Shown here one piece after another: positions 1 through 64,000 of a stretch of 64,000 nt of DNA (its first letter is position 1; each line of letters begins with the position of its first letter). The translations under genes and the position numbers were made by a program. The stretch covers positions 62,001-126,000 of the IMG/VR virus record IMGVR_UViG_3300024239_000011, one strand, 5' to 3'. The notes under the pieces were generated by a model. That model did not search any database. It was not told where the DNA came from and was given only the letters and a program-made list of their open reading frames with translations.

Positions 1-2
1 TG

Positions 3-389
3 ATTTGTGCTGAGAATCTGAACATCAAGGGATTGATACGGAACCACAAATTGGCAAAAGCCATCGCGGATGCCAGTTGGGGCGAAATCCTCCGTCAGTT
101 GTCCTATAAGGCAATCTGGCAGGGAAAGCATTTCGTCCAAATCGACCGCTTTGATCCCTCAAGTCAGGTATGTTCGTGTTGTGGTCATCGACAGAAAATG
201 CCGCTGAATCAACGAACCTATCATTGCCCCAACTGCGGTTTGGTCATCAACAGAGACGCTAATGCGTCCCTGAATATCCGCAATTGGGGCTTTACCAATT
301 TGGTAGGGCAAGGAATGCCCGAACCGACCGCTCATGCGGTCAACGCCTGTGGAGATACCTCTGTCGGGATCAAGTCGCTCGCGGCTTGA
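3..389 (+). mobile_element. tnpB: IS200/IS605-family TnpB, C-terminal part (5' end outside window)
   Basis: ICAENLNIKG (RuvC II), CSCCG/CPNCG zinc ribbon, NRDANASLNI (RuvC III); hairpin at about 403-450 resembling an IS right end. Confidence 0.9.
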
Positions 390-531
390 TTAGGTATGTG
401 TCGCTGAAACAGGAATGTCGCTCATCTGGTGTTTACCTGATATGATGCGATAGTTCCGTTGGTCTATGGGATCATGACCAACATGAAAGGGCTTACCCCA
501 ACCGTTGATCTTGGGGAATTTGAAAAAATGA

Positions 532-858
532 TTAGCTTTGGTGGGATTTGATGTCAGGTAGGGTTTCATCTGACCAATTAAGAAAGGTGTACGACCCGTC
601 CGCATATGTATGCTGAACAGAAAGCCCGGTAGCCGTATTTTCACCAAGAATATTTCCACATGGAATAACTGGCAATGGCAGTGTCGGACTATCACTGTCA
701 ATTGCCCACTTCGCTTTGAGGCGGGAACGTTGTTCCCGCATCTCATGATGGGCGGTGGTATCTTTACAATAGTTGAAGTCGGGACGATAGATTTTGTCAC
801 CGGATTGAATAAACAATCCGGTATCATCTTCCTGTATGGTCAGCTTTTTCCGCGCCAT
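532..858 (-). CDS. hypothetical protein
   Basis: 108 aa ORF, no motif recognised. Confidence 0.55.
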   Translation of the reverse strand: MARKKLTIQEDDTGLFIQSGDKIYRPDFNYCKDTTAHHEMREQRSRLKAKWAIDSDSPTLPLPVIPCGNILGENTATGLSVQHTYADGSYTFLNWSDETLPDIKSHQS

Positions 859-907
859 AAATCACCTCATGTGGTACAGAAGTATTTATGGCGCGGAAAA
901 TGAAAGC

Positions 908-1423
908 CTAATCGGCGCTGGTACCCGCCAGAGCCTTTGCCAGCGCCATGACTTGCTGACGCACCTTAGGGTCATTGATTTTGTAATAGGCACGCACCAG
1001 TTCCAGCGTTTCGCGCTTGGTCATGGGGTCGTTGGTCAACGCGGAAATATCCGGATCGGTGGTTGCCCCGACCATCATGGCAGGACTGTGATCTTTCACA
1101 GTTTCGTTCATGTCATCGAAGAAAAAGCTGACGGGGACATCCATGACCCGGCTCAGATCGAACAGACGCGAAGCACCGACACGATTGGCGCCGCGCTCGT
1201 ACTTCTGGACCTGCTGGAAAGTCAGACCGAGAGCTTCGCCCAACTTTTCCTGGCTCATGCCAAGCAAGGTACGGCGCAGACGCACCCGAGCACCCACATG
1301 CACATCAATGGGGTTGGGATTGCCCGAGGGCGTCCGTCCCCGGCTAGAGGTGCGACGCTGGGTTTTCGGCTGGGCGGTGGTAGTCATATCAACGTTCTCC
1401 ATCGAAATTGATAATGTGAACAT
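908..1423 (-). CDS. XRE-family HTH transcriptional regulator, alphaproteobacterial type
   Basis: DVHVGARVRLRRTLLGMSQEKLGEALGLTFQQVQKYERGANRVGASRL. Confidence 0.92.
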   Translation of the reverse strand: MFTLSISMENVDMTTTAQPKTQRRTSSRGRTPSGNPNPIDVHVGARVRLRRTLLGMSQEKLGEALGLTFQQVQKYERGANRVGASRLFDLSRVMDVPVSFFFDDMNETVKDHSPAMMVGATTDPDISALTNDPMTKRETLELVRAYYKINDPKVRQQVMALAKALAGTSAD

Positions 1424-1494
1424 ATACTCTCATATTCAACAACGCAAGCCAGAAGTTGCAAACCTTGGATTTTACCACTTGGAGCAGCGATGGG

Positions 1495-1522
1495 TTGACA
1501 AATATGAATAAAACTGTATAGT
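1495..1522 (+). promoter_or_regulatory. sigma70-type early promoter
   Basis: TTGACA-N16-TATAGT; same AAACTGTATAGTA tail recurs at 17341-17368. Confidence 0.7.
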
Positions 1523-1546
1523 ACATTAGTTTTCGAGGATACGATT

Positions 1547-2185
1547 ATGAGCGCCCGTTTCAAATATCAAACTACACATCATTTTGAGTGGTCGCCCGGT
1601 GTGTCGAACGACGACGAGGTGCTGAAATCCTCTGCTCATTTTGTTGGGAAGCGTGTCATCGCTACCAAAAAGATGGATGGTGAGAACACCAGCATCTATT
1701 GGGACAGTTATATGCACGCCCGCAGCATTGATGGGCATGGTCACGAAAGCCAGGACTGGGTGAAGGGTCAAGTGGTGCCTTATGTGGCGCCGCACCTCCC
1801 CGAAGGCTGGCGCATCTGCGGCGAGAATCTGTATGCGAAGCATTCACTCGCCTACGACAATCTCCCGACCTATTTCATGGTTTTCTCGATCTGGGATGCC
1901 GAGAACCGCGCCCTGTCCTGGGATGACACCAAGGAATGGTGCGAACTGCTGGGGCTTCAGACCGTACCGGTTCTCTATGACGGTATTTGGGACGAAAAAA
2001 TCATCCGACAACTGGCAACCCAACTCGACCTGAACACGGACGAGGGGTATGTTGTGCGGGTAGCGGACTCATTCAGTTTTCAAGATTTTGTGATGTCGCT
2101 CGCTAAGTACGTCCGCAAAGGGCATGTCCAGACGGATCGTCATTGGAAACGTACCTGGGTTCCAAATAAACTCATCAATTCATAG
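1547..2185 (+). CDS. ATP-dependent RNA ligase family protein
   Basis: Nucleotidyltransferase motif I KMDGEN, ICGEN, FMVFSI, EGYVVR, KYVR. Confidence 0.85.
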   Translation: MSARFKYQTTHHFEWSPGVSNDDEVLKSSAHFVGKRVIATKKMDGENTSIYWDSYMHARSIDGHGHESQDWVKGQVVPYVAPHLPEGWRICGENLYAKHSLAYDNLPTYFMVFSIWDAENRALSWDDTKEWCELLGLQTVPVLYDGIWDEKIIRQLATQLDLNTDEGYVVRVADSFSFQDFVMSLAKYVRKGHVQTDRHWKRTWVPNKLINS

Positions 2186-2195
2186 GAGGTATCAA

Positions 2196-2432
2196 ATGAA
2201 TATTGTTCGTGATGCTTCGCAGCCGTTGTTTCCGCTTGAAACAGTTCGGGACGGTAAATTGATTGTTTTTGAAATCGAAGTAATCCACATGAATCCGATG
2301 GGCGGATTTAGTCGTCCCAAAAAATATGATGCGGTAATTGAAGATAACAACGATCCCAAGTGGGTGTTGGACAATCGCCGTATCCTAGGTTCGCTTGATG
2401 TTGTTGTTCGATGGAAGGAAAAAACGATTTAA
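2196..2432 (+). CDS. hypothetical protein
   Basis: AGGAGG RBS then ATG, directly after the ligase. Confidence 0.65.
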   Translation: MNIVRDASQPLFPLETVRDGKLIVFEIEVIHMNPMGGFSRPKKYDAVIEDNNDPKWVLDNRRILGSLDVVVRWKEKTI

Positions 2433-2596
2433 AATCGTAAAATCGCCTCGTTCTCCCTATAAGCGAAACTGATCCTAAAATAATCGCAAGACCCATTCAA
2501 AAAATCGAACAAACCATCCGGGTTCCCGATGAGGCAAGGGGCGCTGAATGACGTTCAGCGCCCCTTTCTTTTTCATATGATGATACTGCTCCGGAG

Positions 2597-3154
2597 TCAT
2601 TTTCCAACAGCCTGACTGAAACGGGGTTCTGCAATTCCAGTTGCAAAAATCCACCGGAACCCATTGTGTGCCCTAATTCCATAGGAGCCGAGTTCAATAT
2701 CATGATAGGTGATGTCGAACCCTTCGGGGGTGGCGATGATTTTTGTCCCATCACCGATTAAGTCGTTGAACCAACCAGCACATTCCGACACCAAGTTCAT
2801 TAATTCAAACGACGAAACCACATCAGTTTGAATAAGTTCCAGTTTCATAAAATACTGTTGATGAAGGGTATCCAATATCGGTTCATTTCGGAAACATGGC
2901 GTCAACGCACAGTACCGACCCGGCGGCAGTTTTCCGACCGTGTGAAGGTAAAGAAACGATTGTTCAGCCGAACCTACCAGATCGCCGTAATCAGTTACAA
3001 ACCCGTTATCGCGCCCATGAAAAGTTGCATGGGTGATCTCCGATGGAACTATCCACGGCACTTCAAGATACATGAAGCCAAGGCGGGTATAATGATCGAG
3101 GGAACGTGTGAGGTTCCCCCAATTAATCACGGGATGTGCGCTGTCCATCGTCAA
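2597..3154 (-). CDS. minimal class II aminoacyl-tRNA synthetase-like catalytic core
   Basis: EVPW, TPCFRNE (motif 2-like), FMKLEL, IELGSYG, GIAEPR (motif 3-like); no anticodon domain. Confidence 0.6.
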   Translation of the reverse strand: MTMDSAHPVINWGNLTRSLDHYTRLGFMYLEVPWIVPSEITHATFHGRDNGFVTDYGDLVGSAEQSFLYLHTVGKLPPGRYCALTPCFRNEPILDTLHQQYFMKLELIQTDVVSSFELMNLVSECAGWFNDLIGDGTKIIATPEGFDITYHDIELGSYGIRAHNGFRWIFATGIAEPRFSQAVGK

Positions 3155-3383
3155 ATGCCCTCTTGGTTACCGACGCCATGGCAGCAAGGTCAGACATGGT
3201 TATGGATGGATGATGCTTTGCCAGATACGCCACAATCGCCCCATAAAGATCGGAAAGCTCTTGTAGCGCCATCAGCGTCACGTCTTGCTCAATCGCATCC
3301 ATGAATTCAGCAGCTTCTTCGATGATCTTCGAAGCCTCGCCGTATTCTCCACGGGCGATTTCCCGCACATGATACCCTGCCAT
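3123..3383 (-). CDS. MazG-like NTP pyrophosphatase
   Basis: KIIEEAAEF...QELSDLYGAI helical acidic motif. Confidence 0.6.
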   Translation of the reverse strand: MAGYHVREIARGEYGEASKIIEEAAEFMDAIEQDVTLMALQELSDLYGAIVAYLAKHHPSITMSDLAAMASVTKRAFDDGQRTSRD

Positions 3384-3495
3384 TCCTTACCTCCGACAAC
3401 ACCGTATCCCAAATACAGATGCTTTCGCACTATTTTTGTTGGCCGTTAAATCTAAATACAAGGATATTCCAAATTGCAAAACAGTCAGGCACCAC

Positions 3496-3741
3496 ATGTC
3501 TAAACTTTATGATCATTTCAGATGTCGGTGGGCAGATATGATGCACAAGCAGAATGTCTGGGTAGACCCCAATACCCTGATGGTGTCCGCAGGCATACCA
3601 TCACATTGCGTGTCACTTGCCGAGCATTACAACGTAATTGCAGCCGAAATTTCAGAACGCGGTGATCTTACCGATGAGTTACTGAACGAGATTACCAAAG
3701 CTGGTACCGCGTTGATTAAAGCATTGCAAGCCAAGGTTTGA
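3496..3741 (+). CDS. hypothetical protein
   Basis: ORF abutting the next gene. Confidence 0.5.
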   Translation: MSKLYDHFRCRWADMMHKQNVWVDPNTLMVSAGIPSHCVSLAEHYNVIAAEISERGDLTDELLNEITKAGTALIKALQAKV

Positions 3742-4751
3742 CGCTATCAAAACTATGGAATATGATTGTGGAGATGGAGGAACCCATGTCCGCACAATTG
3801 TCTTTCCCATTTGAACCTGAGACCCAGCGGGTGCCTGAAATTCCCAATAAGCGTCAAGCGAGTTTGGGATTTCTCGACGCTATCACGGTGGCGCGACAGT
3901 ATTTCCCGGATACCAGTAAGGAAGAACTGGAATTCATCATTCAGAGCGAAACAGGTTGGCCATCGTTCTGGCACATTCCCCGCGATGGGGCAACTCCCGA
4001 GGAATGTTTTCGTACCCAACTACTCAACGCCGTGGCACGGCGACACGTTCGTTATTCCAACATGAAGATCATCGAAGCTGATCCTTATGCGGGCGTCGTT
4101 GATCGCATCGAATTGAAACCGGACGGGTTCGGACGATGCACTATCGAACTACCAGACCACACGGAAATCTACGTGGACCGGGATGGCATCAGCGAAGTTC
4201 GGTTTGCAGATGACGCCAAGATCATTTCGTTTGGCTCCTTAATGTTCGAGCGTGATAACGGGTCGGGTGGTTACCGGTCAGTTGCCCTGCCCAATGGACG
4301 GCAAATCAATATTAATCCCGAAGGCGACTATCAGATTGAGGACTACGCCTACCTAACCGATAAAACCGACCACCCACGAATTACCAAAGTCGATCAGCTT
4401 CGGATCAAGGACGGGCGATCCTGTATCATCGCCCTCCCCGATGGGTCGCAGATTCATGTGGGGAATAACGGCAACTACCAGATCGATGACCGCAACGCCG
4501 AGGTCATTTACCGCGCCAACCGCATCCGGGATTTCAACCGGTTCCTGAATGCCAGCGAGATCATGGAAGAGTTCGTCCGGTATGTTGGGGCACTTGGGGT
4601 AAAACAAGGCGATGTGTTGAACCTGCCAATCAGCTTGTTCATCAATTTCTTGGTGGTGAGAGCGGCAGATGCGGACGGCGAACCAACGCCTGATGTCGCG
4701 ATTGAAAACCATCCGGCATTAACATCAAAATGCCCACAATGTGGACGCTAA
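3738..4751 (+). CDS. hypothetical protein with three internal LP(D/N)xxxIx(V/I) repeats
   Basis: 337 aa; LPDHTEIYV, LPNGRQINI, LPDGSQIHV; hairpin terminator after stop. Confidence 0.75.
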   Translation: MTLSKLWNMIVEMEEPMSAQLSFPFEPETQRVPEIPNKRQASLGFLDAITVARQYFPDTSKEELEFIIQSETGWPSFWHIPRDGATPEECFRTQLLNAVARRHVRYSNMKIIEADPYAGVVDRIELKPDGFGRCTIELPDHTEIYVDRDGISEVRFADDAKIISFGSLMFERDNGSGGYRSVALPNGRQININPEGDYQIEDYAYLTDKTDHPRITKVDQLRIKDGRSCIIALPDGSQIHVGNNGNYQIDDRNAEVIYRANRIRDFNRFLNASEIMEEFVRYVGALGVKQGDVLNLPISLFINFLVVRAADADGEPTPDVAIENHPALTSKCPQCGR

Positions 4752-4937
4752 AATGAGAAAGCCGCCCAATTGGGCGGCTTTCCAGTTAACAATGCTGTCG
4801 TTATTATTCGCAGCTTTGTGGCTGGTCAGTGATTTGACAGGAGGCTCGTAGACCAGCCACATTTTGTCTACGTTTTATTTATACTCTGTTCAATTTAATT
4901 TTCCGAGTTTGCGCACATCCTATACGTGAGATATAGA

Positions 4938-5738
4938 CTAGTCCTTTTGGGCAAGTTTTATGGCTTCTGTCAACATTTCACGGAGATCATTGATGACGGG
5001 GACTTGGTACCGTTCTGCGAGGCGTTTTAGATAACGCATTTTTATCGCAGTTTCAGGGAACCCAAGAACAGCCGTGGGCGCATCCGCATCGCCATGATGA
5101 TAATCACGCATTGCCATACCAAATTCGATATTGGTGGTATAACCGGGCATCGTATCATGTTCACGCGGAATCCAGAACGCACGAACCACGCCAGGAAGAT
5201 CAAACGCTTCCCATTCCCAGTCGATCTGGTTGTCGTAATTATCATGGGCAAGCCAGTCATGGCTTTCCGGGACTAATACATTTCCAGAAAAGCCAAGGTC
5301 GGACAAAATGTGGAGAGCTTCTGGGCGCCAGGACAAAACATTTTTGGCACGTGGTGTCGGACCCAGCAACATTATACATGGATCGGATTTGGCGGTGGTT
5401 AAGTCTTGTAGAGCATAGAACACCCGAATCTTGCTTACGGTGGCAGCCACCATCGTAAACGTGCCGTCATTGTACTTAAACCCTTGTGTCAAACGAGGTT
5501 TGAAAGCACGAGGCACGCCTTGATCCATCACGAACTGGATATTTACAACCTTAGTCAGGTCGAAAAGACGCCACTGTGGCAGCGATCCATTTGAGTCACC
5601 ACCAATCTGATAACCACGCATCAACGCCTTACCGGTTTGACTGGCGCCCACAATGTGAGGTTCCACTTCCCGATACTTACCATCATACTCAAAACTGACG
5701 ACGAACCGTTCAGCAATGGCTTCCGCAATTTCTTTCAT
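4938..5738 (-). CDS. WYL domain fused to nucleoside 2-deoxyribosyltransferase-like domain
   Basis: N-term FEYDGKYREVEPH...WRLFDL; C-term LLGPTPR..SWR...QIDWEW...FWIPR...TTNIEFG. Confidence 0.7.
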   Translation of the reverse strand: MKEIAEAIAERFVVSFEYDGKYREVEPHIVGASQTGKALMRGYQIGGDSNGSLPQWRLFDLTKVVNIQFVMDQGVPRAFKPRLTQGFKYNDGTFTMVAATVSKIRVFYALQDLTTAKSDPCIMLLGPTPRAKNVLSWRPEALHILSDLGFSGNVLVPESHDWLAHDNYDNQIDWEWEAFDLPGVVRAFWIPREHDTMPGYTTNIEFGMAMRDYHHGDADAPTAVLGFPETAIKMRYLKRLAERYQVPVINDLREMLTEAIKLAQKD

Positions 5739-5756
5739 TTTAGTCTTACTCCAAAT

Positions 5757-6209
5757 TTATAAATTACCAGCGCGAATGCGATCCCGAATTGACATCAATC
5801 GTGAACAGAATTCTTTTGTTGTGAGAATTGTTTCTGTGTAAACCGTATGCCCAATGTCATGTGTCAGATTTTCGTCTCCGGTTGCAAGCAACGCTTTACG
5901 AAAATCTTCAACTTTTGCCAATGCTTCATATGCGCGGTCAAGAAGGATTTGATAGTCTACTCCGTCGCGCCGCAATGCTTTGCCTTTCCAGTACAGCATA
6001 CCGGTCTTTTGCCAATCCCGGTTCGACCGTTTTTTAGCTGTCCACCCGGTCAATCTGCATACAAGCCGTTGTTCTTCCTGATCTTTGTAGGGCAGGCTTT
6101 GAAGGAAACCTTCCATACTGGCGCATAAAACTCCATCCACCTCGAAACGATGCGCGGCGAAGTTTGAAAGCTTATTTAACGGGTAGGTACCGGTACTGAG
6201 AATATCCAT
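5757..6209 (-). CDS. NADAR-family protein, T4 gp30.3-like
   Basis: LSNFA..F..DG....SMEGFLQ, LYW.G, FRKALLAT, TILTTKEF; start set at MDILSTG. Confidence 0.75.
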   Translation of the reverse strand: MDILSTGTYPLNKLSNFAAHRFEVDGVLCASMEGFLQSLPYKDQEEQRLVCRLTGWTAKKRSNRDWQKTGMLYWKGKALRRDGVDYQILLDRAYEALAKVEDFRKALLATGDENLTHDIGHTVYTETILTTKEFCSRLMSIRDRIRAGNL

Positions 6210-6335
6210 ATGAATAGAATATTTCCTACTCGCGAAAGTGTCAAAAACATTTTGACCACATATGCGGTTTAGCTTACCATCCCGCAACTCGTGCCATTTT
6301 GGCTGCCAAGATTCGCTTATAAGGATAACCCGTCG

Positions 6336-7661
6336 ATGACCGTCAAATCCCATCACGATGACGATGATGAGCCAACGATGGAAGATATTCTGACAAGCAT
6401 TCGGCGTGTCCTGACCGAAGACGATGACGATGTGTTTCAAGAAAAACCAACCGCACACGATGATATCGACGCGATGTTTTCTGAAAAAATTCCACAATCT
6501 TCGACGGGGTGCCGTGGCAGCGACGACGAAGAAGCTCTCATGCGTGAATGGGCGGCAATGGCAGGGCGCAACGAACCGGATGAACCGGATGAGAATGATA
6601 CCGATGGCATGGCAGCCGAATGGGAAGCCATGCTCGGTGGTTGTGATGGGGATTGCGAACATTGCGATGACAACACCCCCATGGAGTCCACCCGAGTGTT
6701 AAATCAAGACGAAATCGATTCGCTTCTAGGATTCGATGACGACCATGGGCGCGGTGACAATATGTCTGGTATACAGTGTATTCTCAATTCCGCCCTTGTG
6801 TCATACGAACGACTTCCCATGCTGGAAGTGGTATGTGATCGTTTAGTGCGTACATTATCTACATCCTTGCGGAATTTCTTCAACGATAACGTCGAAGTGT
6901 CGCTGGACAACATTCTGTCGCTTCGTTTCGGCGACTATCTGAACTCGATTCCGCTGCCTGCCATGCTGGCGGTATTCAAAGCCGAAGAATGGGACAATCA
7001 CGGTCTATTGACCATCGATTCGTCGCTGATCTACTCAACGGTCGATGTGCTGCTGGGTGGTCGTCGCGGCACGGCGGCTATGCGCATTGAAGGTCGCCCT
7101 TACACCACCATCGAGCGTGCCTTGGTAGAACGCATGGTGCATGTCGTAATGTCGGAAATGTCTACGGCTTTCGATCCGGTGTCACCCGTAACGTTTCGTC
7201 TTGACCGGATGGAAACCAATCCGCGCTTTGCCGCCATCTCACGTCCCAATAATGCGGTAATTGTGGTCAAATTGCGCATTGACATGCAAGATCGGGGCGG
7301 GCGCATGGAATTGCTATTGCCCTATGCTACCCTAGAACCTATCCGCGAATTATTGCTTCAACATTTCATGGGAGAAAAATTTGGTCGCGACTCGATCTGG
7401 GAAACCCACTTAGCCGAAGAACTATGGAAAAGCGAGATTGAAGCTGAGGTCGTGGTTGCGGAAGCTAAATCAACTCTTAACACGATACTCAATTTGAAAG
7501 TTGGGGATACGTTAGACCTTGGTCGTCGCCGCCCACATTATAAAATGGTTTGCTCGAATGTCGTGGTCGGGCACTGCGTCAACAGTAATACCGATGATAA
7601 AGATGACATCATGGGCATGACTGATGTTTCGGTCGTCACCCTCTTCCCGAAAGGTAATTAG
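6336..7661 (+). CDS. fliM: flagellar motor switch protein FliM with PopZ-like N-terminal helix
   Basis: MAAEWEAML, RVLNQDEIDSLLGF, YERLPMLEVVCDRLVR, RFGDYLNSIPLPAML, GGRMELLLPYATLEPIRELL; N-term EPTMEDILTSIRRVLTEDD. Confidence 0.95.
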   Translation: MTVKSHHDDDDEPTMEDILTSIRRVLTEDDDDVFQEKPTAHDDIDAMFSEKIPQSSTGCRGSDDEEALMREWAAMAGRNEPDEPDENDTDGMAAEWEAMLGGCDGDCEHCDDNTPMESTRVLNQDEIDSLLGFDDDHGRGDNMSGIQCILNSALVSYERLPMLEVVCDRLVRTLSTSLRNFFNDNVEVSLDNILSLRFGDYLNSIPLPAMLAVFKAEEWDNHGLLTIDSSLIYSTVDVLLGGRRGTAAMRIEGRPYTTIERALVERMVHVVMSEMSTAFDPVSPVTFRLDRMETNPRFAAISRPNNAVIVVKLRIDMQDRGGRMELLLPYATLEPIRELLLQHFMGEKFGRDSIWETHLAEELWKSEIEAEVVVAEAKSTLNTILNLKVGDTLDLGRRRPHYKMVCSNVVVGHCVNSNTDDKDDIMGMTDVSVVTLFPKGN

Positions 7662-7662
7662 T

Positions 7663-7959
7663 ATGGATGATTTCGATATGGCTGATGTTAAGCCAGCCCC
7701 GGAACGAATCACGGCGAAACATCTGGAAGCTGTTTACGATATTCCAGTAACCGTGCGGGCAGTCCTCGGTAAAGCAACTCTACAAGTGAACCAGCTTCTC
7801 AAGCTTGGACGCGGTGCAGTCATTGAGATTGACCGCAAGGTTGGTGAGGCAGTGGATATTTACGTCAATGACCGGTTAGTCGCTCGTGGTGAAGTGGTCG
7901 TGGTGGAAGATCGCCTGGGCATCACTATGACGGAAATCATCAAGACGGATCGCGATTAA
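7663..7959 (+). CDS. fliN: flagellar motor switch protein FliN
   Basis: LEAVYDIPV.V.AVLG...LLKLGRGAVIEIDRKVGEAVDIYVNDRLVARGEVVVVEDRLGITMTEI. Confidence 0.95.
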   Translation: MDDFDMADVKPAPERITAKHLEAVYDIPVTVRAVLGKATLQVNQLLKLGRGAVIEIDRKVGEAVDIYVNDRLVARGEVVVVEDRLGITMTEIIKTDRD

Positions 7960-8186
7960 TGACAGATGGTATCTATGACGTTTCATTGGAAGCTATGGTG
8001 ATCCTGGGCACCGCCACACTTCCCATTTCGCAACTTCTTAAACTCGGTCGCGGCGCCATCATCGAGCTTGATCGCAAAGTCAATGACCCCGTTGATGTGG
8101 TGATCAACAACAAAACCGTGGCAAAAGCCGAAGTGGTGGTTATTGAACACAATCTGGGTATTACCATCACTGAGATGCTGAAGTAA
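7959..8186 (+). CDS. second, short FliN/SpoA-domain protein
   Basis: VILGTATLPISQLLKLGRGAIIELDRKVNDPVDV; stop/start overlap with fliN. Confidence 0.88.
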   Translation: MTDGIYDVSLEAMVILGTATLPISQLLKLGRGAIIELDRKVNDPVDVVINNKTVAKAEVVVIEHNLGITITEMLK

Positions 8187-8219
8187 AAAAGAAGCCCCAT
8201 TAGTACGGGGCTTCTTTTT
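8187..8219. terminator. bidirectional intrinsic terminator
   Basis: AAAA-GAAGCCCC-loop-GGGGCTTC-TTTTT. Confidence 0.85.
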
Positions 8220-8607
8220 GGCATTTTTCTCGCCATTTTCGAACAGCGGCAACTCCATTATCATGCCACGGTCGATCCCGTAACACGGTCTTGAGCCATT
8301 TGAGAATTTCGTAGATGTAGAGGCGCCGTTCCTTGGATGTCAGGGGACGGCGATCCACCCGCACATCACTGCCGACAAAAATCCGTGGCGTGATCATGTG
8401 GACGACATCTGAGCCGCAATTCGGGTTTGCCGCATCGACGCGCTCCTTGGCCTTTTTGGCATCCCCAAAACACTGATATATGCCGTTTCCGTGTTCAGAA
8501 AACCCGCTGGAAAACCCGAAGCCGTGTGTCCCGCCCGTGTAAAACATCGTTGTCTGTAGGCGGACGACATAATTGACCGTCACATTCGCAACAGCATCGA
8601 AATTCAT
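8200..8607 (-). CDS. hypothetical protein
   Basis: ATGA overlap with upstream gene. Confidence 0.6.
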   Translation of the reverse strand: MNFDAVANVTVNYVVRLQTTMFYTGGTHGFGFSSGFSEHGNGIYQCFGDAKKAKERVDAANPNCGSDVVHMITPRIFVGSDVRVDRRPLTSKERRLYIYEILKWLKTVLRDRPWHDNGVAAVRKWREKCQKEAPY

Positions 8608-9008
8608 CGCGCTGCTCCGGTAATACGCCGTGCCGCTAATTCTGCGGCATGCTGAATACGCATACAAGTGTGTTGATATTTCTGCTCCAACGTGTTCTCA
8701 TCCGCAAATAACCCATGAGTATCTTTCAACACCACATAGCCTTTGGGTATTTCAACCAATACCAGTTCTGGTACCGTTATAAAACTTTCATCACCCTTAA
8801 TTCGATAGCGACAAATTTTTCCAGTGTGAAAATCAGCAGGGGTTAACAGAACACACAAATATTTTCCATCTTTATGTGCATTATACCATTCATGACGTAT
8901 TGCCGCTTCAATCAAATACCAACTATCACGCCACACCATTTTGGTATTGATGACGTGATAGTTGGTGCCAATCGCATTGGTTATTTGTTTGCTGGTAAGA
9001 AAATTCAT
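8604..9008 (-). CDS. hypothetical protein
   Basis: overlapping starts and stops with neighbours. Confidence 0.65.
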   Translation of the reverse strand: MNFLTSKQITNAIGTNYHVINTKMVWRDSWYLIEAAIRHEWYNAHKDGKYLCVLLTPADFHTGKICRYRIKGDESFITVPELVLVEIPKGYVVLKDTHGLFADENTLEQKYQHTCMRIQHAAELAARRITGAAR

Positions 9009-9508
9009 TTTTTTACCTGTGCAGCCAGTGCCTCAACTGCTTGATGCATCCGAATAAGGTCATTCTCCAACTTAGCAAACCCAGGATGAGGGACAAATTG
9101 CGGGGGTGGGGGTAATGTGGGTGGGGCATTGATTGTTATCGGTACTGTCGGGGCGGGCGGTGGTGTATTCGGCTGTACGATCACCGGGGCGCGTTCTACC
9201 GGGGCAATTTTTACCACATCCACCTTCCCAATGGGGACCAGTGGTTGAACTACAATTGTAGTAGTGTTTGGTTTCACGTTGGGGGGTATTGGCACCACTT
9301 TGACCAACGGAACTGTACCGGGGTTTGGCGAAACCACTTGTTGCGGTGATTCTGTTCCAAACACCGAAGAACCGGCAACCAGCGCCACAATGATGGCACT
9401 GATCATAAAGACCATACCACTAAAATTACGCAATTGGTTAGACGCCGACACGCGGAAAACGACGAACGCCATAATTGCCGCGATGGTAATCAGGGTGAGG
9501 ATGCCCAT
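9005..9508 (-). CDS. membrane-anchored proline-rich protein
   Basis: two N-terminal hydrophobic segments, Pro/Val-rich region, short coiled coil. Confidence 0.65.
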   Translation of the reverse strand: MGILTLITIAAIMAFVVFRVSASNQLRNFSGMVFMISAIIVALVAGSSVFGTESPQQVVSPNPGTVPLVKVVPIPPNVKPNTTTIVVQPLVPIGKVDVVKIAPVERAPVIVQPNTPPPAPTVPITINAPPTLPPPPQFVPHPGFAKLENDLIRMHQAVEALAAQVKK

Positions 9509-10665
9509 TAGCGCATCCCCACTGCCTGATATACCTGATTCATTGTCTGCTGAGCAATGGTATCCACCTGCGCAGCACCCGTGGCAAGATGAGCATCGAC
9601 TACTTCCGGATGAGCGATGTATTCCCGCATGCGCTTCCCAATGGGAACAATTACGTCCACCAATGCATCAGTAACCGCAGGCTTTAATTTCCCAAAGCCC
9701 TGACCACCGAATTGGGCACAAGCTTCATCTAACGTCATCCCCCGAAGAACCGCGTAGATTGTCATAAGGTTCTTGGCACCAAGCCGACCTTCCAATCCTA
9801 CTGCCTCACCGGGCAATAGATCGGCATCCGTGGTTGCCCTCTTGATTTTCTTGGCGATTTGGTCGGCAGTGTCCGTCAGGAAAACAACTTCCTCTTCCGT
9901 TTCCATGGTGGACTTGGACATCTTCCGATCCGGATACCGCAGCGACATAATACGGGCACCGGTTTCGCTGATGATATCCTGGGGAACCGGGAAAATATCC
10001 CCGAACTGATGATTGAAAGACCGCACGATCTGGCGTGCAAGCTGAAGGTGCTGCACTTGGTCATCACCCACGGGAACATGGGTCGCCTTGTACAGCAGGA
10101 TGTCAGCAGCCATCAGCACTGGGTACATATACAAACCGGCACCGATGCTTTCGCTCTGAGTGTTCTCGTAAGCGTCAAGAATTTCGATGGCTTCCGCGCG
10201 ACGTTGTTCATCGGTGCGGGTATCGTCAAACCCTTCCTGCTGGTATAGGGTATTGCTGATGGACAGACCCGCTTCGAGAAGTTGTTCTAACTTCTCGTCC
10301 ACCGAAATACCAGCTTTCGCTTTGAACTGAGTCATTCGATTCAACCAGCCCATCCGCGCCTGGGTTGTTAATACCCAGGCAAGCTGGGAATGACCGGCGA
10401 CGCGGCTTTGTTGGAAGATCGAAGACCGCTCGGGATCGACACCGCATGCCAGATAGGCAGCCACCGTGGAACGGATGCTGTTACGCAGCACCGCTGGATT
10501 TTGCGGTACCGTGATGGCGTGAAGGTCTACGACGCAATAGATGCATTCGTGGTGATCTTGCAAGTCCACCCACTGCTTCAGAGCGCCCAGATAGTTGCCA
10601 AGGTGCAGAATTCCGCTCTGTGTCGCCGTGCCGGTAGGCTGAACTCCGGAAAATACCCTACCCAT
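9508..10665 (-). CDS. trpS: tryptophanyl-tRNA synthetase with about 50 aa insertion
   Basis: VFSGVQPTG, HLGNYLG, VDLHAIT, YPVLMAADILLY, VPVGDDQVQHL, KMSKS. Confidence 0.95.
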   Translation of the reverse strand: MGRVFSGVQPTGTATQSGILHLGNYLGALKQWVDLQDHHECIYCVVDLHAITVPQNPAVLRNSIRSTVAAYLACGVDPERSSIFQQSRVAGHSQLAWVLTTQARMGWLNRMTQFKAKAGISVDEKLEQLLEAGLSISNTLYQQEGFDDTRTDEQRRAEAIEILDAYENTQSESIGAGLYMYPVLMAADILLYKATHVPVGDDQVQHLQLARQIVRSFNHQFGDIFPVPQDIISETGARIMSLRYPDRKMSKSTMETEEEVVFLTDTADQIAKKIKRATTDADLLPGEAVGLEGRLGAKNLMTIYAVLRGMTLDEACAQFGGQGFGKLKPAVTDALVDVIVPIGKRMREYIAHPEVVDAHLATGAAQVDTIAQQTMNQVYQAVGMR

Positions 10666-10774
10666 TATCTCTACCCCGATTATGCATAAACTCATCAACA
10701 GGATGGCAGCCAAAACCGACTTTGGCAAGTTCTTTGCGGTATGGATGCCATCCAACGTTGATCGGGTGGAAGTA

Positions 10775-11548
10775 TTATCGTTCCTTCACCACGAACCTAA
10801 CTTGCTCGGAAACCCCAGTGACCTGGGCTTTGGTAACCTTGATCGGTGCGCCCAAGCCGTACTGCTCTAACGACTTGTTAAGCTCGTCTTGAATTACCGG
10901 CGCCAGTTTTTCGGTTTCGGCACGGATGTCATTCAATGGCTTGCCTTGTCCGTAGGTATACAGTCCACGCTTCACGGCATTCTTCATCAATTCGGACAGA
11001 CGAATACCCGCGAGGATGTTGAGGTCGCCGCCCCATTCAATCAAACCGATACGGAACAGATCAGGCACCGCATCCGGGGTGATCTGCACAATGGAGAACG
11101 CCGATAGGTTAACCGTCTGGTTTTCCTGGGTGATGACCTGGGTGTTGACCTCAAAACTAATCGGGGTAGTCACCGTACCCTCATAGACGACCGTCCATGG
11201 CTTCGACCAATGATAACCGGGTTGATAAACGGTACCGGTAGTCACGCCGCCGATTGTCGTTTCAAGACCAATCGAAGCAGGGGTAATGTAGAACAGCGCA
11301 AACGGGATGTTAACCAGTACCCACACACCGAAAATACTTGCAGCGGTGATGCTGGGTTCGCCCACGCTTGAATGAATGAGGTTTCGGTATCGTTCCTCAA
11401 TCCACACGGGGATCGACCCGTCCTTTTCCGTGTTCCGTTCAATCATATCGAGGCGGGCTTGTTTGGCTCTACGCAAGTTGAACAGCGCAACGCCAACACA
11501 AAACAGGATGGCGGCAAAGCCAATCACGGATACAATGGAATAAAACAT
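10775..11548 (-). CDS. SPFH/band-7 domain membrane protein
   Basis: TM segments, IGLETTIGGV...PGYHW..PW, IKVTKAQVTGV. Confidence 0.6.
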   Translation of the reverse strand: MFYSIVSVIGFAAILFCVGVALFNLRRAKQARLDMIERNTEKDGSIPVWIEERYRNLIHSSVGEPSITAASIFGVWVLVNIPFALFYITPASIGLETTIGGVTTGTVYQPGYHWSKPWTVVYEGTVTTPISFEVNTQVITQENQTVNLSAFSIVQITPDAVPDLFRIGLIEWGGDLNILAGIRLSELMKNAVKRGLYTYGQGKPLNDIRAETEKLAPVIQDELNKSLEQYGLGAPIKVTKAQVTGVSEQVRFVVKER

Positions 11549-11853
11549 GGTTCTTCTCCGAAGATGTACAGAAACGGTGAGTGTGAGAAATCTTTAAGAA
11601 ATTCGAGCATCACCCGTTTACTGTAACCAGTTTCTTGATCGAGGTCGGTTGTAATACCCACATCACCAATACACGAAGCCATGGTCACTCGTACCGTCCG
11701 ATTATTGTAGTTTGCATACAATTCAGGGATACGAACGCCCATGGCTTTCGCCTTGATTTGATAATGGGCAGGCCACCGCGCATAACGAAGGAAACGCCGC
11801 AAACAATACGGCGCCTCCATATCGTCAATGTAATCGTCGCAGTGTTTAGCCAT
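11524..11853 (-). CDS. hypothetical protein
   Basis: ORF within the operon. Confidence 0.6.
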   Translation of the reverse strand: MAKHCDDYIDDMEAPYCLRRFLRYARWPAHYQIKAKAMGVRIPELYANYNNRTVRVTMASCIGDVGITTDLDQETGYSKRVMLEFLKDFSHSPFLYIFGEEPCFIPLYP

Positions 11854-11866
11854 CAGTAGCACCGGC

Positions 11867-13072
11867 TCAGCCATTGGCGGCGACACCAACCGGCGTAGTC
11901 GCATTGACCGTCATGATGAACGGAGCATCAGCCGTGATCATCTTGGGGGCTTCGCTCTGCTTCAACGCCTCGATGGTTTCATATGCACCACGCAGCATAC
12001 CGTCCTTCAGACGCTTGTCCTCGGCTTCGTATTCCGCCTGAGTCAGCGCACGGCGCTGCATGCCCGCCTTGATCACGTCCACGGTGCCGGTGATCATGCG
12101 CAGATAAGCGTCGTTTGCCTGCTTGGCAGTCGAAGCCGAAATCAATTCCTGCTCAATGGTCTTTTGTACAGCCACCGCCGAATCCGCAGCCTGATTGGCG
12201 CTCATGACAATTACACTATTGGTGGCTTCCGTGATGGCTTGCAGACCACCGGAAGCCTGATCCAGAGCGGAACGAATGATGCAGGCGAGCATCTTGTCCT
12301 TCCAAATCGGCAGCATCCCAACCACAGCGGTGTTGATTTTGTCCGCCATGTTGTAGCACTGCATTCCCAGGTATCGGTACTCGGCAAGGGTACCAATGGT
12401 CGCCATCCGCAGACCCAGATAGTCGCCCTTCTTGCGATCCAATGCCTGAATCGATTCGTTGATACGAGCAACGTTCTCCATAATGCCCATATCGTTGGCG
12501 CCCTGCGCTTTATCAGACCATTCCTTGAGTTCGGATTGGGCGTCAATCAGCGCAACTTCAATCGCGGCGATCAGGATGCTGTAGGTGTGGTAGTCCTGAA
12601 CCTTCTCCGCATAAGCGAGCTTCAGCAGTTCGATGTACCGCATCAGTTCCGCAGTCTTGGTATCGAGTTCGGTGGCAACCCGCAGGCATGACCCATGTAC
12701 CGTTTCAAACTCGGAACGGAAACTTTCGATGGCAGCTTCGACACCACCCTTCAGGTCCATCCACTTCTTTGCGATCCATCCCATATTGGGATGCGGAAGT
12801 TTGGAAACGTCCACGCCGCGCACCTTGTTGGACATGTCGGTAAGCTTGTCACCGATTTCCTTGATGTCCTTGGTCTTGAATTTGGACAACGGGTCGTCCG
12901 CAACGTTGGAAGGACGACGCAACCGGTCCATACCAATGTTCAGCAAGCTGCGCTGGTCGTGGATGTTGATGTTCTGACGTACTGCCTTAACCTGATCGCG
13001 CACAGCAGGCGTCATATTGTCATATTGGGTCACCGCCAGGGCACGACCATCCACCGTATTAAGCGCACTCAT
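11867..13072 (-). CDS. TelA/KlaA toxic-anion resistance family protein
   Basis: long coiled coil, ADKINTAVVGMLPIWKD, ITEATNSVI; GGAGG RBS 7 nt before MSALNTVD. Confidence 0.85.
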   Translation of the reverse strand: MSALNTVDGRALAVTQYDNMTPAVRDQVKAVRQNINIHDQRSLLNIGMDRLRRPSNVADDPLSKFKTKDIKEIGDKLTDMSNKVRGVDVSKLPHPNMGWIAKKWMDLKGGVEAAIESFRSEFETVHGSCLRVATELDTKTAELMRYIELLKLAYAEKVQDYHTYSILIAAIEVALIDAQSELKEWSDKAQGANDMGIMENVARINESIQALDRKKGDYLGLRMATIGTLAEYRYLGMQCYNMADKINTAVVGMLPIWKDKMLACIIRSALDQASGGLQAITEATNSVIVMSANQAADSAVAVQKTIEQELISASTAKQANDAYLRMITGTVDVIKAGMQRRALTQAEYEAEDKRLKDGMLRGAYETIEALKQSEAPKMITADAPFIMTVNATTPVGVAANG

Positions 13073-13304
13073 TGATTGTCCTCCACCATTGGCCAAATAC
13101 CATGCATTAGCAATTTTCGCTTTCTTCATTGCCTCTTGTTCCAAGATGGCAAGAATTTGGGCTGTTTTACCCGGTTGGTTCTTTGCTTTGAAACGCGCAA
13201 TTCGACGTGTTATGAACAGAGGGCGAAGAATTGCGTCAAAACGCTCGTAACGGATACGAGCGTTTTCCGCCGCCGCCCGCTCCCGTGCTTTTGATGCAAT
13301 TCGA

Positions 13305-13913
13305 TTACTCACCATTAACACCTTTACGATTTGCCATTTCTACAAACACGTTTTGATCCACATATAAACCAATCACATCACCGCGTAAAAGCTGATCACG
13401 CTGAGCCTCGAAAACACCTTTCATGTGTGCCAGGGTTTCTGGAAACATATCCAAGGCACGTTTTGCATCTTTGTCCATGCCTCGATAGTTGGCATTTACC
13501 GCAAGGAAGTTTTCAAGAATTTTAACTGTCTCGGTCAGTGTATATGTGTCGAAATTAGTCTGTAAAATCGAACGCGGGTCTTGCTTAAACGTCTCCATGA
13601 TTTGATCCGCTAACGCAGCAAGATCAAGAACATGACTCCGTTGTATACGAGAAAATCCTTTGTTATCCGCCAATACCCGGATGCGCTCGGCATTTTGCAC
13701 ACCGTTCTTGATTGCCTTGATAATCTCGGCGCGATCTGCCCCTTTGGTCTCGGGAAACTCCAAATCGCTCGGTTTCTCGTGATATACTAGATAGAGAACC
13801 ACCCAGGAAACGAGTCCACCACCAATGCAATACACAAGTGGGAATTCCAAGAGGAACCAAAACCCAAAGGTAAGTGCCAGACAGGCAATTCCGGTACCAA
13901 TGGCAGTGGACAC
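13305..13913 (-). CDS. XpaC-like (5-bromo-4-chloroindolyl phosphate hydrolysis family) membrane protein
   Basis: two N-terminal TM helices, IMETFKQDP, C-terminal helical bundle; canonical position upstream of telA. Confidence 0.7.
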   Translation of the reverse strand: MSTAIGTGIACLALTFGFWFLLEFPLVYCIGGGLVSWVVLYLVYHEKPSDLEFPETKGADRAEIIKAIKNGVQNAERIRVLADNKGFSRIQRSHVLDLAALADQIMETFKQDPRSILQTNFDTYTLTETVKILENFLAVNANYRGMDKDAKRALDMFPETLAHMKGVFEAQRDQLLRGDVIGLYVDQNVFVEMANRKGVNGE

Positions 13914-13952
13914 GTTTTACCTCATAATCCAATTGTTCGAGCAAATTTACGA

Positions 13953-14258
13953 TTAGACATCCGAGTTGTCAATCAACGATTGCTCGCATGTCGCGAAACG
14001 TAGCCGATCCATCAAATTGGAACAATAATCCCGCCCATAGGCAATCGTCACGCTTTCTTCAATGCGAGCCATAATAGTGCGGATATTCCAATTGAATGTA
14101 CGGGCGGTATTATAGAAATCCACCCAATCAACAATTAGATTGTTTTTACGAAAATGGTCGAGAAGTAGGTCCAAAGGTATTCCTTGGGATTCTACAAGCT
14201 TAAAAACTCCACTGATGACTCGACTACCATCAGAAGTAACACCCGAAACGGCGAGCAA
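13953..14258 (-). CDS. small protein resembling an AlaRS helical segment
   Basis: ISGVFKLVESQGIPLDL vs AlaRS-type AFKLYDTYGFPLDL. Confidence 0.4.
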   Translation of the reverse strand: MLAVSGVTSDGSRVISGVFKLVESQGIPLDLLLDHFRKNNLIVDWVDFYNTARTFNWNIRTIMARIEESVTIAYGRDYCSNLMDRLRFATCEQSLIDNSDV

Positions 14259-14290
14259 ACGCTTCCGAAGACGCTTATGCGCACCGTGTT

Positions 14291-14530
14291 TTATGCTTCC
14301 CGCGAGATCATTTCGTTATCCTCCACACTCATAAGTTGATTTACATAAAACTGAAATGGTAATTGAACATCTGAAACTGGAAACTGAACTATGTATGCAT
14401 ATTCATCACTATACTGATGGACGAGAACTTCCGCCCCATACTGCTCAAAAAGCCGGTCAATAACTGAGGGTGGTATTGGTTCATCCACCTCGATACGAAC
14501 CAACAAGTTGACACATTTCATGATACGCAA
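14291..14530 (-). CDS. hypothetical protein
   Basis: 79 aa ORF. Confidence 0.55.
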   Translation of the reverse strand: MRIMKCVNLLVRIEVDEPIPPSVIDRLFEQYGAEVLVHQYSDEYAYIVQFPVSDVQLPFQFYVNQLMSVEDNEMISREA

Positions 14531-14539
14531 TCCGTAGTC

Positions 14540-14947
14540 TTAGAAATGAATTGGTGATGGTTCAAAGTCATATGGACCACCACCTTCATTCTCCATTTCC
14601 CGATACACTGCTTGAAGGGCGAGGTCACCAATACGATAGACCTTCCATTCGCGGACACCGTTACCGCTCAAGTCGTCAGGATCGACTTCATTGCCGTCCC
14701 CGTCAATAATTTTCAGGTTCTCGACTTCAGCATCTTCACCGAGATCAAATGATTCGGGGTTGCCGCTGATACCACGACGAGCCGAGCTACCGAAATTCAC
14801 GTCAGCAGTGACCGTGAACATCTTGCTCTCATCTTCGGAGTTGGCGTCCGGATTAAACCATTCAACCGTGGTTTCGATATGGCTGTCATACCCACCGACA
14901 CTCTCCAACAGGTTGATGATCTTGCGAATCTCGTCCGAATTTGCCAT
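14540..14947 (-). CDS. acidic hypothetical protein, possible virion-internal protein
   Basis: CTAAATA late core upstream; leader EIRKIINLLES. Confidence 0.65.
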   Translation of the reverse strand: MANSDEIRKIINLLESVGGYDSHIETTVEWFNPDANSEDESKMFTVTADVNFGSSARRGISGNPESFDLGEDAEVENLKIIDGDGNEVDPDDLSGNGVREWKVYRIGDLALQAVYREMENEGGGPYDFEPSPIHF

Positions 14948-15013
14948 GGCAGAACCCTCTCTGTATTGCTCTGCCTTATTTAGTCACGGCAGACCGTTAG
15001 TCTGCTTCATTCA

Positions 15014-15520
15014 TCACACCACCTGAAGAAGTCCAGGCGCCGAAACTCCTGAAGATGCTTTAAATTCTTCATAGGCGTCTTCAAAAAGTTCCTGAACCGT
15101 CATTGCAAGCGTAGCGCCGCGCAATGACGGTTTCCATACCAATGCACTACCGGTAACGAGAGCAAGCGGGAAATCAGTCGGAAAAAGCACAACATCATTC
15201 GTAACACGCACCTTGATGTCCGTGAGACAAATCTTAGCCGTGAACTGATCCATTCGCCGGGCATAGTCAATTGCGCTGCTGCACAACCCCACCAATCCAT
15301 CAACTGTGCGGCGATGGTCGTAGCGACTACCACGACCAACATGCTCCCGAAGAAGATTAATAAGATGAGTGCGATTCTCTGAGAGACGTGTAGCAAACAA
15401 TACAACCTGTACAGCACGCACCCGTGGATGCTGTTGTTGCCAAATGCTGTGCGCCCGTGCCGTCTGTTCCAAATAAGATTGGTCGCGGCACACGTCGAGA
15501 TTCACCACATTCCCAGTCAT
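15014..15520 (-). CDS. hypothetical protein
   Basis: 168 aa ORF. Confidence 0.6.
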   Translation of the reverse strand: MTGNVVNLDVCRDQSYLEQTARAHSIWQQQHPRVRAVQVVLFATRLSENRTHLINLLREHVGRGSRYDHRRTVDGLVGLCSSAIDYARRMDQFTAKICLTDIKVRVTNDVVLFPTDFPLALVTGSALVWKPSLRGATLAMTVQELFEDAYEEFKASSGVSAPGLLQVV

Positions 15521-15582
15521 ATTTTGTCCCCTATAAACTACCGGGGATCGTATAACGCAGACGGATTGTGGTCAAGAAGAAG

Positions 15583-15658
15583 TGGCGACCCCAGCAGGGT
15601 TCGAACCTGCGACAAACGGTTTAGAAAACCGTTGCTCTTCCGACTGAGCTATGGGGTC
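15583..15658 (-). tRNA. tRNA-Arg(UCU)
   Basis: full cloverleaf, loop TT-TCT-AA, CCA. Confidence 0.92.
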
Positions 15659-15708
15659 ATTGGTTATTTATAAGCTTTTAGCCGCACATGATCAAGAAGA
15701 AATACACC

Positions 15709-16020
15709 TCACTCAGCGTCGGTTTGATAAAATTGTCTACCGTGTTCGATCATTCGCATTGCTGAATCGCGGTTCCCATCCCGATGCATAGTCAGATGTG
15801 TAATCCCACGTCCATCTATACCATGATCATCAAGGCTGCCCGCGTTTTCCAGTAGGTATTGCACCGGTTTTTCTTCAAACGATGCACCTTCCTTAAGTAG
15901 TTCGATAATACACTGACAGTGTATCAACTGCATCCACGTATGCGAGTAGAGTGCCTTCCAATATTCCGATGAATTTGGAATTAATCCTTCGATTACTTTC
16001 TGAATATTTTCTTCAGCCAT
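15709..16020 (-). CDS. hypothetical protein
   Basis: 103 aa ORF. Confidence 0.55.
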   Translation of the reverse strand: MAEENIQKVIEGLIPNSSEYWKALYSHTWMQLIHCQCIIELLKEGASFEEKPVQYLLENAGSLDDHGIDGRGITHLTMHRDGNRDSAMRMIEHGRQFYQTDAE

Positions 16021-16244
16021 GATAACCTTTCGTGTGTCTCAGAGGTCGTAGTGGTCGCAACCGGAACGACATTTTTCTTAATCCAGAATCTTCCTGACGG
16101 ACCACAATGCCCGTAATAATCATTCCGTTCAAACTCACAAAAACGTTTTGGACCACCATCAACGGGATCGACGGTACGTTTGCATTTTGCATGTGTTCCG
16201 ATGGTGACTACGTGGTCGCAATCGATACAAAACCGATCAGTCAT
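15993..16244 (-). CDS. hypothetical Cys-rich protein
   Basis: CxxC...C...C...CGPSGRFW. Confidence 0.6.
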   Translation of the reverse strand: MTDRFCIDCDHVVTIGTHAKCKRTVDPVDGGPKRFCEFERNDYYGHCGPSGRFWIKKNVVPVATTTTSETHERLSWLKKIFRK

Positions 16245-16335
16245 TTATTTTTACCGTTGAAAATCGCTACAAAAAGCGGTGCCATAGTTGGCACCGCTTT
16301 TTATCGGACGGTAGGATACCCCGTCATATGGTCAA

Positions 16336-16776
16336 TCACGCTACCATATCGCCCAAGTCGCCGCCGTCGTTTGCCGCTGTCGCCTCGCTAACAACCTTGA
16401 GCATGTCAAGAACGGCGCTCTTGACATTTTCCGGTGCGTTATTGAACATGCGAATCATGAAAAGTGCCCGGCGATCCAATTCAGTGGTATCCACCGTGAT
16501 ATCATCTTCGCCGTTAAGCCCGCTAAAGAAATAGCTGATCTGAACGTCAAGGAAATTGGCAATTTCGTTGAGTTTGCTGCACGAAATGCGGTTGGTACCG
16601 CGCTCGTACTTCTGAACCTGTTGAAAAGTCAGATCAAGTGCTTTACCGAGCGCAGTCTGTGAATGACCACGAAGGATACGCAATTCTTTGACCCGGTTCC
16701 CCACATAGACATCAACCGGGTGCGGCATCTCACGGCGGCGAGACTTTCGTTCCTGCGTCATAGCAAACAACTCCAT
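16336..16776 (-). CDS. XRE-family HTH regulator, paralog of 908..1423
   Basis: DVYVGNRVKELR..SQTALGKALDLTFQQVQKYERGTNRIS. Confidence 0.9.
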   Translation of the reverse strand: MELFAMTQERKSRRREMPHPVDVYVGNRVKELRILRGHSQTALGKALDLTFQQVQKYERGTNRISCSKLNEIANFLDVQISYFFSGLNGEDDITVDTTELDRRALFMIRMFNNAPENVKSAVLDMLKVVSEATAANDGGDLGDMVA

Positions 16777-17175
16777 TTGCTTTGTTAAACCCCCAAACGA
16801 ATCTTAGTAAAGCCTGGGAAAATTATCCCACGACCCAATGCATGAATCACTACCACGACCCCGGTAGGTTGCACAAGACCCATTTGCATACATCATATAT
16901 TTCGAGCAACGTGGTATGGGAATAAGATAGCGTTGCTATAAGGAAATGAAAGGTACCCACCGAGTTCGCCAAAGATTCCATAAGGATTACCAAGACTAGC
17001 GTATTTTCGGGACATGATCGACAAGCTAGAAATAGAAAAAGCACCATCCCTGCAATTAAGGATAGCGCCTTTTCACCCGTTAGCATCGCATCACGCAAGT
17101 ACCGGAATATCTCCCGGCGGGCTGCCTGTTAGGTCACAACACATTCTATGTAGTACCAACGTCCCAAGCAGATTT

Positions 17176-17289
17176 TGGAGCGGGAGAAGGGATTCGAACC
17201 CTCGACATCAACCTTGTTAAGCCTACACCGTGACGGACACGCCTTATAGGCTTAGGCAAGGTTGCGCTCTTCCACTGAGCTACACCCGC
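17176..17289 (-). tRNA. tRNA-Gly(GCC) with 39-nt anticodon-loop insertion (17216-17254)
   Basis: removing the insert gives CAACC-TT-GCC-AA-GGTTG; U73-CCA; one acceptor mismatch. Confidence 0.85.
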
Positions 17290-17437
17290 ATGTTTGTATT
17301 TATATATAAACCCAAAAACTTGCACATTTGTCTCTTCTACTTGACACTACAATTAGAAACTGTATAGTAATCAGACCTACGATGGCGTGTGGATGTTCCT
17401 GCGCTATGAAGTGAAACGCATTTTCTAGGGGCGACAC

Positions 17438-17845
17438 ATGGGTAACGCGGTTCATGCGCAATTGGTGTTCGGGATCAATTTTGAGGAAATGCGCCCGTTT
17501 CCCGAAACGTTTGAAGCGTTTGAGGACTTGATCATTGCCGAATCCGGCATTGAAGTTGTTCCCTATGGCGATACCGCGTGGGACGAATTCCGTAATCGCG
17601 TCTATGATCTCGAAAGAGCATATCCGTTGGAGATCATCCGCCACTGTCGTGGAACATATGTCATGTACATCCTCGCCGCTCGCCAACCGCAGTTTTCATC
17701 GTGGCGCGGCGAGACGAAAATCATCGACCCGGCTAAACTGATTGTAGCCCCTGAAGTCGTTGCCGCGATGATGGAATTCTGTAAACGGTACGACCTTCCC
17801 TGGACGGAACCGCAATGGCATCTTTGTCCGTACAGCGAGGAATAG
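17438..17845 (+). CDS. hypothetical protein
   Basis: 135 aa ORF downstream of a sigma70-type promoter (17341-17368). Confidence 0.7.
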   Translation: MGNAVHAQLVFGINFEEMRPFPETFEAFEDLIIAESGIEVVPYGDTAWDEFRNRVYDLERAYPLEIIRHCRGTYVMYILAARQPQFSSWRGETKIIDPAKLIVAPEVVAAMMEFCKRYDLPWTEPQWHLCPYSEE

Positions 17846-18137
17846 AATGTCGGTTGCCACTGCTTATAAAGCGGTTCGTGGGTATCTTGAACTGATCTTG
17901 GGTTAAAATTCACATTCACCGGGCATGATACGTGGTGTCGCATCTACACTAAGAATCGCATTCTGTTCCGTGAACATCGGGAAGGTCTGGCGAACGTATT
18001 GGTTGATGCCGGTTTGCCGTTCTGTTCGAGTCGTTGATGCGACCGGGAATACACTGAGCGAATTCGAATACGGGGAAGACGGCACTCCGTATGGGCAATA
18101 AAAAAACCCCGGTACCTATCGGTACCGGGGTTTTTAT

Positions 18138-18252
18138 TGGTGCTGACGGGGAGAATCGAACTCCCGACCTCCGCTTTGCAAAGCCTATTCCGTAAATTAC
18201 TGCGCCTAATAGGCTTGACCAAAGCGGTGCTATACCACTAAGCCACGTCAGC
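18138..18252 (-). tRNA. tRNA-Thr(GGU) with 40-nt anticodon-loop insertion (18178-18217)
   Basis: removing the insert gives CCGCT-TT-GGT-AA-AGCGG; perfect acceptor GCTGACG/CGTCAGC, A73-CCA. Confidence 0.88.
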
Positions 18253-18254
18253 AT

Positions 18255-18330
18255 TGGAGCGGGTGATCGGATTTGAACCGATGACATCGACCTTGGAAGG
18301 GTCGCGTTCTACCCCCTGAACTACACCCGC
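18255..18330 (-). tRNA. tRNA-Gly(UCC)
   Basis: canonical cloverleaf. Confidence 0.92.
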
Positions 18331-18849
18331 ACCTCATCCTTGTAGCAAGACTATTTAGCACGGTCAATATTCTTTTTGTCCCTTATCCTCCAATCTGATC
18401 GGTGGTAGTGCCTCATCAACCCCGTCAAAAATGACAGAAAGATAGTCTTGCCCAAAATCCCTTACAATTCTGGTGCGCAAACTAACACTCCGTGCGGTTG
18501 CCTCTTCAATTGAACGTTGCTTTTTCAAATATTTTCTATCCATACAATTTCCTTTCGATTACCGGGTTGCTTGACCCGACGTTCAAAACCCCTTATACTA
18601 TCTAAGGTTTGAACAATTATGGTTAAAACAGCATGTTTCACAGCAATCTCGCCATACGCGACCGTACCCGGAAGAGTGCCGCGCCGCGTATCGACCCCAG
18701 CGCGCCGGTTTACCAGTTTAAGGCGGAAGGGTTTATTGGTGGTCGTTTTGTCGTCAAGACCATTTGGGCACGGTCGGACGTGGAAGCGTCTTCCAAAGCG
18801 CGTCGTTCGTTTGATATGTCCAGCGAAATCACGATGTACTCGGTATAAT

Positions 18850-19149
18850 ATGTCCACACCGGAACCCAAAAAGAAAGGGTTGGGGCGTAAGTGGTTCCCA
18901 CCTCGTGAGGATCGTGGGAATTACCGTTTCTTCAAGAAGTGGTCTGAAAAACTTGAAGTTCAAGCTAATATAGCCTTGACTTCTCAACTTTCAGTCTTCG
19001 TCCGCCCCCAGATCAAGACTTGGCTCGCTACTGAAGTTGGGGAAGGGAAATTCGGGTTCGAGGTGGGTGAAACCACCGTGACCTTCGGTTTTAAGACGGA
19101 AATCGACCGAATGAAATTCGAACGGTTTCTTGAAGCGAATTACAAGTGA
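18850..19149 (+). CDS. hypothetical protein
   Basis: ORF from MSTPEP. Confidence 0.6.
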   Translation: MSTPEPKKKGLGRKWFPPREDRGNYRFFKKWSEKLEVQANIALTSQLSVFVRPQIKTWLATEVGEGKFGFEVGETTVTFGFKTEIDRMKFERFLEANYK

Positions 19150-19154
19150 AAGTT

Positions 19155-19248
19155 TGGAGGAAAGGGTCGGACTCGAACCGACATACCCCTGCGTTTGCAG
19201 GCACCTGATTTGCACTCAAGGACCGTCGCCTATTCCGGTCACCTTTCC
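19155..19248 (-). tRNA. tRNA-Cys(GCA) with long class II variable arm
   Basis: GGAAAGG/CCTTTCC, U73, loop GT-GCA-AA, arm CCTGC-AAAC-GCAGG. Confidence 0.8.
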
Positions 19249-19385
19249 ACAACCTTATTTACCTATTGCCACTCAAAGTAAAGTTTGAAATACGGCATGT
19301 CAACATTTGCATGCCGTAAATAAGTGGTTATTTTACCCTCGTAAACCACTATCTAAATAAGCTGGGTGCAACGAGGGGTGTTTCC

Positions 19386-19826
19386 GTGCGTGTTCTTCTA
19401 CTAGAAGAAAAAGTCAATGGACTAGAATTCGTCGTTCAGCATTTGCGAGGCGTCGGCGGAATGTCGTTCATGCTCGCAAAAGATATCAGCGAAATTGAAC
19501 CCTTTGTTTTTAAGCAACACTACGATTTTTGTTTCGTGTGTTTAAATGGTGATTATATACCGAAACTTGATTATATCAAATCGGTACTCCATCCCGAAAC
19601 CATTCTTATTTTGGCACTTGATGACGATGACAGTGTAATTACCGATATTGTTGACGACGTAATTACCGCCTCAACTAAAGGCGAACGTCTATACCGGTTG
19701 GTCGGATTGTCTATAATGCAAAAGAAACATCAGGCGTGCCCCCAAAAATTTGAAATGGTCAAATCTCTTCGGGAAATTAGGCAAATTACCAGTTATCAAA
19801 ACGTCGTGATGGCAGGTAAAGCCTAG
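19386..19826 (+). CDS. degenerate response-regulator receiver-like protein
   Basis: MRVLLLEE...YDFCFVCLN; phospho-acceptor Asp position is Cys. Confidence 0.45.
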   Translation: MRVLLLEEKVNGLEFVVQHLRGVGGMSFMLAKDISEIEPFVFKQHYDFCFVCLNGDYIPKLDYIKSVLHPETILILALDDDDSVITDIVDDVITASTKGERLYRLVGLSIMQKKHQACPQKFEMVKSLREIRQITSYQNVVMAGKA

Positions 19827-19885
19827 GACCACTTGACTACCACTATCCAAGATCGTATATTAGAACCTCCTTTGGAGGTTCCATC

Positions 19886-20134
19886 ATGAATGTGGAAATC
19901 ATTCGCGAAGTTACTCTGCGCTCGGTCGTTATGAACGTTGATCGGAGCGGTGAATTGGTTCTGGCAACCCTGTGTCGGGAATATTCCGCCAAGAACGTTA
20001 CCGTTTCCATGGTCAATAACAAGGTGCGCATCGGTAAAGATGCCTACAGGATGACCGTACAGATCGATGACGCACACGCTGACGAATTTATGACCACGTT
20101 GCTGGCTCAGATCAACACTCGTCGGGCTGCCTAA
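19886..20134 (+). CDS. hypothetical protein
   Basis: GGAGG RBS; TTGACT-N17-TATATT promoter upstream. Confidence 0.7.
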   Translation: MNVEIIREVTLRSVVMNVDRSGELVLATLCREYSAKNVTVSMVNNKVRIGKDAYRMTVQIDDAHADEFMTTLLAQINTRRAA

Positions 20135-20364
20135 TGCCCGAACTCATCATTCGCGAGAAACAAGTACAACCGCGTGGCGCTCATTACCCACTACCCACGG
20201 CGATGATCTCGGTCATGCTGTCTAATGGGAAGAACGAGACACTGCTTCAGAGTTTCCCCGACCGCGAAGGGCTAGTTGGTGCAAATATTGACCAGTTGCG
20301 CATCCAGGCGACCGAATACGCCACAAGGGTGGCTGGCGTTCTTGGATGTAAAATCAGTCAATAG
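20134..20364 (+). CDS. hypothetical protein
   Basis: stop/start overlap with previous gene. Confidence 0.65.
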   Translation: MPELIIREKQVQPRGAHYPLPTAMISVMLSNGKNETLLQSFPDREGLVGANIDQLRIQATEYATRVAGVLGCKISQ

Positions 20365-20613
20365 GCTGCCTGATCCAATCGTCCTCATCATCGCGAAATT
20401 CCCAGACACATCCCGATTCATGTCCATGGTGTGGTCCATTACCGACCGCCATGGTTTGTTGGCTTGCTGGTTTCTGATCAACCATGCTTGTTTGACGGCG
20501 TTGATCAACGCCCTCTGGAAATCCCGCCATAACGGGTAAATTGGCGGGGTGCTAAGCACCCCACCTTTCCGGGCGCTTCATACGCCGCTGTACAAAGTCC
20601 CGATCTGCGTACA

Positions 20614-20874
20614 TCATACCTCACAACGCAAGGGTGCGTAAGCGTACCGGTGATGCAAACAATCCAGATGCTCTAACACGATGGTGCTGACCGCGCCAAG
20701 GTGATCGAATAAACTGGCTGACACCAGCGGACCCCAGTGAATTTCGCCATTATGAAAACGAAGGAATTTCTGCGTGGACAAATCCTTGATCGTGTATACC
20801 ACGTTCGGGTCCACATGCTGGGTGTCTTCGGAGGGTAGTACCACCGAGGCAGTAATCGGAATTTCAGTAGTCAT
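20614..20874 (-). CDS. hypothetical protein
   Basis: overlap with HNH gene. Confidence 0.6.
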   Translation of the reverse strand: MTTEIPITASVVLPSEDTQHVDPNVVYTIKDLSTQKFLRFHNGEIHWGPLVSASLFDHLGAVSTIVLEHLDCLHHRYAYAPLRCEV

Positions 20875-21215
20875 TTCAATCCTTTCAAAAGCCGCTGTGA
20901 ATCGCGGTAAGCTTTATCGTAAGATGAACCAATGATTCGGTAAAGATCATTCGGGTGTAAACCCTCGACCCACCTCTTACCCCCACTGATGTGGAACTGT
21001 TCTGCCTTCATATGGCAGCCATTTTCACCATCACACAAAGAGATACCGTTGCTGGCGACATAGCCGCCATTTGGCATCAAATGGCGATCTGTGATGTGGT
21101 GAGCATCAAGCTTATATTTCGATGCAGGCTTGCTGCAAATGCGGCACTTATTGCCGTCCCGTTTGAACACAGCCTCACGGAATGCGTCGCGCACTAATTG
21201 TTTCTGTTTAGCCAT
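20871..21215 (-). CDS. HNH endonuclease
   Basis: FKRDGNKCRIC...DAHHI...NGISLC...CH. Confidence 0.85.
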   Translation of the reverse strand: MAKQKQLVRDAFREAVFKRDGNKCRICSKPASKYKLDAHHITDRHLMPNGGYVASNGISLCDGENGCHMKAEQFHISGGKRWVEGLHPNDLYRIIGSSYDKAYRDSQRLLKGLK

Positions 21216-21236
21216 GGTCTTTTAGTTGGTCGAGAA

Positions 21237-21319
21237 TGGTGCCGGGTGAGGGACTCGAACCCCCGATGTTTGTATCCCGACTTACGAAGTCGGTGCTGTC
21301 GCCGCTGAGCCAACCCGGC
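21237..21319 (-). tRNA. tRNA-Thr(CGU), 12-nt variable region
   Basis: CCGAC-TT-CGT-AA-GTCGG. Confidence 0.88.
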
Positions 21320-21681
21320 AGACAACCATTCTAATGACCTTGGTGCGGGATTCCCGATTCTCCACCCGCCCCACCCCGCTGAAGGACCATACATCCTTCT
21401 CTTTGTGGCTTGCTACGAGGTCATGCAATTTCTGGATCGTATCTTCTCTACACCACCCAAGGTCATAACGCCTCATTAGGCAAGTCTATTTATCAGTCCC
21501 CGGAGGTCTTAGTCAATCATTATATCGTGCGGACCACGGATACCACGACCACCGACTGGGTGGTTTTCAAATTCTTCCCCGAGAACATCATAAGAACAAT
21601 CGTCACAAACCCAGCCTTCTTTGGCTTCATGCATCCCAGTGATGTCAGGGGACAATTCGATTTTGCACTTGGCACACTGCG

Positions 21682-22125
21682 TCATTTCGATCCGCCCAAC
21701 TTGATTGTGAGAAACTGCCCTAGCGAGACATCGAACCAGTTTGTGTAGTTCCCACAGCTTCCGAGAAGGAACGGGGTCTCGTCTTTAACCACAGCCGGGT
21801 CAATTTGTATCGCATGCAAGTCGGTGATCTCTACAACCGACGACACCCACTCTAATTTACCCCACTCCGGTCCCGCAACGTCGAACTCACTGCCACCATG
21901 ATCGGTGCAATAGAAGTCGTCCACGTCCTCATCGTACAGCCCAATTCCATAAAAGGAATAGCTCCCCTTGGTACACATGTTGGTGTATCGAAACAACCGA
22001 CCGCGCTCCCGGAACAACTGTGCCACATCTTCCTTTGTGTTAGGCATAAGCGTTCCACAGACAGTGCAGCGGTACCCGTTCTCCCGTTTCACCGTGAATG
22101 ATCGACAATCGTGGCACTGAAGCAT
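21682..22125 (-). CDS. hypothetical zinc-ribbon protein
   Basis: CHDC...CTVC. Confidence 0.6.
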   Translation of the reverse strand: MLQCHDCRSFTVKRENGYRCTVCGTLMPNTKEDVAQLFRERGRLFRYTNMCTKGSYSFYGIGLYDEDVDDFYCTDHGGSEFDVAGPEWGKLEWVSSVVEITDLHAIQIDPAVVKDETPFLLGSCGNYTNWFDVSLGQFLTIKLGGSK

Positions 22126-22140
22126 CGTCTACCTGCGTTT

Positions 22141-22207
22141 TGGCGTCCCCGAACCTGCGACCTTCAATTTAGGAGATTGACGCTCTTCCAATCTGAGCTA
22201 CGGGGAC
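22141..22207 (-). pseudogene. tRNA-Arg(CCU) pseudogene with T-arm deletion
   Basis: intact acceptor, D and anticodon arms; T arm reads GCAGGTT then CGGGGAC, about 10 nt missing. Confidence 0.8.
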
Positions 22208-22562
22208 TTGAAAAGTTGAAATTATATATCATGGCATGTGCAGCGGATCAATCTTGCTGTTATGCCTATACCGATAAAAGCGATTAATTCATAAATAGAT
22301 TCGTAGTAACAGGGTGGGTAAATGCTAAAGGTAGTAAGCTACACACCGTTTCCAAAACGAACCCCCGAAAGGGCGGAACTGAAGGTCGTTGTCTCCAACG
22401 AACGTCCTCAGATGTCCCTATCTGATATTGTGGTTTCGTGGTGGCTTTTCCCGCTAATCCTGTTGACCAAAACCTACAGTTTCTCATTCACGTATGTGGA
22501 AAAAGAACGGGCGGCTCGATAAGCCGCCCGTTCCTTTTTGAAGACCGCCGAGAATATTGGTC

Positions 22563-22961
22563 TTAGTTAACCGACAGGGCGCTGTTGGTGTCGTCCACCT
22601 TCACCTCGAACCAGCCGCCCCGGCTGTAGCCTCGCGCCCATCGAGCGCGAGGGGTCCACGCGCCCATATCGAAGGCATCCAGGGACAGCTTGTCACCCTT
22701 GGACAGACCCAGGCTGGCAGCCACGTCTTCCGGCAGACGGAAACGGTTGCGGGTATTGTTCTTCTTGCTCACCAACACGGTAGCGGTAGCCGCCTTCTTC
22801 TCGGCATCGGTCAAAGCGACGCCAGCCGGGACGAACTTGATCAGGGTGTGTTCGCCATGCTTGGTGACGACGATGGTCATGGTGCCGACCGAAGCGACAT
22901 TCGACTTGACGGTGATCTCGGTCTTGGCAGTGACGGGGGCGGTAGCGGAAACGTGGGTCAT
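22563..22961 (-). CDS. hypothetical protein
   Basis: GGAGA RBS, strong codon bias, terminator downstream. Confidence 0.75.
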   Translation of the reverse strand: MTHVSATAPVTAKTEITVKSNVASVGTMTIVVTKHGEHTLIKFVPAGVALTDAEKKAATATVLVSKKNNTRNRFRLPEDVAASLGLSKGDKLSLDAFDMGAWTPRARWARGYSRGGWFEVKVDDTNSALSVN

Positions 22962-23162
22962 GGCGATCTCCTGTCTCTCTTTTGGGCGGTTTCGAACCGC
23001 CGAACCATGAGTAGATACTACCAGGGGTTTGATACCATGTCAACAGGTCGGACAACTTTTTCTTCGATTTTCTTTAGCATACAAGAACAACAAGTAATTC
23101 CATTTTGTGGACGACTTTCATGTGGACATAAATATGGCTTTAACCCGGTCATGAGGTGAAAC

Positions 23163-23516
23163 ATGTTGGCATTTCGTCTAACTGCAATTCACGATAATAA
23201 TATCAGCAGACTACCAGAATACGACGGAATACCAATTTACCAAGCGGAAGACTGGCTCCGACATGCCGATATTTCATCAGACCAGTACACAATTCGTTAT
23301 ATTCATCACGCCGATGACCGGGACGAATATGATCTTGTGTTTGAATCCAGCGACCTCATGCAGCAGTTCATCGCCGCTGTCGTTGCACCAAAGGCGCCGA
23401 TCATGATGGTGAATACCACGTGTCCGTATTGTGGTTATCTGACGCCGGTAGCGTCATCCGCCAAAGCCATTGAGCGGCTAAGTGTTTGTCCAGATTGCAG
23501 GAAAAAGGGGGCTTAA
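23163..23516 (+). CDS. hypothetical protein with C-terminal zinc ribbon
   Basis: CPYC...CPDC. Confidence 0.6.
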   Translation: MLAFRLTAIHDNNISRLPEYDGIPIYQAEDWLRHADISSDQYTIRYIHHADDRDEYDLVFESSDLMQQFIAAVVAPKAPIMMVNTTCPYCGYLTPVASSAKAIERLSVCPDCRKKGA

Positions 23517-23529
23517 GCCCCCTTTCTCT

Positions 23530-25083
23530 TTACCAGTGTGCCAAGATCAGCGGCGTGTCTTGATAAGACTGCCAAATTCGTTCGGTGATATATGGCATCA
23601 TCGGATGTGCCAGACGTAGGCATTGATCGAGGCACCGCATAATCGTTCCCAATGCATCCATGTCGTTCTGATCGTACAAACGATCCTTGGACGCCTCGAT
23701 GTACCAATCGCAGAACTCGTGTTTGAAGAACAATCGGAACGCATCCGCCGCTGCTCGGTAATCAAATGCATCCAGGGCATTTGCCATAGTACGTTTTGTT
23801 TGATCGAGTGATGCGAGGATACGCAGATCATCAGGATGTTGAGACTCGTTCCAGGCAGATGGACGACCCATCCGGTCGAAATGACTGAGACAGAACCGCG
23901 AGGCTTGCCACAGTTTGTTTGCGAACCGTTTTGCAGAATCGAAAATATCGTTCGACAATCGGATATCCTGCCCGGCGGTACCGTTCTCCAAGAACCCGAA
24001 CCGCAAAGCGTCACATCCGAATTTTTCGATGATTAGCAGAGGATCAATGCCGTTTCCCTTCGACTTACACATTTTTTCCCCATTGGCGTCACGAATGATG
24101 CCGTGGAGATAGATGGTGTCAAATGCCATCTGATCGGTCAGGGCAAGCCCCATCATCAACATACGGGCACACCAGAAGAATAGGATGTCCGCTGCCGTCT
24201 CGATCATACTCGCCGGGTAGAAAGTTCGCAGATCGGGCGTGTCGTTTGGCCAGCCCAAAATGGCGAAGGGCCAAATTGCGGACGAGAACCATGTATCAAG
24301 GACATCGTGATCTTGTCGGATGTCATCCCCCAGAATAGCTCTGGCATCCGCCTCTGTACGTGCCGCGCAAAAAGCACCAGAACCGTTGTACCAAATCGGG
24401 ATACGGTGTCCCCACCAAATCTGACGCGAAATACACCACGGCTCGATGTTTTCGAGGAAATGACAGAAGGTTTTCCCTTCATATTCCGGGATAATCTTTA
24501 GTTCACCCGCATGATAACGTGCAAGAAGGTCGGTAGCCAGTTGACTAGTGTCCAACCACCACTGCCCATCCTGACGGTAAATCAATCCTTTTTCGAAACA
24601 CCGGTTGAACGCCTCTAGGGTGGCGGTGGGATGTTCGGGGCTAAGCGTATACCATTCGCGCGACCAATCACAGCTTGCGCCCAGACGGCGAATTTGCTGG
24701 GTGATGCGCCCACCCGTCGTTTTCTGCCATGCATCTGCTTTGGCAAAATACTGGTCACGGGTTGGTTCGGTAATCCCTTCGGCGGCAAGCTCAGCCTTAA
24801 TCTTAGCATCGGTTGCCAAACCCGCATGATCAGTACCGGGCTGCCATAGTGCATTAAAGCCCTGCATGCGCTTGTACCGGATCGTCGTATCCTGAAGGGT
24901 GGTGAAAAGTGCATGCCCCATGTGCAGTTGCCCAGTGATATTGGGCGGCGGCATTGGGATGTTGAAGGCTGGTGCCTCTGGGTTCATGCTTGGCTTAAAA
25001 AAGCCATTATTTTCCCAATGCGCGTAGATGTTCGGTTCTTCGGTTTTATAGTCGAAGTTCCGAGTTAGTTTGTTACGTCCCAC
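23530..25083 (-). CDS. valS: compact valyl-tRNA synthetase lacking CP1 editing domain and C-terminal coiled coil
   Basis: PPPNITGQLHMGHAL, PGTDHAG, WCISRQIWWGHRIP, DVLDTWFSS, DILFFW, KMCKSKGN; only 517 aa; start uncertain. Confidence 0.92.
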   Translation of the reverse strand: MGRNKLTRNFDYKTEEPNIYAHWENNGFFKPSMNPEAPAFNIPMPPPNITGQLHMGHALFTTLQDTTIRYKRMQGFNALWQPGTDHAGLATDAKIKAELAAEGITEPTRDQYFAKADAWQKTTGGRITQQIRRLGASCDWSREWYTLSPEHPTATLEAFNRCFEKGLIYRQDGQWWLDTSQLATDLLARYHAGELKIIPEYEGKTFCHFLENIEPWCISRQIWWGHRIPIWYNGSGAFCAARTEADARAILGDDIRQDHDVLDTWFSSAIWPFAILGWPNDTPDLRTFYPASMIETAADILFFWCARMLMMGLALTDQMAFDTIYLHGIIRDANGEKMCKSKGNGIDPLLIIEKFGCDALRFGFLENGTAGQDIRLSNDIFDSAKRFANKLWQASRFCLSHFDRMGRPSAWNESQHPDDLRILASLDQTKRTMANALDAFDYRAAADAFRLFFKHEFCDWYIEASKDRLYDQNDMDALGTIMRCLDQCLRLAHPMMPYITERIWQSYQDTPLILAHW

Positions 25084-25162
25084 ATGGTCATTTCGTTATC
25101 CTCCATAGTTTGAGTGACCAACCAAAACGATAAACAAATATTTTGGCTATGGCTATTTATTT

Positions 25163-25510
25163 TTGTTAGAATCCGGGGGAAAGCGAGGAATCATGCTTAA
25201 CTTTTTTTTGCGTGTGAATAACCCCTTTAAAAAGGATACCCATTCAAATTTCCACCATCTATGGGGCTGGCACAAATCATTGACCCAATATAGGGAATTC
25301 GAAATCGAAACATATTATAGTCCGATGATCGTTGATGTTGAAATTGTGTTTGAAATGAAGGGACGTGATCACGCTGGTCCCCGAATCACCATTGGTATAC
25401 TTGGATGGACAATTAGCGCATCAATCTATGATAATCGCCATTGGGATTATGATGCCGGATATTGGGAACAGGATGTGGTAGGGGATGACGGTACTGCCCC
25501 GCCTTCGTGA
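25163..25510 (+). CDS. hypothetical protein
   Basis: 115 aa ORF. Confidence 0.6.
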   Translation: MLESGGKRGIMLNFFLRVNNPFKKDTHSNFHHLWGWHKSLTQYREFEIETYYSPMIVDVEIVFEMKGRDHAGPRITIGILGWTISASIYDNRHWDYDAGYWEQDVVGDDGTAPPS

Positions 25511-25540
25511 CCGTTATGAGCGGTCGGCATTACTTTTATG

Positions 25541-25972
25541 CTAATCCCCAACAAAATTCACAACGTCGCTGATAAGGGTGTGTTGGTCAACACGCCCACC
25601 CGCCCTAAATTCATCATAGGTTAGCCACACCACTTCTTTGGTTTCCTTGGTGGGCTTACCCAGACCCTTAGGTTTCTTGATCTCAGCCACAAAGATGTAT
25701 AGGTCGAAATATTCGTCTCGCCCTTCTACCCGATCTTTCTTGGCAAAGCACAAGTTGCGAACGTTGTCTGCCTTAATCCCAAGTTCTTCAGAACCTTCCC
25801 GGATTGCAGCAGCTTCAATGGTTTCACCAAGGTCTTGTTTGCCTTTGGCAATTTGGGGCAATACTCCACCAAAACCCGCTTTTGACGGTACCATAAACAA
25901 CATACGCAAAATACCATTATCAATGTAATAGGGTACTAACCCAGCACGATTTGTCGTTGAAAGTCCCTTCAA
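25541..25972 (-). CDS. Nudix hydrolase
   Basis: KGKQDLGETIEAAAIREGSEELG; GGAGG plus TTG start; CTAAATA late core. Confidence 0.85.
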   Translation of the reverse strand: MKGLSTTNRAGLVPYYIDNGILRMLFMVPSKAGFGGVLPQIAKGKQDLGETIEAAAIREGSEELGIKADNVRNLCFAKKDRVEGRDEYFDLYIFVAEIKKPKGLGKPTKETKEVVWLTYDEFRAGGRVDQHTLISDVVNFVGD

Positions 25973-26066
25973 TTGGTACCTCCCGCCGTTCTTTATATTT
26001 AGACTTAAACGTCCAATGGCAAGCAAATAATACCACCAATTTGCGGTATATTTGCTTGCCATGGCA

Positions 26067-26672
26067 TCATTTCCACTGGGTGCGGCGCTGCTGCTTCCAA
26101 TTCTTCTGCGGGCGCCGCCAGTAATCATCCCAGACAGTCGGCAGGCACGCCTTGCGACGACGACCACGAGCCTTGATTCGATATTCGACCGCATCTTCAT
26201 CGTAGTTCAGGAAATCGTTCTCACGAATCTCCTGGGTCGTTGCCATGTGACGAAGCGACTGGCACTTCCAGTGACGGCGGCAACGGATGCCCTTGACCGG
26301 ACCATTCCGGAAATCCGTCTCCGGATCGTAGTTAAAACGGGACCACTGCGTGCGGTTCGGGCACCCAAGCTGGAAAAACCGTTCCACAATGGTTTCCGGC
26401 GCAATCACCAGCCCCAATTCATCCAGAAGGACAAACTGCCCGCGCGTCCACGACGCCGGTTCCAGGGAGCTACGAATGTACGCCATCCGCGCAACACGGA
26501 CGATCTCACGATGAAACGTGGGTTCGTCCATCAAGGAAGTCTTAACCACCCCATTGTAGGCAATATAAATGAATGGACGACTTGCCCGAGATTTCAGGAA
26601 AGCATCCAAACTTTCATAGACCCACGTTTCCTTGCTGTGGATGTCCTTGAGAGTGACTTCATACTTGTACAT
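26067..26672 (-). CDS. hypothetical protein, paralog of 26887..27471
   Basis: shared C-terminal GPV.G...TTQE.RENDFLNYDEDA.EY.I.ARG...LP..WDD...KNWK.QR.T.W. Confidence 0.8.
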   Translation of the reverse strand: MYKYEVTLKDIHSKETWVYESLDAFLKSRASRPFIYIAYNGVVKTSLMDEPTFHREIVRVARMAYIRSSLEPASWTRGQFVLLDELGLVIAPETIVERFFQLGCPNRTQWSRFNYDPETDFRNGPVKGIRCRRHWKCQSLRHMATTQEIRENDFLNYDEDAVEYRIKARGRRRKACLPTVWDDYWRRPQKNWKQQRRTQWK

Positions 26673-26753
26673 ATTGGTTCTCCTTTAACGCTAATTGCGT
26701 TAACGGAAACCCAAATATTCCTCGCGAATAACGTACATTTTATTCTCCGACGT

Positions 26754-26880
26754 TGATGGACGCTGCCGGATTTGAACCGCGCTCGGCTCCGTCGAGCCTA
26801 TCCCAGTTGGTCAAATACCCGTCCAGGGCGCCCCATAGATGGTGGAGCGCGTGGGGATCGAACCCACTGACCAGCGCCCT
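26754..26880 (-). ncRNA. circularly permuted alanine-type tRNA-like element (tmRNA-TLD-like or YrlA-like)
   Basis: T arm, GCGCTCC-A-CCA, TCTAT, then GGGGCGC pairing with G3-U70; second T arm downstream. Confidence 0.65.
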
Positions 26881-26886
26881 AAGTTG

Positions 26887-27471
26887 TTAACGCCAGCGGG
26901 TTTTCCGCTGACGCTTCCAGTTTTTTTCGTGGTGGCGACGCTGAGCGAAATCGTCCCAGGTGTCGGGTAATTCCTTATAGCGGCTACCACGTGCCCGAAT
27001 ATGGTACTCTCGGGCATCTTCATCGTAGTTCAGGAAATCGTTTTCACGATGCTCCTGGGTGGTGCGGATGCCCTGGCAGAAACGACCATGGCGCTTGTGA
27101 ACGCCGGGCACCGGACCACACCGGAAATTCTTGGCGTAGGTCCAACCCTTCTTGCGCATCCACTCAGTTTCAACAAGTTCGTGGGTCAGGTGCCCATGAT
27201 ACAGGGCGACCCACAGCACGGCTTCCGGCTGAATGATGTGCGCACCGGTCTGATCACACAGGTACCAACCATCACGCTGCTCGGTATAATCCTCGAAGCT
27301 GCTCAAACCGCACTGCGGCTTGTCCAGCATGTCGCGATACACATACCGATACTGGGTCTGGTTAAAAAAATCCTGAAACGAATCGAAACTGGCTTGGTAG
27401 TAGCAGATTTCGTAAACGCCGCGCCACCGGCTCCAATAAATTTGCTTCAGGATGACAGGTCCGTTGTACAT
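26887..27471 (-). CDS. hypothetical protein, paralog of 26067..26672
   Basis: same basic, Trp-rich C-terminal domain. Confidence 0.8.
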   Translation of the reverse strand: MYNGPVILKQIYWSRWRGVYEICYYQASFDSFQDFFNQTQYRYVYRDMLDKPQCGLSSFEDYTEQRDGWYLCDQTGAHIIQPEAVLWVALYHGHLTHELVETEWMRKKGWTYAKNFRCGPVPGVHKRHGRFCQGIRTTQEHRENDFLNYDEDAREYHIRARGSRYKELPDTWDDFAQRRHHEKNWKRQRKTRWR

Positions 27472-27640
27472 GGTTTCCTCCTAGAGACGAAGCGTCCCTA
27501 ATGGAAACCGGCATACTCCCGAATGTTCATGACACGGACTCCCGTGGTTGATGATGTCCTTATAGCGATATTTACTAGCGCCGTCAATATCTGGCGTTGT
27601 AATCACCTAAAAATCATGTATCCTCACGCCGTTATTATGG

Positions 27641-27994
27641 GTGAGTGTCATGGACCTGAAGCACATCACGACAAACCGTTGTCCACATTGCGGCTGCACG
27701 ATTGTAACCGAAGAAACCGTTGAAACCACCAAGGGGGTGAACGGTATCGAGATTCGCGTACACGTGAATGGACAACGGTGGGAAACCAGCAAATTCGCGT
27801 GCGGTCACAAGATCGCCTGGATTCCGAACTTCTCCCGCGAGGAAGTCAAGCAGGAATGCAAGCAGTCCGACGCGGCGAAATTGAAGAAAGCCAAGCGGGC
27901 CAAGGCGACCGAAGAGGCGAAGGCGTTTATCGCTACCCTCGACGTGGACGAAGACTGGAAGAACGATGTTCGTCTACCGGTCGATTGGGACTAA
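27641..27994 (+). CDS. hypothetical zinc-binding protein
   Basis: CPHCGC...FACG; terminator downstream. Confidence 0.7.
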   Translation: MSVMDLKHITTNRCPHCGCTIVTEETVETTKGVNGIEIRVHVNGQRWETSKFACGHKIAWIPNFSREEVKQECKQSDAAKLKKAKRAKATEEAKAFIATLDVDEDWKNDVRLPVDWD

Positions 27995-28042
27995 AAGAAA
28001 AGAAAAGCGGCACCGAAAGGTGCCGCTTTTCTTTGTAATGAG

Positions 28043-28117
28043 TGGTAGTCGGAGAGGGATTTGAACCCCCGGCCACCGCCTTATCAAGACGACGCTCTAC
28101 CGCTGAGCTATCCGACT
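28043..28117 (-). tRNA. tRNA-Ile(GAU)
   Basis: canonical cloverleaf. Confidence 0.9.
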
Positions 28118-28790
28118 ATAGCCTGCCAGGGAATTTCTTCCCCAGCGGCGTTGTTCTCGATACCCTCTTCCCGATTACTCGGTATCCCCTGTCCCAGGTA
28201 GATCGCTTTCGCGACGGGCGCTGGCTATTGGGTTTCCCCTCAACCGACCAGTCCAGCGTAAGGTGCTTCGTTTTGACTCAACTGCGTCCAGTTTCCTAGC
28301 ACAGTCCCTAAGGACATCGCAGCGGAGTGCATCTATTTATACATCCACCCACGATGGGTCAATTTCAACAGTCGGTGCCTTTCCTTAGCTCATCGGGGTC
28401 GGAAATCAAAACTTTCGTTCTGCAAACTGTCGTGTTGAAGGGATGCCAGACTCCCTTCCGCCAACCAACGGGAACTATATCTGACCGTCACCCCGTTTAT
28501 GCTCTTGCGTTTTATCCCGCATCGGTTCTGCGGTAGATGATATTTAGTCCTTACGACTTGGCCTCATCCAGCGGCGCTCGCCCGAACCTGATCCACTTTA
28601 CCGTGAACTTCATCTTTAACGACCGCTAGGCGCCCGAGCGGTCGGGCACCTGTGGTATACGCGGGGTGCCGCCACGATCAAGCCCAGCAGAATACCCGTC
28701 ATCGTCTGGACGGGCACAGAATGACGAACACCAAGCGCGATTGCTTCCGGGTCACCACCACGACAGGGTTTAACAAGAAACCACGTCGTG
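28118..28790 (-). ncRNA. block of up to three candidate structured RNAs, each behind a TAAATA core
   Basis: no credible ORF; many GC stems with GAAA/GTAA loops; TAAATA at 28795, 28541 and 28334. Confidence 0.5.
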
Positions 28791-28804
28791 TGTCTATTTA
28801 TATT

Positions 28805-28881
28805 TGGTGGTCCCGACTGGACTCGAACCAGCGCAAACCTACCTTCGGAGGGTAGTGCTCTTCCAACTGAGCTACGGGACC
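28805..28881 (-). tRNA. tRNA-Arg(CCG)
   Basis: canonical cloverleaf. Confidence 0.92.
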
Positions 28882-28884
28882 AAA

Positions 28885-29229
28885 TCAATGAGGTTCCTCA
28901 CCTTCAGGAACCTCTTCAAGAAAATACGGCAAAACCATATCATCTTCAAGTTTATAAATGAGGCACTTCTTACCATCAGCAGACGTTGCCCACCCAAGCC
29001 GGTCGGGATGGAAATCACCGGTTTGTGTCCTGATATCAGCAACAAGGATTTCGTAAAGATCGCGCGGTAAGACTTCAGCGTGTTCGAACATGGCAATCCT
29101 TTGTATATCGAAAAGCAGACCGTAGCTAAATAAAGGCACCACGTCAATTTTCGATACGGTGAAACAAGGGTAACGGTCGCCAATCACGCGGCGTAAGGCG
29201 TTAATCAATCTCGTAACGCTGTTCTTCAA
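28885..29229 (-). CDS. hypothetical protein
   Basis: 114 aa ORF. Confidence 0.55.
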   Translation of the reverse strand: MKNSVTRLINALRRVIGDRYPCFTVSKIDVVPLFSYGLLFDIQRIAMFEHAEVLPRDLYEILVADIRTQTGDFHPDRLGWATSADGKKCLIYKLEDDMVLPYFLEEVPEGEEPH

Positions 29230-29620
29230 AGAATGACTTCACCGACACGTTCCCATCAACCATGTCCTGAGTAATCTCGTATTCGAAAACACGCCGATCC
29301 TCCCGTGGCTGGTCTTGTTCGATTAAATTTTCTAACCGGAATTCATCGAAATACACGATGGTCACATCGGGACCGAAGAATTTTTTGAACTCGATGGCAA
29401 TTTTTCGCCCTTCTTCGGCGAAACCTTCGCAACCCCAATCGTCGTTGTCCAGCGCGGTTTCAAACCACTGGCGCCAGCGATAATGCCGATCAAAGAGGTC
29501 ATCGGGCAACCCGAGTTCGTCCACGTCCAGCATAACACCATGTTCATCCCACACACCGTCCGACGAATAGTCAGCCATTATTTTGATGTATTTCATCAAA
29601 ACCACAGTTTGCGGAGCCAC
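29201..29620 (-). CDS. hypothetical acidic protein
   Basis: 139 aa ORF. Confidence 0.65.
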   Translation of the reverse strand: MAPQTVVLMKYIKIMADYSSDGVWDEHGVMLDVDELGLPDDLFDRHYRWRQWFETALDNDDWGCEGFAEEGRKIAIEFKKFFGPDVTIVYFDEFRLENLIEQDQPREDRRVFEYEITQDMVDGNVSVKSFFEEQRYEID

Positions 29621-29740
29621 GGCGTGGTCAGCGTCCTCAACGGGCGCCGTGGTCCTTTGGGTGCCGTGTAGGCATCACCGAAGCCGATATCCAAGCGTCC
29701 TTGGTGGTTATTTCGGGAGAGGGCATCACGACTAGGAAAT

Positions 29741-29814
29741 TGGAGCGGGTGAAGGGGATCGAACCCTCGTCCTCAGAATGGGAATCTGATGCACTACCAC
29801 TGTGCTACACCCGC
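29741..29814 (-). tRNA. tRNA-Gly(CCC)
   Basis: canonical cloverleaf, U73. Confidence 0.92.
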
Positions 29815-30240
29815 ATTGAGCATCCAACCCTTACAATGCTCAGCCACCATTTCGAGTGGATTTTTCGTACTACACAGAATTGCTTCCGTGGTTCCAAGGC
29901 ATAGTCCAACTTGCGTCCTCTGATCGGTCTGCCTATTAGAGTACCCGATCTTCCAACTCATCAGGGCGTTCTTTCCAGAGCGACCAAAAGTCTGTCTGTA
30001 CTCAAACCTGAGGACGTGCCCCGGTGGCTTTTTCGACGGACGATACACCGGAGAGCCACCCCAATGTACCGGGAACCACGGTGGTTTGCTCCCTCCCGCA
30101 TGCGGCTAACATGCACAGGAACCTTGACCATCCCGTACCTCTTTACCTGATCCGGGGAAACCCTGTCCACCTTACAGGTGGCATTTCCCATTCCTTAGCA
30201 GCAACAGGGTTTTTCTGCTGTCGGATCAAATTACCCATCC
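29815..30240 (-). ncRNA. candidate structured RNA of about 420 nt
   Basis: GATAAATA core at 30241; stems such as GGTGGCT/AGCCACC; no credible ORF. Confidence 0.4.
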
Positions 30241-30323
30241 TATTTATCTCAACCATAATCAAATGTCAATTTTCCCTGACGCCCGGCATAAATATATAAA
30301 ATCAAAACAGGAGTCAACAAACA

Positions 30324-31610
30324 ATGGGCATTAAAGTGTATAATACTACTTTAGGTGGGATTAATTTTAAAACACCAACCACGTTGAGTGACCCATACTT
30401 ACAAAATGTTGTCCTTCATATTGATAGTAGTTTGCCTCAATTATCAGACAAAACAGGAAAAATATTTACTAAATATGGCACTGCTTCATCTGGAAATTCG
30501 GGGTTTAATGCTGCCTATTTTGATGCAAATACTTATTGGGAAATAGACTCCATTTACGATTGGGGTCTTTCAGATTTCACGTTTGAATACGAAATATATC
30601 ACAATGCCACACCTACCACTGGTGGTATTTTCGGCTATCGTGCATCATCAACCGATAATTTTTCAGTATATTATGGTTGGCCAACCACAGGCTATCATAT
30701 GATATTAAATGATGTTGAATTAATAGGAACAACAGCGGTTCCGCCGGTTGGGCAATTTCAACATTATGCATGGTGCCGTAAGGGTAATACGTTAACTCTA
30801 TATATCGATGGTGTGCTTATAACCACAAAATCATTTACAGGCTCATTAACAAAAAACTTACCAAAAATGTTTTTAGGTTGGATCAATTTTGGAAGCGCAT
30901 TTAATGGTATGATAAGAAATTTCACATTCACCAAATCATGCCGTTACCTTTCTAATTTCACGCCATCAAATTTGGATAGAAATCAACTCAACGACCCGTT
31001 ATGGAATTCGGTGGTATTTCATATACCCGCTTCTGGATCAAATGGGTCATTGCTTAAAAATACAAAAACTAATAATACATTAGTACGACATGGCACCTCT
31101 GCTATTATCAATAGCATTTTTACCAAAAATACAGTGTATGCAAATGGTGGTTACTACAGTACCCCAGGATCAATTGATTTTCAATTTGGACGTGATGATT
31201 TCACTATTGAAATGTGGGGGTATGATTTAACTCGCTCAGCAGAAGCACCGTGGATCAGTACCGGATGGGTCAATACCAATTCATGGGTAATTCATCCACA
31301 GCATTCCAGTCATAATTTTTCATTTTGGTCACAAGCATACGGAACAACCAATCCAATCGTTAAAGGACCAGCATTGCCACTACGCGAATGGGTTCATGTT
31401 GCCATATCAAGACAAGCAGGAACTACCCGGTTGTTCAATAATGGAACACTTGTTGCAACAAGTACGGTCAATTATAATATAACCAACCCAACCCTATTAC
31501 CATTCGAAATCGGGCACGAAAGTCCATTAACAAGAACCGTCAATGGATGGTATGCTGATATTCGAATTACCAAAGGCGTATCAAGATATAATCAATCATT
31601 TACCGTTTGA
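30324..31610 (+). CDS. virion protein with two LamG/concanavalin-like domains
   Basis: duplicated DP...VV.HI...DFT.E...W.H.A..R.G....LY.DG...F.G.I...R.TKG..RY..NFT; late promoter, AT-rich. Confidence 0.85.
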   Translation: MGIKVYNTTLGGINFKTPTTLSDPYLQNVVLHIDSSLPQLSDKTGKIFTKYGTASSGNSGFNAAYFDANTYWEIDSIYDWGLSDFTFEYEIYHNATPTTGGIFGYRASSTDNFSVYYGWPTTGYHMILNDVELIGTTAVPPVGQFQHYAWCRKGNTLTLYIDGVLITTKSFTGSLTKNLPKMFLGWINFGSAFNGMIRNFTFTKSCRYLSNFTPSNLDRNQLNDPLWNSVVFHIPASGSNGSLLKNTKTNNTLVRHGTSAIINSIFTKNTVYANGGYYSTPGSIDFQFGRDDFTIEMWGYDLTRSAEAPWISTGWVNTNSWVIHPQHSSHNFSFWSQAYGTTNPIVKGPALPLREWVHVAISRQAGTTRLFNNGTLVATSTVNYNITNPTLLPFEIGHESPLTRTVNGWYADIRITKGVSRYNQSFTV

Positions 31611-31620
31611 TAAAGGAAAA

Positions 31621-32399
31621 GGCTGGTAGGTCAACGACCTACCAGCCTTTAAACTTGGTGGAGCCTGCCCGAAACGAATTTTCGACGTTGATAAATACAT
31701 CGTGAACCAAAACAACAAGGCTCCACGATGGAAATTGAACTCAAAGAGAAACTTTCTAAACGACCACAAAATCAGAATTTTGGCGCCCGTGCAGGACGTG
31801 ATTATGGCTTGAAGGTTGCTGCTGAACATCGGGCTGCTTATGCCCTGTCTCCGAAACATTGTACCGAATGCGACTCGGAACTCCCGTATGAACAACGCGA
31901 CTGCAAATTTTGCTCTCGGTCATGTGCCGCCTCGCACAACAACAAAGAACGCAATCGACCAAAACGCGAAGCCATCTGTCTTCATTGTGGGAAAACTTTC
32001 TCGGCTAACCGAAAAAGCCATGGAAAGTTTTGCTCTCTTAAATGCCAAGGACAACACAAATGGGAAAATGAAACAAAACCACGTATTCAAGAAGGAAAAG
32101 TACGTGAACGAAAAACGCTCAAGAAATTCCTCATTGAACGGGACGGACATCAATGTTCGTGCTGTGGAAACACTGAGTGGCTGGGCAAACCCATTCCCAT
32201 TGAAGTAGATCACATCGACGGCAACCCAGCTAATGACATGCCTGACAATTTGCGTCTACTCTGCCCAAATTGTCATAGTATGACAGAAACCTACAAAGGT
32301 AAGAATATTGGGTCCGGTAGGGGTGCGAGAGGAATATCGCGATCCTAAAAACAATGGCTGGTAGGTCGATGACCTACCAGCCACTAAACTTGGTGGAGC
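31621..32399. repeat. 44-bp imperfect direct repeat (31621-31664 and 32356-32399) flanking an HNH gene
   Basis: GGCTGGTAGGTC-nnn-GACCTACCAGCC-nnn-AAACTTGGTGGAGC (hairpin plus tRNA-Ala 3' end). Confidence 0.9.
31728..32348 (+). CDS. HNH homing endonuclease with zinc fingers
   Basis: EVDHIDGNPANDMPDNLRLLCPNCHS. Confidence 0.92.
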   Translation: MEIELKEKLSKRPQNQNFGARAGRDYGLKVAAEHRAAYALSPKHCTECDSELPYEQRDCKFCSRSCAASHNNKERNRPKREAICLHCGKTFSANRKSHGKFCSLKCQGQHKWENETKPRIQEGKVRERKTLKKFLIERDGHQCSCCGNTEWLGKPIPIEVDHIDGNPANDMPDNLRLLCPNCHSMTETYKGKNIGSGRGARGISRS

Positions 32400-32467
32400 A
32401 GAGGGGGATCGAACCCCTGACCTGAAGCTTGCAAAGCTACCGCTCGTCCCAACTGAGCTACTGCCCC
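32391..32467 (-). tRNA. tRNA-Ala(UGC)
   Basis: G3-U70, canonical. Confidence 0.92.
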
Positions 32468-32536
32468 ATAAATGACAACTCGCGTCGCCATGACCAAACT
32501 ATTTATACGAACCGCTCGGGCGGCGCAATAAGAAAA

Positions 32537-33217
32537 TTAAAAAATCTCGATTCCTATTTCCCCCAGGAATTTCGTCAACGGGCGGGATGGTACAAACAAT
32601 TTTTCTCGTTTGGCCAGCAGAACTTTGCCCATGCCTTCCTGGGTACGTTTATTCACAATTTTTCGATGTTGAAATACTTGTAAAACTTCGGTCGCATCAA
32701 ACCCCATCATGGTTACTGCGATGGTGTCATGTTTAATACGAAAAACGTGTTTTTCGTCAACATGATGTTTCACTTCATCGATAACCATTCGCATCACAAG
32801 CTCCCCAATATCATACCCGAAAGCTTTAGTAAAATGGTTCATGTTGAATATAGTTAACATGCATATAGGGGTATCATTTCGCTGAAGCGACAAGAAATCA
32901 ATGAATACCTGTCGATCTTCATCAACATCAAGTGAAATCTTTTTGAAAGCATCAAAGTCTGCACGCAGGTTACCAACATCAGCCGTAACCTCTTCAACGT
33001 CACGCACCACCCCATTAAGGTCAGAACGGGTTCGAATGGTTGCATCTAGAAGAATTTCAGCAGCTTCACGTAATACATCAATATTTTGAGCATTTTGAAT
33101 ATGGTCGGCGTAGGTGGACAACGTTGCATCAAAAACTGTTGCCCGATGCTTCATCCGCCCGAGAATTTCTTCGATTTTCGAAAGGTTCTGTTCAAACCTG
33201 CCGTTATGGGACATCAA
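32537..33217 (-). CDS. degenerate GGDEF protein (coiled coil plus dead diguanylate cyclase)
   Basis: FNMNHFTKAFGYDIGELVMR, FRIKHDTIAV in place of RYGGEEF, RKIVNKRTQEGMGKV. Confidence 0.65.
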   Translation of the reverse strand: MMSHNGRFEQNLSKIEEILGRMKHRATVFDATLSTYADHIQNAQNIDVLREAAEILLDATIRTRSDLNGVVRDVEEVTADVGNLRADFDAFKKISLDVDEDRQVFIDFLSLQRNDTPICMLTIFNMNHFTKAFGYDIGELVMRMVIDEVKHHVDEKHVFRIKHDTIAVTMMGFDATEVLQVFQHRKIVNKRTQEGMGKVLLAKREKLFVPSRPLTKFLGEIGIEIF

Positions 33218-33407
33218 TGCTCACCAAAAATAATTGTTCGTAACCTACTTAGCCGATTTTTGATATCAGGGAACGTAGGATATAACCCACCTATTGCAAG
33301 TATAAACATATTATGGTATCTAGATAGTCGAAGAAAAAGAAGGCATAACTAAAAAAAGAGGCGCAATAATAGGGCGCCCCTTTTCACAACCAATAAAGGC
33401 GGTTTCA

Positions 33408-34109
33408 ATGTACACCCTCCCCACCACAAAATTTCTCGTTACTATTGTTTTTTCGCTGACCTTCTATGGTATTTGTAATTTAATCGCGTCACCCGTGCCA
33501 TTTACCCTTGGTACTTTTTGGTATCTACCAGAAACATGGGAACCGTTCTGGTGGGCTATTGCACCGATGCTGGTGTGGGGATGTGCGATAAACATCATCT
33601 TTACTGCCGCACACAAAGGTGACCACCCTGGTGAAATTTTGGTTGCGGGAACCCTTGTCAGTCTTCATGCCGGAATTCTTGAGGAACTGGTTTACAGATG
33701 GGCTGCATTTTATGCCGCTATCATCAGCGTCAAGATCGGTGATTTTCTGCTTGGCGGGTTTATGTTCCCCCATGGGTTGACGTGGGTTTTCCACAATTAC
33801 GTGGTTGGACATATCGTCAATTTCACCACATTTGGTTTATTGAACGACTTTATCTTCCATCCAACGACCTGGGCGATTGGTGCGGGAATGATCGCGGTTA
33901 ATGCCACTTTCCGCGATGGTCACAAATACCAGGGTTTCTGGGGTTTTTGGAATAGCTGGTTCTGCGGTATGTACCTGTTCTACGTGATGTTCACGTATGG
34001 ACTTCCAGCAGCAATTATCACGCACTTTTTGTACGACTTCATCATCTTCGCAACCATTGCCGCAAAGGTAGCGGTTTTACCGAATTCGATGAAACGGGTC
34101 AGACTATAA
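33408..34109 (+). CDS. CPBP (Abi/CAAX) intramembrane metalloprotease
   Basis: GILEELVYRW, FRDGH, ITHFLYD; multi-TM. Confidence 0.85.
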   Translation: MYTLPTTKFLVTIVFSLTFYGICNLIASPVPFTLGTFWYLPETWEPFWWAIAPMLVWGCAINIIFTAAHKGDHPGEILVAGTLVSLHAGILEELVYRWAAFYAAIISVKIGDFLLGGFMFPHGLTWVFHNYVVGHIVNFTTFGLLNDFIFHPTTWAIGAGMIAVNATFRDGHKYQGFWGFWNSWFCGMYLFYVMFTYGLPAAIITHFLYDFIIFATIAAKVAVLPNSMKRVRL

Positions 34110-34112
34110 TTT

Positions 34113-34187
34113 TGGTGCCGGATAGAGGAATCGAACCTCTGACATCCACGTTACGAGGGTGGCGTCCTTCCACTGAACGAATCCGGC
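34113..34187 (-). tRNA. tRNA-Thr(CGU)
   Basis: cloverleaf, loop CT-CGT-AA. Confidence 0.88.
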
Positions 34188-34421
34188 ATTAAGAAAGAAA
34201 TTGTGCATTGCAATAAATAGGTAATAATAATATTCCAACTATCCTATGTGGAGCATTGCAATGATCGGACAATTTGATCACGAACAAGAACGTCTTGACC
34301 GAATCACAGAAGCCCTTGACGAAGAGTGCCACTGCCAGGATCATCATGAAACTTCATGCCATCCATGTGTGATCAAAAAGGCGGCAAACGTCAAGCAATC
34401 CGAAAATGGTTGATGGTAGAT

Positions 34422-34505
34422 TGGCGATCCTGAGAGGATTCGAACCCCCCTTTTCAGCATCCGACTACGGTTAAGCGGGTAGAAGCCGCCCCCGGCTACA
34501 GGATC
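34422..34505 (-). tRNA. rearranged tRNA-Arg(UCU)-like gene
   Basis: perfect acceptor and T arms; anticodon arm 8 nt after acceptor; GGAT-GC-TGAAAA after it. Confidence 0.7.
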
Positions 34506-34655
34506 AAATTTCTATACTTCCACTCCGTTATTTGGTATGGTCGAAGCCTTGGCGGCTACCGCCAAGGACATCTACTCCCAGTTGACCGGGTTTGAAGACC
34601 CCGCAGCTATTTCCGCTTTCTTCGACGGACAGCGCGTCGGTCCTGCCAACTAAAT

Positions 34656-34730
34656 TGGCGCGGGTACGGAGGATCGAACTCCGACTCCTTGGTTGGGAAC
34701 CAAGTAGACACCCCAGTATCTTATACCCGC
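34656..34730 (-). tRNA. tRNA-Gly(CCC) variant, G73
   Basis: CTTGG-TT-CCC-AA-CCAAG. Confidence 0.8.
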
Positions 34731-34773
34731 AAATACAAAATGGGTGGGCAATGCCCACCCATTTGTTGTACTA

Positions 34774-34850
34774 TGGAGGATCGGGTGGGACTCTCACCCA
34801 CTAGGACAAGGTTTGCAATCTTGTGCCTCGGATACTTTGGCTTCCGATCC
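34774..34850 (-). tRNA. tRNA-Cys(GCA)
   Basis: U73; T loop TGAGAGT. Confidence 0.85.
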
Positions 34851-34856
34851 ATAACT

Positions 34857-34940
34857 TGGTGCGGCTGAAGGGAATCGAACCCCCATTTTCAACATCCTTT
34901 ACCGTTCCACCGATTCGAAGTCGGGGCGGGTTACAACCGC
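34857..34940 (-). tRNA. rearranged tRNA-Arg(UCG)-like gene
   Basis: same 84-nt segment layout as 34422..34505. Confidence 0.7.
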
Positions 34941-34944
34941 AGGA

Positions 34945-35018
34945 TGGTACCCAGTACGTGAATCGAACACGTTCGCATGCTATGTGAAAGCAAGCAGGCT
35001 TCCAAGCCGTCACCGGGT
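34945..35018 (-). tRNA. tRNA-Val(CAC), divergent
   Basis: loop TT-CAC-AT, intact acceptor and T arms. Confidence 0.75.
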
Positions 35019-35019
35019 A

Positions 35020-35094
35020 TGGTGCCGAATGTGGGGATTGAACCCACCACAACTGCTGTGTAAGAGCGGTCGTCACCCCAGTGATCTATTCGGC
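35020..35094 (-). tRNA. tRNA-Val(UAC)
   Basis: loop CT-TAC-AC. Confidence 0.8.
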
Positions 35095-35111
35095 GTGATT
35101 TGGTGGAGCGA

Positions 35112-35738
35112 TTACGGTCTTAATCCGCGTGTCCGTCTACCATTTCCGCGATTGCGGTATCCAAATGTAGGTGTTTGGCTATGACAATTTGGACAAAGCA
35201 AACGAAGATTGTCAGGTTTATTATTCGACGGGTCGCCGTCAATGTGATCAAGTTGAAAAACTAACGTTTCGTTATTCCATCCCATGATCCCACATTTACT
35301 ACATTGCTCACCATCACGTTCGGCAACGTAGCGTTTTAGTGTCGGGGACGTAGTAACCTCACCGCGCCGAATTCGTTCGTTCGTCTTTATTTTACGCAAA
35401 TGTTCGGCGCGACACGACGAGGAACAAAATTTGCGGCGGCGAGACTGGGTAGTTGAAGTAATCTTAAATTTCTCATTACAATGGTGACAAACACAATGTG
35501 TTTCAGGCTCAAGTTTGAGTTTTAAAGTTTCCAAGCGTGTAGTTGCAGTTGCTCTAGCCGAGCAAGACGACGAACAATATTTGTTGGCTCTCCGCTCATA
35601 TGGAATAACGGTGTTACAGCACTCACAAACTTTTGGATTTTCGTAATACTTGTTCCGATTTTGCTCAGCAATTCCTATCGCATATTTTGCCCCGATTACT
35701 CCGAAATTTTTATTTTGTGGTCGTTGCGACATACTCAT
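35112..35738 (-). CDS. HNH homing endonuclease, paralog of 31728..32348
   Basis: QLDHIDGDPSNNKPDNLRLLCPNCHSQT. Confidence 0.92.
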   Translation of the reverse strand: MSMSQRPQNKNFGVIGAKYAIGIAEQNRNKYYENPKVCECCNTVIPYERRANKYCSSSCSARATATTRLETLKLKLEPETHCVCHHCNEKFKITSTTQSRRRKFCSSSCRAEHLRKIKTNERIRRGEVTTSPTLKRYVAERDGEQCSKCGIMGWNNETLVFQLDHIDGDPSNNKPDNLRLLCPNCHSQTPTFGYRNRGNGRRTRGLRP

Positions 35739-36004
35739 ATGCAGTCCCTCAAAATCATTGATGTGACAATTTTATTTATCACGTAACGATTTTGAGTTCC
35801 GCCTACCACAGTGCGCGTACTCAGCGCATGTCGTGAATTTGGAAACAATGGAGCCAGCAACACCGGGCACCAACCACACATACATTCCGATGTTCACAGA
35901 CGCCAGCAAAGCGCAACTGATGCGTAAACTGCTGCTCAAGGCAAATCCCGATGGGAAATTTGCGGTCGCTACTGTTCGTGGCATGAAGCTGCACTTTGAG
36001 TAAA

Positions 36005-36079
36005 TGGCGCGGGTACGGAGAATCGAACTCCGACTCCTTGAGTGGCGCTCAAGTAGACACCCCAGTATCTTATACCCGC
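36005..36079 (-). tRNA. tRNA-Gly(GCC) variant (C33, G73)
   Basis: CTTGA-GC-GCC-AC-TCAAG; identical copy at 40691. Confidence 0.75.
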
Positions 36080-36157
36080 ATAGAAACGTGCGAGCCTACT
36101 GCGGTGAAGTGGCGGCTGAAGCCCACTCAACGATATAATCGTTGCCGCTTTCCTCAT

Positions 36158-36235
36158 TGGCGTTCCCGGAGGGAGTCGAACCCCCAACCTTCGGATTCGT
36201 AATCCGATGCTGCTATCCAGTTGAGCTACGAGAAC
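36158..36235 (-). tRNA. tRNA-Arg(ACG)
   Basis: canonical. Confidence 0.92.
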
Positions 36236-36242
36236 ATTGTTT

Positions 36243-36331
36243 TGGCACGGGTGTGAGGAATTGAACCCCTTCGGCATCCACCTGAATTTTTGTGCCACTG
36301 GGTTTGGAATCCAGCTTCAGGAAACACCCGC
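36243..36331 (-). tRNA. rearranged tRNA-Trp(CCA)-like gene
   Basis: loop TT-CCA-AA, G73; CCTGAA before the anticodon arm pairs with TTCAGG after it, then GGAT-GC. Confidence 0.65.
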
Positions 36332-36335
36332 GTAA

Positions 36336-36411
36336 TGGCAGGGGATGAGGGAATCGAACCCCCTCTGCAAGGTTTTGGAAACCCGCCGACTTCCAGTTAT
36401 CTTAATCCCCT
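36336..36411 (-). tRNA. tRNA-Trp(CCA)
   Basis: canonical, G73. Confidence 0.9.
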
Positions 36412-36412
36412 A

Positions 36413-36487
36413 TGGTGGAGTAAACGCGAATCGAACGCGCCGCAACCGCATTGCGAATGCAGTTCGCCCCCTTGGTCATGCTACCCC
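36413..36487 (-). tRNA. tRNA-Ala(CGC)
   Basis: G3-U70, loop TT-CGC-AA. Confidence 0.88.
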
Positions 36488-36548
36488 AATGTGATTAATT
36501 GTGGTTGATCCACTAGAGTGATATTATCCTCATCCGAAAGGGGAGGAC

Positions 36549-36830
36549 ATGCGCACTCTTGTTCTCATTTTCATGCTATTCTTGGTCGCATGCCGGGATG
36601 ATTCCAGACGTGCCAACCTTGTCTGTACCTTTGAGTCAGACACCTTCCATTGGAAAATCGATACCGAGAAAGCCGAAGTCAGCGGCGACCGAATCGAAAC
36701 AACGGAAGTAAAAATAAGCAATCTGTCTTACGTGTTCACCTCGGGTACCGTCAACATCGTCATCCGGCGCACAGATTGGCAAGCCTGGATTCACGGGAAC
36801 GGACAATCAATCCAAGGAAAATGTAAGTAG
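36549..36830 (+). CDS. putative small lipoprotein
   Basis: GGAGG RBS; lipobox LVAC. Confidence 0.7.
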   Translation: MRTLVLIFMLFLVACRDDSRRANLVCTFESDTFHWKIDTEKAEVSGDRIETTEVKISNLSYVFTSGTVNIVIRRTDWQAWIHGNGQSIQGKCK

Positions 36831-36833
36831 AAA

Positions 36834-36909
36834 TGGCTCCCGACCCAGGTACCGCCCCTGGCAGCCATCGCTTAACAGGCGAGTCCGTTCGCTTGCTCGG
36901 TCGTCGGGA
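36834..36909 (-). tRNA. tRNA-Asn(GUU), non-canonical T loop
   Basis: loop CT-GTT-AA; T loop GGCGGTA. Confidence 0.8.
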
Positions 36910-36916
36910 ATAAATG

Positions 36917-37008
36917 TGGCTCCCACTTGAGGTTTCGAACCTCACCCCGCATCGCTGCGAGACTTCCGGTTAACAGCCGGATACCTTCACCAAGCCGGTC
37001 CAGTGGGA
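36917..37008 (-). tRNA. tRNA-Asn(GUU) with long variable arm
   Basis: TCCGG-CT-GTT-AA-CCGGA; arm CTCGCA-GCGA-TGCGGG. Confidence 0.85.
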
Positions 37009-37574
37009 ATGAATTCATTCTGAAGTTTCTGCCATCGCTTACGGACGGCGGCTTCAGAAACACCTAACATATCTCCAATTTGCATAAATGTTTTTGTCTT
37101 ACGCAATTCGATAAGATCAACCGTTTCCCAGCGAACTTTTCCATGCAGCGAACCGGCGCATTTCCACGAACAAGTCAAATTGGTTGTTGGTTTTGATTGC
37201 CCGCAAACAGGGCATTCATCGGTGGGAACACTGGTACGGTGGGTTTTGTACTCTGCAAATTGTTCATTAAATGATGGTGCTGTGCTAGGAACCTCAATCA
37301 ACCCATCGTGTATCTCAGCATGGCAACGATTGCATACCAAAACACACTTCCGTAATTCTTCAACAATAGCCGACCACGATTGCGGGTTCGCACGAATTGC
37401 ACCAAAATGAAATTCTTTTTGTGACGGATCACGGTGGTGGAAATCAAACGCCCGCAACGAGCGACTGTAACCACAAACACAACATTCTCCACCAAAGGCA
37501 TCAACCATTCTTTGCTTAGTACGTTCGCGCCAGCGCCGAACTGCTTCACTTCCTCTTGACATCCAACACCTCAT
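36987..37574 (-). CDS. HNH endonuclease; 3' end overlaps tRNA-Asn 5' end
   Basis: CCVCG...FDFHHRDP...ELRKCVLVCNRCHAEIH. Confidence 0.88.
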   Translation of the reverse strand: MRCWMSRGSEAVRRWRERTKQRMVDAFGGECCVCGYSRSLRAFDFHHRDPSQKEFHFGAIRANPQSWSAIVEELRKCVLVCNRCHAEIHDGLIEVPSTAPSFNEQFAEYKTHRTSVPTDECPVCGQSKPTTNLTCSWKCAGSLHGKVRWETVDLIELRKTKTFMQIGDMLGVSEAAVRKRWQKLQNEFIPTGPAW

Positions 37575-37622
37575 AGTCGAACCGGACTATGAGTATTTAG
37601 CAAACCTTGTTAATTATGGATA

Positions 37623-37712
37623 TGGAGGACACGGTGGGAATTGAACCCACGAGGGGCTTTCGCCCGTGCGATTAAAAGTCGCATGTTCTCAACCAACAAG
37701 AACGTCGTGTCC
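37623..37712 (-). tRNA. tRNA-Lys(UUU) with class II arm, U73
   Basis: TGCGA-CT-TTT-AA-TCGCA; arm GGGC-GAAA-GCCC. Confidence 0.82.
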
Positions 37713-37720
37713 ATAAGAGT

Positions 37721-37806
37721 TGGAGGACCGGTGGGGAATCGAACCCCTTATCGCACGGTTTAAAAGACCGCTGCCCCCACCAGGGTGGCTGTAACGTTCC
37801 CGGTCC
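37721..37806 (-). tRNA. tRNA-Lys(UUU) with about 10-nt insert before the D arm, U73
   Basis: GCGGT-CT-TTT-AA-ACCGT. Confidence 0.78.
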
Positions 37807-37871
37807 AATCGTTTTCGATCAAGTTCCGGTTTTCGTTTTCGAAGCATAGCTTCACCTTTCACTTAGGATTT

Positions 37872-37956
37872 TGGAGCGGGTAGGGGGAATCGAACCCCTT
37901 TCCAGTTAAGGGCTTGCTTGGAAGGCAAGTGAGCAATCCATTGCTCGACTACCCGC
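37872..37956 (-). tRNA. tRNA-Gly(UCC) variant, long D stem and variable region
   Basis: CTTGC-CT-TCC-AA-GCAAG. Confidence 0.82.
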
Positions 37957-37968
37957 ATATTGTGATGT

Positions 37969-38056
37969 TGGAGACGCGAGTGGGAGTCGAACCCACCTGA
38001 CCTTTCGGTACAAACGGTTTTGCAGACCGCCGACTAAACCGCTCATCCATCGCGCC
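37969..38056 (-). tRNA. tRNA-Cys(GCA) with class II arm
   Basis: GCGGT-CT-GCA-AA-ACCGT; arm ACC-GAAA-GGT; U73. Confidence 0.85.
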
Positions 38057-38065
38057 CGTTTAAAT

Positions 38066-38151
38066 TGGTTGCTGGATGCACCCTCTCACATCCCGGTCGA
38101 GCGTCCACGACCTTTCAGATCAAGTAACGACACCGCTTATCGGGGTCCAGC
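38066..38151 (-). pseudogene. degenerate tRNA-like sequence (Phe-like loop)
   Basis: GCTGGA/TCCAGC-AACCA, weak CT-GAA-AG hairpin, no clear T loop. Confidence 0.35.
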
Positions 38152-38248
38152 ACTCCCGACTCACCGTTGCATGCCGATAACCCCATGTCGTCGGGGTCGT
38201 CAGCAGGGGCTTCGGTGAGGGTAGGCGATAGGTGAACATCGCCTATCT

Positions 38249-38323
38249 TGGTAGTCGGAGAGAATTTCGAAATCTCGCCCTCACGCTTATCAAGCGTGCG
38301 CTCTGCCTCTGAGCTACCCGACT
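38249..38323 (-). tRNA. tRNA-Ile(GAU)
   Basis: canonical. Confidence 0.9.
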
Positions 38324-38330
38324 ATAAAAT

Positions 38331-38404
38331 TGGTAGTCCCTGGCGGAATCGAACCACCATCAAACGCTTATCGGGCGCTCGCACTACCGTTGTGCTAAGG
38401 GACT
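38331..38404 (-). tRNA. tRNA-Ile(GAU), C33
   Basis: loop CC-GAT-AA. Confidence 0.85.
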
Positions 38405-38413
38405 AAAAGGATA

Positions 38414-38660
38414 CGGTCGCAACAGGTAGGAATCGAACCTTTCCAGACCAAGGATTATCAACACCGATTTCTGTTGATAACGAAGGGGATCGAACCCTTC
38501 ATCTACCGGCATGCCTTTACAGGGTGGTACCCGACCAGGGCTGTTACTTACCTTGACACCTCCGACATTGCTCCCTCCCCGACATCCGGAGTAGGAGAGT
38601 TCACGCCGTTTTCGGTGCTTCGGTCAACGGTTGACCCCGGCATCAATCTCCACTATCCTA
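38414..38660 (-). ncRNA. candidate RNA with T arm, closed acceptor-like stem and second T arm
   Basis: GAAGGG-TTCGATC-CCCTTC, TTATCAACA/TGTTGATAA, CCTTGG, AGG-TTCGATT-CCT. Confidence 0.45.
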
Positions 38661-38667
38661 CTCGCGG

Positions 38668-38786
38668 TCTGCTGTAGGATCAGTTGGTAGAGAGAACCAC
38701 CCCTCGTGAGGCGTAAGCCTCCCGGTGAAGGACCGTAATGCCGGGGATAATGGTTGGCCGTGGGTTCGAGTCCCACCAGCAGACCA
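38668..38786 (+). tRNA. opposite-strand tRNA-like gene with 51-nt anticodon loop
   Basis: TCTGCTG/CAGCAGA, AGTTGGTA D loop, AACCA/TGGTT stem, GTGGG-TTCGAGT-CCCAC. Confidence 0.6.
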
Positions 38787-38802
38787 CTTTAGATGTTAAC
38801 AT

Positions 38803-38877
38803 TGGTGGGTCTGGGTGGGATCGAACCACCTCTCTTCGGCGTGTCATACCGACGCTTTCCCAATAAGCTACAGACCC
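38803..38877 (-). tRNA. tRNA-Val(GAC)
   Basis: canonical. Confidence 0.9.
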
Positions 38878-38887
38878 AATGAAGAAA

Positions 38888-38971
38888 TGGAGAACCGTGG
38901 AGGAATCGAACCTCTTAGCCACCGGGTAAGAGCCGGTTGCGGACCCCAGTCATCGTCTTGGCGCACGGTTC
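38888..38971 (-). tRNA. tRNA-Lys(CUU) with insert before the D arm, U73
   Basis: ACCGG-CT-CTT-AC-CCGGT. Confidence 0.78.
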
Positions 38972-38978
38972 ATTGATT

Positions 38979-39053
38979 TGGTGGAGCGTATCGGAATCTC
39001 ACCGATCAGGCTAGAATCTTGCAAGGATTCTCCGGGTACATAGCCCACGCCCC
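38979..39053 (-). tRNA. non-canonical tRNA-Ala(UGC)
   Basis: G3-U70, no D-loop GG, T loop TGAGATT. Confidence 0.78.
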
Positions 39054-39059
39054 ATGTGG

Positions 39060-39135
39060 TGGTAGGTCTTCCGCGAATCGAACGCGGTCAATAACACCAT
39101 GTCACGGTGTTGCCTTCCCATCTGGCTCAAGACCT
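39060..39135 (-). tRNA. tRNA-Val(GAC)
   Basis: loop GT-GAC-AT. Confidence 0.87.
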
Positions 39136-39674
39136 ATTGAACGTTTGGTAGTTGGTGTCGTGAGCCAATCACCAAAAACACCAGCCACCCTAATTTCACG
39201 TATCTTATCGACTAACAAAAACCACGCTTCATATGGCATGTCGCGGCGTAATAAATTGCACCTAATACAACAAGCAACCACATTATCCATTGTGTGACCA
39301 ATGCTATTATTCTTTCGGTCAACTGTCATGGTTATTGTCGTCTCACCACAATACGAACAACCATTTGCAATCAATTCATCAACGAACTTAATAGAAAGGT
39401 CGTTTTCCAATCCTCGTTTGCGGTCAGACTTGCGCGAATCTTCAACAATGTATTTTGCACGATTGATACCGTGTTGACGTTCAAATTTTATTTTTGCTTG
39501 TTTCTTCTCTTCACGCCGTTTTCGGGAATCTAAGGTTTCGTATGTTCTGGCACGTGATTGATCACATTTCCGGCAATACACCTTCGGGTATCTTCTTCCT
39601 TTTACGGTTCGCATACCAAATGAAGTGATCGGCAATACTTCTCCGCAACTCGAACATATTTTAGTCTCACACAT
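39102..39674 (-). CDS. HNH-type endonuclease; 3' end overlaps tRNA-Val
   Basis: CSYCG...TVDRKNNSIGHTMDNVVACCIRCN; N-terminal zinc finger. Confidence 0.85.
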   Translation of the reverse strand: MCETKICSSCGEVLPITSFGMRTVKGRRYPKVYCRKCDQSRARTYETLDSRKRREEKKQAKIKFERQHGINRAKYIVEDSRKSDRKRGLENDLSIKFVDELIANGCSYCGETTITMTVDRKNNSIGHTMDNVVACCIRCNLLRRDMPYEAWFLLVDKIREIRVAGVFGDWLTTPTTKRSIGLEPDGKATP

Positions 39675-39734
39675 TTTTAACCTCTTTTGGTACTCGGGGA
39701 TTATGTATTTATCACCGAGTACCAAAAGATAGTT

Positions 39735-39816
39735 TGGAGCCGGGTGCGGGGTTCGCGCCCGCCCAGTCTAAGCCCGCTCTCGCGGTCGAACGCAAAGACT
39801 GCCTCTCGGCACCGGC
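39735..39816 (-). pseudogene. degenerate tRNA-like gene with enlarged anticodon loop
   Basis: GCCGG/CCGGC-T-CCA, GCGGG/CCCGC T stem, AGTCT/AGACT enclosing 26 nt. Confidence 0.4.
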
Positions 39817-39953
39817 ATAAAAAATTGATAAATGATGACTAGCCCCAACTCATCGCCGCCATCAACGAACCACCATAACAGCAGTCCTTGCCTAACTTGG
39901 TCTACCCCAATAAAACCTAGTTTTATAGCATAGATGCTATGCTAAATACTTGC

Positions 39954-40727
39954 ATGGAACCAAACATTATAAATGAAATACGGTCGAAGCGACGTGATGG
40001 ATATAGTCTTCAGTGGCTATCTCGTGAATATAATGTCGCAGTTGGCACCATACGATACCATACTAAGGGCATCCTTGTTAATAAAACCCCACATACATTG
40101 ATACAAGAGAAGCCAATCATCGTACCAATACCATCCGAGGATTGGGCATATTTTTGGGGATTTTATACTGGGGATGGTTGTTTAACGCAAATGACAAGAA
40201 GTTATTCAATAAGTATTTCCTGTGACATCAAGTATGAATATTTGATTGCGAATTATAGTGCTATTCTTTCTGATTTATTCAGACGCGAAGCAAAAATTTA
40301 CAAAACCAAACGGAATTGTGCAATCGTTCGTATTCACGGGGTTGACCTACCCAACATTCTTCAGCTACCACCGGGGGCGAAAACTGAAGAGTATAAAGTC
40401 CCAGAGTGGATATTTTCAGATAGAAAATACGCAGTTCAATTTCTAAAAGGTCTTATAGAAACTGACGGAAGTTGTTACCGACGAGATATAACACAATATG
40501 GTGTCATGTTCACTCAAAAAAACAAAACGATATTCGACTATTACAGCACCGCAATGTCTCTTTGTGATTACTCATTTACCAAGAGTAAAGGTAATGCTTA
40601 CCAAGCACAGACATCAACCAAAAACGGTGCAAAGGAAATGATTGATGAATTAAGGCTTCATCAAAAGATGCGAACATATTCAAGAAAAAATGGCGCGGGT
40701 ACGGAGAATCGAACTCCGACTCCTTGA
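39954..40727 (+). CDS. LAGLIDADG homing endonuclease with N-terminal HTH
   Basis: AYFWGFYTGDG and FLKGLIETDG; CTAAATA at 39942. Confidence 0.88.
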   Translation: MEPNIINEIRSKRRDGYSLQWLSREYNVAVGTIRYHTKGILVNKTPHTLIQEKPIIVPIPSEDWAYFWGFYTGDGCLTQMTRSYSISISCDIKYEYLIANYSAILSDLFRREAKIYKTKRNCAIVRIHGVDLPNILQLPPGAKTEEYKVPEWIFSDRKYAVQFLKGLIETDGSCYRRDITQYGVMFTQKNKTIFDYYSTAMSLCDYSFTKSKGNAYQAQTSTKNGAKEMIDELRLHQKMRTYSRKNGAGTENRTPTP

Positions 40728-40765
40728 GTGGCGCTCAAGTAGACACCCCAGTATCTTATACCCGC
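40691..40765 (-). tRNA. tRNA-Gly(GCC) variant, exact duplicate of 36005..36079
   Basis: 75/75 identical by eye. Confidence 0.75.
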
Positions 40766-40783
40766 ATTGTGTTGGTGTAGAAA

Positions 40784-40858
40784 TGGTGGAGCATATCGGA
40801 ATCAAACCGATCAGGCTATCATACTGCCAGCATGATCCGGGTACTCAGCCCATGCCCC
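40784..40858 (-). tRNA. non-canonical tRNA-Ala(GGC)
   Basis: G3-U70; same scaffold as 38979 and 42089. Confidence 0.78.
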
Positions 40859-40863
40859 ATTAT

Positions 40864-40939
40864 TGGTGCCACCACCCGGATTCGAACCGGGAACCTTCAC
40901 TTTACCAAAGTGCTGCTCTACCATTGGAGCTATAGCGGC
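40864..40939 (-). tRNA. tRNA-Thr(GGU), uninterrupted
   Basis: canonical. Confidence 0.92.
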
Positions 40940-40949
40940 TTGAATTTTT

Positions 40950-41534
40950 TTAATGTATACGCAGCCCGCGTGATTTTCTCCCATTCCCCCTGTTTTTTCC
41001 TTTGGACGTGGGCATCAGAGAATGGCAATTCGGGCAAAGTAAGCGAATATTTTCAGGTTTATTATTCGAAGCATCTCCATTGACATGATCTAGTTCAAGG
41101 CTCAATGGTTGACCGTGCCAATCGGAAATGCCGCATTTTTCACAACAATTACCTCGAATTTTTCTAAGGTAATTTTTCAGAGTTTTCCTTTCTGAAACTA
41201 ATCCATTTTCTATTTTTGGTAATGTTTCTTGAGTGAACTGGTAATCTCGCTGGCATTTATGAGAACAATATGTCCTTATTGCACGATTTTCACCCGTAAT
41301 TTCATTTCCGCAATTAAGACAAAAGCATTTCTGAAAATTTTCAGCAGCGTAAAATAGACCAGAGCACCGTTGACAGCAGAACCTATTCTTTCGCATATCA
41401 TACGGTAATGGCTGTTTGCAGTATTCACAACACGATGGACTTATCTCATAAGTCCGTATTTTTTCTTGTTTTATGAGTTTAGCTTTCTCTGCCCATGCTT
41501 TTCCGCCGAGTTTCCCTGCTTCTGATTTGTTCAT
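40950..41534 (-). CDS. HNH homing endonuclease, third paralog
   Basis: ELDHVNGDASNNKPENIRLLCPNCHS. Confidence 0.92.
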   Translation of the reverse strand: MNKSEAGKLGGKAWAEKAKLIKQEKIRTYEISPSCCEYCKQPLPYDMRKNRFCCQRCSGLFYAAENFQKCFCLNCGNEITGENRAIRTYCSHKCQRDYQFTQETLPKIENGLVSERKTLKNYLRKIRGNCCEKCGISDWHGQPLSLELDHVNGDASNNKPENIRLLCPNCHSLMPTSKGKNRGNGRKSRGLRIH

Positions 41535-41622
41535 TATGTCCTCTACGTATAGTATCCTACGACACTATTTATTTCGGAGAATATAGTGGATATAAACCAG
41601 TCAAGGGCTGGGAGAATATATT

Positions 41623-41711
41623 TGGAGAACCGGGTGGGAATCGAACCCACGACGGGCTTTCGCCAGCAGTTTAAGAGACTGTTCCTACCAACCAACAGTA
41701 GGCTCCGGTTC
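41623..41711 (-). tRNA. tRNA-Lys(CUU) with class II arm, U73
   Basis: ACAGT-CT-CTT-AA-ACTGC; arm GGC-GAAA-GCC. Confidence 0.82.
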
Positions 41712-41722
41712 ATTAAGAGAAT

Positions 41723-41792
41723 TGGTGGCGAAGGTTGGTAACGCTCCAACCTGACCGGCTTATGAGACCAGTGTCCTCCTTGAGGCATCGCC
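41723..41792 (-). tRNA. CAU-anticodon tRNA (Met or Ile2) with miniature D arm
   Basis: 70 nt; loop CT-CAT-AA; T loop AGCGTTA. Confidence 0.65.
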
Positions 41793-41899
41793 ATGGTATT
41801 CAATGCGCGTTGGATGATCTGTCAGTCCGTTCGAGCGAACATCTGTATGATAGGCACCTTGCCCGAAGATCATCACGTCATACCTACAACATCGCAATT

Positions 41900-41975
41900 T
41901 GGTTGCGGGGGTGGGATTTGCACACCACGACCTCTTGGGTATGAACCAAGTAAGCTACTGCTGCTCTACCCCGCA
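41900..41975 (-). tRNA. initiator-like tRNA-fMet(CAU)
   Basis: TGCGGGGTAGAGCAG body, loop TT-CAT-AC. Confidence 0.82.
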
Positions 41976-42007
41976 ATATTACATTGGTCAATCCGCCGTC
42001 CCAAAAA

Positions 42008-42083
42008 TGGAACTCCGTAGTGGAATCGAACCACCGCAGTCAGGTTTCGTAGACCCGAAGCCGTAAATACCAACGGACGGAGT
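42008..42083 (-). tRNA. tRNA-Arg(ACG), divergent, U73
   Basis: loop CT-ACG-AA. Confidence 0.8.
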
Positions 42084-42088
42084 ATGTT

Positions 42089-42163
42089 TGGTGGAGAATA
42101 TCGGAATCAAACCGATCAGGCTATCTGCGTGCAAGGCAAATCCGGGTACTCAGCCCATTCCCC
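42089..42163 (-). tRNA. non-canonical tRNA-Ala(UGC)
   Basis: G3-U70; same scaffold as 38979 and 40784. Confidence 0.78.
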
Positions 42164-42171
42164 GTTGTATT

Positions 42172-42245
42172 TGGTAGTCCCTGATGGAATCGAACCATCG
42201 TCTAACGCTCATCAGGCGCTTGCTCTACCATTGAGCTAAGGGACT
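42172..42245 (-). tRNA. tRNA-Ile(GAU)
   Basis: loop CT-GAT-GA. Confidence 0.88.
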
Positions 42246-42287
42246 AGAAATGGTTGTCGCTACCAGCCGAAGCGAGCGACGGTTAAA

Positions 42288-42363
42288 TGGTTGCGGGGGT
42301 GGGATTTGCACACCACGACCTCTTGGGTATGAACCAAGCAAGCTACTGCTGCTCTACCCCGCA
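42288..42363 (-). tRNA. initiator-like tRNA-fMet(CAU), near duplicate of 41900
   Basis: one difference seen. Confidence 0.82.
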
Positions 42364-42368
42364 ATAAT

Positions 42369-42444
42369 TGGTGCCAGGGGTCGGGATCGAACCGACATCT
42401 GCGGTTTTTCAAACCGCCGCATGGACCACCACTGCCACCCTGGC
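42369..42444 (-). tRNA. tRNA-Phe(GAA)
   Basis: canonical. Confidence 0.9.
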
Positions 42445-42468
42445 ATGGATTACTTGGTGATCTTGTAT

Positions 42469-42544
42469 TGGTGCCGCCCCACGGTTCTGACCCGTGTTCT
42501 CCGGGGTTTCAATCCGGTGCAATGACCACATCTGCTAGAGCGGC
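42469..42544 (-). tRNA. tRNA-Phe(GAA), variant T loop
   Basis: loop TT-GAA-AC; T loop GTCAGAA. Confidence 0.82.
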
Positions 42545-42551
42545 TTGAAGT

Positions 42552-42628
42552 TGGTTGCGGATGTCGGTGCTGCCCCGACTCTTCACAGCTTATGAGGCTG
42601 GCGACTTATCTTCCTTGTCCTATCCGCA
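42552..42628 (-). tRNA. tRNA-Met(CAU), variant T loop
   Basis: loop CT-CAT-AA; T loop GGCAGCA. Confidence 0.78.
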
Positions 42629-42633
42629 TTAAT

Positions 42634-42709
42634 TGGCACCAAGGGTCGGTATCGAACCGACATGTCTGGTTTTTCAGACCAGTGCATGAACCATCACTGC
42701 CACCTTGGT
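42634..42709 (-). tRNA. tRNA-Phe(GAA), G73
   Basis: loop CT-GAA-AA. Confidence 0.87.
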
Positions 42710-42748
42710 ATAAATACTACTAACTAAGCTTAATTTCAGGTAATCGTC

Positions 42749-43282
42749 ATGTTCATCCAAAACAAATACACCGCCGCGTATTTTCGCATCATTGAGAAAG
42801 CCAGATCAGAAGCACGAAGCAAATGTGACGGCTATTTTGAACGCCATCACATCACACCGCGATCTTTTGGTGGGACAAACAAGAAAGACAATCTTGTACT
42901 TCTGAAACCACGAGAGCATTTCGTATGCCATCTTCTCTTAACTAAGATGGTTTGTGCCAATTCACCGGAATGGCACAAAATGCTTCATAGCTTTATGCTT
43001 ATGAAAGGTCAAAACAAATTCCAAGACCGTTACATCAATAACCGTCTATACGATAAACTCAAAGAGGCGTATGCCGAATATCGACGCTCCGTTACCATTG
43101 GAGTTCCGCATACCGCAGAACATCGGGCGAAGATCGCACAAGCAATGACGGGACGCACGATGTCAGAAGAAGCCAAGAAAGCGATTTCCGAAAAAGCTGC
43201 CAAGCGCCCACGCAAACCGTTTAGCGACGAATATCGCGCAAAGATGTCTGCGATAATGAAAGAACGTCGGAAAACGGGTTGA
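42749..43282 (+). CDS. HNH plus NUMOD3-like homing endonuclease
   Basis: ERHHITPRSFGG.N..DNLV.L.PREHFVCH; HTAEHRAKIA, MSEEAKKAIS repeats; TATAAATA at 42709. Confidence 0.88.
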   Translation: MFIQNKYTAAYFRIIEKARSEARSKCDGYFERHHITPRSFGGTNKKDNLVLLKPREHFVCHLLLTKMVCANSPEWHKMLHSFMLMKGQNKFQDRYINNRLYDKLKEAYAEYRRSVTIGVPHTAEHRAKIAQAMTGRTMSEEAKKAISEKAAKRPRKPFSDEYRAKMSAIMKERRKTG

Positions 43283-43284
43283 AT

Positions 43285-43360
43285 TGGCTGGGGTGGTAGG
43301 GATCGAACCTACGACATTCGGTTTAACAGACCGACGCTACTACCGCTGAGCTACACCCCA
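43285..43360 (-). tRNA. tRNA-Asn(GUU)
   Basis: canonical. Confidence 0.92.
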
Positions 43361-43417
43361 ATATTTCGTAAAATGATTAACCCGGTGAAAGTTCAAAACC
43401 TCCCACCGGAATAGATT

Positions 43418-43500
43418 TGGCGCCGGATGAGGGACTCGAACCCCCGGTGTTGGTATGCCGCGTTACAAAGGCGGTGCTGTCGCCACTGAGCCAATCCGGC
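43418..43500 (-). tRNA. tRNA-Thr(UGU), 12-nt variable region, G73
   Basis: paralog of 21237; loop TT-TGT-AA. Confidence 0.85.
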
Positions 43501-43601
43501 TTGACTTTTAAAAGGAAAAATGCTAAATAAGAAGCTTGAGCCACCAGGGGATCACTCCCTTCCACAGTTATGATCCCCACAGTGGTGTACATAGGCAGGC
43601 G

Positions 43602-44423
43602 TTATTGATGCGCCACTACCTTCGAAATCGCTTCTTTGATTATACTCAAATCACCGTAAGCGATTTTTACCTTAGTTCTAATGTACTCCATTTTCTCGTG
43701 ATCCTGTTGCATGACCAGATGGTTCTTCGGATCAAGATATAAGTCAAAATCTGGCAAATAAAAATCTGGAAAATATAGATGTTTAATAGCTCGGTTGTCA
43801 TGCCATTCTATGGGTTTCGGGCGTATCCATTTGATTCCCATGGTATCAAGCAATGATGCAATTTCCAGTTCCCACGTACTCTGCAATTTTATTACTTTGT
43901 TTTGGTAGCGATTGAAATAACAAATGACCTTCGCCCCTAATGTTGGCTTGCTATTATTTCTCAATGCGACGATACAAGCCATTCCCCCACATGTCTTTCG
44001 TTGTTTTAATGCATCCTTGCCACAAATAGGACAGTGTTTAGCAGGGGTTTGTTGCTTTGAACACCCGATAGCATCCAATGCAGCATGCCACGACCCGAAA
44101 ACACTCACGTAATGACAATAATGCGGATATTTCAACCCGTCAAACATAGTGCTGGTTGGTATTGTCCCGGTTTCATCTGCATATCGTCGTAATTCTGATA
44201 GCAAAACATCATTGGAATGTTTTGTTCCTTTATTATTACCAAACTTAACAATAGGCAGACCAGCTTCGGTCAATGCACTATTCCAATTTCCGAACACATT
44301 CTTATAAGTGTTGGAACCAAATAGATAACCCTCAGGCTTGGGGCGAAAATCCCTTTCACGGGGCACCCTTCCAAATTCCTTGTAAAAACGTTGCAACTCT
44401 GCTAACATGATCTCTCTAGACAT
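43602..44423 (-). CDS. homing-endonuclease-associated repeats plus PD-(D/E)XK nuclease domain
   Basis: two EL.R.....G..P...F...Y..VFG.W..AL repeats; QSTWE...YFPDFYLPDFDLYLDPK. Confidence 0.8.
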   Translation of the reverse strand: MSREIMLAELQRFYKEFGRVPRERDFRPKPEGYLFGSNTYKNVFGNWNSALTEAGLPIVKFGNNKGTKHSNDVLLSELRRYADETGTIPTSTMFDGLKYPHYCHYVSVFGSWHAALDAIGCSKQQTPAKHCPICGKDALKQRKTCGGMACIVALRNNSKPTLGAKVICYFNRYQNKVIKLQSTWELEIASLLDTMGIKWIRPKPIEWHDNRAIKHLYFPDFYLPDFDLYLDPKNHLVMQQDHEKMEYIRTKVKIAYGDLSIIKEAISKVVAHQ

Positions 44424-45227
44424 ATGAAACCTCGTTTTGGCGCGTTCCTAATAGTATTTAGCAGACACCACAAGAAACGCGCCAAAACAGCGCAAAATGT
44501 TATTGATGCACCACATTTTGCTGGGTGCTCAAACATATCAGCACTGGAAACCAGAGGGTGGGCTACCACCATCGCTGTGAGTTACGCGCCTACGCACGCT
44601 CTCACTCCCTACCAGATACCTAGCTTTCCCCTCTCGGGTACCGGCTTTACAAAACAAAAAGCCCCGCTCCACTTTGCCTTTTTTGGCTTCGCGGAGCGGG
44701 GCTTTGTTTTAGCCCTTTTTGGAGTAGTTGGATCAGATTTCTTTGATCCTTCCTTCTCCGTTCGCTCCATCAGCCGTTCCGCGCTTATTTGCAACGGTGG
44801 CGACAGTAAACCAACGACCACGACCGCGACCGCACACGGCGGCGGCGATAATCGTCGCTTTCCGCATATTGGTGGTGGTCATGGTGGCGAACATTGAAGG
44901 CAAACTCCTAAATCTCGTTGAGCGAGGACATGTGTCCGTCGCGTTGATGGGGTCAATCTAATGGCTTTGATCACCCCCGTCAACATTTATTTAGCACGGA
45001 ACGCATTTTTTGTGTCCAAAATACATAACCAATTGAAAAATAAGTATTTTTGATAGCTATCTTCTGTGGTTTAAACCGATACTTCAAAATTTTTTGAGGT
45101 CTTTTACCCAGAAAATGATGCTGACCCTCCATAATGAAAGTTCGGCATACCCATCGTCTGTAAGATAACCCCTCAGAAGTAGTCCGCCAAGGTGACTAAA
45201 TATTCGATCAACCATAGGGGGTTCACT

Positions 45228-46049
45228 ATGTCATATGTTCCACGGGAGGCAGTTGCTTCCGATGTTGAAAAATACGCCGACCAAACAGGTGTGCTGCGCA
45301 TTTCTACGTTGTCGGATAATGATGCTGACACGTTTATTAAACTCGAAACTACAACGGATGACGATTTCATCCGCGTGTCTACGGCGGGTACGGAACGGCT
45401 TGTATTGGACAATACCGGTACACTGACCATTAAGACGGCAACGGTATCCGCCACTGATGCGACCACCGTCAACTTAGCAACCAGCGCATCCAATACAACG
45501 GTCAACATTGGTACTGGTGCTGGTTCTAATACAATTACATTGGGTGGTAGTGCGAGCGTGATTGTACTCGGGTCAACCCCAACGGCATCGAGCCATGCGG
45601 CCAACCGTGGTTATGTCGATTCCCAGATCAGTGGATTATCCAGCACCTATCTTGGACTCGCGGGTGGTACCCTTACCGGCGCCCTTACCTTACATGCCGA
45701 TCCATCTTCAAACCTTCATGCCGCAACGAAGCAGTATGTGGACAGTTATGTAGGAACGAACAAGGTGGTAGTGACTAGTGGTTCCAGTTCAACCGTTGCC
45801 ACTAATACCGACATTCTCATCATCAATAAAGGTACTGGTGGTGCCCATACAGTTGTATTACCAGCCGGGGCATCATTCACGCGCAAAACCCTTATTATCA
45901 AAGACGGTAAAGGGGACGCGGGTACCAATCCCATAACCATTGATGCGAATGAAAATGAGACAATTGATGGGTCTGCTACCAAAATTATCGATGCAAATTA
46001 CATGGCGCTTACCCTTACGTGGAATGGCACCGAATGGAACATTGTTTGA
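45228..46049 (+). CDS. tail-fibre-like structural protein
   Basis: HAANRGYVD, LAGGTLTGAL, HAATKQYVD, ETIDG. Confidence 0.75.
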   Translation: MSYVPREAVASDVEKYADQTGVLRISTLSDNDADTFIKLETTTDDDFIRVSTAGTERLVLDNTGTLTIKTATVSATDATTVNLATSASNTTVNIGTGAGSNTITLGGSASVIVLGSTPTASSHAANRGYVDSQISGLSSTYLGLAGGTLTGALTLHADPSSNLHAATKQYVDSYVGTNKVVVTSGSSSTVATNTDILIINKGTGGAHTVVLPAGASFTRKTLIIKDGKGDAGTNPITIDANENETIDGSATKIIDANYMALTLTWNGTEWNIV

Positions 46050-46061
46050 TAAGGGGCTACA

Positions 46062-46592
46062 ATGACATATCTTTCAACAGATAATATAGTCGATAAGGCA
46101 TATCGCCCTTTCATCGCCCTAAGTCTTCAAACGGATTTGGCGATGAATAGATCAACCCCCACCGAAATTACCTGGGATCGTGCAGACTATGTGTGTGACG
46201 TATACACATTCACCCTTGGGCAATCCGGGATCACAATCAACGTGGACGGATGGTATCATCTGACAGCGGAAATCAGCCTAAAACTGCTGAACAATTCCGC
46301 AACCACATCTGTCATTGCCATTTTCCAAAACAACACCCAGGTGGGAAACAGCCTATCCTTTGGTTACCACACCAACAAATCCAACGGAACCAGCACCCTT
46401 ACCGTAGAAGGGACCGTACAAGCATTAGCTAATGATGTTCTGGATGTTCGCGGCTGGAATTACGCGGGTTCTGGCAATCTCTCGACCGTTGCGTCCGGGT
46501 GCCGTATGCGCATCGAACAAATGTTGGATAGTCCGTACAAATCCAACTACCTGTGGCGTGTCACCAATTTAAAAAGCGGCAAAGGGGTCTGA
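46062..46592 (+). CDS. C1q-like beta-sandwich fibre-associated protein
   Basis: ITINVDGWYHLTAEI...QALANDVLDV. Confidence 0.6.
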   Translation: MTYLSTDNIVDKAYRPFIALSLQTDLAMNRSTPTEITWDRADYVCDVYTFTLGQSGITINVDGWYHLTAEISLKLLNNSATTSVIAIFQNNTQVGNSLSFGYHTNKSNGTSTLTVEGTVQALANDVLDVRGWNYAGSGNLSTVASGCRMRIEQMLDSPYKSNYLWRVTNLKSGKGV

Positions 46593-46593
46593 T

Positions 46594-47253
46594 ATGCCGA
46601 AACCAACATATACGCCAGTCCCCACAAACCAATTCGTTCATGCTGACTGGAATAACCAACGAATTATCATTGGTCCAATCTCTCTTCCTGCAAATATGAC
46701 CGTTGCCGGGAAATCATGGAAGTTGAAAGACAAGAACGTTGCCGAACTGGCTCAGATGCAATGGTATCCATTCGTCTACACGAACAGTCCGCCGATCATT
46801 CCATATGAGGTTTACACTAATATCGACCTGAAATGGCGAAACGGGCAAGTGGAGGCGACTTTCGTCAAACAGCAAATTCCACTCGAAACGGCCAAAGGCT
46901 ATCGACGTGATGAAGTCAATTCACGGCGTGAAGAATTGCTGAAGGCTGGCATCGTTTTCCAGGGAAATACGTTCGATACCGATGATCGTTCCATCCAAAA
47001 CATCATGGGCGTGAATACCCGTATTGCGCTGGGAATGGTATTGCCTGCGGGGTTCACATGGCGTAGCGCCAACAACCTTGATGTGCCCATGGATAACGTC
47101 AAGATTCTCGCGTTGGGCGCCTCAATGGCGCATTGGACTGACGCGATCTACAATGCGTCATGGACGCATAAACGTGCCATCGACGCACTGACCACGGTCG
47201 ATGCGGTGATCAACTACGACACCGATACTGGGTGGGTATCAAACGTGTACTAA
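46594..47253 (+). CDS. DUF4376-like tail fibre assembly protein
   Basis: FQGNTFDTD..S..NI.G...FTWRSANNLDVPM. Confidence 0.75.
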   Translation: MPKPTYTPVPTNQFVHADWNNQRIIIGPISLPANMTVAGKSWKLKDKNVAELAQMQWYPFVYTNSPPIIPYEVYTNIDLKWRNGQVEATFVKQQIPLETAKGYRRDEVNSRREELLKAGIVFQGNTFDTDDRSIQNIMGVNTRIALGMVLPAGFTWRSANNLDVPMDNVKILALGASMAHWTDAIYNASWTHKRAIDALTTVDAVINYDTDTGWVSNVY

Positions 47254-47256
47254 AAG

Positions 47257-47289
47257 CAAAACCCCCTGGTTGTTAGCCAGGGGGTTTTG
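47257..47289. terminator. bidirectional terminator
   Basis: AAAACCCCCTGG-loop-CCAGGGGGTTTT. Confidence 0.85.
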
Positions 47290-48316
47290 GTTTAGATTTC
47301 CACGGCGTGAGATTACCGCCATGAAGGATGGGTCTTTGGAACCGTACCGCGTAGCTTGCGACCAGCGTTAATTCCTAACATCCATGGGCTTTTGACCCAT
47401 ATCCCACCAGAGCCGCTTTTTTTAGCGAGTAGCTTATCTCGCGTCGTTGGTGATTACTCGGTGTCTCTTCCACAGAGATAGGTCAGCTAAACCCACCAAT
47501 GCAGCGCCCACACCAAACTGCTTCGCTTTGCGGGCTAGGCAGCACCTCCTTCCTTACGGGGAGGCGTTAGGCTCCTTCTCATCACCAACCGGGACAGGCT
47601 TTTGCGTTTTTGCATATCAAAGCCATGATTGATGCCGGATTCTCACCCGGCGGGCACCCTATCAGTGACGTGCTGTCCCAGTCCCTCCATGAGTTTTTGA
47701 CCCACAGAATTATAGACACGCCACGTACTTTTCTGCTTGCAAGCATACTCAGCGGTTTTTCAAGTTCCAGTCCCCACGGGCATTACGCTTAGGGTCCAGC
47801 AACTTTCAAACTGTCTTTCGCCCTTGGCTGCGAACCTCGGACTACGGCAGTAATGTACCATATTACCAGTCTCGGCACCACCCGTTAGCTGGAACATCCT
47901 CATTGGGTTGGTAGCCCTCCGAAGATGTTGTCTATGACACAAAACGTCCACAGACTATCCCTTAGTCTTCCACTTGGACTGGTTTTGCCATGGAGGGGTT
48001 CGTCACCCTCTTCCCTGATCGCCCTTTCTGTTCTCACCTCTCGGCGGAACTCGGATTGAACAGAGTTCGTTCCCATGCCGTCGTCAGTTTTATTCACCGC
48101 CTGCTCTCGCAACCGATGACCACCCTCTCGGGTGAGACTGGGACTTGCTTAGATGAACCGTATTGCTACGGCGGGGTTATCGTAGGGATTTCCGCCTTTA
48201 CACGAGTTGCCTCGTGCTATTCTTATGGACGCCAAGCCGCCCAATCTATCGATTAACAAATTCAAAGAGCAAGCTGAGTTAATCTACCCAGCTAAACCAG
48301 CCTTTCGACCGGCGAG
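47290..48316 (-). ncRNA. giant structured RNA of about 1,030 nt, GOLLD-like
   Basis: promoter and terminator bracket an ORF-free region dense in GNRA/UUCG hairpins; 3' end GGCGGTAATCTCACGCC. Confidence 0.65.
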
Positions 48317-48322
48317 GCACGG

Positions 48323-48351
48323 TTTATACCGTTCCTCTTTTTCTTCGTCAA
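48323..48351 (-). promoter_or_regulatory. sigma70-type promoter of the giant RNA
   Basis: TTGACG-N17-TATAAA. Confidence 0.75.
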
Positions 48352-48548
48352 CAACTATTTTCGTTCGTCGCGATTTTTATTTCGCTTCGTCCCGAGCGTT
48401 CGTTGTCGCCGTCGAAGTGAGGTGTTTATATCTTTCCTCATGGGAACCGTCAACACCTTTTTCCATAATAATGCGATTTTTATCCGGTCGTATTGACCGT
48501 TTGGTTTTACAACGCTACAATGTATTGAAACTATACAAGGTTTATATC

Positions 48549-48791
48549 ATGACCACACATTGTCATTATCAGCAAGTCGTTGTTGACCCTGGCGGCAATC
48601 CGCGCACGGTTCTCGCCCTCGACAGCTTCGCGATGGATGAAATTCGGCGTGGGCTGGAACTGGTCGCCCGTGAGAAAACGGGAGGCACCACCGATGCCAA
48701 GCGAAACACCCTGCTGGGCGAGTTCAACATCGCCATGGGTCAATCGGAAACCGAACTTCGTCGGTTGCCCCGGAATTCGGACGAGGAATAA
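48549..48791 (+). CDS. hypothetical protein
   Basis: GC3-rich ORF followed by a terminator. Confidence 0.6.
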   Translation: MTTHCHYQQVVVDPGGNPRTVLALDSFAMDEIRRGLELVAREKTGGTTDAKRNTLLGEFNIAMGQSETELRRLPRNSDEE

Positions 48792-48838
48792 AAAAGGGCG
48801 CCGAAAGGCGCCCTTTTCTTTTACCGGGGAATGGTCGC

Positions 48839-49297
48839 TTACGCGGTGACCATTTCCTTGGCGATCCGGCTGGCGGTCGCGTTGTCGAACTGACCAGCAT
48901 ACTGGGAATTCAACGCACCCATGATCTTGCCCATGGACTTCTGTTCCTTGGGAAGGTTCTGCTCGCTGATGATCTGGGTGACCAGTTCACGAATCTTGTC
49001 CTCGGACATCTGCGGGGGTAGGAAGGTTTCGAGGATAACCGCTTCAGCTTCACAGACAGCCGCTTCGTCGGCACGACCAAGGTTCGCATAGCCAGCGCCA
49101 GTCTCACGCTTCTGACCGACGTTCTTCTTGATCGTGGCGATCACATCCAGATCAGTCGGCTCCTTGCGCTCCTTACCGGAAGTCATGGCAGTATTCACAT
49201 CCGAAATGACCTGACGGATCAACCCCAGCTTCACGGAGTCTTTGGCGCGCATAGCATCCTTCATAGATGCCTTCAAAGTCTCCATCAATGCGCTCAT
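48839..49297 (-). CDS. yqeY: GatB/YqeY domain protein
   Basis: MKDAMRAKD..KL...IKKNV.QKRE...EA.ILE.FLP.QMSE...MGKIMG. Confidence 0.9.
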   Translation of the reverse strand: MSALMETLKASMKDAMRAKDSVKLGLIRQVISDVNTAMTSGKERKEPTDLDVIATIKKNVGQKRETGAGYANLGRADEAAVCEAEAVILETFLPPQMSEDKIRELVTQIISEQNLPKEQKSMGKIMGALNSQYAGQFDNATASRIAKEMVTA

Positions 49298-49440
49298 GAC
49301 ACTATACTCCCTTCCAAATGTGCGCGGACAATACACGCCGTGATCGCATTTGGCAAGAAAATATTGTGTAACTGATTGGGTCATCTTTACGAAAAGAAAA
49401 GGGGGCGCAAGTGCGCCCCCTTTATGAAGGTCAACCAACC

Positions 49441-51117
49441 CTATTCCTCATTATCGTCCGACATGTCTCCGTCCACATCATCAACGAATTCATCGGTGAG
49501 TAGGGAAGAAGCACCAGTAACGCTGCTGATATCCATACCAATTTGCTTGGCAAGGGCATCAACTGCCGGGCTTTGCAGGCGGAAATTCAAAAGACCATCG
49601 ATCACCTGATTGGCGACGCTACCACCGGTAGCCGTAGGCTTACCATCAGTGCCGGTCATCACGCCACCGACACCGCCCAAACCGGACAACATGTGGACGC
49701 GCACGCCTTCGATGTTCTCAAGCGGCTTAACCATCTGTTCGAGAATGCTGGGCATCTGCTCGATAGCGGTCAGGCGGACGCGGTTGGACAGAACCTTGAT
49801 GTCCAGAGTATTTTCGGCTTCGTTCAAAGCACGACGACCAGCAGCTTCAACTTCAAAGTCCTTCGCTTTGGCTTCCGCTTTGATCTGAATGGTTTCGGCT
49901 TCGGCTTCCGCCTCGATAATCAATGCAGCAGCGCGATCTTCTGCCGCAGCCTTTTCAGCAGCGGCAGCGACCTTGATACCCACGGCATCCTGTTCGGCTA
50001 CCTTGGTCGCTTCGATCACGGCGATGTTCTTGTTACGCTCGGCAATCGCAGTTTCCTTGGCGGTAACCACCGCTTCTTCTGCGGCGACCGCAGAAGCTCG
50101 TGCCTTGGCAGCATCCGCTTGTGCCTTCGAGTTCTCTTCAGACTTCTTGGCGATGGCGATCTTCTGATCCTGCTGGGCGAGTTCAATTGCCTTGGCGGCG
50201 TCGATCTCGTTTTCCTTCACCTTCTGGTTCTTGGCAATACGGGCTGCCTCAGTTGCCTGCTCAGCCGTAATACGGGCAATTTCAGCGGCACGGTTCTGCT
50301 CGGCTTCCTGCTCAGCAATCACACGCTGCTGTTCCGCACGACGGGTGGCAACTTCCCGTTCTTGTGCCATCTGCGCATACTCTTGTTCACGAGAAATTTC
50401 CAAGCTGCGCTGATTGGCTTTGAGGTTTTCTTCCTCAATCGCAACACGGGTTTTCGCCTGGATTTCGTTGCGCTGCCGATTTTTTTCTTCGGTAATGGAA
50501 GTCAGCTTTGCCAAACCCTCAGCGTCAAACGCATTGTTCGGATTGAAAAATTCCGCAGGAGTCTGGTCAAGACCGGTCAATGAAACCGACTCAAGTTCCA
50601 GACCATTCTTGGCAAGGTCTTCGGCAACCGTAGTCTGCACCCGCTGGACAAAAGTCACGCGGTTCTCATGGAGTTCCTGCATTTCCATCTGGGCAGCGAC
50701 CGAACGCAGGGCGTCCACAAACTTACCTTCGACCAACGCCGACAATTCACGCGGCTCCATGGTACGGCGACCAAGGGTTTGAGCGGCAGTCGCAATACCG
50801 TCACTATCAGGCTTCACCCGGACATAGAATTCCGCCATCACATCAACGCGCAGGCGATCCTTGGTAATCAAAGCTTCCTGGCGTTTACGCTCGACCTGAA
50901 GTCGAAGAGTTTGCATGTTCACGTCAATGACTTCGTGAAACATCGGGATCACAACGGCGCCGCCGTCCTTGACCACTTTCTGACCACCAGCACCGGTACG
51001 GACAAATGCCCGTTCCTTAGTCGCACGGCGATAAAGCTTCATCAGCACCAGACCGAAGCCAATAAACCCAACAAACAACACACCAACAACCGTGGCAATA
51101 AAACCCCAGTTCTCCAT
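49441..51117 (-). CDS. flotillin-like YqiK-family protein
   Basis: N-terminal TM, AFVRTGAGG.KVV.DGG, ITKDRLRVDV, GLELESVSLT, long Ala/Glu coiled coil. Confidence 0.9.
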   Translation of the reverse strand: MENWGFIATVVGVLFVGFIGFGLVLMKLYRRATKERAFVRTGAGGQKVVKDGGAVVIPMFHEVIDVNMQTLRLQVERKRQEALITKDRLRVDVMAEFYVRVKPDSDGIATAAQTLGRRTMEPRELSALVEGKFVDALRSVAAQMEMQELHENRVTFVQRVQTTVAEDLAKNGLELESVSLTGLDQTPAEFFNPNNAFDAEGLAKLTSITEEKNRQRNEIQAKTRVAIEEENLKANQRSLEISREQEYAQMAQEREVATRRAEQQRVIAEQEAEQNRAAEIARITAEQATEAARIAKNQKVKENEIDAAKAIELAQQDQKIAIAKKSEENSKAQADAAKARASAVAAEEAVVTAKETAIAERNKNIAVIEATKVAEQDAVGIKVAAAAEKAAAEDRAAALIIEAEAEAETIQIKAEAKAKDFEVEAAGRRALNEAENTLDIKVLSNRVRLTAIEQMPSILEQMVKPLENIEGVRVHMLSGLGGVGGVMTGTDGKPTATGGSVANQVIDGLLNFRLQSPAVDALAKQIGMDISSVTGASSLLTDEFVDDVDGDMSDDNEE

Positions 51118-51134
51118 AGAACTAACTCCTAAGA

Positions 51135-51761
51135 TTAGTATTTTTGAGCACGAAAGTGGTTTTCACCCAGACACTTAGTCAGGAGTATGCGTGACCCCTG
51201 CTCAATTTCGCCGTCATTGGGTTCCACTCGCAGATAGTGAACTTGACCATACTGATCTGTACATTTGGCTTCCGCCGGAAACCCCGGACGTGCAGTTCCA
51301 ATGGTAATCCAAGCTTCTCCACCAACGAAATCACGGATGGTCACTGCACTGGTGATTTCTTTTGGAAAGATTCGCGCGGTAATCACGCAGATAATCTTCG
51401 CCGGGACAACTGCAACCGGAACCACCAACAACCCGGCGATCCACACCGGAACCATTCCCCCGAAAATACCAGCGGCGATCCACTGAACAGTCCAACCGAT
51501 CAACCCGTAGCACATCATGAACGCCATCAGAATGATAAGGAACGGAACCTTACCGAAGTACATCCACCCAAGGAAATGAGTCAACACCCCAGCATCAACG
51601 TGAATATCAACATCCACATCAGCATCGGTATCCATCCCCGCAAATTCACCAACAGAGTGATCCACCGATAACCCGAATGCTTGGAGTACGGTGATCGCAA
51701 ACATAAGTCCAATTGCAACCGTAAACGGCACAACCGAATCATTGGTAAAGAATTCAAACAT
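51135..51761 (-). CDS. YqiJ-like membrane protein (NfeD-like OB fold)
   Basis: FTVAIGLMF, WMYFGKVPFL, G.A...IG.A..G.PAEA...DQYGQ.HY; precedes flotillin. Confidence 0.85.
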   Translation of the reverse strand: MFEFFTNDSVVPFTVAIGLMFAITVLQAFGLSVDHSVGEFAGMDTDADVDVDIHVDAGVLTHFLGWMYFGKVPFLIILMAFMMCYGLIGWTVQWIAAGIFGGMVPVWIAGLLVVPVAVVPAKIICVITARIFPKEITSAVTIRDFVGGEAWITIGTARPGFPAEAKCTDQYGQVHYLRVEPNDGEIEQGSRILLTKCLGENHFRAQKY

Positions 51762-51847
51762 GGCAAGTCCTTGGCCGGTGGTTTGTATCTTCTTATCCCA
51801 TAATCAACGGGCAGTCAAAGAAGAAAGAGAGGGGAATGTCCCCTCCC

Positions 51848-52273
51848 TTACCCCAACATACGCAGGATAAACGGAACGCTTGGGTCACGAACTTCAATGA
51901 TTGCGTTCCACGGCACGAATACCGAAGTTGCAACCCCACTGAAGTAAATTACCACCGTGAACCCTTCATCAGAAATTTCCAGATCATGGAACTGGTTCTG
52001 AAGCACGATGACAGTTTCCCCACGCAAATGAAGGGGGAACCCCGATACCCCGAAAATCGTGGTATCGAGGGTGATGTAGAAATGGTGTCCGTGATCATCA
52101 ACATTAGGATCATCACGGAAATTGGATAAGACCTCACGAATCATCCGAATGTTTGCAAGATGGTGTTCTCGCCGGAAGATACCGTCGTAATCAAATGCAG
52201 TGGGACTGTTCCCGGTCGCCGCTGATTTGTCTACCTGGGATTTTTTACCAGGGAAATGAATTACGTTTGTCAT
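51848..52273 (-). CDS. sspB: alphaproteobacterial-type SspB ClpXP adaptor, core domain only
   Basis: HHFYIT.DT...GV...IVLQNQF.DL....F.V...FSG.....VPW.AI....DPSV.F.L. Confidence 0.85.
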   Translation of the reverse strand: MTNVIHFPGKKSQVDKSAATGNSPTAFDYDGIFRREHHLANIRMIREVLSNFRDDPNVDDHGHHFYITLDTTIFGVSGFPLHLRGETVIVLQNQFHDLEISDEGFTVVIYFSGVATSVFVPWNAIIEVRDPSVPFILRMLG

Positions 52274-53439
52274 CAGTCAATCAACTGGATTGTTTTCGAG
52301 GATGGCTTGGGCTTGATCTTGGTAGGTTCCAAATCTTTTTCGGAGGGGTCTACCACACGGGTCACCAGGGCACGCTTGAGACGGACGACGCCACCTTCTT
52401 CAAGGATGATGTCGTTAACACATCCCGGCTTCAATTCAATTACTACAGCCTTGTCGCGATAGGTGCAATAATCAAACGCCTGTTTAATCGTCTGCTTGGC
52501 GTAGATGTATGGGTCACCAGACTGCACGTATTCACCAACTACATACTTAAATGTTGGTTTGTACATCGAGACTAGCTCATCGCCATTACGATAGACCTTC
52601 TTGAAGAACACACGATCCTTAAAGATTTCACCAACATCAACCATCTTACCATTTACTGGGCGGCAAGGAACCGGCTCATAGTCATCGCTATCCGTATAGA
52701 CCCGTGCATAGAACTTTCCGTTCAGTTGATAATACTCGATCTCACGTTTACCAACTGCGAGAATGACTTCTTCTGCGCTCCCTACAGGGGATTTAGTCGG
52801 AAAAGTCAGACGGTCGTTCATTGCAGCAAACATGTTCTCTATTGAGAACGGGGTATCTTCAGGTACCCGCACCGCCTCGCCGTAAATACCGCCAATCTGA
52901 TCAACCAGTTCATCCCATGAATTGATTGGTTTCAGCGCACAAGCCGCCAGGATTTTGAAGTTCTCAAACTTACCAATGGTGTATCCACGTTCCTTGTACT
53001 TGTTTACACGCCATGCGGACGCATACGGGAACCGTGTCTTCGGGTTAAAACGAAGAACTCGCTGACAGCAATCTTCCAAAAAATCGTCGTGGAGAACGAA
53101 TTTCTTGGTATCAACGTCATATGCCCCCATGCACACCGTAAAGTCGAAACATTCAAAAATTTTCTCAGCAGTTTCGAACGTATCAAAATGCATGATTTGG
53201 ATCGGGATATCATCGCCCTGCACAAATGTCACGGCACGTTCCGAAACATCGGCACAAAAGTACCCGCTCTCGAACATCAAATGTACTAAATCCTCAAACG
53301 CCGCTTCCGTTTTCGGATATACATCGATGTCGTTGATTGGTTTGTTCGTATATATGGAGGTAATTGAGCCACCCGCAATAAAGCAATCTTTGGCTTCCTT
53401 GGGGAGATACCCGGCTATCATCGTTGCCTTTGTCATCAC
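52273..53439 (-). CDS. nucleotidyltransferase-like protein (poly(A) polymerase/CCA head type)
   Basis: IAGGSI...INDIDVY, FDFTVCM, RVNKYKERGY. Confidence 0.7.
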   Translation of the reverse strand: MMTKATMIAGYLPKEAKDCFIAGGSITSIYTNKPINDIDVYPKTEAAFEDLVHLMFESGYFCADVSERAVTFVQGDDIPIQIMHFDTFETAEKIFECFDFTVCMGAYDVDTKKFVLHDDFLEDCCQRVLRFNPKTRFPYASAWRVNKYKERGYTIGKFENFKILAACALKPINSWDELVDQIGGIYGEAVRVPEDTPFSIENMFAAMNDRLTFPTKSPVGSAEEVILAVGKREIEYYQLNGKFYARVYTDSDDYEPVPCRPVNGKMVDVGEIFKDRVFFKKVYRNGDELVSMYKPTFKYVVGEYVQSGDPYIYAKQTIKQAFDYCTYRDKAVVIELKPGCVNDIILEEGGVVRLKRALVTRVVDPSEKDLEPTKIKPKPSSKTIQLID

Positions 53440-53549
53440 ACGACCTATGTTTTGTACGGTTGAGTGATTCTTAGGTTATCCAATGCATAACGGTCAAAAT
53501 TTCTTTTACATAGAAAACAAGGCATAAATACTATCTGAAAGGATTTCAG

Positions 53550-53876
53550 ATGAACAAATACGAGAGGTTGAAGCAAGACCTCGACACAAATGGCACCGGT
53601 ACCATGAAATGTTTCGGATCATCCATGCTTCCAATTCTTACCAATGGAACTACAAACACTTACGTTCGGGAAAATGAGTACAAAATTGGTGATATTGTAT
53701 TCTGTAAAGTTAATGGAAGATATATAGACGCCCACAAGATAACAAAAAAAGCCGCTGATGGGAGATACATGATTGCGAACAATAACGGTCATGAAAATGG
53801 ATGGACCAGAACCATTTATGGCAGAGTAATCAAAGCGGTCGATAATCACGGAAACGTGAAAGAATTCACCCGGTAG
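53550..53876 (+). CDS. peptidase S24/S26-like protein
   Basis: GSSMLP..GDIV...HKI...NGWT. Confidence 0.65.
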   Translation: MNKYERLKQDLDTNGTGTMKCFGSSMLPILTNGTTNTYVRENEYKIGDIVFCKVNGRYIDAHKITKKAADGRYMIANNNGHENGWTRTIYGRVIKAVDNHGNVKEFTR

Positions 53877-53975
53877 GCGCCCTACGGCGCCTTTTTCATT
53901 TTATACGCACTCGAAAAGTTTTAATGAGATCGGGTATCCACTCCGCATTCTCAAAATCATCAAAATCCCGAGAAA

Positions 53976-54536
53976 ATGTTGATCATGCTACTAGTGACGT
54001 GGCGCGATGATGACGCGGTGGAGCGTCAGGCAAAAACTCTATTACATCCACGTGGATGGTTTGTCGCAGAGACGTATACACCAGACGAGGATGAGGATGA
54101 TGGAACCACGCTATTCCGCATTGAACCGTTCGTCGGACAACGAACAACTGAAATCCCGGACAAGCTTTATCACGCCACCCCTGCACAAAATGTCCCGCGC
54201 ATTCTCAAGCAAGGGCTGATCCCACAACGGGGAAAGCACACCGGAATGTTCGCGGCTACACCAAACCGAATCTATATCGCCAAATCACTTGCCTACGCCG
54301 TTGATATCAAGAATATGCTTCAGAAGCACGATGGCTACAGACAAGACTACGCGATCATCGAGATCGATACGACGAAACTCCGGAAGGGGACGAAATTCTA
54401 TATCGACCCGCAATACCATTCTGGCGTCTACACGACCACGCCTGTTCCACCCGCCGCGTTGCGCGTACTCGGCAATGAGGAAGTGGAACAGTGTCCGGAA
54501 CCGGATTTCGACTACGAACTAGCGATGAATGTCTAA
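53976..54536 (+). CDS. ART-fold protein, Tpt1/KptA-like
   Basis: LYHATP..NVPRILKQGLIP, IYIA, IIEID. Confidence 0.6.
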   Translation: MLIMLLVTWRDDDAVERQAKTLLHPRGWFVAETYTPDEDEDDGTTLFRIEPFVGQRTTEIPDKLYHATPAQNVPRILKQGLIPQRGKHTGMFAATPNRIYIAKSLAYAVDIKNMLQKHDGYRQDYAIIEIDTTKLRKGTKFYIDPQYHSGVYTTTPVPPAALRVLGNEEVEQCPEPDFDYELAMNV

Positions 54537-54636
54537 CAACCGAGCGATATAGCGTTCTGCGATTTGATCATGAAAAAGCCCCTTAATGGTCCAAACCTGC
54601 ATTAGTATTTAGCAAGTTCTCCCATTAAGGGGCTAT

Positions 54637-54930
54637 TGGATCGGGGAGAGGGATTCGAACCCCCATAAAGTGGACCCTTACCACTTCGACTTTCGCCGCC
54701 CTCTTTCGAGGTTTGTGGTCTGGACTTTATCTTCACCATAGCTTGCGCCGTAGGTGCTGCCCGTCAAGTCTCTACACCTTCCGCTCTCGCGGCTTGGCTC
54801 GGGATTGGCATTTTACAGCGTTCCCCGAATTTGAGCAGTTCTACATCAAAGGTTTCCCTTTAAGCATCCGGTTTTCCTCTGTGTGGGAGGAAGGTAAAAA
54901 CCACTGGTCCTACCGTTAGACGATCCCCGA
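54637..54930 (-). tRNA. tRNA-Gln(UUG) interrupted by a group I intron
   Basis: exons 54897-54930 and 54637-54676 join to a 74-nt cloverleaf with loop TT-TTG-GT. Confidence 0.8.
54677..54896 (-). ncRNA. group I self-splicing intron, about 220 nt, no ORF
   Basis: P AAATTCGGGGAA, Q AATCCCGAG, R AGAGACTTGACGG, S AAGATAAAGTCC; P7 GACTT/AAGTC; P9.0 ACCAC/GTGGT; terminal G. Confidence 0.9.
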
Positions 54931-54980
54931 ATAGCGGTGGGAGGTATTTAGCAAAACCCCAACCCCACCGCAATAACTTT

Positions 54981-55574
54981 TTACCATCGTGTCGGTAACT
55001 GAGCTTCACCCGCAATCAAGGACGGCTCATAGATAATATCCTTCGGGTCATGATCTTTGTACCCAAACCCACGATACTTTTTCAACCGATCAGCCTTGAC
55101 ATCACCACCCGGCTTGGATGGACGCAACGTCATAGTCTTATTGTCCCAGAAGAAGTTATCGGTACATATCACTACGCGATTAAACACGTCAAGCGCACCT
55201 TGACACACCGTCATATCAAACGACTCAAAAATACTCATGGGCGAATCGAAAGTACGTTCGACCAACTGTATACTAACATAGTGATCTTCTCCGATCAGAA
55301 TGCTTTCATAGCTAGTGGCGTTGGTACTATTGTAGGCAACTTCCTCACCACCCGCATATTCAGACAAATAATCATTGAATTTTGCATGATCGTTGCTCGA
55401 CCGTGTGTAGCAGTCCACATCACCATCTAGAAGATTACGACCAGTTAGAAGCCGAGAAACAAATCCCCCGGCAATCATAACCTCGACCCCACTATCACTG
55501 ATGAACTTGAAAAGTTCTTTAAATGGATAATCATGGGGGTATTTCTGGGTTAGACTGAACAACGGTATGATCAT
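54981..55574 (-). CDS. second nucleotidyltransferase-like protein
   Basis: IAGGFV...DGDVDCY, FDMTVCQ, RLKKYRGFGY. Confidence 0.7.
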   Translation of the reverse strand: MIIPLFSLTQKYPHDYPFKELFKFISDSGVEVMIAGGFVSRLLTGRNLLDGDVDCYTRSSNDHAKFNDYLSEYAGGEEVAYNSTNATSYESILIGEDHYVSIQLVERTFDSPMSIFESFDMTVCQGALDVFNRVVICTDNFFWDNKTMTLRPSKPGGDVKADRLKKYRGFGYKDHDPKDIIYEPSLIAGEAQLPTRW

Positions 55575-55715
55575 GCTATACCCGCGATCATTATATGGTT
55601 GAAGGGTTGGCCGTGGTTATAACCCAACCACGACTGAGATGCATCAAGAAATTATAACCAATTGACTTATCCAACACATGGTTGTATAATCTCTAACCGG
55701 TTTGGAGGTTGGTCT

Positions 55716-56030
55716 ATGCGTCTTATTAATCCCGATATTCGCAAATATGGCACTTTGATCTACAATAGCGACGGCAAAACCGCAGGATTCGGAAACCCGT
55801 ACCAGATCACCGTGGACGTGATTGAAGACGCCCACGACTATGTGGTGGTTAAATTTCGTCCGTCAAAGAAAGTGTTGGGTGCCCATCGTATTGGGTTGGA
55901 ACCCACTTACGAACCCGGTTTTTTCGTCAAGTTCCAGATAATCAAGATCGTAGCGCACTGCCGCGTTGAGGTACGAGAAATCGAACGTTGGACTGGTCGG
56001 CGGTCGAAAAAAGACGGTAAGTATATCTGA
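55716..56030 (+). CDS. hypothetical protein
   Basis: GGAGG RBS. Confidence 0.65.
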   Translation: MRLINPDIRKYGTLIYNSDGKTAGFGNPYQITVDVIEDAHDYVVVKFRPSKKVLGAHRIGLEPTYEPGFFVKFQIIKIVAHCRVEVREIERWTGRRSKKDGKYI

Positions 56031-56345
56031 TTACCGAATCTTCAGGTAAAGATTCTCACCGTCTCGGTGCTGATCCAACTGCTGCTTGGTGGGTTCGTAG
56101 AAATCCATCAGCGCAGGAACAGTCAGTCCGAGGTCGTAGGCGTACCGAAGAAGCTGTCGAATCTGCTCCTGGCTGAACATGCCTTCATTGGCAAAATGAT
56201 CGGTCATCAATTCAACATGAAATGCAGCTTCTTCATTGCCGCGTAGCTTTGCCATGTCGAACACGTTGCGTATGAGATCAAGCAACGGCTCAATCATTTC
56301 ATCACGAATTTTCATTAGCTTACCTTCTGTGGAATCGTAGTTCAT
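56031..56345 (-). CDS. hypothetical protein
   Basis: 104 aa ORF. Confidence 0.65.
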   Translation of the reverse strand: MNYDSTEGKLMKIRDEMIEPLLDLIRNVFDMAKLRGNEEAAFHVELMTDHFANEGMFSQEQIRQLLRYAYDLGLTVPALMDFYEPTKQQLDQHRDGENLYLKIR

Positions 56346-56952
56346 CTACCTCGATATCAATGTCGTACTTTGCCCACAGCAAGGTCAAGAAATCAGTGGC
56401 TTCTTGCTCACTAAATTCCGACGAAAAAGCAGTCATGTTCAATGCGCGGAATTGCACGCAGCGTCGCAGGTCTTCTTTGATTTGAATGATGTGGGGATGG
56501 TTCTTATATACTTCGCCAATCCGTTGGCGGATGGCATTCAACTTGATGAATTTTGTTCGTTCTGGTGGTAGAACAACCTTATCGGCTTTCTTCCCATTAC
56601 AGTTGGCACACATGGGTTGCCCATTCGCCAATGTGTCGTTCCCGCCTTTTGATTTCGGAACGATGTGATCCAACGTCATCAGATCACGACCACCGTTCCG
56701 CATCCCATACAGGTTCATAATCGAAAGAGTACAGTCCTTGGGCGTATCCAACCATATTTCAACGAAATGATGTCCTTCCAGCCCGCAAGAAACGCATTTG
56801 GTGCCTTTCTCAACAAACAACTGAAGGGTACGAGATATCCGCAGACGATTACCACTGGGTAGCCAAATGCTGCGTTTGCCATCGGCACGTGCCTGGGTCA
56901 GCAACGGCATAATCTCAGCAATAGGATAACTCGCTAAGGGCTGTTCGGACAT
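56320..56952 (-). CDS. HNH endonuclease
   Basis: MTLDHIVPKSKGG.D.L.N...MC..CN..KAD. Confidence 0.88.
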   Translation of the reverse strand: MSEQPLASYPIAEIMPLLTQARADGKRSIWLPSGNRLRISRTLQLFVEKGTKCVSCGLEGHHFVEIWLDTPKDCTLSIMNLYGMRNGGRDLMTLDHIVPKSKGGNDTLANGQPMCANCNGKKADKVVLPPERTKFIKLNAIRQRIGEVYKNHPHIIQIKEDLRRCVQFRALNMTAFSSEFSEQEATDFLTLLWAKYDIDIEVDELRFHRR

Positions 56953-56966
56953 ATTATTTCCGACAA

Positions 56967-57200
56967 CTACTTCTTACTATAAATGATGTGAACTTCTCGG
57001 CTCCCATCAGGGCGAATAGCGGTACAACGAATTTCACCGCGATCCGGCTCGTGTCCGACAGTCGCCTTATAGTGGTCAAGATACTCGATTGCTGCGATCT
57101 CACATTGCGCCATGGTATCCATGGTTTCGCTGATCCCACTTTCAAACCCCCGATGACCCGTCCAATACATCATCGTACCCAGGAGCAAAATCTTAACCAT
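56967..57200 (-). CDS. hypothetical protein
   Basis: 77 aa ORF. Confidence 0.5.
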   Translation of the reverse strand: MVKILLLGTMMYWTGHRGFESGISETMDTMAQCEIAAIEYLDHYKATVGHEPDRGEIRCTAIRPDGSREVHIIYSKK

Positions 57201-57391
57201 TGGTTAATCCTATGCCTTCTCAAGATCGCCTTCACTTGGGCGTGCGCAGACCCACATATTACCGCCCATACAGCGGTAATGCGTCCAACCAGACCGGGAT
57301 AAAATGGTAGAGGAACAGGATATGACGACCTTCTTTTACCAGAATCCGAATCCGAATCGGTCTAGATTTCATGATTTGATCCAATGGAAAT

Positions 57392-57481
57392 TGGCGGAAC
57401 GGGAGGGATTCGAACCCCCGGAACCCTTACGAGTTCGCAAGTTTAGCAAACTTGAGCCTTAAGCCTCTCGGCCACCGTTCC
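57392..57481 (-). tRNA. tRNA-Ser(GCU)
   Basis: canonical class II. Confidence 0.93.
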
Positions 57482-57580
57482 TTGACACCTATTTATGCTG
57501 TTTAGATATTATGGTCAATAAACATTTGTCCATGGTCAACAACCCGGCTACACTTTCCCAATCTTTCAGGAGTCCCAACC

Positions 57581-57796
57581 ATGACGTGTACTTGTAGCAC
57601 CCGAATCATTGAATTCCACGGCAAAACCGATGACCGTAGTGAAACGCATATTCTTGCGCCCGCCAGGGGAAAATCCCATTATGGAAATGTCCTGTATGGT
57701 ATCGGAATTGGCGGTGGCGATTACGTTCACTTCAAATACTGCGCGGACTGTGGTCGCATCCAGGGCAAATTCCCACTCTCGGACGAGATAATTTAA
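57581..57796 (+). CDS. hypothetical zinc-binding protein
   Basis: C.C...GIGGGDYV.FKYC.DCG.IQG.FP. Confidence 0.7.
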   Translation: MTCTCSTRIIEFHGKTDDRSETHILAPARGKSHYGNVLYGIGIGGGDYVHFKYCADCGRIQGKFPLSDEII

Positions 57797-57811
57797 CGAA
57801 GCGTTTGAAAA

Positions 57812-58117
57812 ATGACCGACTTCACCACAACCATCTACACAGACATCCATGGAACGGTACTGGAAGCTGGGCAACGGGTACGGCATGCCGACGATGATGG
57901 CTATTTTTATTACGGGCGTCTAGCAGTAACCGAGTTCGAATTAGATGGTGACCAGCACAAAATGCTGGAATTCTACTATGACGAAATGCCGCGTAATTCA
58001 GATGAACTTGAAAGTATCCCAGTTTCATGTATGCTTGACACTATTGAAGTCTTAACGGCAGCAATAAAAACCCGTCCAGACATTGACACGGCAACCTCCG
58101 ACCCTTATACTACCTAA
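57812..58117 (+). CDS. hypothetical protein
   Basis: 101 aa ORF. Confidence 0.6.
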   Translation: MTDFTTTIYTDIHGTVLEAGQRVRHADDDGYFYYGRLAVTEFELDGDQHKMLEFYYDEMPRNSDELESIPVSCMLDTIEVLTAAIKTRPDIDTATSDPYTT

Positions 58118-58134
58118 GATTTTCGGAGGTTATC

Positions 58135-58563
58135 ATGTCTGAAATTCGCGCATCACTCCACTGGCAAGAACAAAAAGGGCGCGGAACTAATATGTCTCTG
58201 TTTGGCGACCTTGTGGTGGTCGAGGAATGGTTTCATCGCGTTCGCGATACTTATTATAAAGCCTGGATCGAAAAGGCGATGTTTCCGCAGTACGTTACCG
58301 CGATAACTTGCGGATATCTACGGGAAGTCTATGGGTTGGAAGCCAACCTGCGATATCATCGTCGCAAGGGGATGGAAACCGAAAAATCAGGTGAAATCCT
58401 CAAAAACGGCGATGTAATCGCCATCGCCCGTCGTATCTCACATCCTGAATTCATTCGACCTTTTTGGGAAGTTGATTATCAAGGACACACTTTCCAATCC
58501 GGTTGCCTGGAAGGGCTACTGCTGGAAATCGCGGATTTCGAAGGTAACCACAATGAGTGTTGA
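58135..58563 (+). CDS. hypothetical protein
   Basis: GGAGG RBS. Confidence 0.65.
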   Translation: MSEIRASLHWQEQKGRGTNMSLFGDLVVVEEWFHRVRDTYYKAWIEKAMFPQYVTAITCGYLREVYGLEANLRYHRRKGMETEKSGEILKNGDVIAIARRISHPEFIRPFWEVDYQGHTFQSGCLEGLLLEIADFEGNHNEC

Positions 58564-59050
58564 ACCTCGCCCTGTCCTATTTCTCGCATTCAATCAGAAG
58601 CATGCGCACACCGTCGCGCATGCTTGGGGTGTTGATCCACGCATGTTCCGGTATGTGCGCAACGAACGTGATCTCATGGGCATCCCCCGTGGAACCCCAC
58701 TGGTTACCTACTTTCCGCCGGGTTTCTTCCCATCGCGGGTACAATCGGATGCCCTTGTGGTTGCTCATGCTCGTGGTTTAACCATCGAAGAATTCGAAGA
58801 CCTATACACGCCCGAGAAAACCGCCACCCAGGCGTTCGCCAATGTTCTGTTTAATGACGGGGTGGGGGTTGGTCCCGATCCGGTCATTGACCGCATCCAG
58901 CGTCGAGTGGACGAGGCAGAAGCCCGAATCCTAGCGTCGGTTGGACTTCAGGCGCCGGAAATTGATCTCGATGCCCGCCGCACCGAAGCGTGGAAGGAAC
59001 ATTTCCGCACGGTGATTAAGCAGCACTATGCGGAAAGAAACGCCCGATGA
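58553..59050 (+). CDS. hypothetical protein
   Basis: overlapping operon arrangement. Confidence 0.6.
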   Translation: MSVEPRPVLFLAFNQKHAHTVAHAWGVDPRMFRYVRNERDLMGIPRGTPLVTYFPPGFFPSRVQSDALVVAHARGLTIEEFEDLYTPEKTATQAFANVLFNDGVGVGPDPVIDRIQRRVDEAEARILASVGLQAPEIDLDARRTEAWKEHFRTVIKQHYAERNAR

Positions 59051-59538
59051 TTGTCACCCTCACCCTCGATATGCTTCCAGCTACGTGCAATATCAATGTT
59101 GCGATTGGTTGGATCAGCGATACCGAGTATGTGACTTTGGTAGGTTCGCCTACTAAAGTACGTGAACAGTGTGAACGTGATGGGGTGAAACGGGTCGATA
59201 TCTCCGATATTCAGTGGAATGTGATCGGAAATTCCAGCGCGAAAACACATTTGGACGCAATTATATTGGACTATCTGCAATACGAAGAAATGTATTCTCA
59301 CCACGGCGATATTTCGCCGTTTAATCCTGAACAAGTGATGACTGCGGTCGGTGAAAAAGCCATTCGTACCGGAATCGAAGCTGCTCGAAATGGCAACCCC
59401 GAGCAAGGATTGCACGACATGTTATTCGAGTTTCAATCTTATATCGGACAGACTGACTGCAATTTAGCAGGCGTTTTCGTTTCCGGAAACGTCAAAAAGC
59501 AAATTATGGAAATACTATCAGAAATAGCTTCAGTCTAA
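59047..59538 (+). CDS. hypothetical protein
   Basis: ATGA overlap. Confidence 0.6.
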   Translation: MIVTLTLDMLPATCNINVAIGWISDTEYVTLVGSPTKVREQCERDGVKRVDISDIQWNVIGNSSAKTHLDAIILDYLQYEEMYSHHGDISPFNPEQVMTAVGEKAIRTGIEAARNGNPEQGLHDMLFEFQSYIGQTDCNLAGVFVSGNVKKQIMEILSEIASV

Positions 59539-59865
59539 TTGAGCCAGACGAACGGTGAACCATACTCCGGTAAACCCGGAAATAAAATATTCACCATCCT
59601 TGTTAATAGCTTGCCAAATCAATGATACAACATCATTGACCGTTGATCCCGGTGGCACTTCAAAAGCCTGATCAATACCAGGGTTTTCGGCAGCATCCTT
59701 TACATAATCTATTAATTTTCCAGTCCACTCCAATGTACCATCTTCATCGGTACTATCATGCGAACGAACTTCAACTAATGTATCACCGATACTTTCTTTT
59801 AGTTGAATTTTGTTAATATTTTCAAGTGTTTCGATTAATTTACGAATTTGTTCAATTTGTGACAT
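59530..59865 (-). CDS. acidic hypothetical protein, possible virion-internal protein
   Basis: CTAAATA upstream; leader QIRKLIETLEN. Confidence 0.7.
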   Translation of the reverse strand: MSQIEQIRKLIETLENINKIQLKESIGDTLVEVRSHDSTDEDGTLEWTGKLIDYVKDAAENPGIDQAFEVPPGSTVNDVVSLIWQAINKDGEYFISGFTGVWFTVRLAQLD

Positions 59866-60424
59866 GGCAAACCCTGTTAATAATTAACAAATTGTATTTA
59901 GTTGATTTTGTATTTGACCTAGATTGGAGGTACACCTTCCCCCTTTCGGAGGAAAAGGTGTTTTGACCTGAGTTGTCGTATCGTCAAACGAGGGATATCC
60001 GCAGGCGGACTGGCTATATTCCTGCGTACCTCTTACCTTCCACGGCGCAATGCCGTCCAGTCGGGACAGTGGGTTAACCTTGACGATGATACCCCACCGT
60101 TGCTTGTTGTGGTTTGTCACAGAGCAAGCATCCATTCACCAAGATCGGCTGTACCATAGCCGAAACAGGGCTTACCACCAGCATCACTGGCGTATCCTCT
60201 TTTTGTGTGGGCAGGAACCGCAGTAGCGATTTTCCCATCGGGTGGAAGAAGCACCCTCATACCCCCGGTCAGGCGTCCCGGTCTTAGGCGTTTATGTTTT
60301 GTTCTTCGTGAGACGAAAATACACTCCACTACTTATACGAGTCAATTTTTTACGCCTATACCGGGGCTGGTTTGTGTCGCCCTATGGGCAAAAGAAAACC
60401 GGCGCTTGAGCGCCGGTTTGAAAG

Positions 60425-61300
60425 TTAATTAAGGGAAGCCACCTGGGTTTGTTTGGACTTCCGATCAAATTTTTTGAAGTCGTATTGTTTGATATGACCC
60501 TTGATTTTTGAAACGTATTTGTGTCCTAGGGTCGAATACGACATTATTCCGGTGAGCAATTCACTACTATCCAGTGGTTGCTCGTTCTTACGCATATCCC
60601 ACCGCGTTTGGCGAAATTTATTGTAAGCCGGATGTGTGTTCAGATTCCGCATATACGAACGGATTGATGCACGTGGGTTGTTGAAACAGGGATGGCTCCC
60701 ACCATCTGATGCGGACACCGCGCAAGTGCTGGTGCCTTTCTGTCCAAAGAACCCATTGGTCTTCTGAGCCACACGGGATGTTCCCCATCCGCTTTCTTCA
60801 ACCGCTTGTGCCAGCGCCATTGAGACCGGAACGACATCGACGCGCTTTACAAGTTCGCCAATGTCTCGGGGGTCGGAAACCTTGTATTCTGCCATTTTGG
60901 TTTGCAACCATTCCTTCTCACTTACAGTGAGACGGGGTTTGGAAGCAAGCCTGAGAATGGTACGTCGGTCATGCAAGATTTCATCCTGTACTGCCCCGAT
61001 CATAGGTACCATCATCTTGACAAATTCCGACTTTAATTCTTCACCCTCCATTTGGGTGAGTTCGATTGGGTAATTGGGCGCGTATTTGCTACGCTGCACG
61101 GGCTGCTCAGCAGTTTGAACAACCGGCGTCGGCGCATGGGGGGCGGGGGTTCGATCCTTGTACAGACCGTATGACCCAGCCGCTAAAGTCGCGGCGACGG
61201 CACTAGCAGCGACAGCACTACGGAACCCCGTCATGCTTTCTGCCATATCTACCTGCTGTGTTAGTTCATCATCTATAATCTCGATAAGCCTCATTGTCAT
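60425..61300 (-). CDS. Bax-like glucosaminidase (GH73-type) peptidoglycan hydrolase
   Basis: VDVVPVSMALAQAVEESGWGTSR..N.FFGQ...YMRNLNTHPAY..FR..R. Confidence 0.88.
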   Translation of the reverse strand: MTMRLIEIIDDELTQQVDMAESMTGFRSAVAASAVAATLAAGSYGLYKDRTPAPHAPTPVVQTAEQPVQRSKYAPNYPIELTQMEGEELKSEFVKMMVPMIGAVQDEILHDRRTILRLASKPRLTVSEKEWLQTKMAEYKVSDPRDIGELVKRVDVVPVSMALAQAVEESGWGTSRVAQKTNGFFGQKGTSTCAVSASDGGSHPCFNNPRASIRSYMRNLNTHPAYNKFRQTRWDMRKNEQPLDSSELLTGIMSYSTLGHKYVSKIKGHIKQYDFKKFDRKSKQTQVASLN

Positions 61301-61493
61301 AACCGATTATCTATCGTTTGTCTACTATTTATGTCGTTTCTATACGAGAAAATCCTACCTTAACCTCGCCAATAGGGTCATTACCTATAATAAGATACAA
61401 TATATTGTATGCCTCGGTGGGATTTGTGCAGTGCAAAAGATAAAACGAATCTTTAAAAGCAAAATGCCGCCCTAAAAAGGCGGCATTAATTAT

Positions 61494-61585
61494 TGGCGGA
61501 CAGGGAGGGATTCGAACCCCCGATACGCTATTAACGTATACACACTTTCCAGGCGTGCGGATTAAACCAACTCTCCCACCTGTCC
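61494..61585 (-). tRNA. tRNA-Ser(GGA)
   Basis: canonical class II. Confidence 0.93.
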
Positions 61586-61617
61586 AATATATTCTATTTA
61601 TCATCGCAGTCAAAATA

Positions 61618-62595
61618 CTACGTTTGAAGTGATGCTGCTTTCACTTTTTGAGTATAGGTTATTACACAATGGTCGGTGATCCCGTCTAGTAATCCCAGCG
61701 AGCCATTGTTTACCGCTCCAAATTTGTGCAAAACCCATTGACCTCGCATAATCACATCATCCACCCAACGATGCCACCAGCGAGCGTTGTGAATTAATTC
61801 GCCCACATGAGAAATGTAGATCATATGCCCGGTATGACGGAAAAAGATTGGTGGTGGTAACTGAGGTACGATGTCGTCGTTATGAACAAAGCGAAAGTGC
61901 GGAATAAGGTACTTCACACGCTTGGCAAATTTGCTATCTCCGACTCTCGGGCTACCGAACGTATAGAGTCCGTGACCACCAAAGCGACTTGCCGCAATGG
62001 TCGCTAATGCACCACCAAGAGAATGCCCGCACCACCATATAGATCGACCGTGTTTATTTGCTTGGATACAGCGTTCCATTTCTGGCCAAATCAAATCCAG
62101 TGCATGTTGGAAACCGTTATGAACTTTTCCGCCGTTCTCGGAGTCTGTAAATAGAAAATCCATATCAGTTTTGATGTCTTTGAACTCATTCAATTCGGTG
62201 CCACGAAATGCTATTACAATTATATGGGTACCGATGGCAATGAATGCCTGGGTACCTTCACAATCATAAAAATGAACATCCACAAACCCAGCATTAATAA
62301 GTTGGGCAGCAACACGCTCATTGTCTCGCAAATATACCAACCGGGAGCATTCTACCAGCCATGTTGCGTTGATAGGACTATAAAGCAATGTGTCATAATC
62401 AAATGGATGGGTTTGATGATAATCGAACCAGCCATATTTACCCGGAGGATCAATAATATCTAACTTGGAATAGGAAATCACCCCCATAGCACACACCTCG
62501 CAATTCTCTTGCGAATATTTATGCAGCTTTGGGTAGTTCAGATGTGACGATACAGTGAACTTTGGGATGACCAATTTCTTCGTCATTACGTCCAC
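61618..62595 (-). CDS. class 3 lipase
   Basis: IAFRGTE, VHNGF, GHSLGGALA, FGSPRVG, HNDDIVP. Confidence 0.92.
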   Translation of the reverse strand: MDVMTKKLVIPKFTVSSHLNYPKLHKYSQENCEVCAMGVISYSKLDIIDPPGKYGWFDYHQTHPFDYDTLLYSPINATWLVECSRLVYLRDNERVAAQLINAGFVDVHFYDCEGTQAFIAIGTHIIVIAFRGTELNEFKDIKTDMDFLFTDSENGGKVHNGFQHALDLIWPEMERCIQANKHGRSIWWCGHSLGGALATIAASRFGGHGLYTFGSPRVGDSKFAKRVKYLIPHFRFVHNDDIVPQLPPPIFFRHTGHMIYISHVGELIHNARWWHRWVDDVIMRGQWVLHKFGAVNNGSLGLLDGITDHCVITYTQKVKAASLQT

Positions 62596-63076
62596 GGAGA
62601 ATTCTTCTTGATAGAACTTGTTCTAAAATAGTTGCTAGATGTAGAGCGGTATTTCCTGAAATCCTTTCTGCATCGATGACGAAACCAGTAGGATTTGAGT
62701 ACAACACCAAATCTGCGGCATTATTTTCATCAAGAGTGCGTTTGATAACCCGAGAAAGTTCAGAAATCACATTAAAACGATACGAACCACACTCCGGTAT
62801 GTCGGTATGTATTGTGATAACAATTGCATTTACCGCGTCACGTGAGACTATCGACCGAAGTAATTTTAGTTCAGCAGAAATCAATGCTATCTCTGTTTGG
62901 ATAGCGGTAATTTGCTTCCGCATTGCCCTGGTTTCTTTAATTACGGAATACAGTAATTTGAATAGTTGGACGAGCATAATCGACCCCAGCACAGTATTCC
63001 TATGCAGGTATTTACATCTAACCATTGGCGGCAAAACATATAATTTTACGAAAATTGTGGGGAAAATTCCCCACAA
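62519..63076 (-). CDS. hypothetical protein, possibly another remnant GGDEF fold
   Basis: coiled coil then RRILRGRNDEEIG tail; weak. Confidence 0.45.
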   Translation of the reverse strand: MWGIFPTIFVKLYVLPPMVRCKYLHRNTVLGSIMLVQLFKLLYSVIKETRAMRKQITAIQTEIALISAELKLLRSIVSRDAVNAIVITIHTDIPECGSYRFNVISELSRVIKRTLDENNAADLVLYSNPTGFVIDAERISGNTALHLATILEQVLSRRILRGRNDEEIGHPKVHCIVTSELPKAA

Positions 63077-63078
63077 TT

Positions 63079-63999
63079 TTAGGAATAGAGATCGCTATTG
63101 AGGTACTGATCCAATGTATACGCCGTCACAACACTGATGGCGGCGGCGGCGGGTACTGCCACAAAGACCCCAACAAATCCGAACAGTGTAGCGCCTGCCA
63201 ACACCGCGAAGATCACCATAACCGGGTGAATCCCAATGCTTTCCCCAATCAGTTTTGGGACGAGTACACCACTTTCAACGACATGAACCACCGCAAACAC
63301 CGCACCAACAATGGCAAGATGGTACACGTCGTGGAATTGAAGGAACGCGAGGATTAATGCAACCGATACGCCCCCAATCATGGCGACATACGGAATGAAT
63401 GCGAAAATACCGGTCAGCATCCCGACAATCAGCCCGAAATCAAGACCGACTAACCACAACCCAACACCATAACCGACCGCAAGGCACGCACAAACCATAC
63501 CCTGACCACGGAAGTATGCAGATAGCTTTCCATCAATTTTGGTGGTGATGTGATCAAATGCGGGTTTCACCGACCGAGGGAGATGGAGATGAACCCATTC
63601 GATCAGTTTTGGCCAATCCTTGACCATGTAATAGGCGACGATTGGGGTTAACGCCAAAAGGGCGAAGAGATGAATTGCCCCAAGGCTTCCTGTGATCATA
63701 TGGGATGCAATCGCCCCGGCTTTCTCAAATGCCGCGCTTCCATGTGCCGCTAACGTTTCCTTGAGTTGGGCGATTTGATCATCACTCATATATTGTTTTA
63801 AGTACGGCATGAGTTCGCTCGTGCGTGTATTGAGCGCCATTTTCATGTCAGGGATGCGCTGAATAAGGTTGGTGATTTGATGCCAGATCAGCGGACCCAC
63901 ACCAAGTCCAATCATTCCAATAAGCAGGAAGAAAGAACCGACTACGCCACCGGCAGCAACAGATCGCGATACCCCGCGTCGATCCAGTTTTTCAACGAG
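63079..63999 (-). CDS. AI-2E family membrane transporter (5' end outside window)
   Basis: LSAYFRGQ, FIPYV, ESGVLVPKLIG..IGIHPV..I..VL.G..LFG..G..VAVP. Confidence 0.92.
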   Translation of the reverse strand, partial: LVEKLDRRGVSRSVAAGGVVGSFFLLIGMIGLGVGPLIWHQITNLIQRIPDMKMALNTRTSELMPYLKQYMSDDQIAQLKETLAAHGSAAFEKAGAIASHMITGSLGAIHLFALLALTPIVAYYMVKDWPKLIEWVHLHLPRSVKPAFDHITTKIDGKLSAYFRGQGMVCACLAVGYGVGLWLVGLDFGLIVGMLTGIFAFIPYVAMIGGVSVALILAFLQFHDVYHLAIVGAVFAVVHVVESGVLVPKLIGESIGIHPVMVIFAVLAGATLFGFVGVFVAVPAAAAISVVTAYTLDQYLNSDLYS

Positions 64000-64000
64000 G

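What the first reader, a model, noticed from the sequence alone, without database searches (positions are those of the whole stretch)
54637..54930. Group I intron in a phage tRNA-Gln body, with a splice-site ambiguity
Seen: complete P, Q, R, S elements, P7 and P9.0 in about 220 nt. Known bacterial tRNA group I introns that I recall are in Leu(UAA), fMet, Ile(CAU) and Arg(CCU), so Gln would be a different site. The body and a TT-TTG-GT loop point to Gln, but the guide GAAAACC pairs best with the U-G wobble at the fifth T. That would give an 8-nt loop or, using the next G as terminal, a UUU anticodon on a Gln body.
Basis: partly seen in the sequence, partly recalled or inferred. Interest (0 to 1): 0.7.

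Follow-up and report, generated by a model that had tools for sequence, protein, structure and literature searches.

The report
Self-splicing intron in phage tRNA-Gln
A 543-kb phage carries a glutamine tRNA gene split in its anticodon by a 220-base self-splicing (group I) intron; comparison with relatives shows it should splice to a normal tRNA-Gln(UUG), so the suspected splice-site problem is most likely only apparent, and the tRNA host is new to the literature I could search.

Summary
Confirmed: on the minus strand, window 54930-54637 is a tRNA gene interrupted by a 220-nt group I intron (Rfam RF00028, 52.1 bits, cut-off 50). The record is a 543-kb phage genome.

The tRNA is Gln(UUG). Intron-less phage tRNA-Gln genes with the same body have the loop UUUUGGU. 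Five other intron-bearing tRNA-Gln genes from metagenomes have the intron at the same place, between anticodon bases 35 and 36, and there the 5' splice site is unambiguous.

The homologous guide is 5'-ACC-G-GA-3' (54872-54867), three bases before P2. GGA pairs with U33-U35, with the G.U wobble at U35. ACC pairs with G36-G37-U38 of the 3' exon (P10). Both helices pair in all six Gln introns. The expected product is canonical Gln(UUG), not UUU or an 8-nt loop.

A one-base slip on the five-U run remains possible, and no RNA data exist for this locus.

The intron belongs to a family found in many phage tRNA genes (Leu, Lys, Arg, Asn, Thr, CAU-anticodon, Gln). A 2014 review states that all phage group I introns then known were in protein genes. 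I rate it a new member of a known kind, of moderate interest.

The parts
54897..54930 (-). Exon 1 of tRNA-Gln(UUG), tRNA positions 1-35. It comprises acceptor UCGGGGA, D arm GUCU-AACGGUA-GGAC, anticodon stem AGUGG and loop bases U32-U35 (54900-54897).
   Evidence: Cloverleaf from ARAGORN. The same body occurs in the intron-less tRNA-Gln genes L005, L006 and L007. All stems pair in 6 of 6 Gln homologues, with compensatory changes.
54677..54896 (-). Group I intron of 220 nt, IC3-like, with no ORF. The first base is the fifth U of the run (54896). The last base is the terminal guanosine omegaG (54677).
   Evidence: Rfam RF00028 at 52.1 bits. Boundaries come from homology with five other Gln introns and the family rule GUGG-UANG|exon2.
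54637..54676 (-). Exon 2, tRNA positions 36-76: G36 G37 U38, anticodon stem CCACU, 4-nt variable loop UUAU, T arm GGGGG-UUCGAAU-CCCUC, acceptor UCCCCGA, discriminator U and CCA.
54867..54872 (-). Internal guide 5'-ACC-G-GA-3'. ACC (54872-54870) is the P10 guide for G36-G37-U38. G54869 makes the wobble pair with U35 at the 5' splice site. G54868 and A54867 pair with U34 and U33 (P1).
   Evidence: P1 and P10 pair in 6 of 6 Gln introns, with C/U changes opposite G36 and G37 and a G/A change opposite U34. The position three bases before P2 is the same as in 18 other family members.
54870..54876 (-). It can pair with G30-U35 plus the fifth U (7 bp) and overlaps the P10 guide.
   Evidence: The G at 54876 is not conserved: the relatives have U or A there and lack a fifth U.
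54874..54892 (-). Hairpin in the P1 loop (L1): UUCCUC-CCACACA-GAGGAA. This region varies in length among relatives (3-21 nt).
   Evidence: RNAfold minimum-free-energy structure. Alignment gaps.
54846..54863 (-). P2, UUAAAGG-GAAA-CCUUUGA, a GAAA-capped hairpin.
   Evidence: Covariation in 24 introns and in the six Gln introns.
54757..54838 (-). P3 (54838-54833 with 54762-54757), which encloses P4 (54828-54823 with 54804-54799), P5 and P6/P6a.
   Evidence: Rfam alignment. P3 shows 11-13 compensatory changes per pair in 24 introns. Pair table.
54723..54770 (-). P7 (GACU 54770-54767 with AGUC 54726-54723), which encloses P8 (54756-54734) and J8/7 AAGAUAA.
   Evidence: P7 is nearly invariant, so it gives no covariation evidence.
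54680..54719 (-). P9 three-way junction: ACCAC (54719-54715) with GUGGU (54684-54680), P9a CCUC-GAAA-GAGG (54711-54700) and P9b CGGC-GAAA-GUCG (54698-54687). It is followed by A, A and omegaG.
   Evidence: The region is nearly identical to the P9 region of the CAU-tRNA intron L052.
54945..54954 (-). TTGCTAAATA motif 15 nt upstream of the tRNA, a promoter-like element (inferred).
   Evidence: 11 copies in the genome against about 1 expected. One copy also lies 12 nt upstream of the intron-bearing tRNA-Asn.
54573..54634 (-). 13-bp inverted repeat (AGCCCCUUAAUGG ... CCAUUAAGGGGCU) followed by UUUU, a terminator-like element after the tRNA.
   Evidence: Read from the sequence. The simple terminator scan does not report it because the loop is long.

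Best explanation
Window 54930-54637 (minus strand) is a phage gene for tRNA-Gln(UUG), interrupted between anticodon positions 35 and 36 by a 220-nt IC3-type group I intron (54896-54677).

How it most likely works. The precursor keeps its anticodon stem. The intron's 6-nt guide 5'-ACCGGA-3' (54872-54867), three bases before P2, is complementary to the future anticodon loop U33-U38. In step 1, GGA pairs with U33-U35 (P1), and an external guanosine attacks after U35, which sits in the G54869.U35 wobble pair. In step 2, ACC pairs with G36-G37-U38 (P10), the terminal G54677 occupies the G site in P7, and the exons are ligated. The product is a 74-nt tRNA with the loop UUUUGGU, that is anticodon UUG with G37 and U38.

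The intron carries no ORF. It is best seen as a selfish but harmless passenger that belongs to a family moving among phage tRNA genes.

Shown: the intron fold match, the cloverleaf, the homology, and the guide-exon pairing across relatives. Inferred: the catalysis, the exact junction in this copy, and aminoacylation with Gln.
For: (1) Rfam RF00028 matches at 52.1 bits, above the cut-off of 50, with E 2.4e-10.

(2) Every proposed tRNA and intron helix is canonical in this sequence.

(3) Intron-less phage tRNA-Gln(UUG) genes with the same body (D arm UCGUCUAAYGGUAGGAC, 4-nt variable loop, U1-A72) all read UUUUGGU in the loop (L005, L006, L007). They are 55-59 of 74 bases identical to the spliced form.

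(4) With the loop masked, the best matches in this genome are its own tRNA-Gln genes, scoring 27.5 and 27.0 against 19.5 or less for other tRNAs.

(5) Five other intron-bearing tRNA-Gln genes (L102-L106) read ..GGGAUUUU|A/G.. and ..GUGGUANG|GGUUCCCA. Only the 35|36 junction gives a 7-nt loop there.

(6) P1 (3 pairs) and P10 (3 pairs) are paired in 6 of 6 Gln introns. The changes keep pairing: C-G to U.G opposite G36 and G37, and G.U to A-U opposite U34. The acceptor, D, anticodon and T stems, joined across the intron, pair 6 of 6 with compensatory changes.

(7) Across 18 other family members in Leu, Lys, Arg, Asn and CAU tRNAs, the guide G lies just before P2, and omegaG is the 4th base after the P9 3' strand in 15 of the 18. 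This intron's guide fits its own exons (5 pairs) better than any of 18 non-cognate exon contexts (maximum 4).

(8) The family fold is under selection: 26 of 35 RNAalifold pairs show compensatory changes in 24 introns.

(9) In two rumen metatranscriptome runs from one sample, the exact L103 Gln intron stands at word depth 155-388 and 88. The exon positions stand at about 0 and the flanks at 45, 10, 9 and 5. This fits an excised intron that accumulates.
Against: There is no RNA evidence for this locus. The only runs that hold it are DNA or DNA-like and show the unspliced form.

P1 is weak: three pairs, two of them wobbles, next to a U32.U mismatch.

Because the first intron base is also U, the same GGA can pair one base further on with equal strength. 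That would place the cut after the fifth U.

The 7-bp helix GAAAACC/GGUUUUU ends in a G.U at the fifth U and is thermodynamically stronger than the homologous P1.

The Rfam score is only just above the cut-off. Of the relatives, only L104 scores at all (40.6 bits).

The RNA depth data are assembler contigs from relatives. They contain no read across a ligated junction.

G37 and the U73 discriminator differ from E. coli tRNA-Gln (my own knowledge), so Gln charging is inferred from the anticodon and from relatives only.
Confidence: 0.78

Rival explanations
1. One reading: the 5' splice site is after the fifth U (54896). It is set either by the 7-bp helix GAAAACC/GGUUUUU or by a one-base slip of GGA along the U run. 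With omegaG at 54677 this gives a tRNA with an 8-nt anticodon loop, UUUUUGGU. With omegaG at 54676 it gives a UUU anticodon on a Gln body, which is ARAGORN's call of Lys(ttt). This could be the main product or a minor one.
For: The 7-bp complementarity with a terminal G.U is real. ARAGORN with introns allowed chooses this junction. The slipped register has the same three pairs as the homologous one (read from the sequence). Another tRNA in the window is called with a 4-base anticodon, so expanded loops may not be foreign to this phage.
Against: G54876 and the fifth U are absent from all five homologous Gln introns, which still keep AAAAC. The helix would consume the conserved P10 guide and melt two G-C pairs of the anticodon stem. 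Its 3' end lies 5-6 bases from P2, against 0-3 in the family. It has no P10 (0 pairs). A similar 6-pair match to the same exon exists inside P2, so such matches arise easily here. No intron-less relative has a UUUUUGU or an 8-nt loop. With the loop masked, the Lys tRNAs of this phage are not among the 12 best matches to the body. omegaG is the 4th base after the P9 3' strand in most of the family.
Confidence: 0.12
2. The intron no longer splices, or splices too poorly, in this copy. The gene is then a dead fifth Gln tRNA gene in a genome that has four intact ones.
For: P1 is very weak. The Rfam score is marginal. The genome has two UUG and two CUG tRNA-Gln genes without group I introns, so loss would be tolerated.
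Against: All core helices and both exons are intact. The core is 93% identical to the co-resident tRNA-Lys intron, with a 73-nt perfect run. The guide still matches its own exons specifically. A promoter-like motif and a terminator-like hairpin flank the gene.
Confidence: 0.08
3. It is not an intron at all but a chance resemblance or an unrelated insertion.
For: None beyond the marginal Rfam score.
Against: E is 2e-10 to 2e-12 over the full-length model. The sequence is homologous to dozens of introns with covarying helices. The exons join to a perfect cloverleaf.
Confidence: 0.01

Closest known systems
[quoted passage not shown]
   Same: A small ORF-less intron of about 200 nt in a tRNA anticodon loop. 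It has a short P1 built from loop bases, GAAA-capped P2 and P9, no P5abc, and the same R and S sequences (GUGUAGAGACU, AAGAUAUAGUCC). These comparisons rest on the Rfam alignment and on my own knowledge of the Azoarcus sequence.
   Different: The host is a phage, not a betaproteobacterium. The tRNA is Gln(UUG). The insertion is 35|36, inside the anticodon, rather than 3' of the anticodon (36|37; my own knowledge). P9 is a three-way junction with two GAAA hairpins.
[quoted passage not shown]
   Same: It belongs to the same sequence family. Phage Leu(UAA) introns found with the core pattern share P3-P9 and the GUGGUAAG 3' end. The anticodon stem is kept during splicing (Zaug et al. 1993, cited in PMC3984707).
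   Different: The insertion is 34|35 with guide GAGU, against 35|36 with guide ACC-G-GA here. The tRNA is class II.
Co-resident tRNA-Lys(UUU) intron of the same phage (genome 503997-504190; locus L004)
   Same: The site is the same, 35|36. The core is 144 of 155 bases identical, including a 73-nt perfect run. The 3' end is the same, GUGGUA(U/A)G.
   Different: The guide is UG-G-GAG, for the loop CUUU|UAA. Its P1 loop is 4 nt against 21 nt here. The P2 sequence is different. In the guide-P2 module, the Gln intron is closer to other Gln introns (31 of 37 bases to L104) than to this paralogue.
Group I introns of phage protein genes (T4 td, nrdB and sunY; Twort; Bastillevirinae)
   Same: [quoted passage not shown]
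   Different: Those interrupt protein-coding genes and often carry homing endonuclease ORFs. The 2014 review states that all phage introns then known were in protein genes, although many phages carry tRNA genes (PMC3984707).

Membership tests
Group I intron (Rfam RF00028) | Conserved core fold P3-P9 with the P/Q/R/S sequences, scored by the family covariance model | tested here: met
   52.1 bits against a gathering score of 50, over the full model 1-253, with E 2.4e-10. The helices are canonical and covary in 24 relatives.
Group I intron (Rfam RF00028) | The 5' splice site follows a U in a G.U wobble pair of P1, formed with an internal guide | tested here: met
   The G54869.U35 (54897) wobble is conserved in 6 of 6 Gln introns. 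The guide lies three bases before P2, as in 18 family members. An alternative register exists.
Group I intron (Rfam RF00028) | A terminal guanosine (omegaG) at the 3' splice site, and P10 pairing with the 3' exon | tested here: met
   G54677 is the 4th base after the P9 3' strand, as in most of the family. P10 ACC/GGU pairs in 6 of 6.
Group I intron (Rfam RF00028) | Guanosine-dependent self-splicing | not testable with these tools
   No RNA runs hold this locus. Indirect only: the homologous L103 intron accumulates in rumen metatranscriptomes.
IC3-type tRNA introns | Small size (about 200-250 nt), no P5abc, GNRA-capped P2 and P9, insertion in a tRNA anticodon loop | tested here: met
   The intron is 220 nt. 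P2 and P9a/P9b are capped by GAAA. No extended P5 is present. The subgroup-specific IC3 model was not available, so the subgroup label rests on architecture.
IC3-type tRNA introns | Insertion at one of the described sites: Leu(UAA), fMet, Ile2(CAU) or Arg(CCU) | tested here: not met
   The host is tRNA-Gln(UUG) and the site is 35|36. The papers read name only Leu, fMet, Ile2 and Arg.
tRNA-Gln(UUG) | Cloverleaf with a 7-nt anticodon loop carrying UUG at positions 34-36 after splicing | tested here: met
   ARAGORN calls the joined exons tRNA-Gln(ttg), 74 nt, junction 35|36. This depends on the inferred junction.
tRNA-Gln(UUG) | The body resembles known or predicted tRNA-Gln genes (U1-A72, D arm) | tested here: met
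   U1-A72 is present. The body is closest to this phage's own Gln genes and to the intron-less phage Gln genes L005-L007.
tRNA-Gln(UUG) | Charged with glutamine, by GlnRS or by GluRS plus GatCAB | not testable with these tools
U73 and G37 differ from E. coli tRNA-Gln (my own knowledge).

The most novel reading that the evidence does not exclude
The five-U run, together with the copy-specific second guide GAAAACC, makes this intron use two 5' splice sites. Besides normal tRNA-Gln(UUG), the phage would then make a fraction of tRNA with an 8-nt loop, UUUUUGGU, which could read a four-base codon or promote +1 frameshifting. Splice-site choice would act as a switch. The window holds another tRNA that ARAGORN reads with a 4-base anticodon (34422-34505).
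Probability: 0.07. Interest if true: 0.85.

Novelty: new member of a known kind. Interest (0 to 1): 0.5.

Why it matters
The intron's mechanism is the classic one, so the single locus is not surprising to a ribozyme specialist. Three things make it worth a note.

First, the host gene, tRNA-Gln, and the insertion point inside the anticodon (35|36) are not among the tRNA intron sites named in the papers I could search. A 2014 review says that no group I intron was then known in a phage tRNA gene.

Second, the locus is one of many. The same intron family sits in phage tRNA genes for Leu, Lys (two sites), Arg, Asn, Thr, CAU-anticodon tRNAs and Gln. In each case a 5-7-nt guide is rewritten to match the anticodon loop it occupies. 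The modules are mosaic, with a 73-nt perfect run shared by two introns of this one genome. This is a natural system for asking how group I introns change target, by reverse splicing or by recombination.

Third, it has a practical side. Standard tRNA finders miss or misname these genes. ARAGORN calls this one Lys, the Lys gene Leu and the Asn gene Tyr. tRNA repertoires and codon-usage inferences for large phages are therefore biased.

Tried and rejected
(1) RNA evidence for this locus. The only runs that hold it are subsurface and soil DNA runs, plus a wastewater 'RNA' run that is probably DNA, with unspliced 151-nt contigs. No joint was seen.

(2) Close relatives of the phage through the flanking 197-aa protein: none found in IMG/VR. 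megablast of 20 kb of the window against GenBank phages: no match.

(3) Orthologous Gln introns in IMG/VR by an exon+intron pattern: none. A 3' exon pattern: none.

(4) The Gln-intron pattern in 185,579 GTDB species genomes: one hit, in an archaeal MAG, which on inspection is a chance match with no tRNA or intron.

(5) Rfam on the five metagenomic Gln introns. Only L104 is detected (40.6 bits, below the cut-off), because of the large insertions. Homology was shown by alignment instead.

(6) Brute-force joining of all U/G splice-site pairs with ARAGORN is too permissive to decide the junction. It accepts many isotypes per locus.

(7) The RNAfold minimum-free-energy structure does not decide between the P1 alternatives.

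(8) The ARAGORN labels Lys(ttt) for this gene, Leu(taa) for L004 and Tyr(gta) for L001 were rejected after manual parsing.

(9) Literature. No paper was found on group I introns in phage tRNA genes or in tRNA-Gln. [quoted passage not shown] The older primary papers (PMC179611, PMC395396) are not held.

(10) I did not send the 738-column structure string to the count of structure pairs because of its length. The pair counts were computed in a script instead.

Full report

Yes. On the minus strand, Rfam's group I intron model (RF00028) matches window 54900-54697 over its whole length at 52.1 bits. The gathering score is 50. E is 2.4e-10 for the 64-kb search and 2.1e-12 locally.

The flanks are two halves of a tRNA: 54930-54897 and 54676-54637, with an encoded CCA. 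The finding's coordinates are exactly those of the gene.

ARAGORN in its default mode misses the gene. With introns allowed it reports a 74-nt tRNA with a 220-nt intron at these coordinates.

The window is G000:C1:62001-126000 of a 543,035-bp IMG/VR virus record, public contig Ga0247724_1000001. The record comes from subsurface metagenomes. Its genome encodes a major head protein (phrog_138, E 1.3e-98). It carries about 70 tRNA genes, so 'phage' is justified.

**2. Which tRNA is it?**

The body has U1-A72, the D arm GUCU-AACGGUA-GGAC, a 4-nt variable loop and the discriminator U73.

A pattern taken from the 5' exon found three intron-less phage tRNA genes in IMG/VR (L005, L006, L007). They have the same architecture, and in all three the anticodon loop reads UUUUGGU. 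ARAGORN calls them tRNA-Gln(ttg). They are 55-59 of 74 bases identical to the exons joined as UUUU|GGU.

With the loop masked, the best matches among this genome's own tRNAs are its Gln(CUG) and Gln(UUG) genes, scoring 27.5 and 27.0. The next non-Gln tRNA scores 19.5. The Lys genes are not in the top twelve.

**3. Where are the splice sites?**

The DNA reads GUGG-UUUUU-ACC...GUGGUAAG-GG-UCCAC. A 7-nt loop UUUUGGU needs the cut after the fourth U (54897) and omegaG at 54677.

*(a) The intron family.* A pattern from the P4'-P6-P7 core hits 89 stretches of IMG/VR. I parsed 18 of them plus this genome's own copies by hand. They sit in these tRNA genes:
- Leu(UAA), 34|35
- Lys(UUU), 34|35 and 35|36
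- Arg(UCU), 34|35
- Lys(CUU), 35|36
- Asn(GUU), 35|36
- CAU-anticodon tRNAs, 33|34

In nearly all of them the intron ends GUGG-UANG, so omegaG is the fourth base after the P9 3' strand. The guide G that pairs with the splice-site U lies 0-3 bases before the GAAA-capped P2. P1 has only 2-6 further pairs. The bases 5' of the guide G pair with the 3' exon (P10).

The P9 region of this intron is nearly identical to that of L052, whose junction is GUGGUAAG|CAUAA. Applied here, the rule gives GUGGUAAG|GGUCCAC, with omegaG at 54677.

*(b) Other Gln introns.* A metagenome scan for 'P9b - GUGGUANG - G - 16/17 nt - T loop' returned this contig, a Thr(UGU) intron, and five further intron-bearing tRNA-Gln genes, L102-L106. 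One of them lies on a 363-kb contig.

Their exons read UGGGA-UUUU|A or G ... GUGGUA(A/U)G|GGU-UCCCA. There is no fifth U, so the 5' site is unambiguous. The loop is again UUUUGGU.

Their introns are 431-600 nt because of insertions in peripheral loops. The core and the 5' module still align with ours. The stretch from AAAAC through P2 to GUAGAA is 31 of 37 bases identical between ours and L104.

*(c) The guide.* In all six Gln introns the guide reads 5'-(A)AC(C/U)-G-(G/A)A-3':
- The G pairs with U35 as the wobble.
- The next two bases pair with U34 and U33.
- U32 faces a U.
- The three bases 5' of the G pair with G36, G37 and U38.

P1 and P10 are paired in 6 of 6. The variation keeps pairing: C-G or U.G opposite G36 and G37, and G.U or A-U opposite U34.

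The guide ACCGGA (54872-54867) is thus the complement of the ligated loop UUUGGU. This is the arrangement expected of a group I internal guide, which aligns both exons. In a cross test, this intron's 5' region fits its own exon context (5 pairs) better than any of 18 other contexts (maximum 4).

**4.

The 7-bp match to GGUUUUU, with a G.U at the fifth U, is real and stronger than the homologous P1. However:
- Its last three bases are the P10 guide.
- Its G and the fifth U are absent from the relatives.
- It would open two G-C pairs of the anticodon stem.
- It has no P10.
- It lies further from P2 than any guide in the family.
- GGGAAACC within P2 gives a comparable 6-pair match to the same exon.

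I read it as a by-product. The exon 1 end (GG + U run) resembles the start of exon 2 (GGU), so the P10 guide and its flanking A's can also pair with exon 1.

What I cannot exclude is a one-base slip of GGA on the U run. That would give the same three pairs, a cut after the fifth U, and an 8-nt loop. Only an experiment can settle its frequency.

**5. Is the fold under selection, and is it active?**

All helices proposed for this copy are canonical. In an alignment of 24 family introns, RNAalifold recovers P2, P3, P4, P5, P6, P9 and P9b. Of its 35 pairs, 26 have compensatory changes.

Across the six Gln genes, the acceptor, D, anticodon and T stems pair in every sequence with compensatory changes, although the intron separates their strands.

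There is no RNA for this phage. For the relative L103, two bovine rumen metatranscriptome runs from one sample hold intron-internal contigs with no mismatch. Their word depths are 155-388 and 88. The exon positions have about 0, the flanks have 45, 10, 9 and 5, and a single depth-2.4 contig crosses the intron-exon 2 border. This fits excision and accumulation of the intron. It does not show the ligated junction.

**6. Setting in the genome.**

The genome has four RF00028 matches. Three are in tRNA genes, and all three lie at 35|36:
- this Gln gene;
- a Lys(UUU) gene (genome 503997-504190), which ARAGORN calls Leu(taa);
- an Asn(GUU) gene (about genome 508489-508722), which ARAGORN calls Tyr(gta).

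The fourth lies beside a GIY-YIG/NUMOD3 endonuclease gene and a tail-tube-like ORF.

The Gln and Lys introns share 144 of 155 core positions and a 73-nt perfect run, while their guide and P2 modules differ. This points to recent recombination between co-resident introns.

A motif TTGCTAAATA occurs 11 times in the genome against about 1 expected. It lies 15 nt upstream of this tRNA and 12 nt upstream of the Asn gene. A 13-bp inverted repeat with a U run follows the tRNA.

**7. Comparison with what is known.**

The closest known systems are the IC3 tRNA introns of Azoarcus (tRNA-Ile CAU) and of cyanobacteria and plastids (tRNA-Leu UAA). The mechanism and architecture are the same here. The host gene, the insertion point and the phage carrier differ.

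The papers I could read name Leu(UAA), fMet, Ile2(CAU) and Arg as bacterial tRNA hosts (PMC4033280; PMC8450103). A 2014 review states that all phage group I introns then known were in protein-coding genes, although many phages carry tRNA genes (PMC3984707). Five full-text searches found no report of a group I intron in tRNA-Gln or in a phage tRNA gene. The library does not hold most subscription journals, so this is not proof of absence.

Public records do hold unannotated examples. Gordonia phage Daredevil has a tRNA-Lys(UUU) gene with such an intron. The huge-phage records LR756501 and LR756511 have Leu(UAA) introns.

**8. Verdict.**

It is probably wrong about the guide, and with it most of the ambiguity.

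The expected product is an ordinary tRNA-Gln(UUG) (confidence about 0.78). I give about 0.12 to a cut after the fifth U as a main or substantial product, and about 0.08 to a dead gene.

It is a new member of a known kind. Its interest lies mostly in the wider pattern it exposes: a family of small group I introns spread over many phage tRNA genes, with guides matched to each anticodon loop.

Noticed in passing
window 17176-17289 (-) and window 18138-18252 (-): Two tRNA genes carry a 37-40-nt insertion in the anticodon loop with a shared palindromic motif, AAGCCTAT(A/T)AGGCG...TAGGCTT, that extends the anticodon stem into a long hairpin. It is too short to be group I. These are the only two copies in the 543-kb genome, and the exact pattern finds none in IMG/VR. 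It could be a mini-intron or a small mobile palindrome.
   Followed up: partly
window 53976-54536 (+): The ORF next to the tRNA-Gln gene weakly matches the RNA 2'-phosphotransferase family Tpt1/KptA (Pfam PF01885, 22.3 bits, below the cut-off of 26; phrog_5470, E 5e-4). This is an enzyme of tRNA splicing and RNA repair. The neighbouring ORFs 54981-55574 (-) and 52273-53439 (-) are nucleotidyltransferase-like, and 56320-56952 (-) is an HNH endonuclease.
   Followed up: partly
window 34422-34505 (-): ARAGORN reads this tRNA with a four-base anticodon (ctta) and an 8-nt loop. With introns allowed it calls it Leu(taa) with a 3-nt 'intron'.
   Followed up: no
window 37623-37712, 41623-41711, 19155-19248, 36917-37008 (all -), and genome 156823-156908, 159378-159462: Many tRNAs of isotypes that normally have a short variable loop (Lys, Gln, Cys, Asn, Thr, Gly) are 83-94 nt long. 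In the Lys and Gln genes I inspected, the extra length is a GNRA-capped hairpin (for example GGGCGAAAGCCC) in the variable region.
   Followed up: no
genome 503997-504190 (+) (L004) and about 508489-508722 (+) (L001), outside the window: Two more group I introns sit in tRNA genes of the same phage, both at 35|36: Lys(UUU) and Asn(GUU). ARAGORN mislabels them Leu(taa) and Tyr(gta). The Lys intron shares a 73-nt perfect run with the Gln intron, which suggests gene conversion.
   Followed up: yes
genome 53955-54194 (+) (L002 1450-1740), outside the window: A fourth group I intron (82 bits) is not in a tRNA. It lies between a GIY-YIG/NUMOD3 homing-endonuclease-like ORF and a T4 gp19-like tail tube ORF.
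   Followed up: partly
L008-L096 (IMG/VR), L097 (Gordonia phage Daredevil NC_048021, about 41.5-42.1 kb), L098 (LR756501), L100 (LR756511), L107: The same intron family is widespread in phage tRNA genes: Leu UAA, Lys UUU and CUU, Arg UCU, Asn GUU, Thr UGU and CAU-anticodon tRNAs. It also occurs in a conserved phage protein gene. The Daredevil tRNA-Lys(UUU) gene with its intron is not annotated in the GenBank record. The LR756511 copy adjoins an ORF with an HNH-like motif.
   Followed up: partly
window 54945-54954, 54606-54615, 37594-37603 (all -), and 8 further genome sites: The motif TTGCTAAATA, usually preceded by T's, occurs 11 times against about 1 expected. It often lies just upstream of tRNA or protein genes and is a candidate phage promoter element.
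   Followed up: partly
L103 2198-2753 (rumen contig Ga0256407_10000022): In bovine rumen metatranscriptomes, the 556-nt intron of a homologous tRNA-Gln gene is far more abundant than its flanks. Many related intron variants with different peripheral insertions coexist in the same runs.
   Followed up: partly
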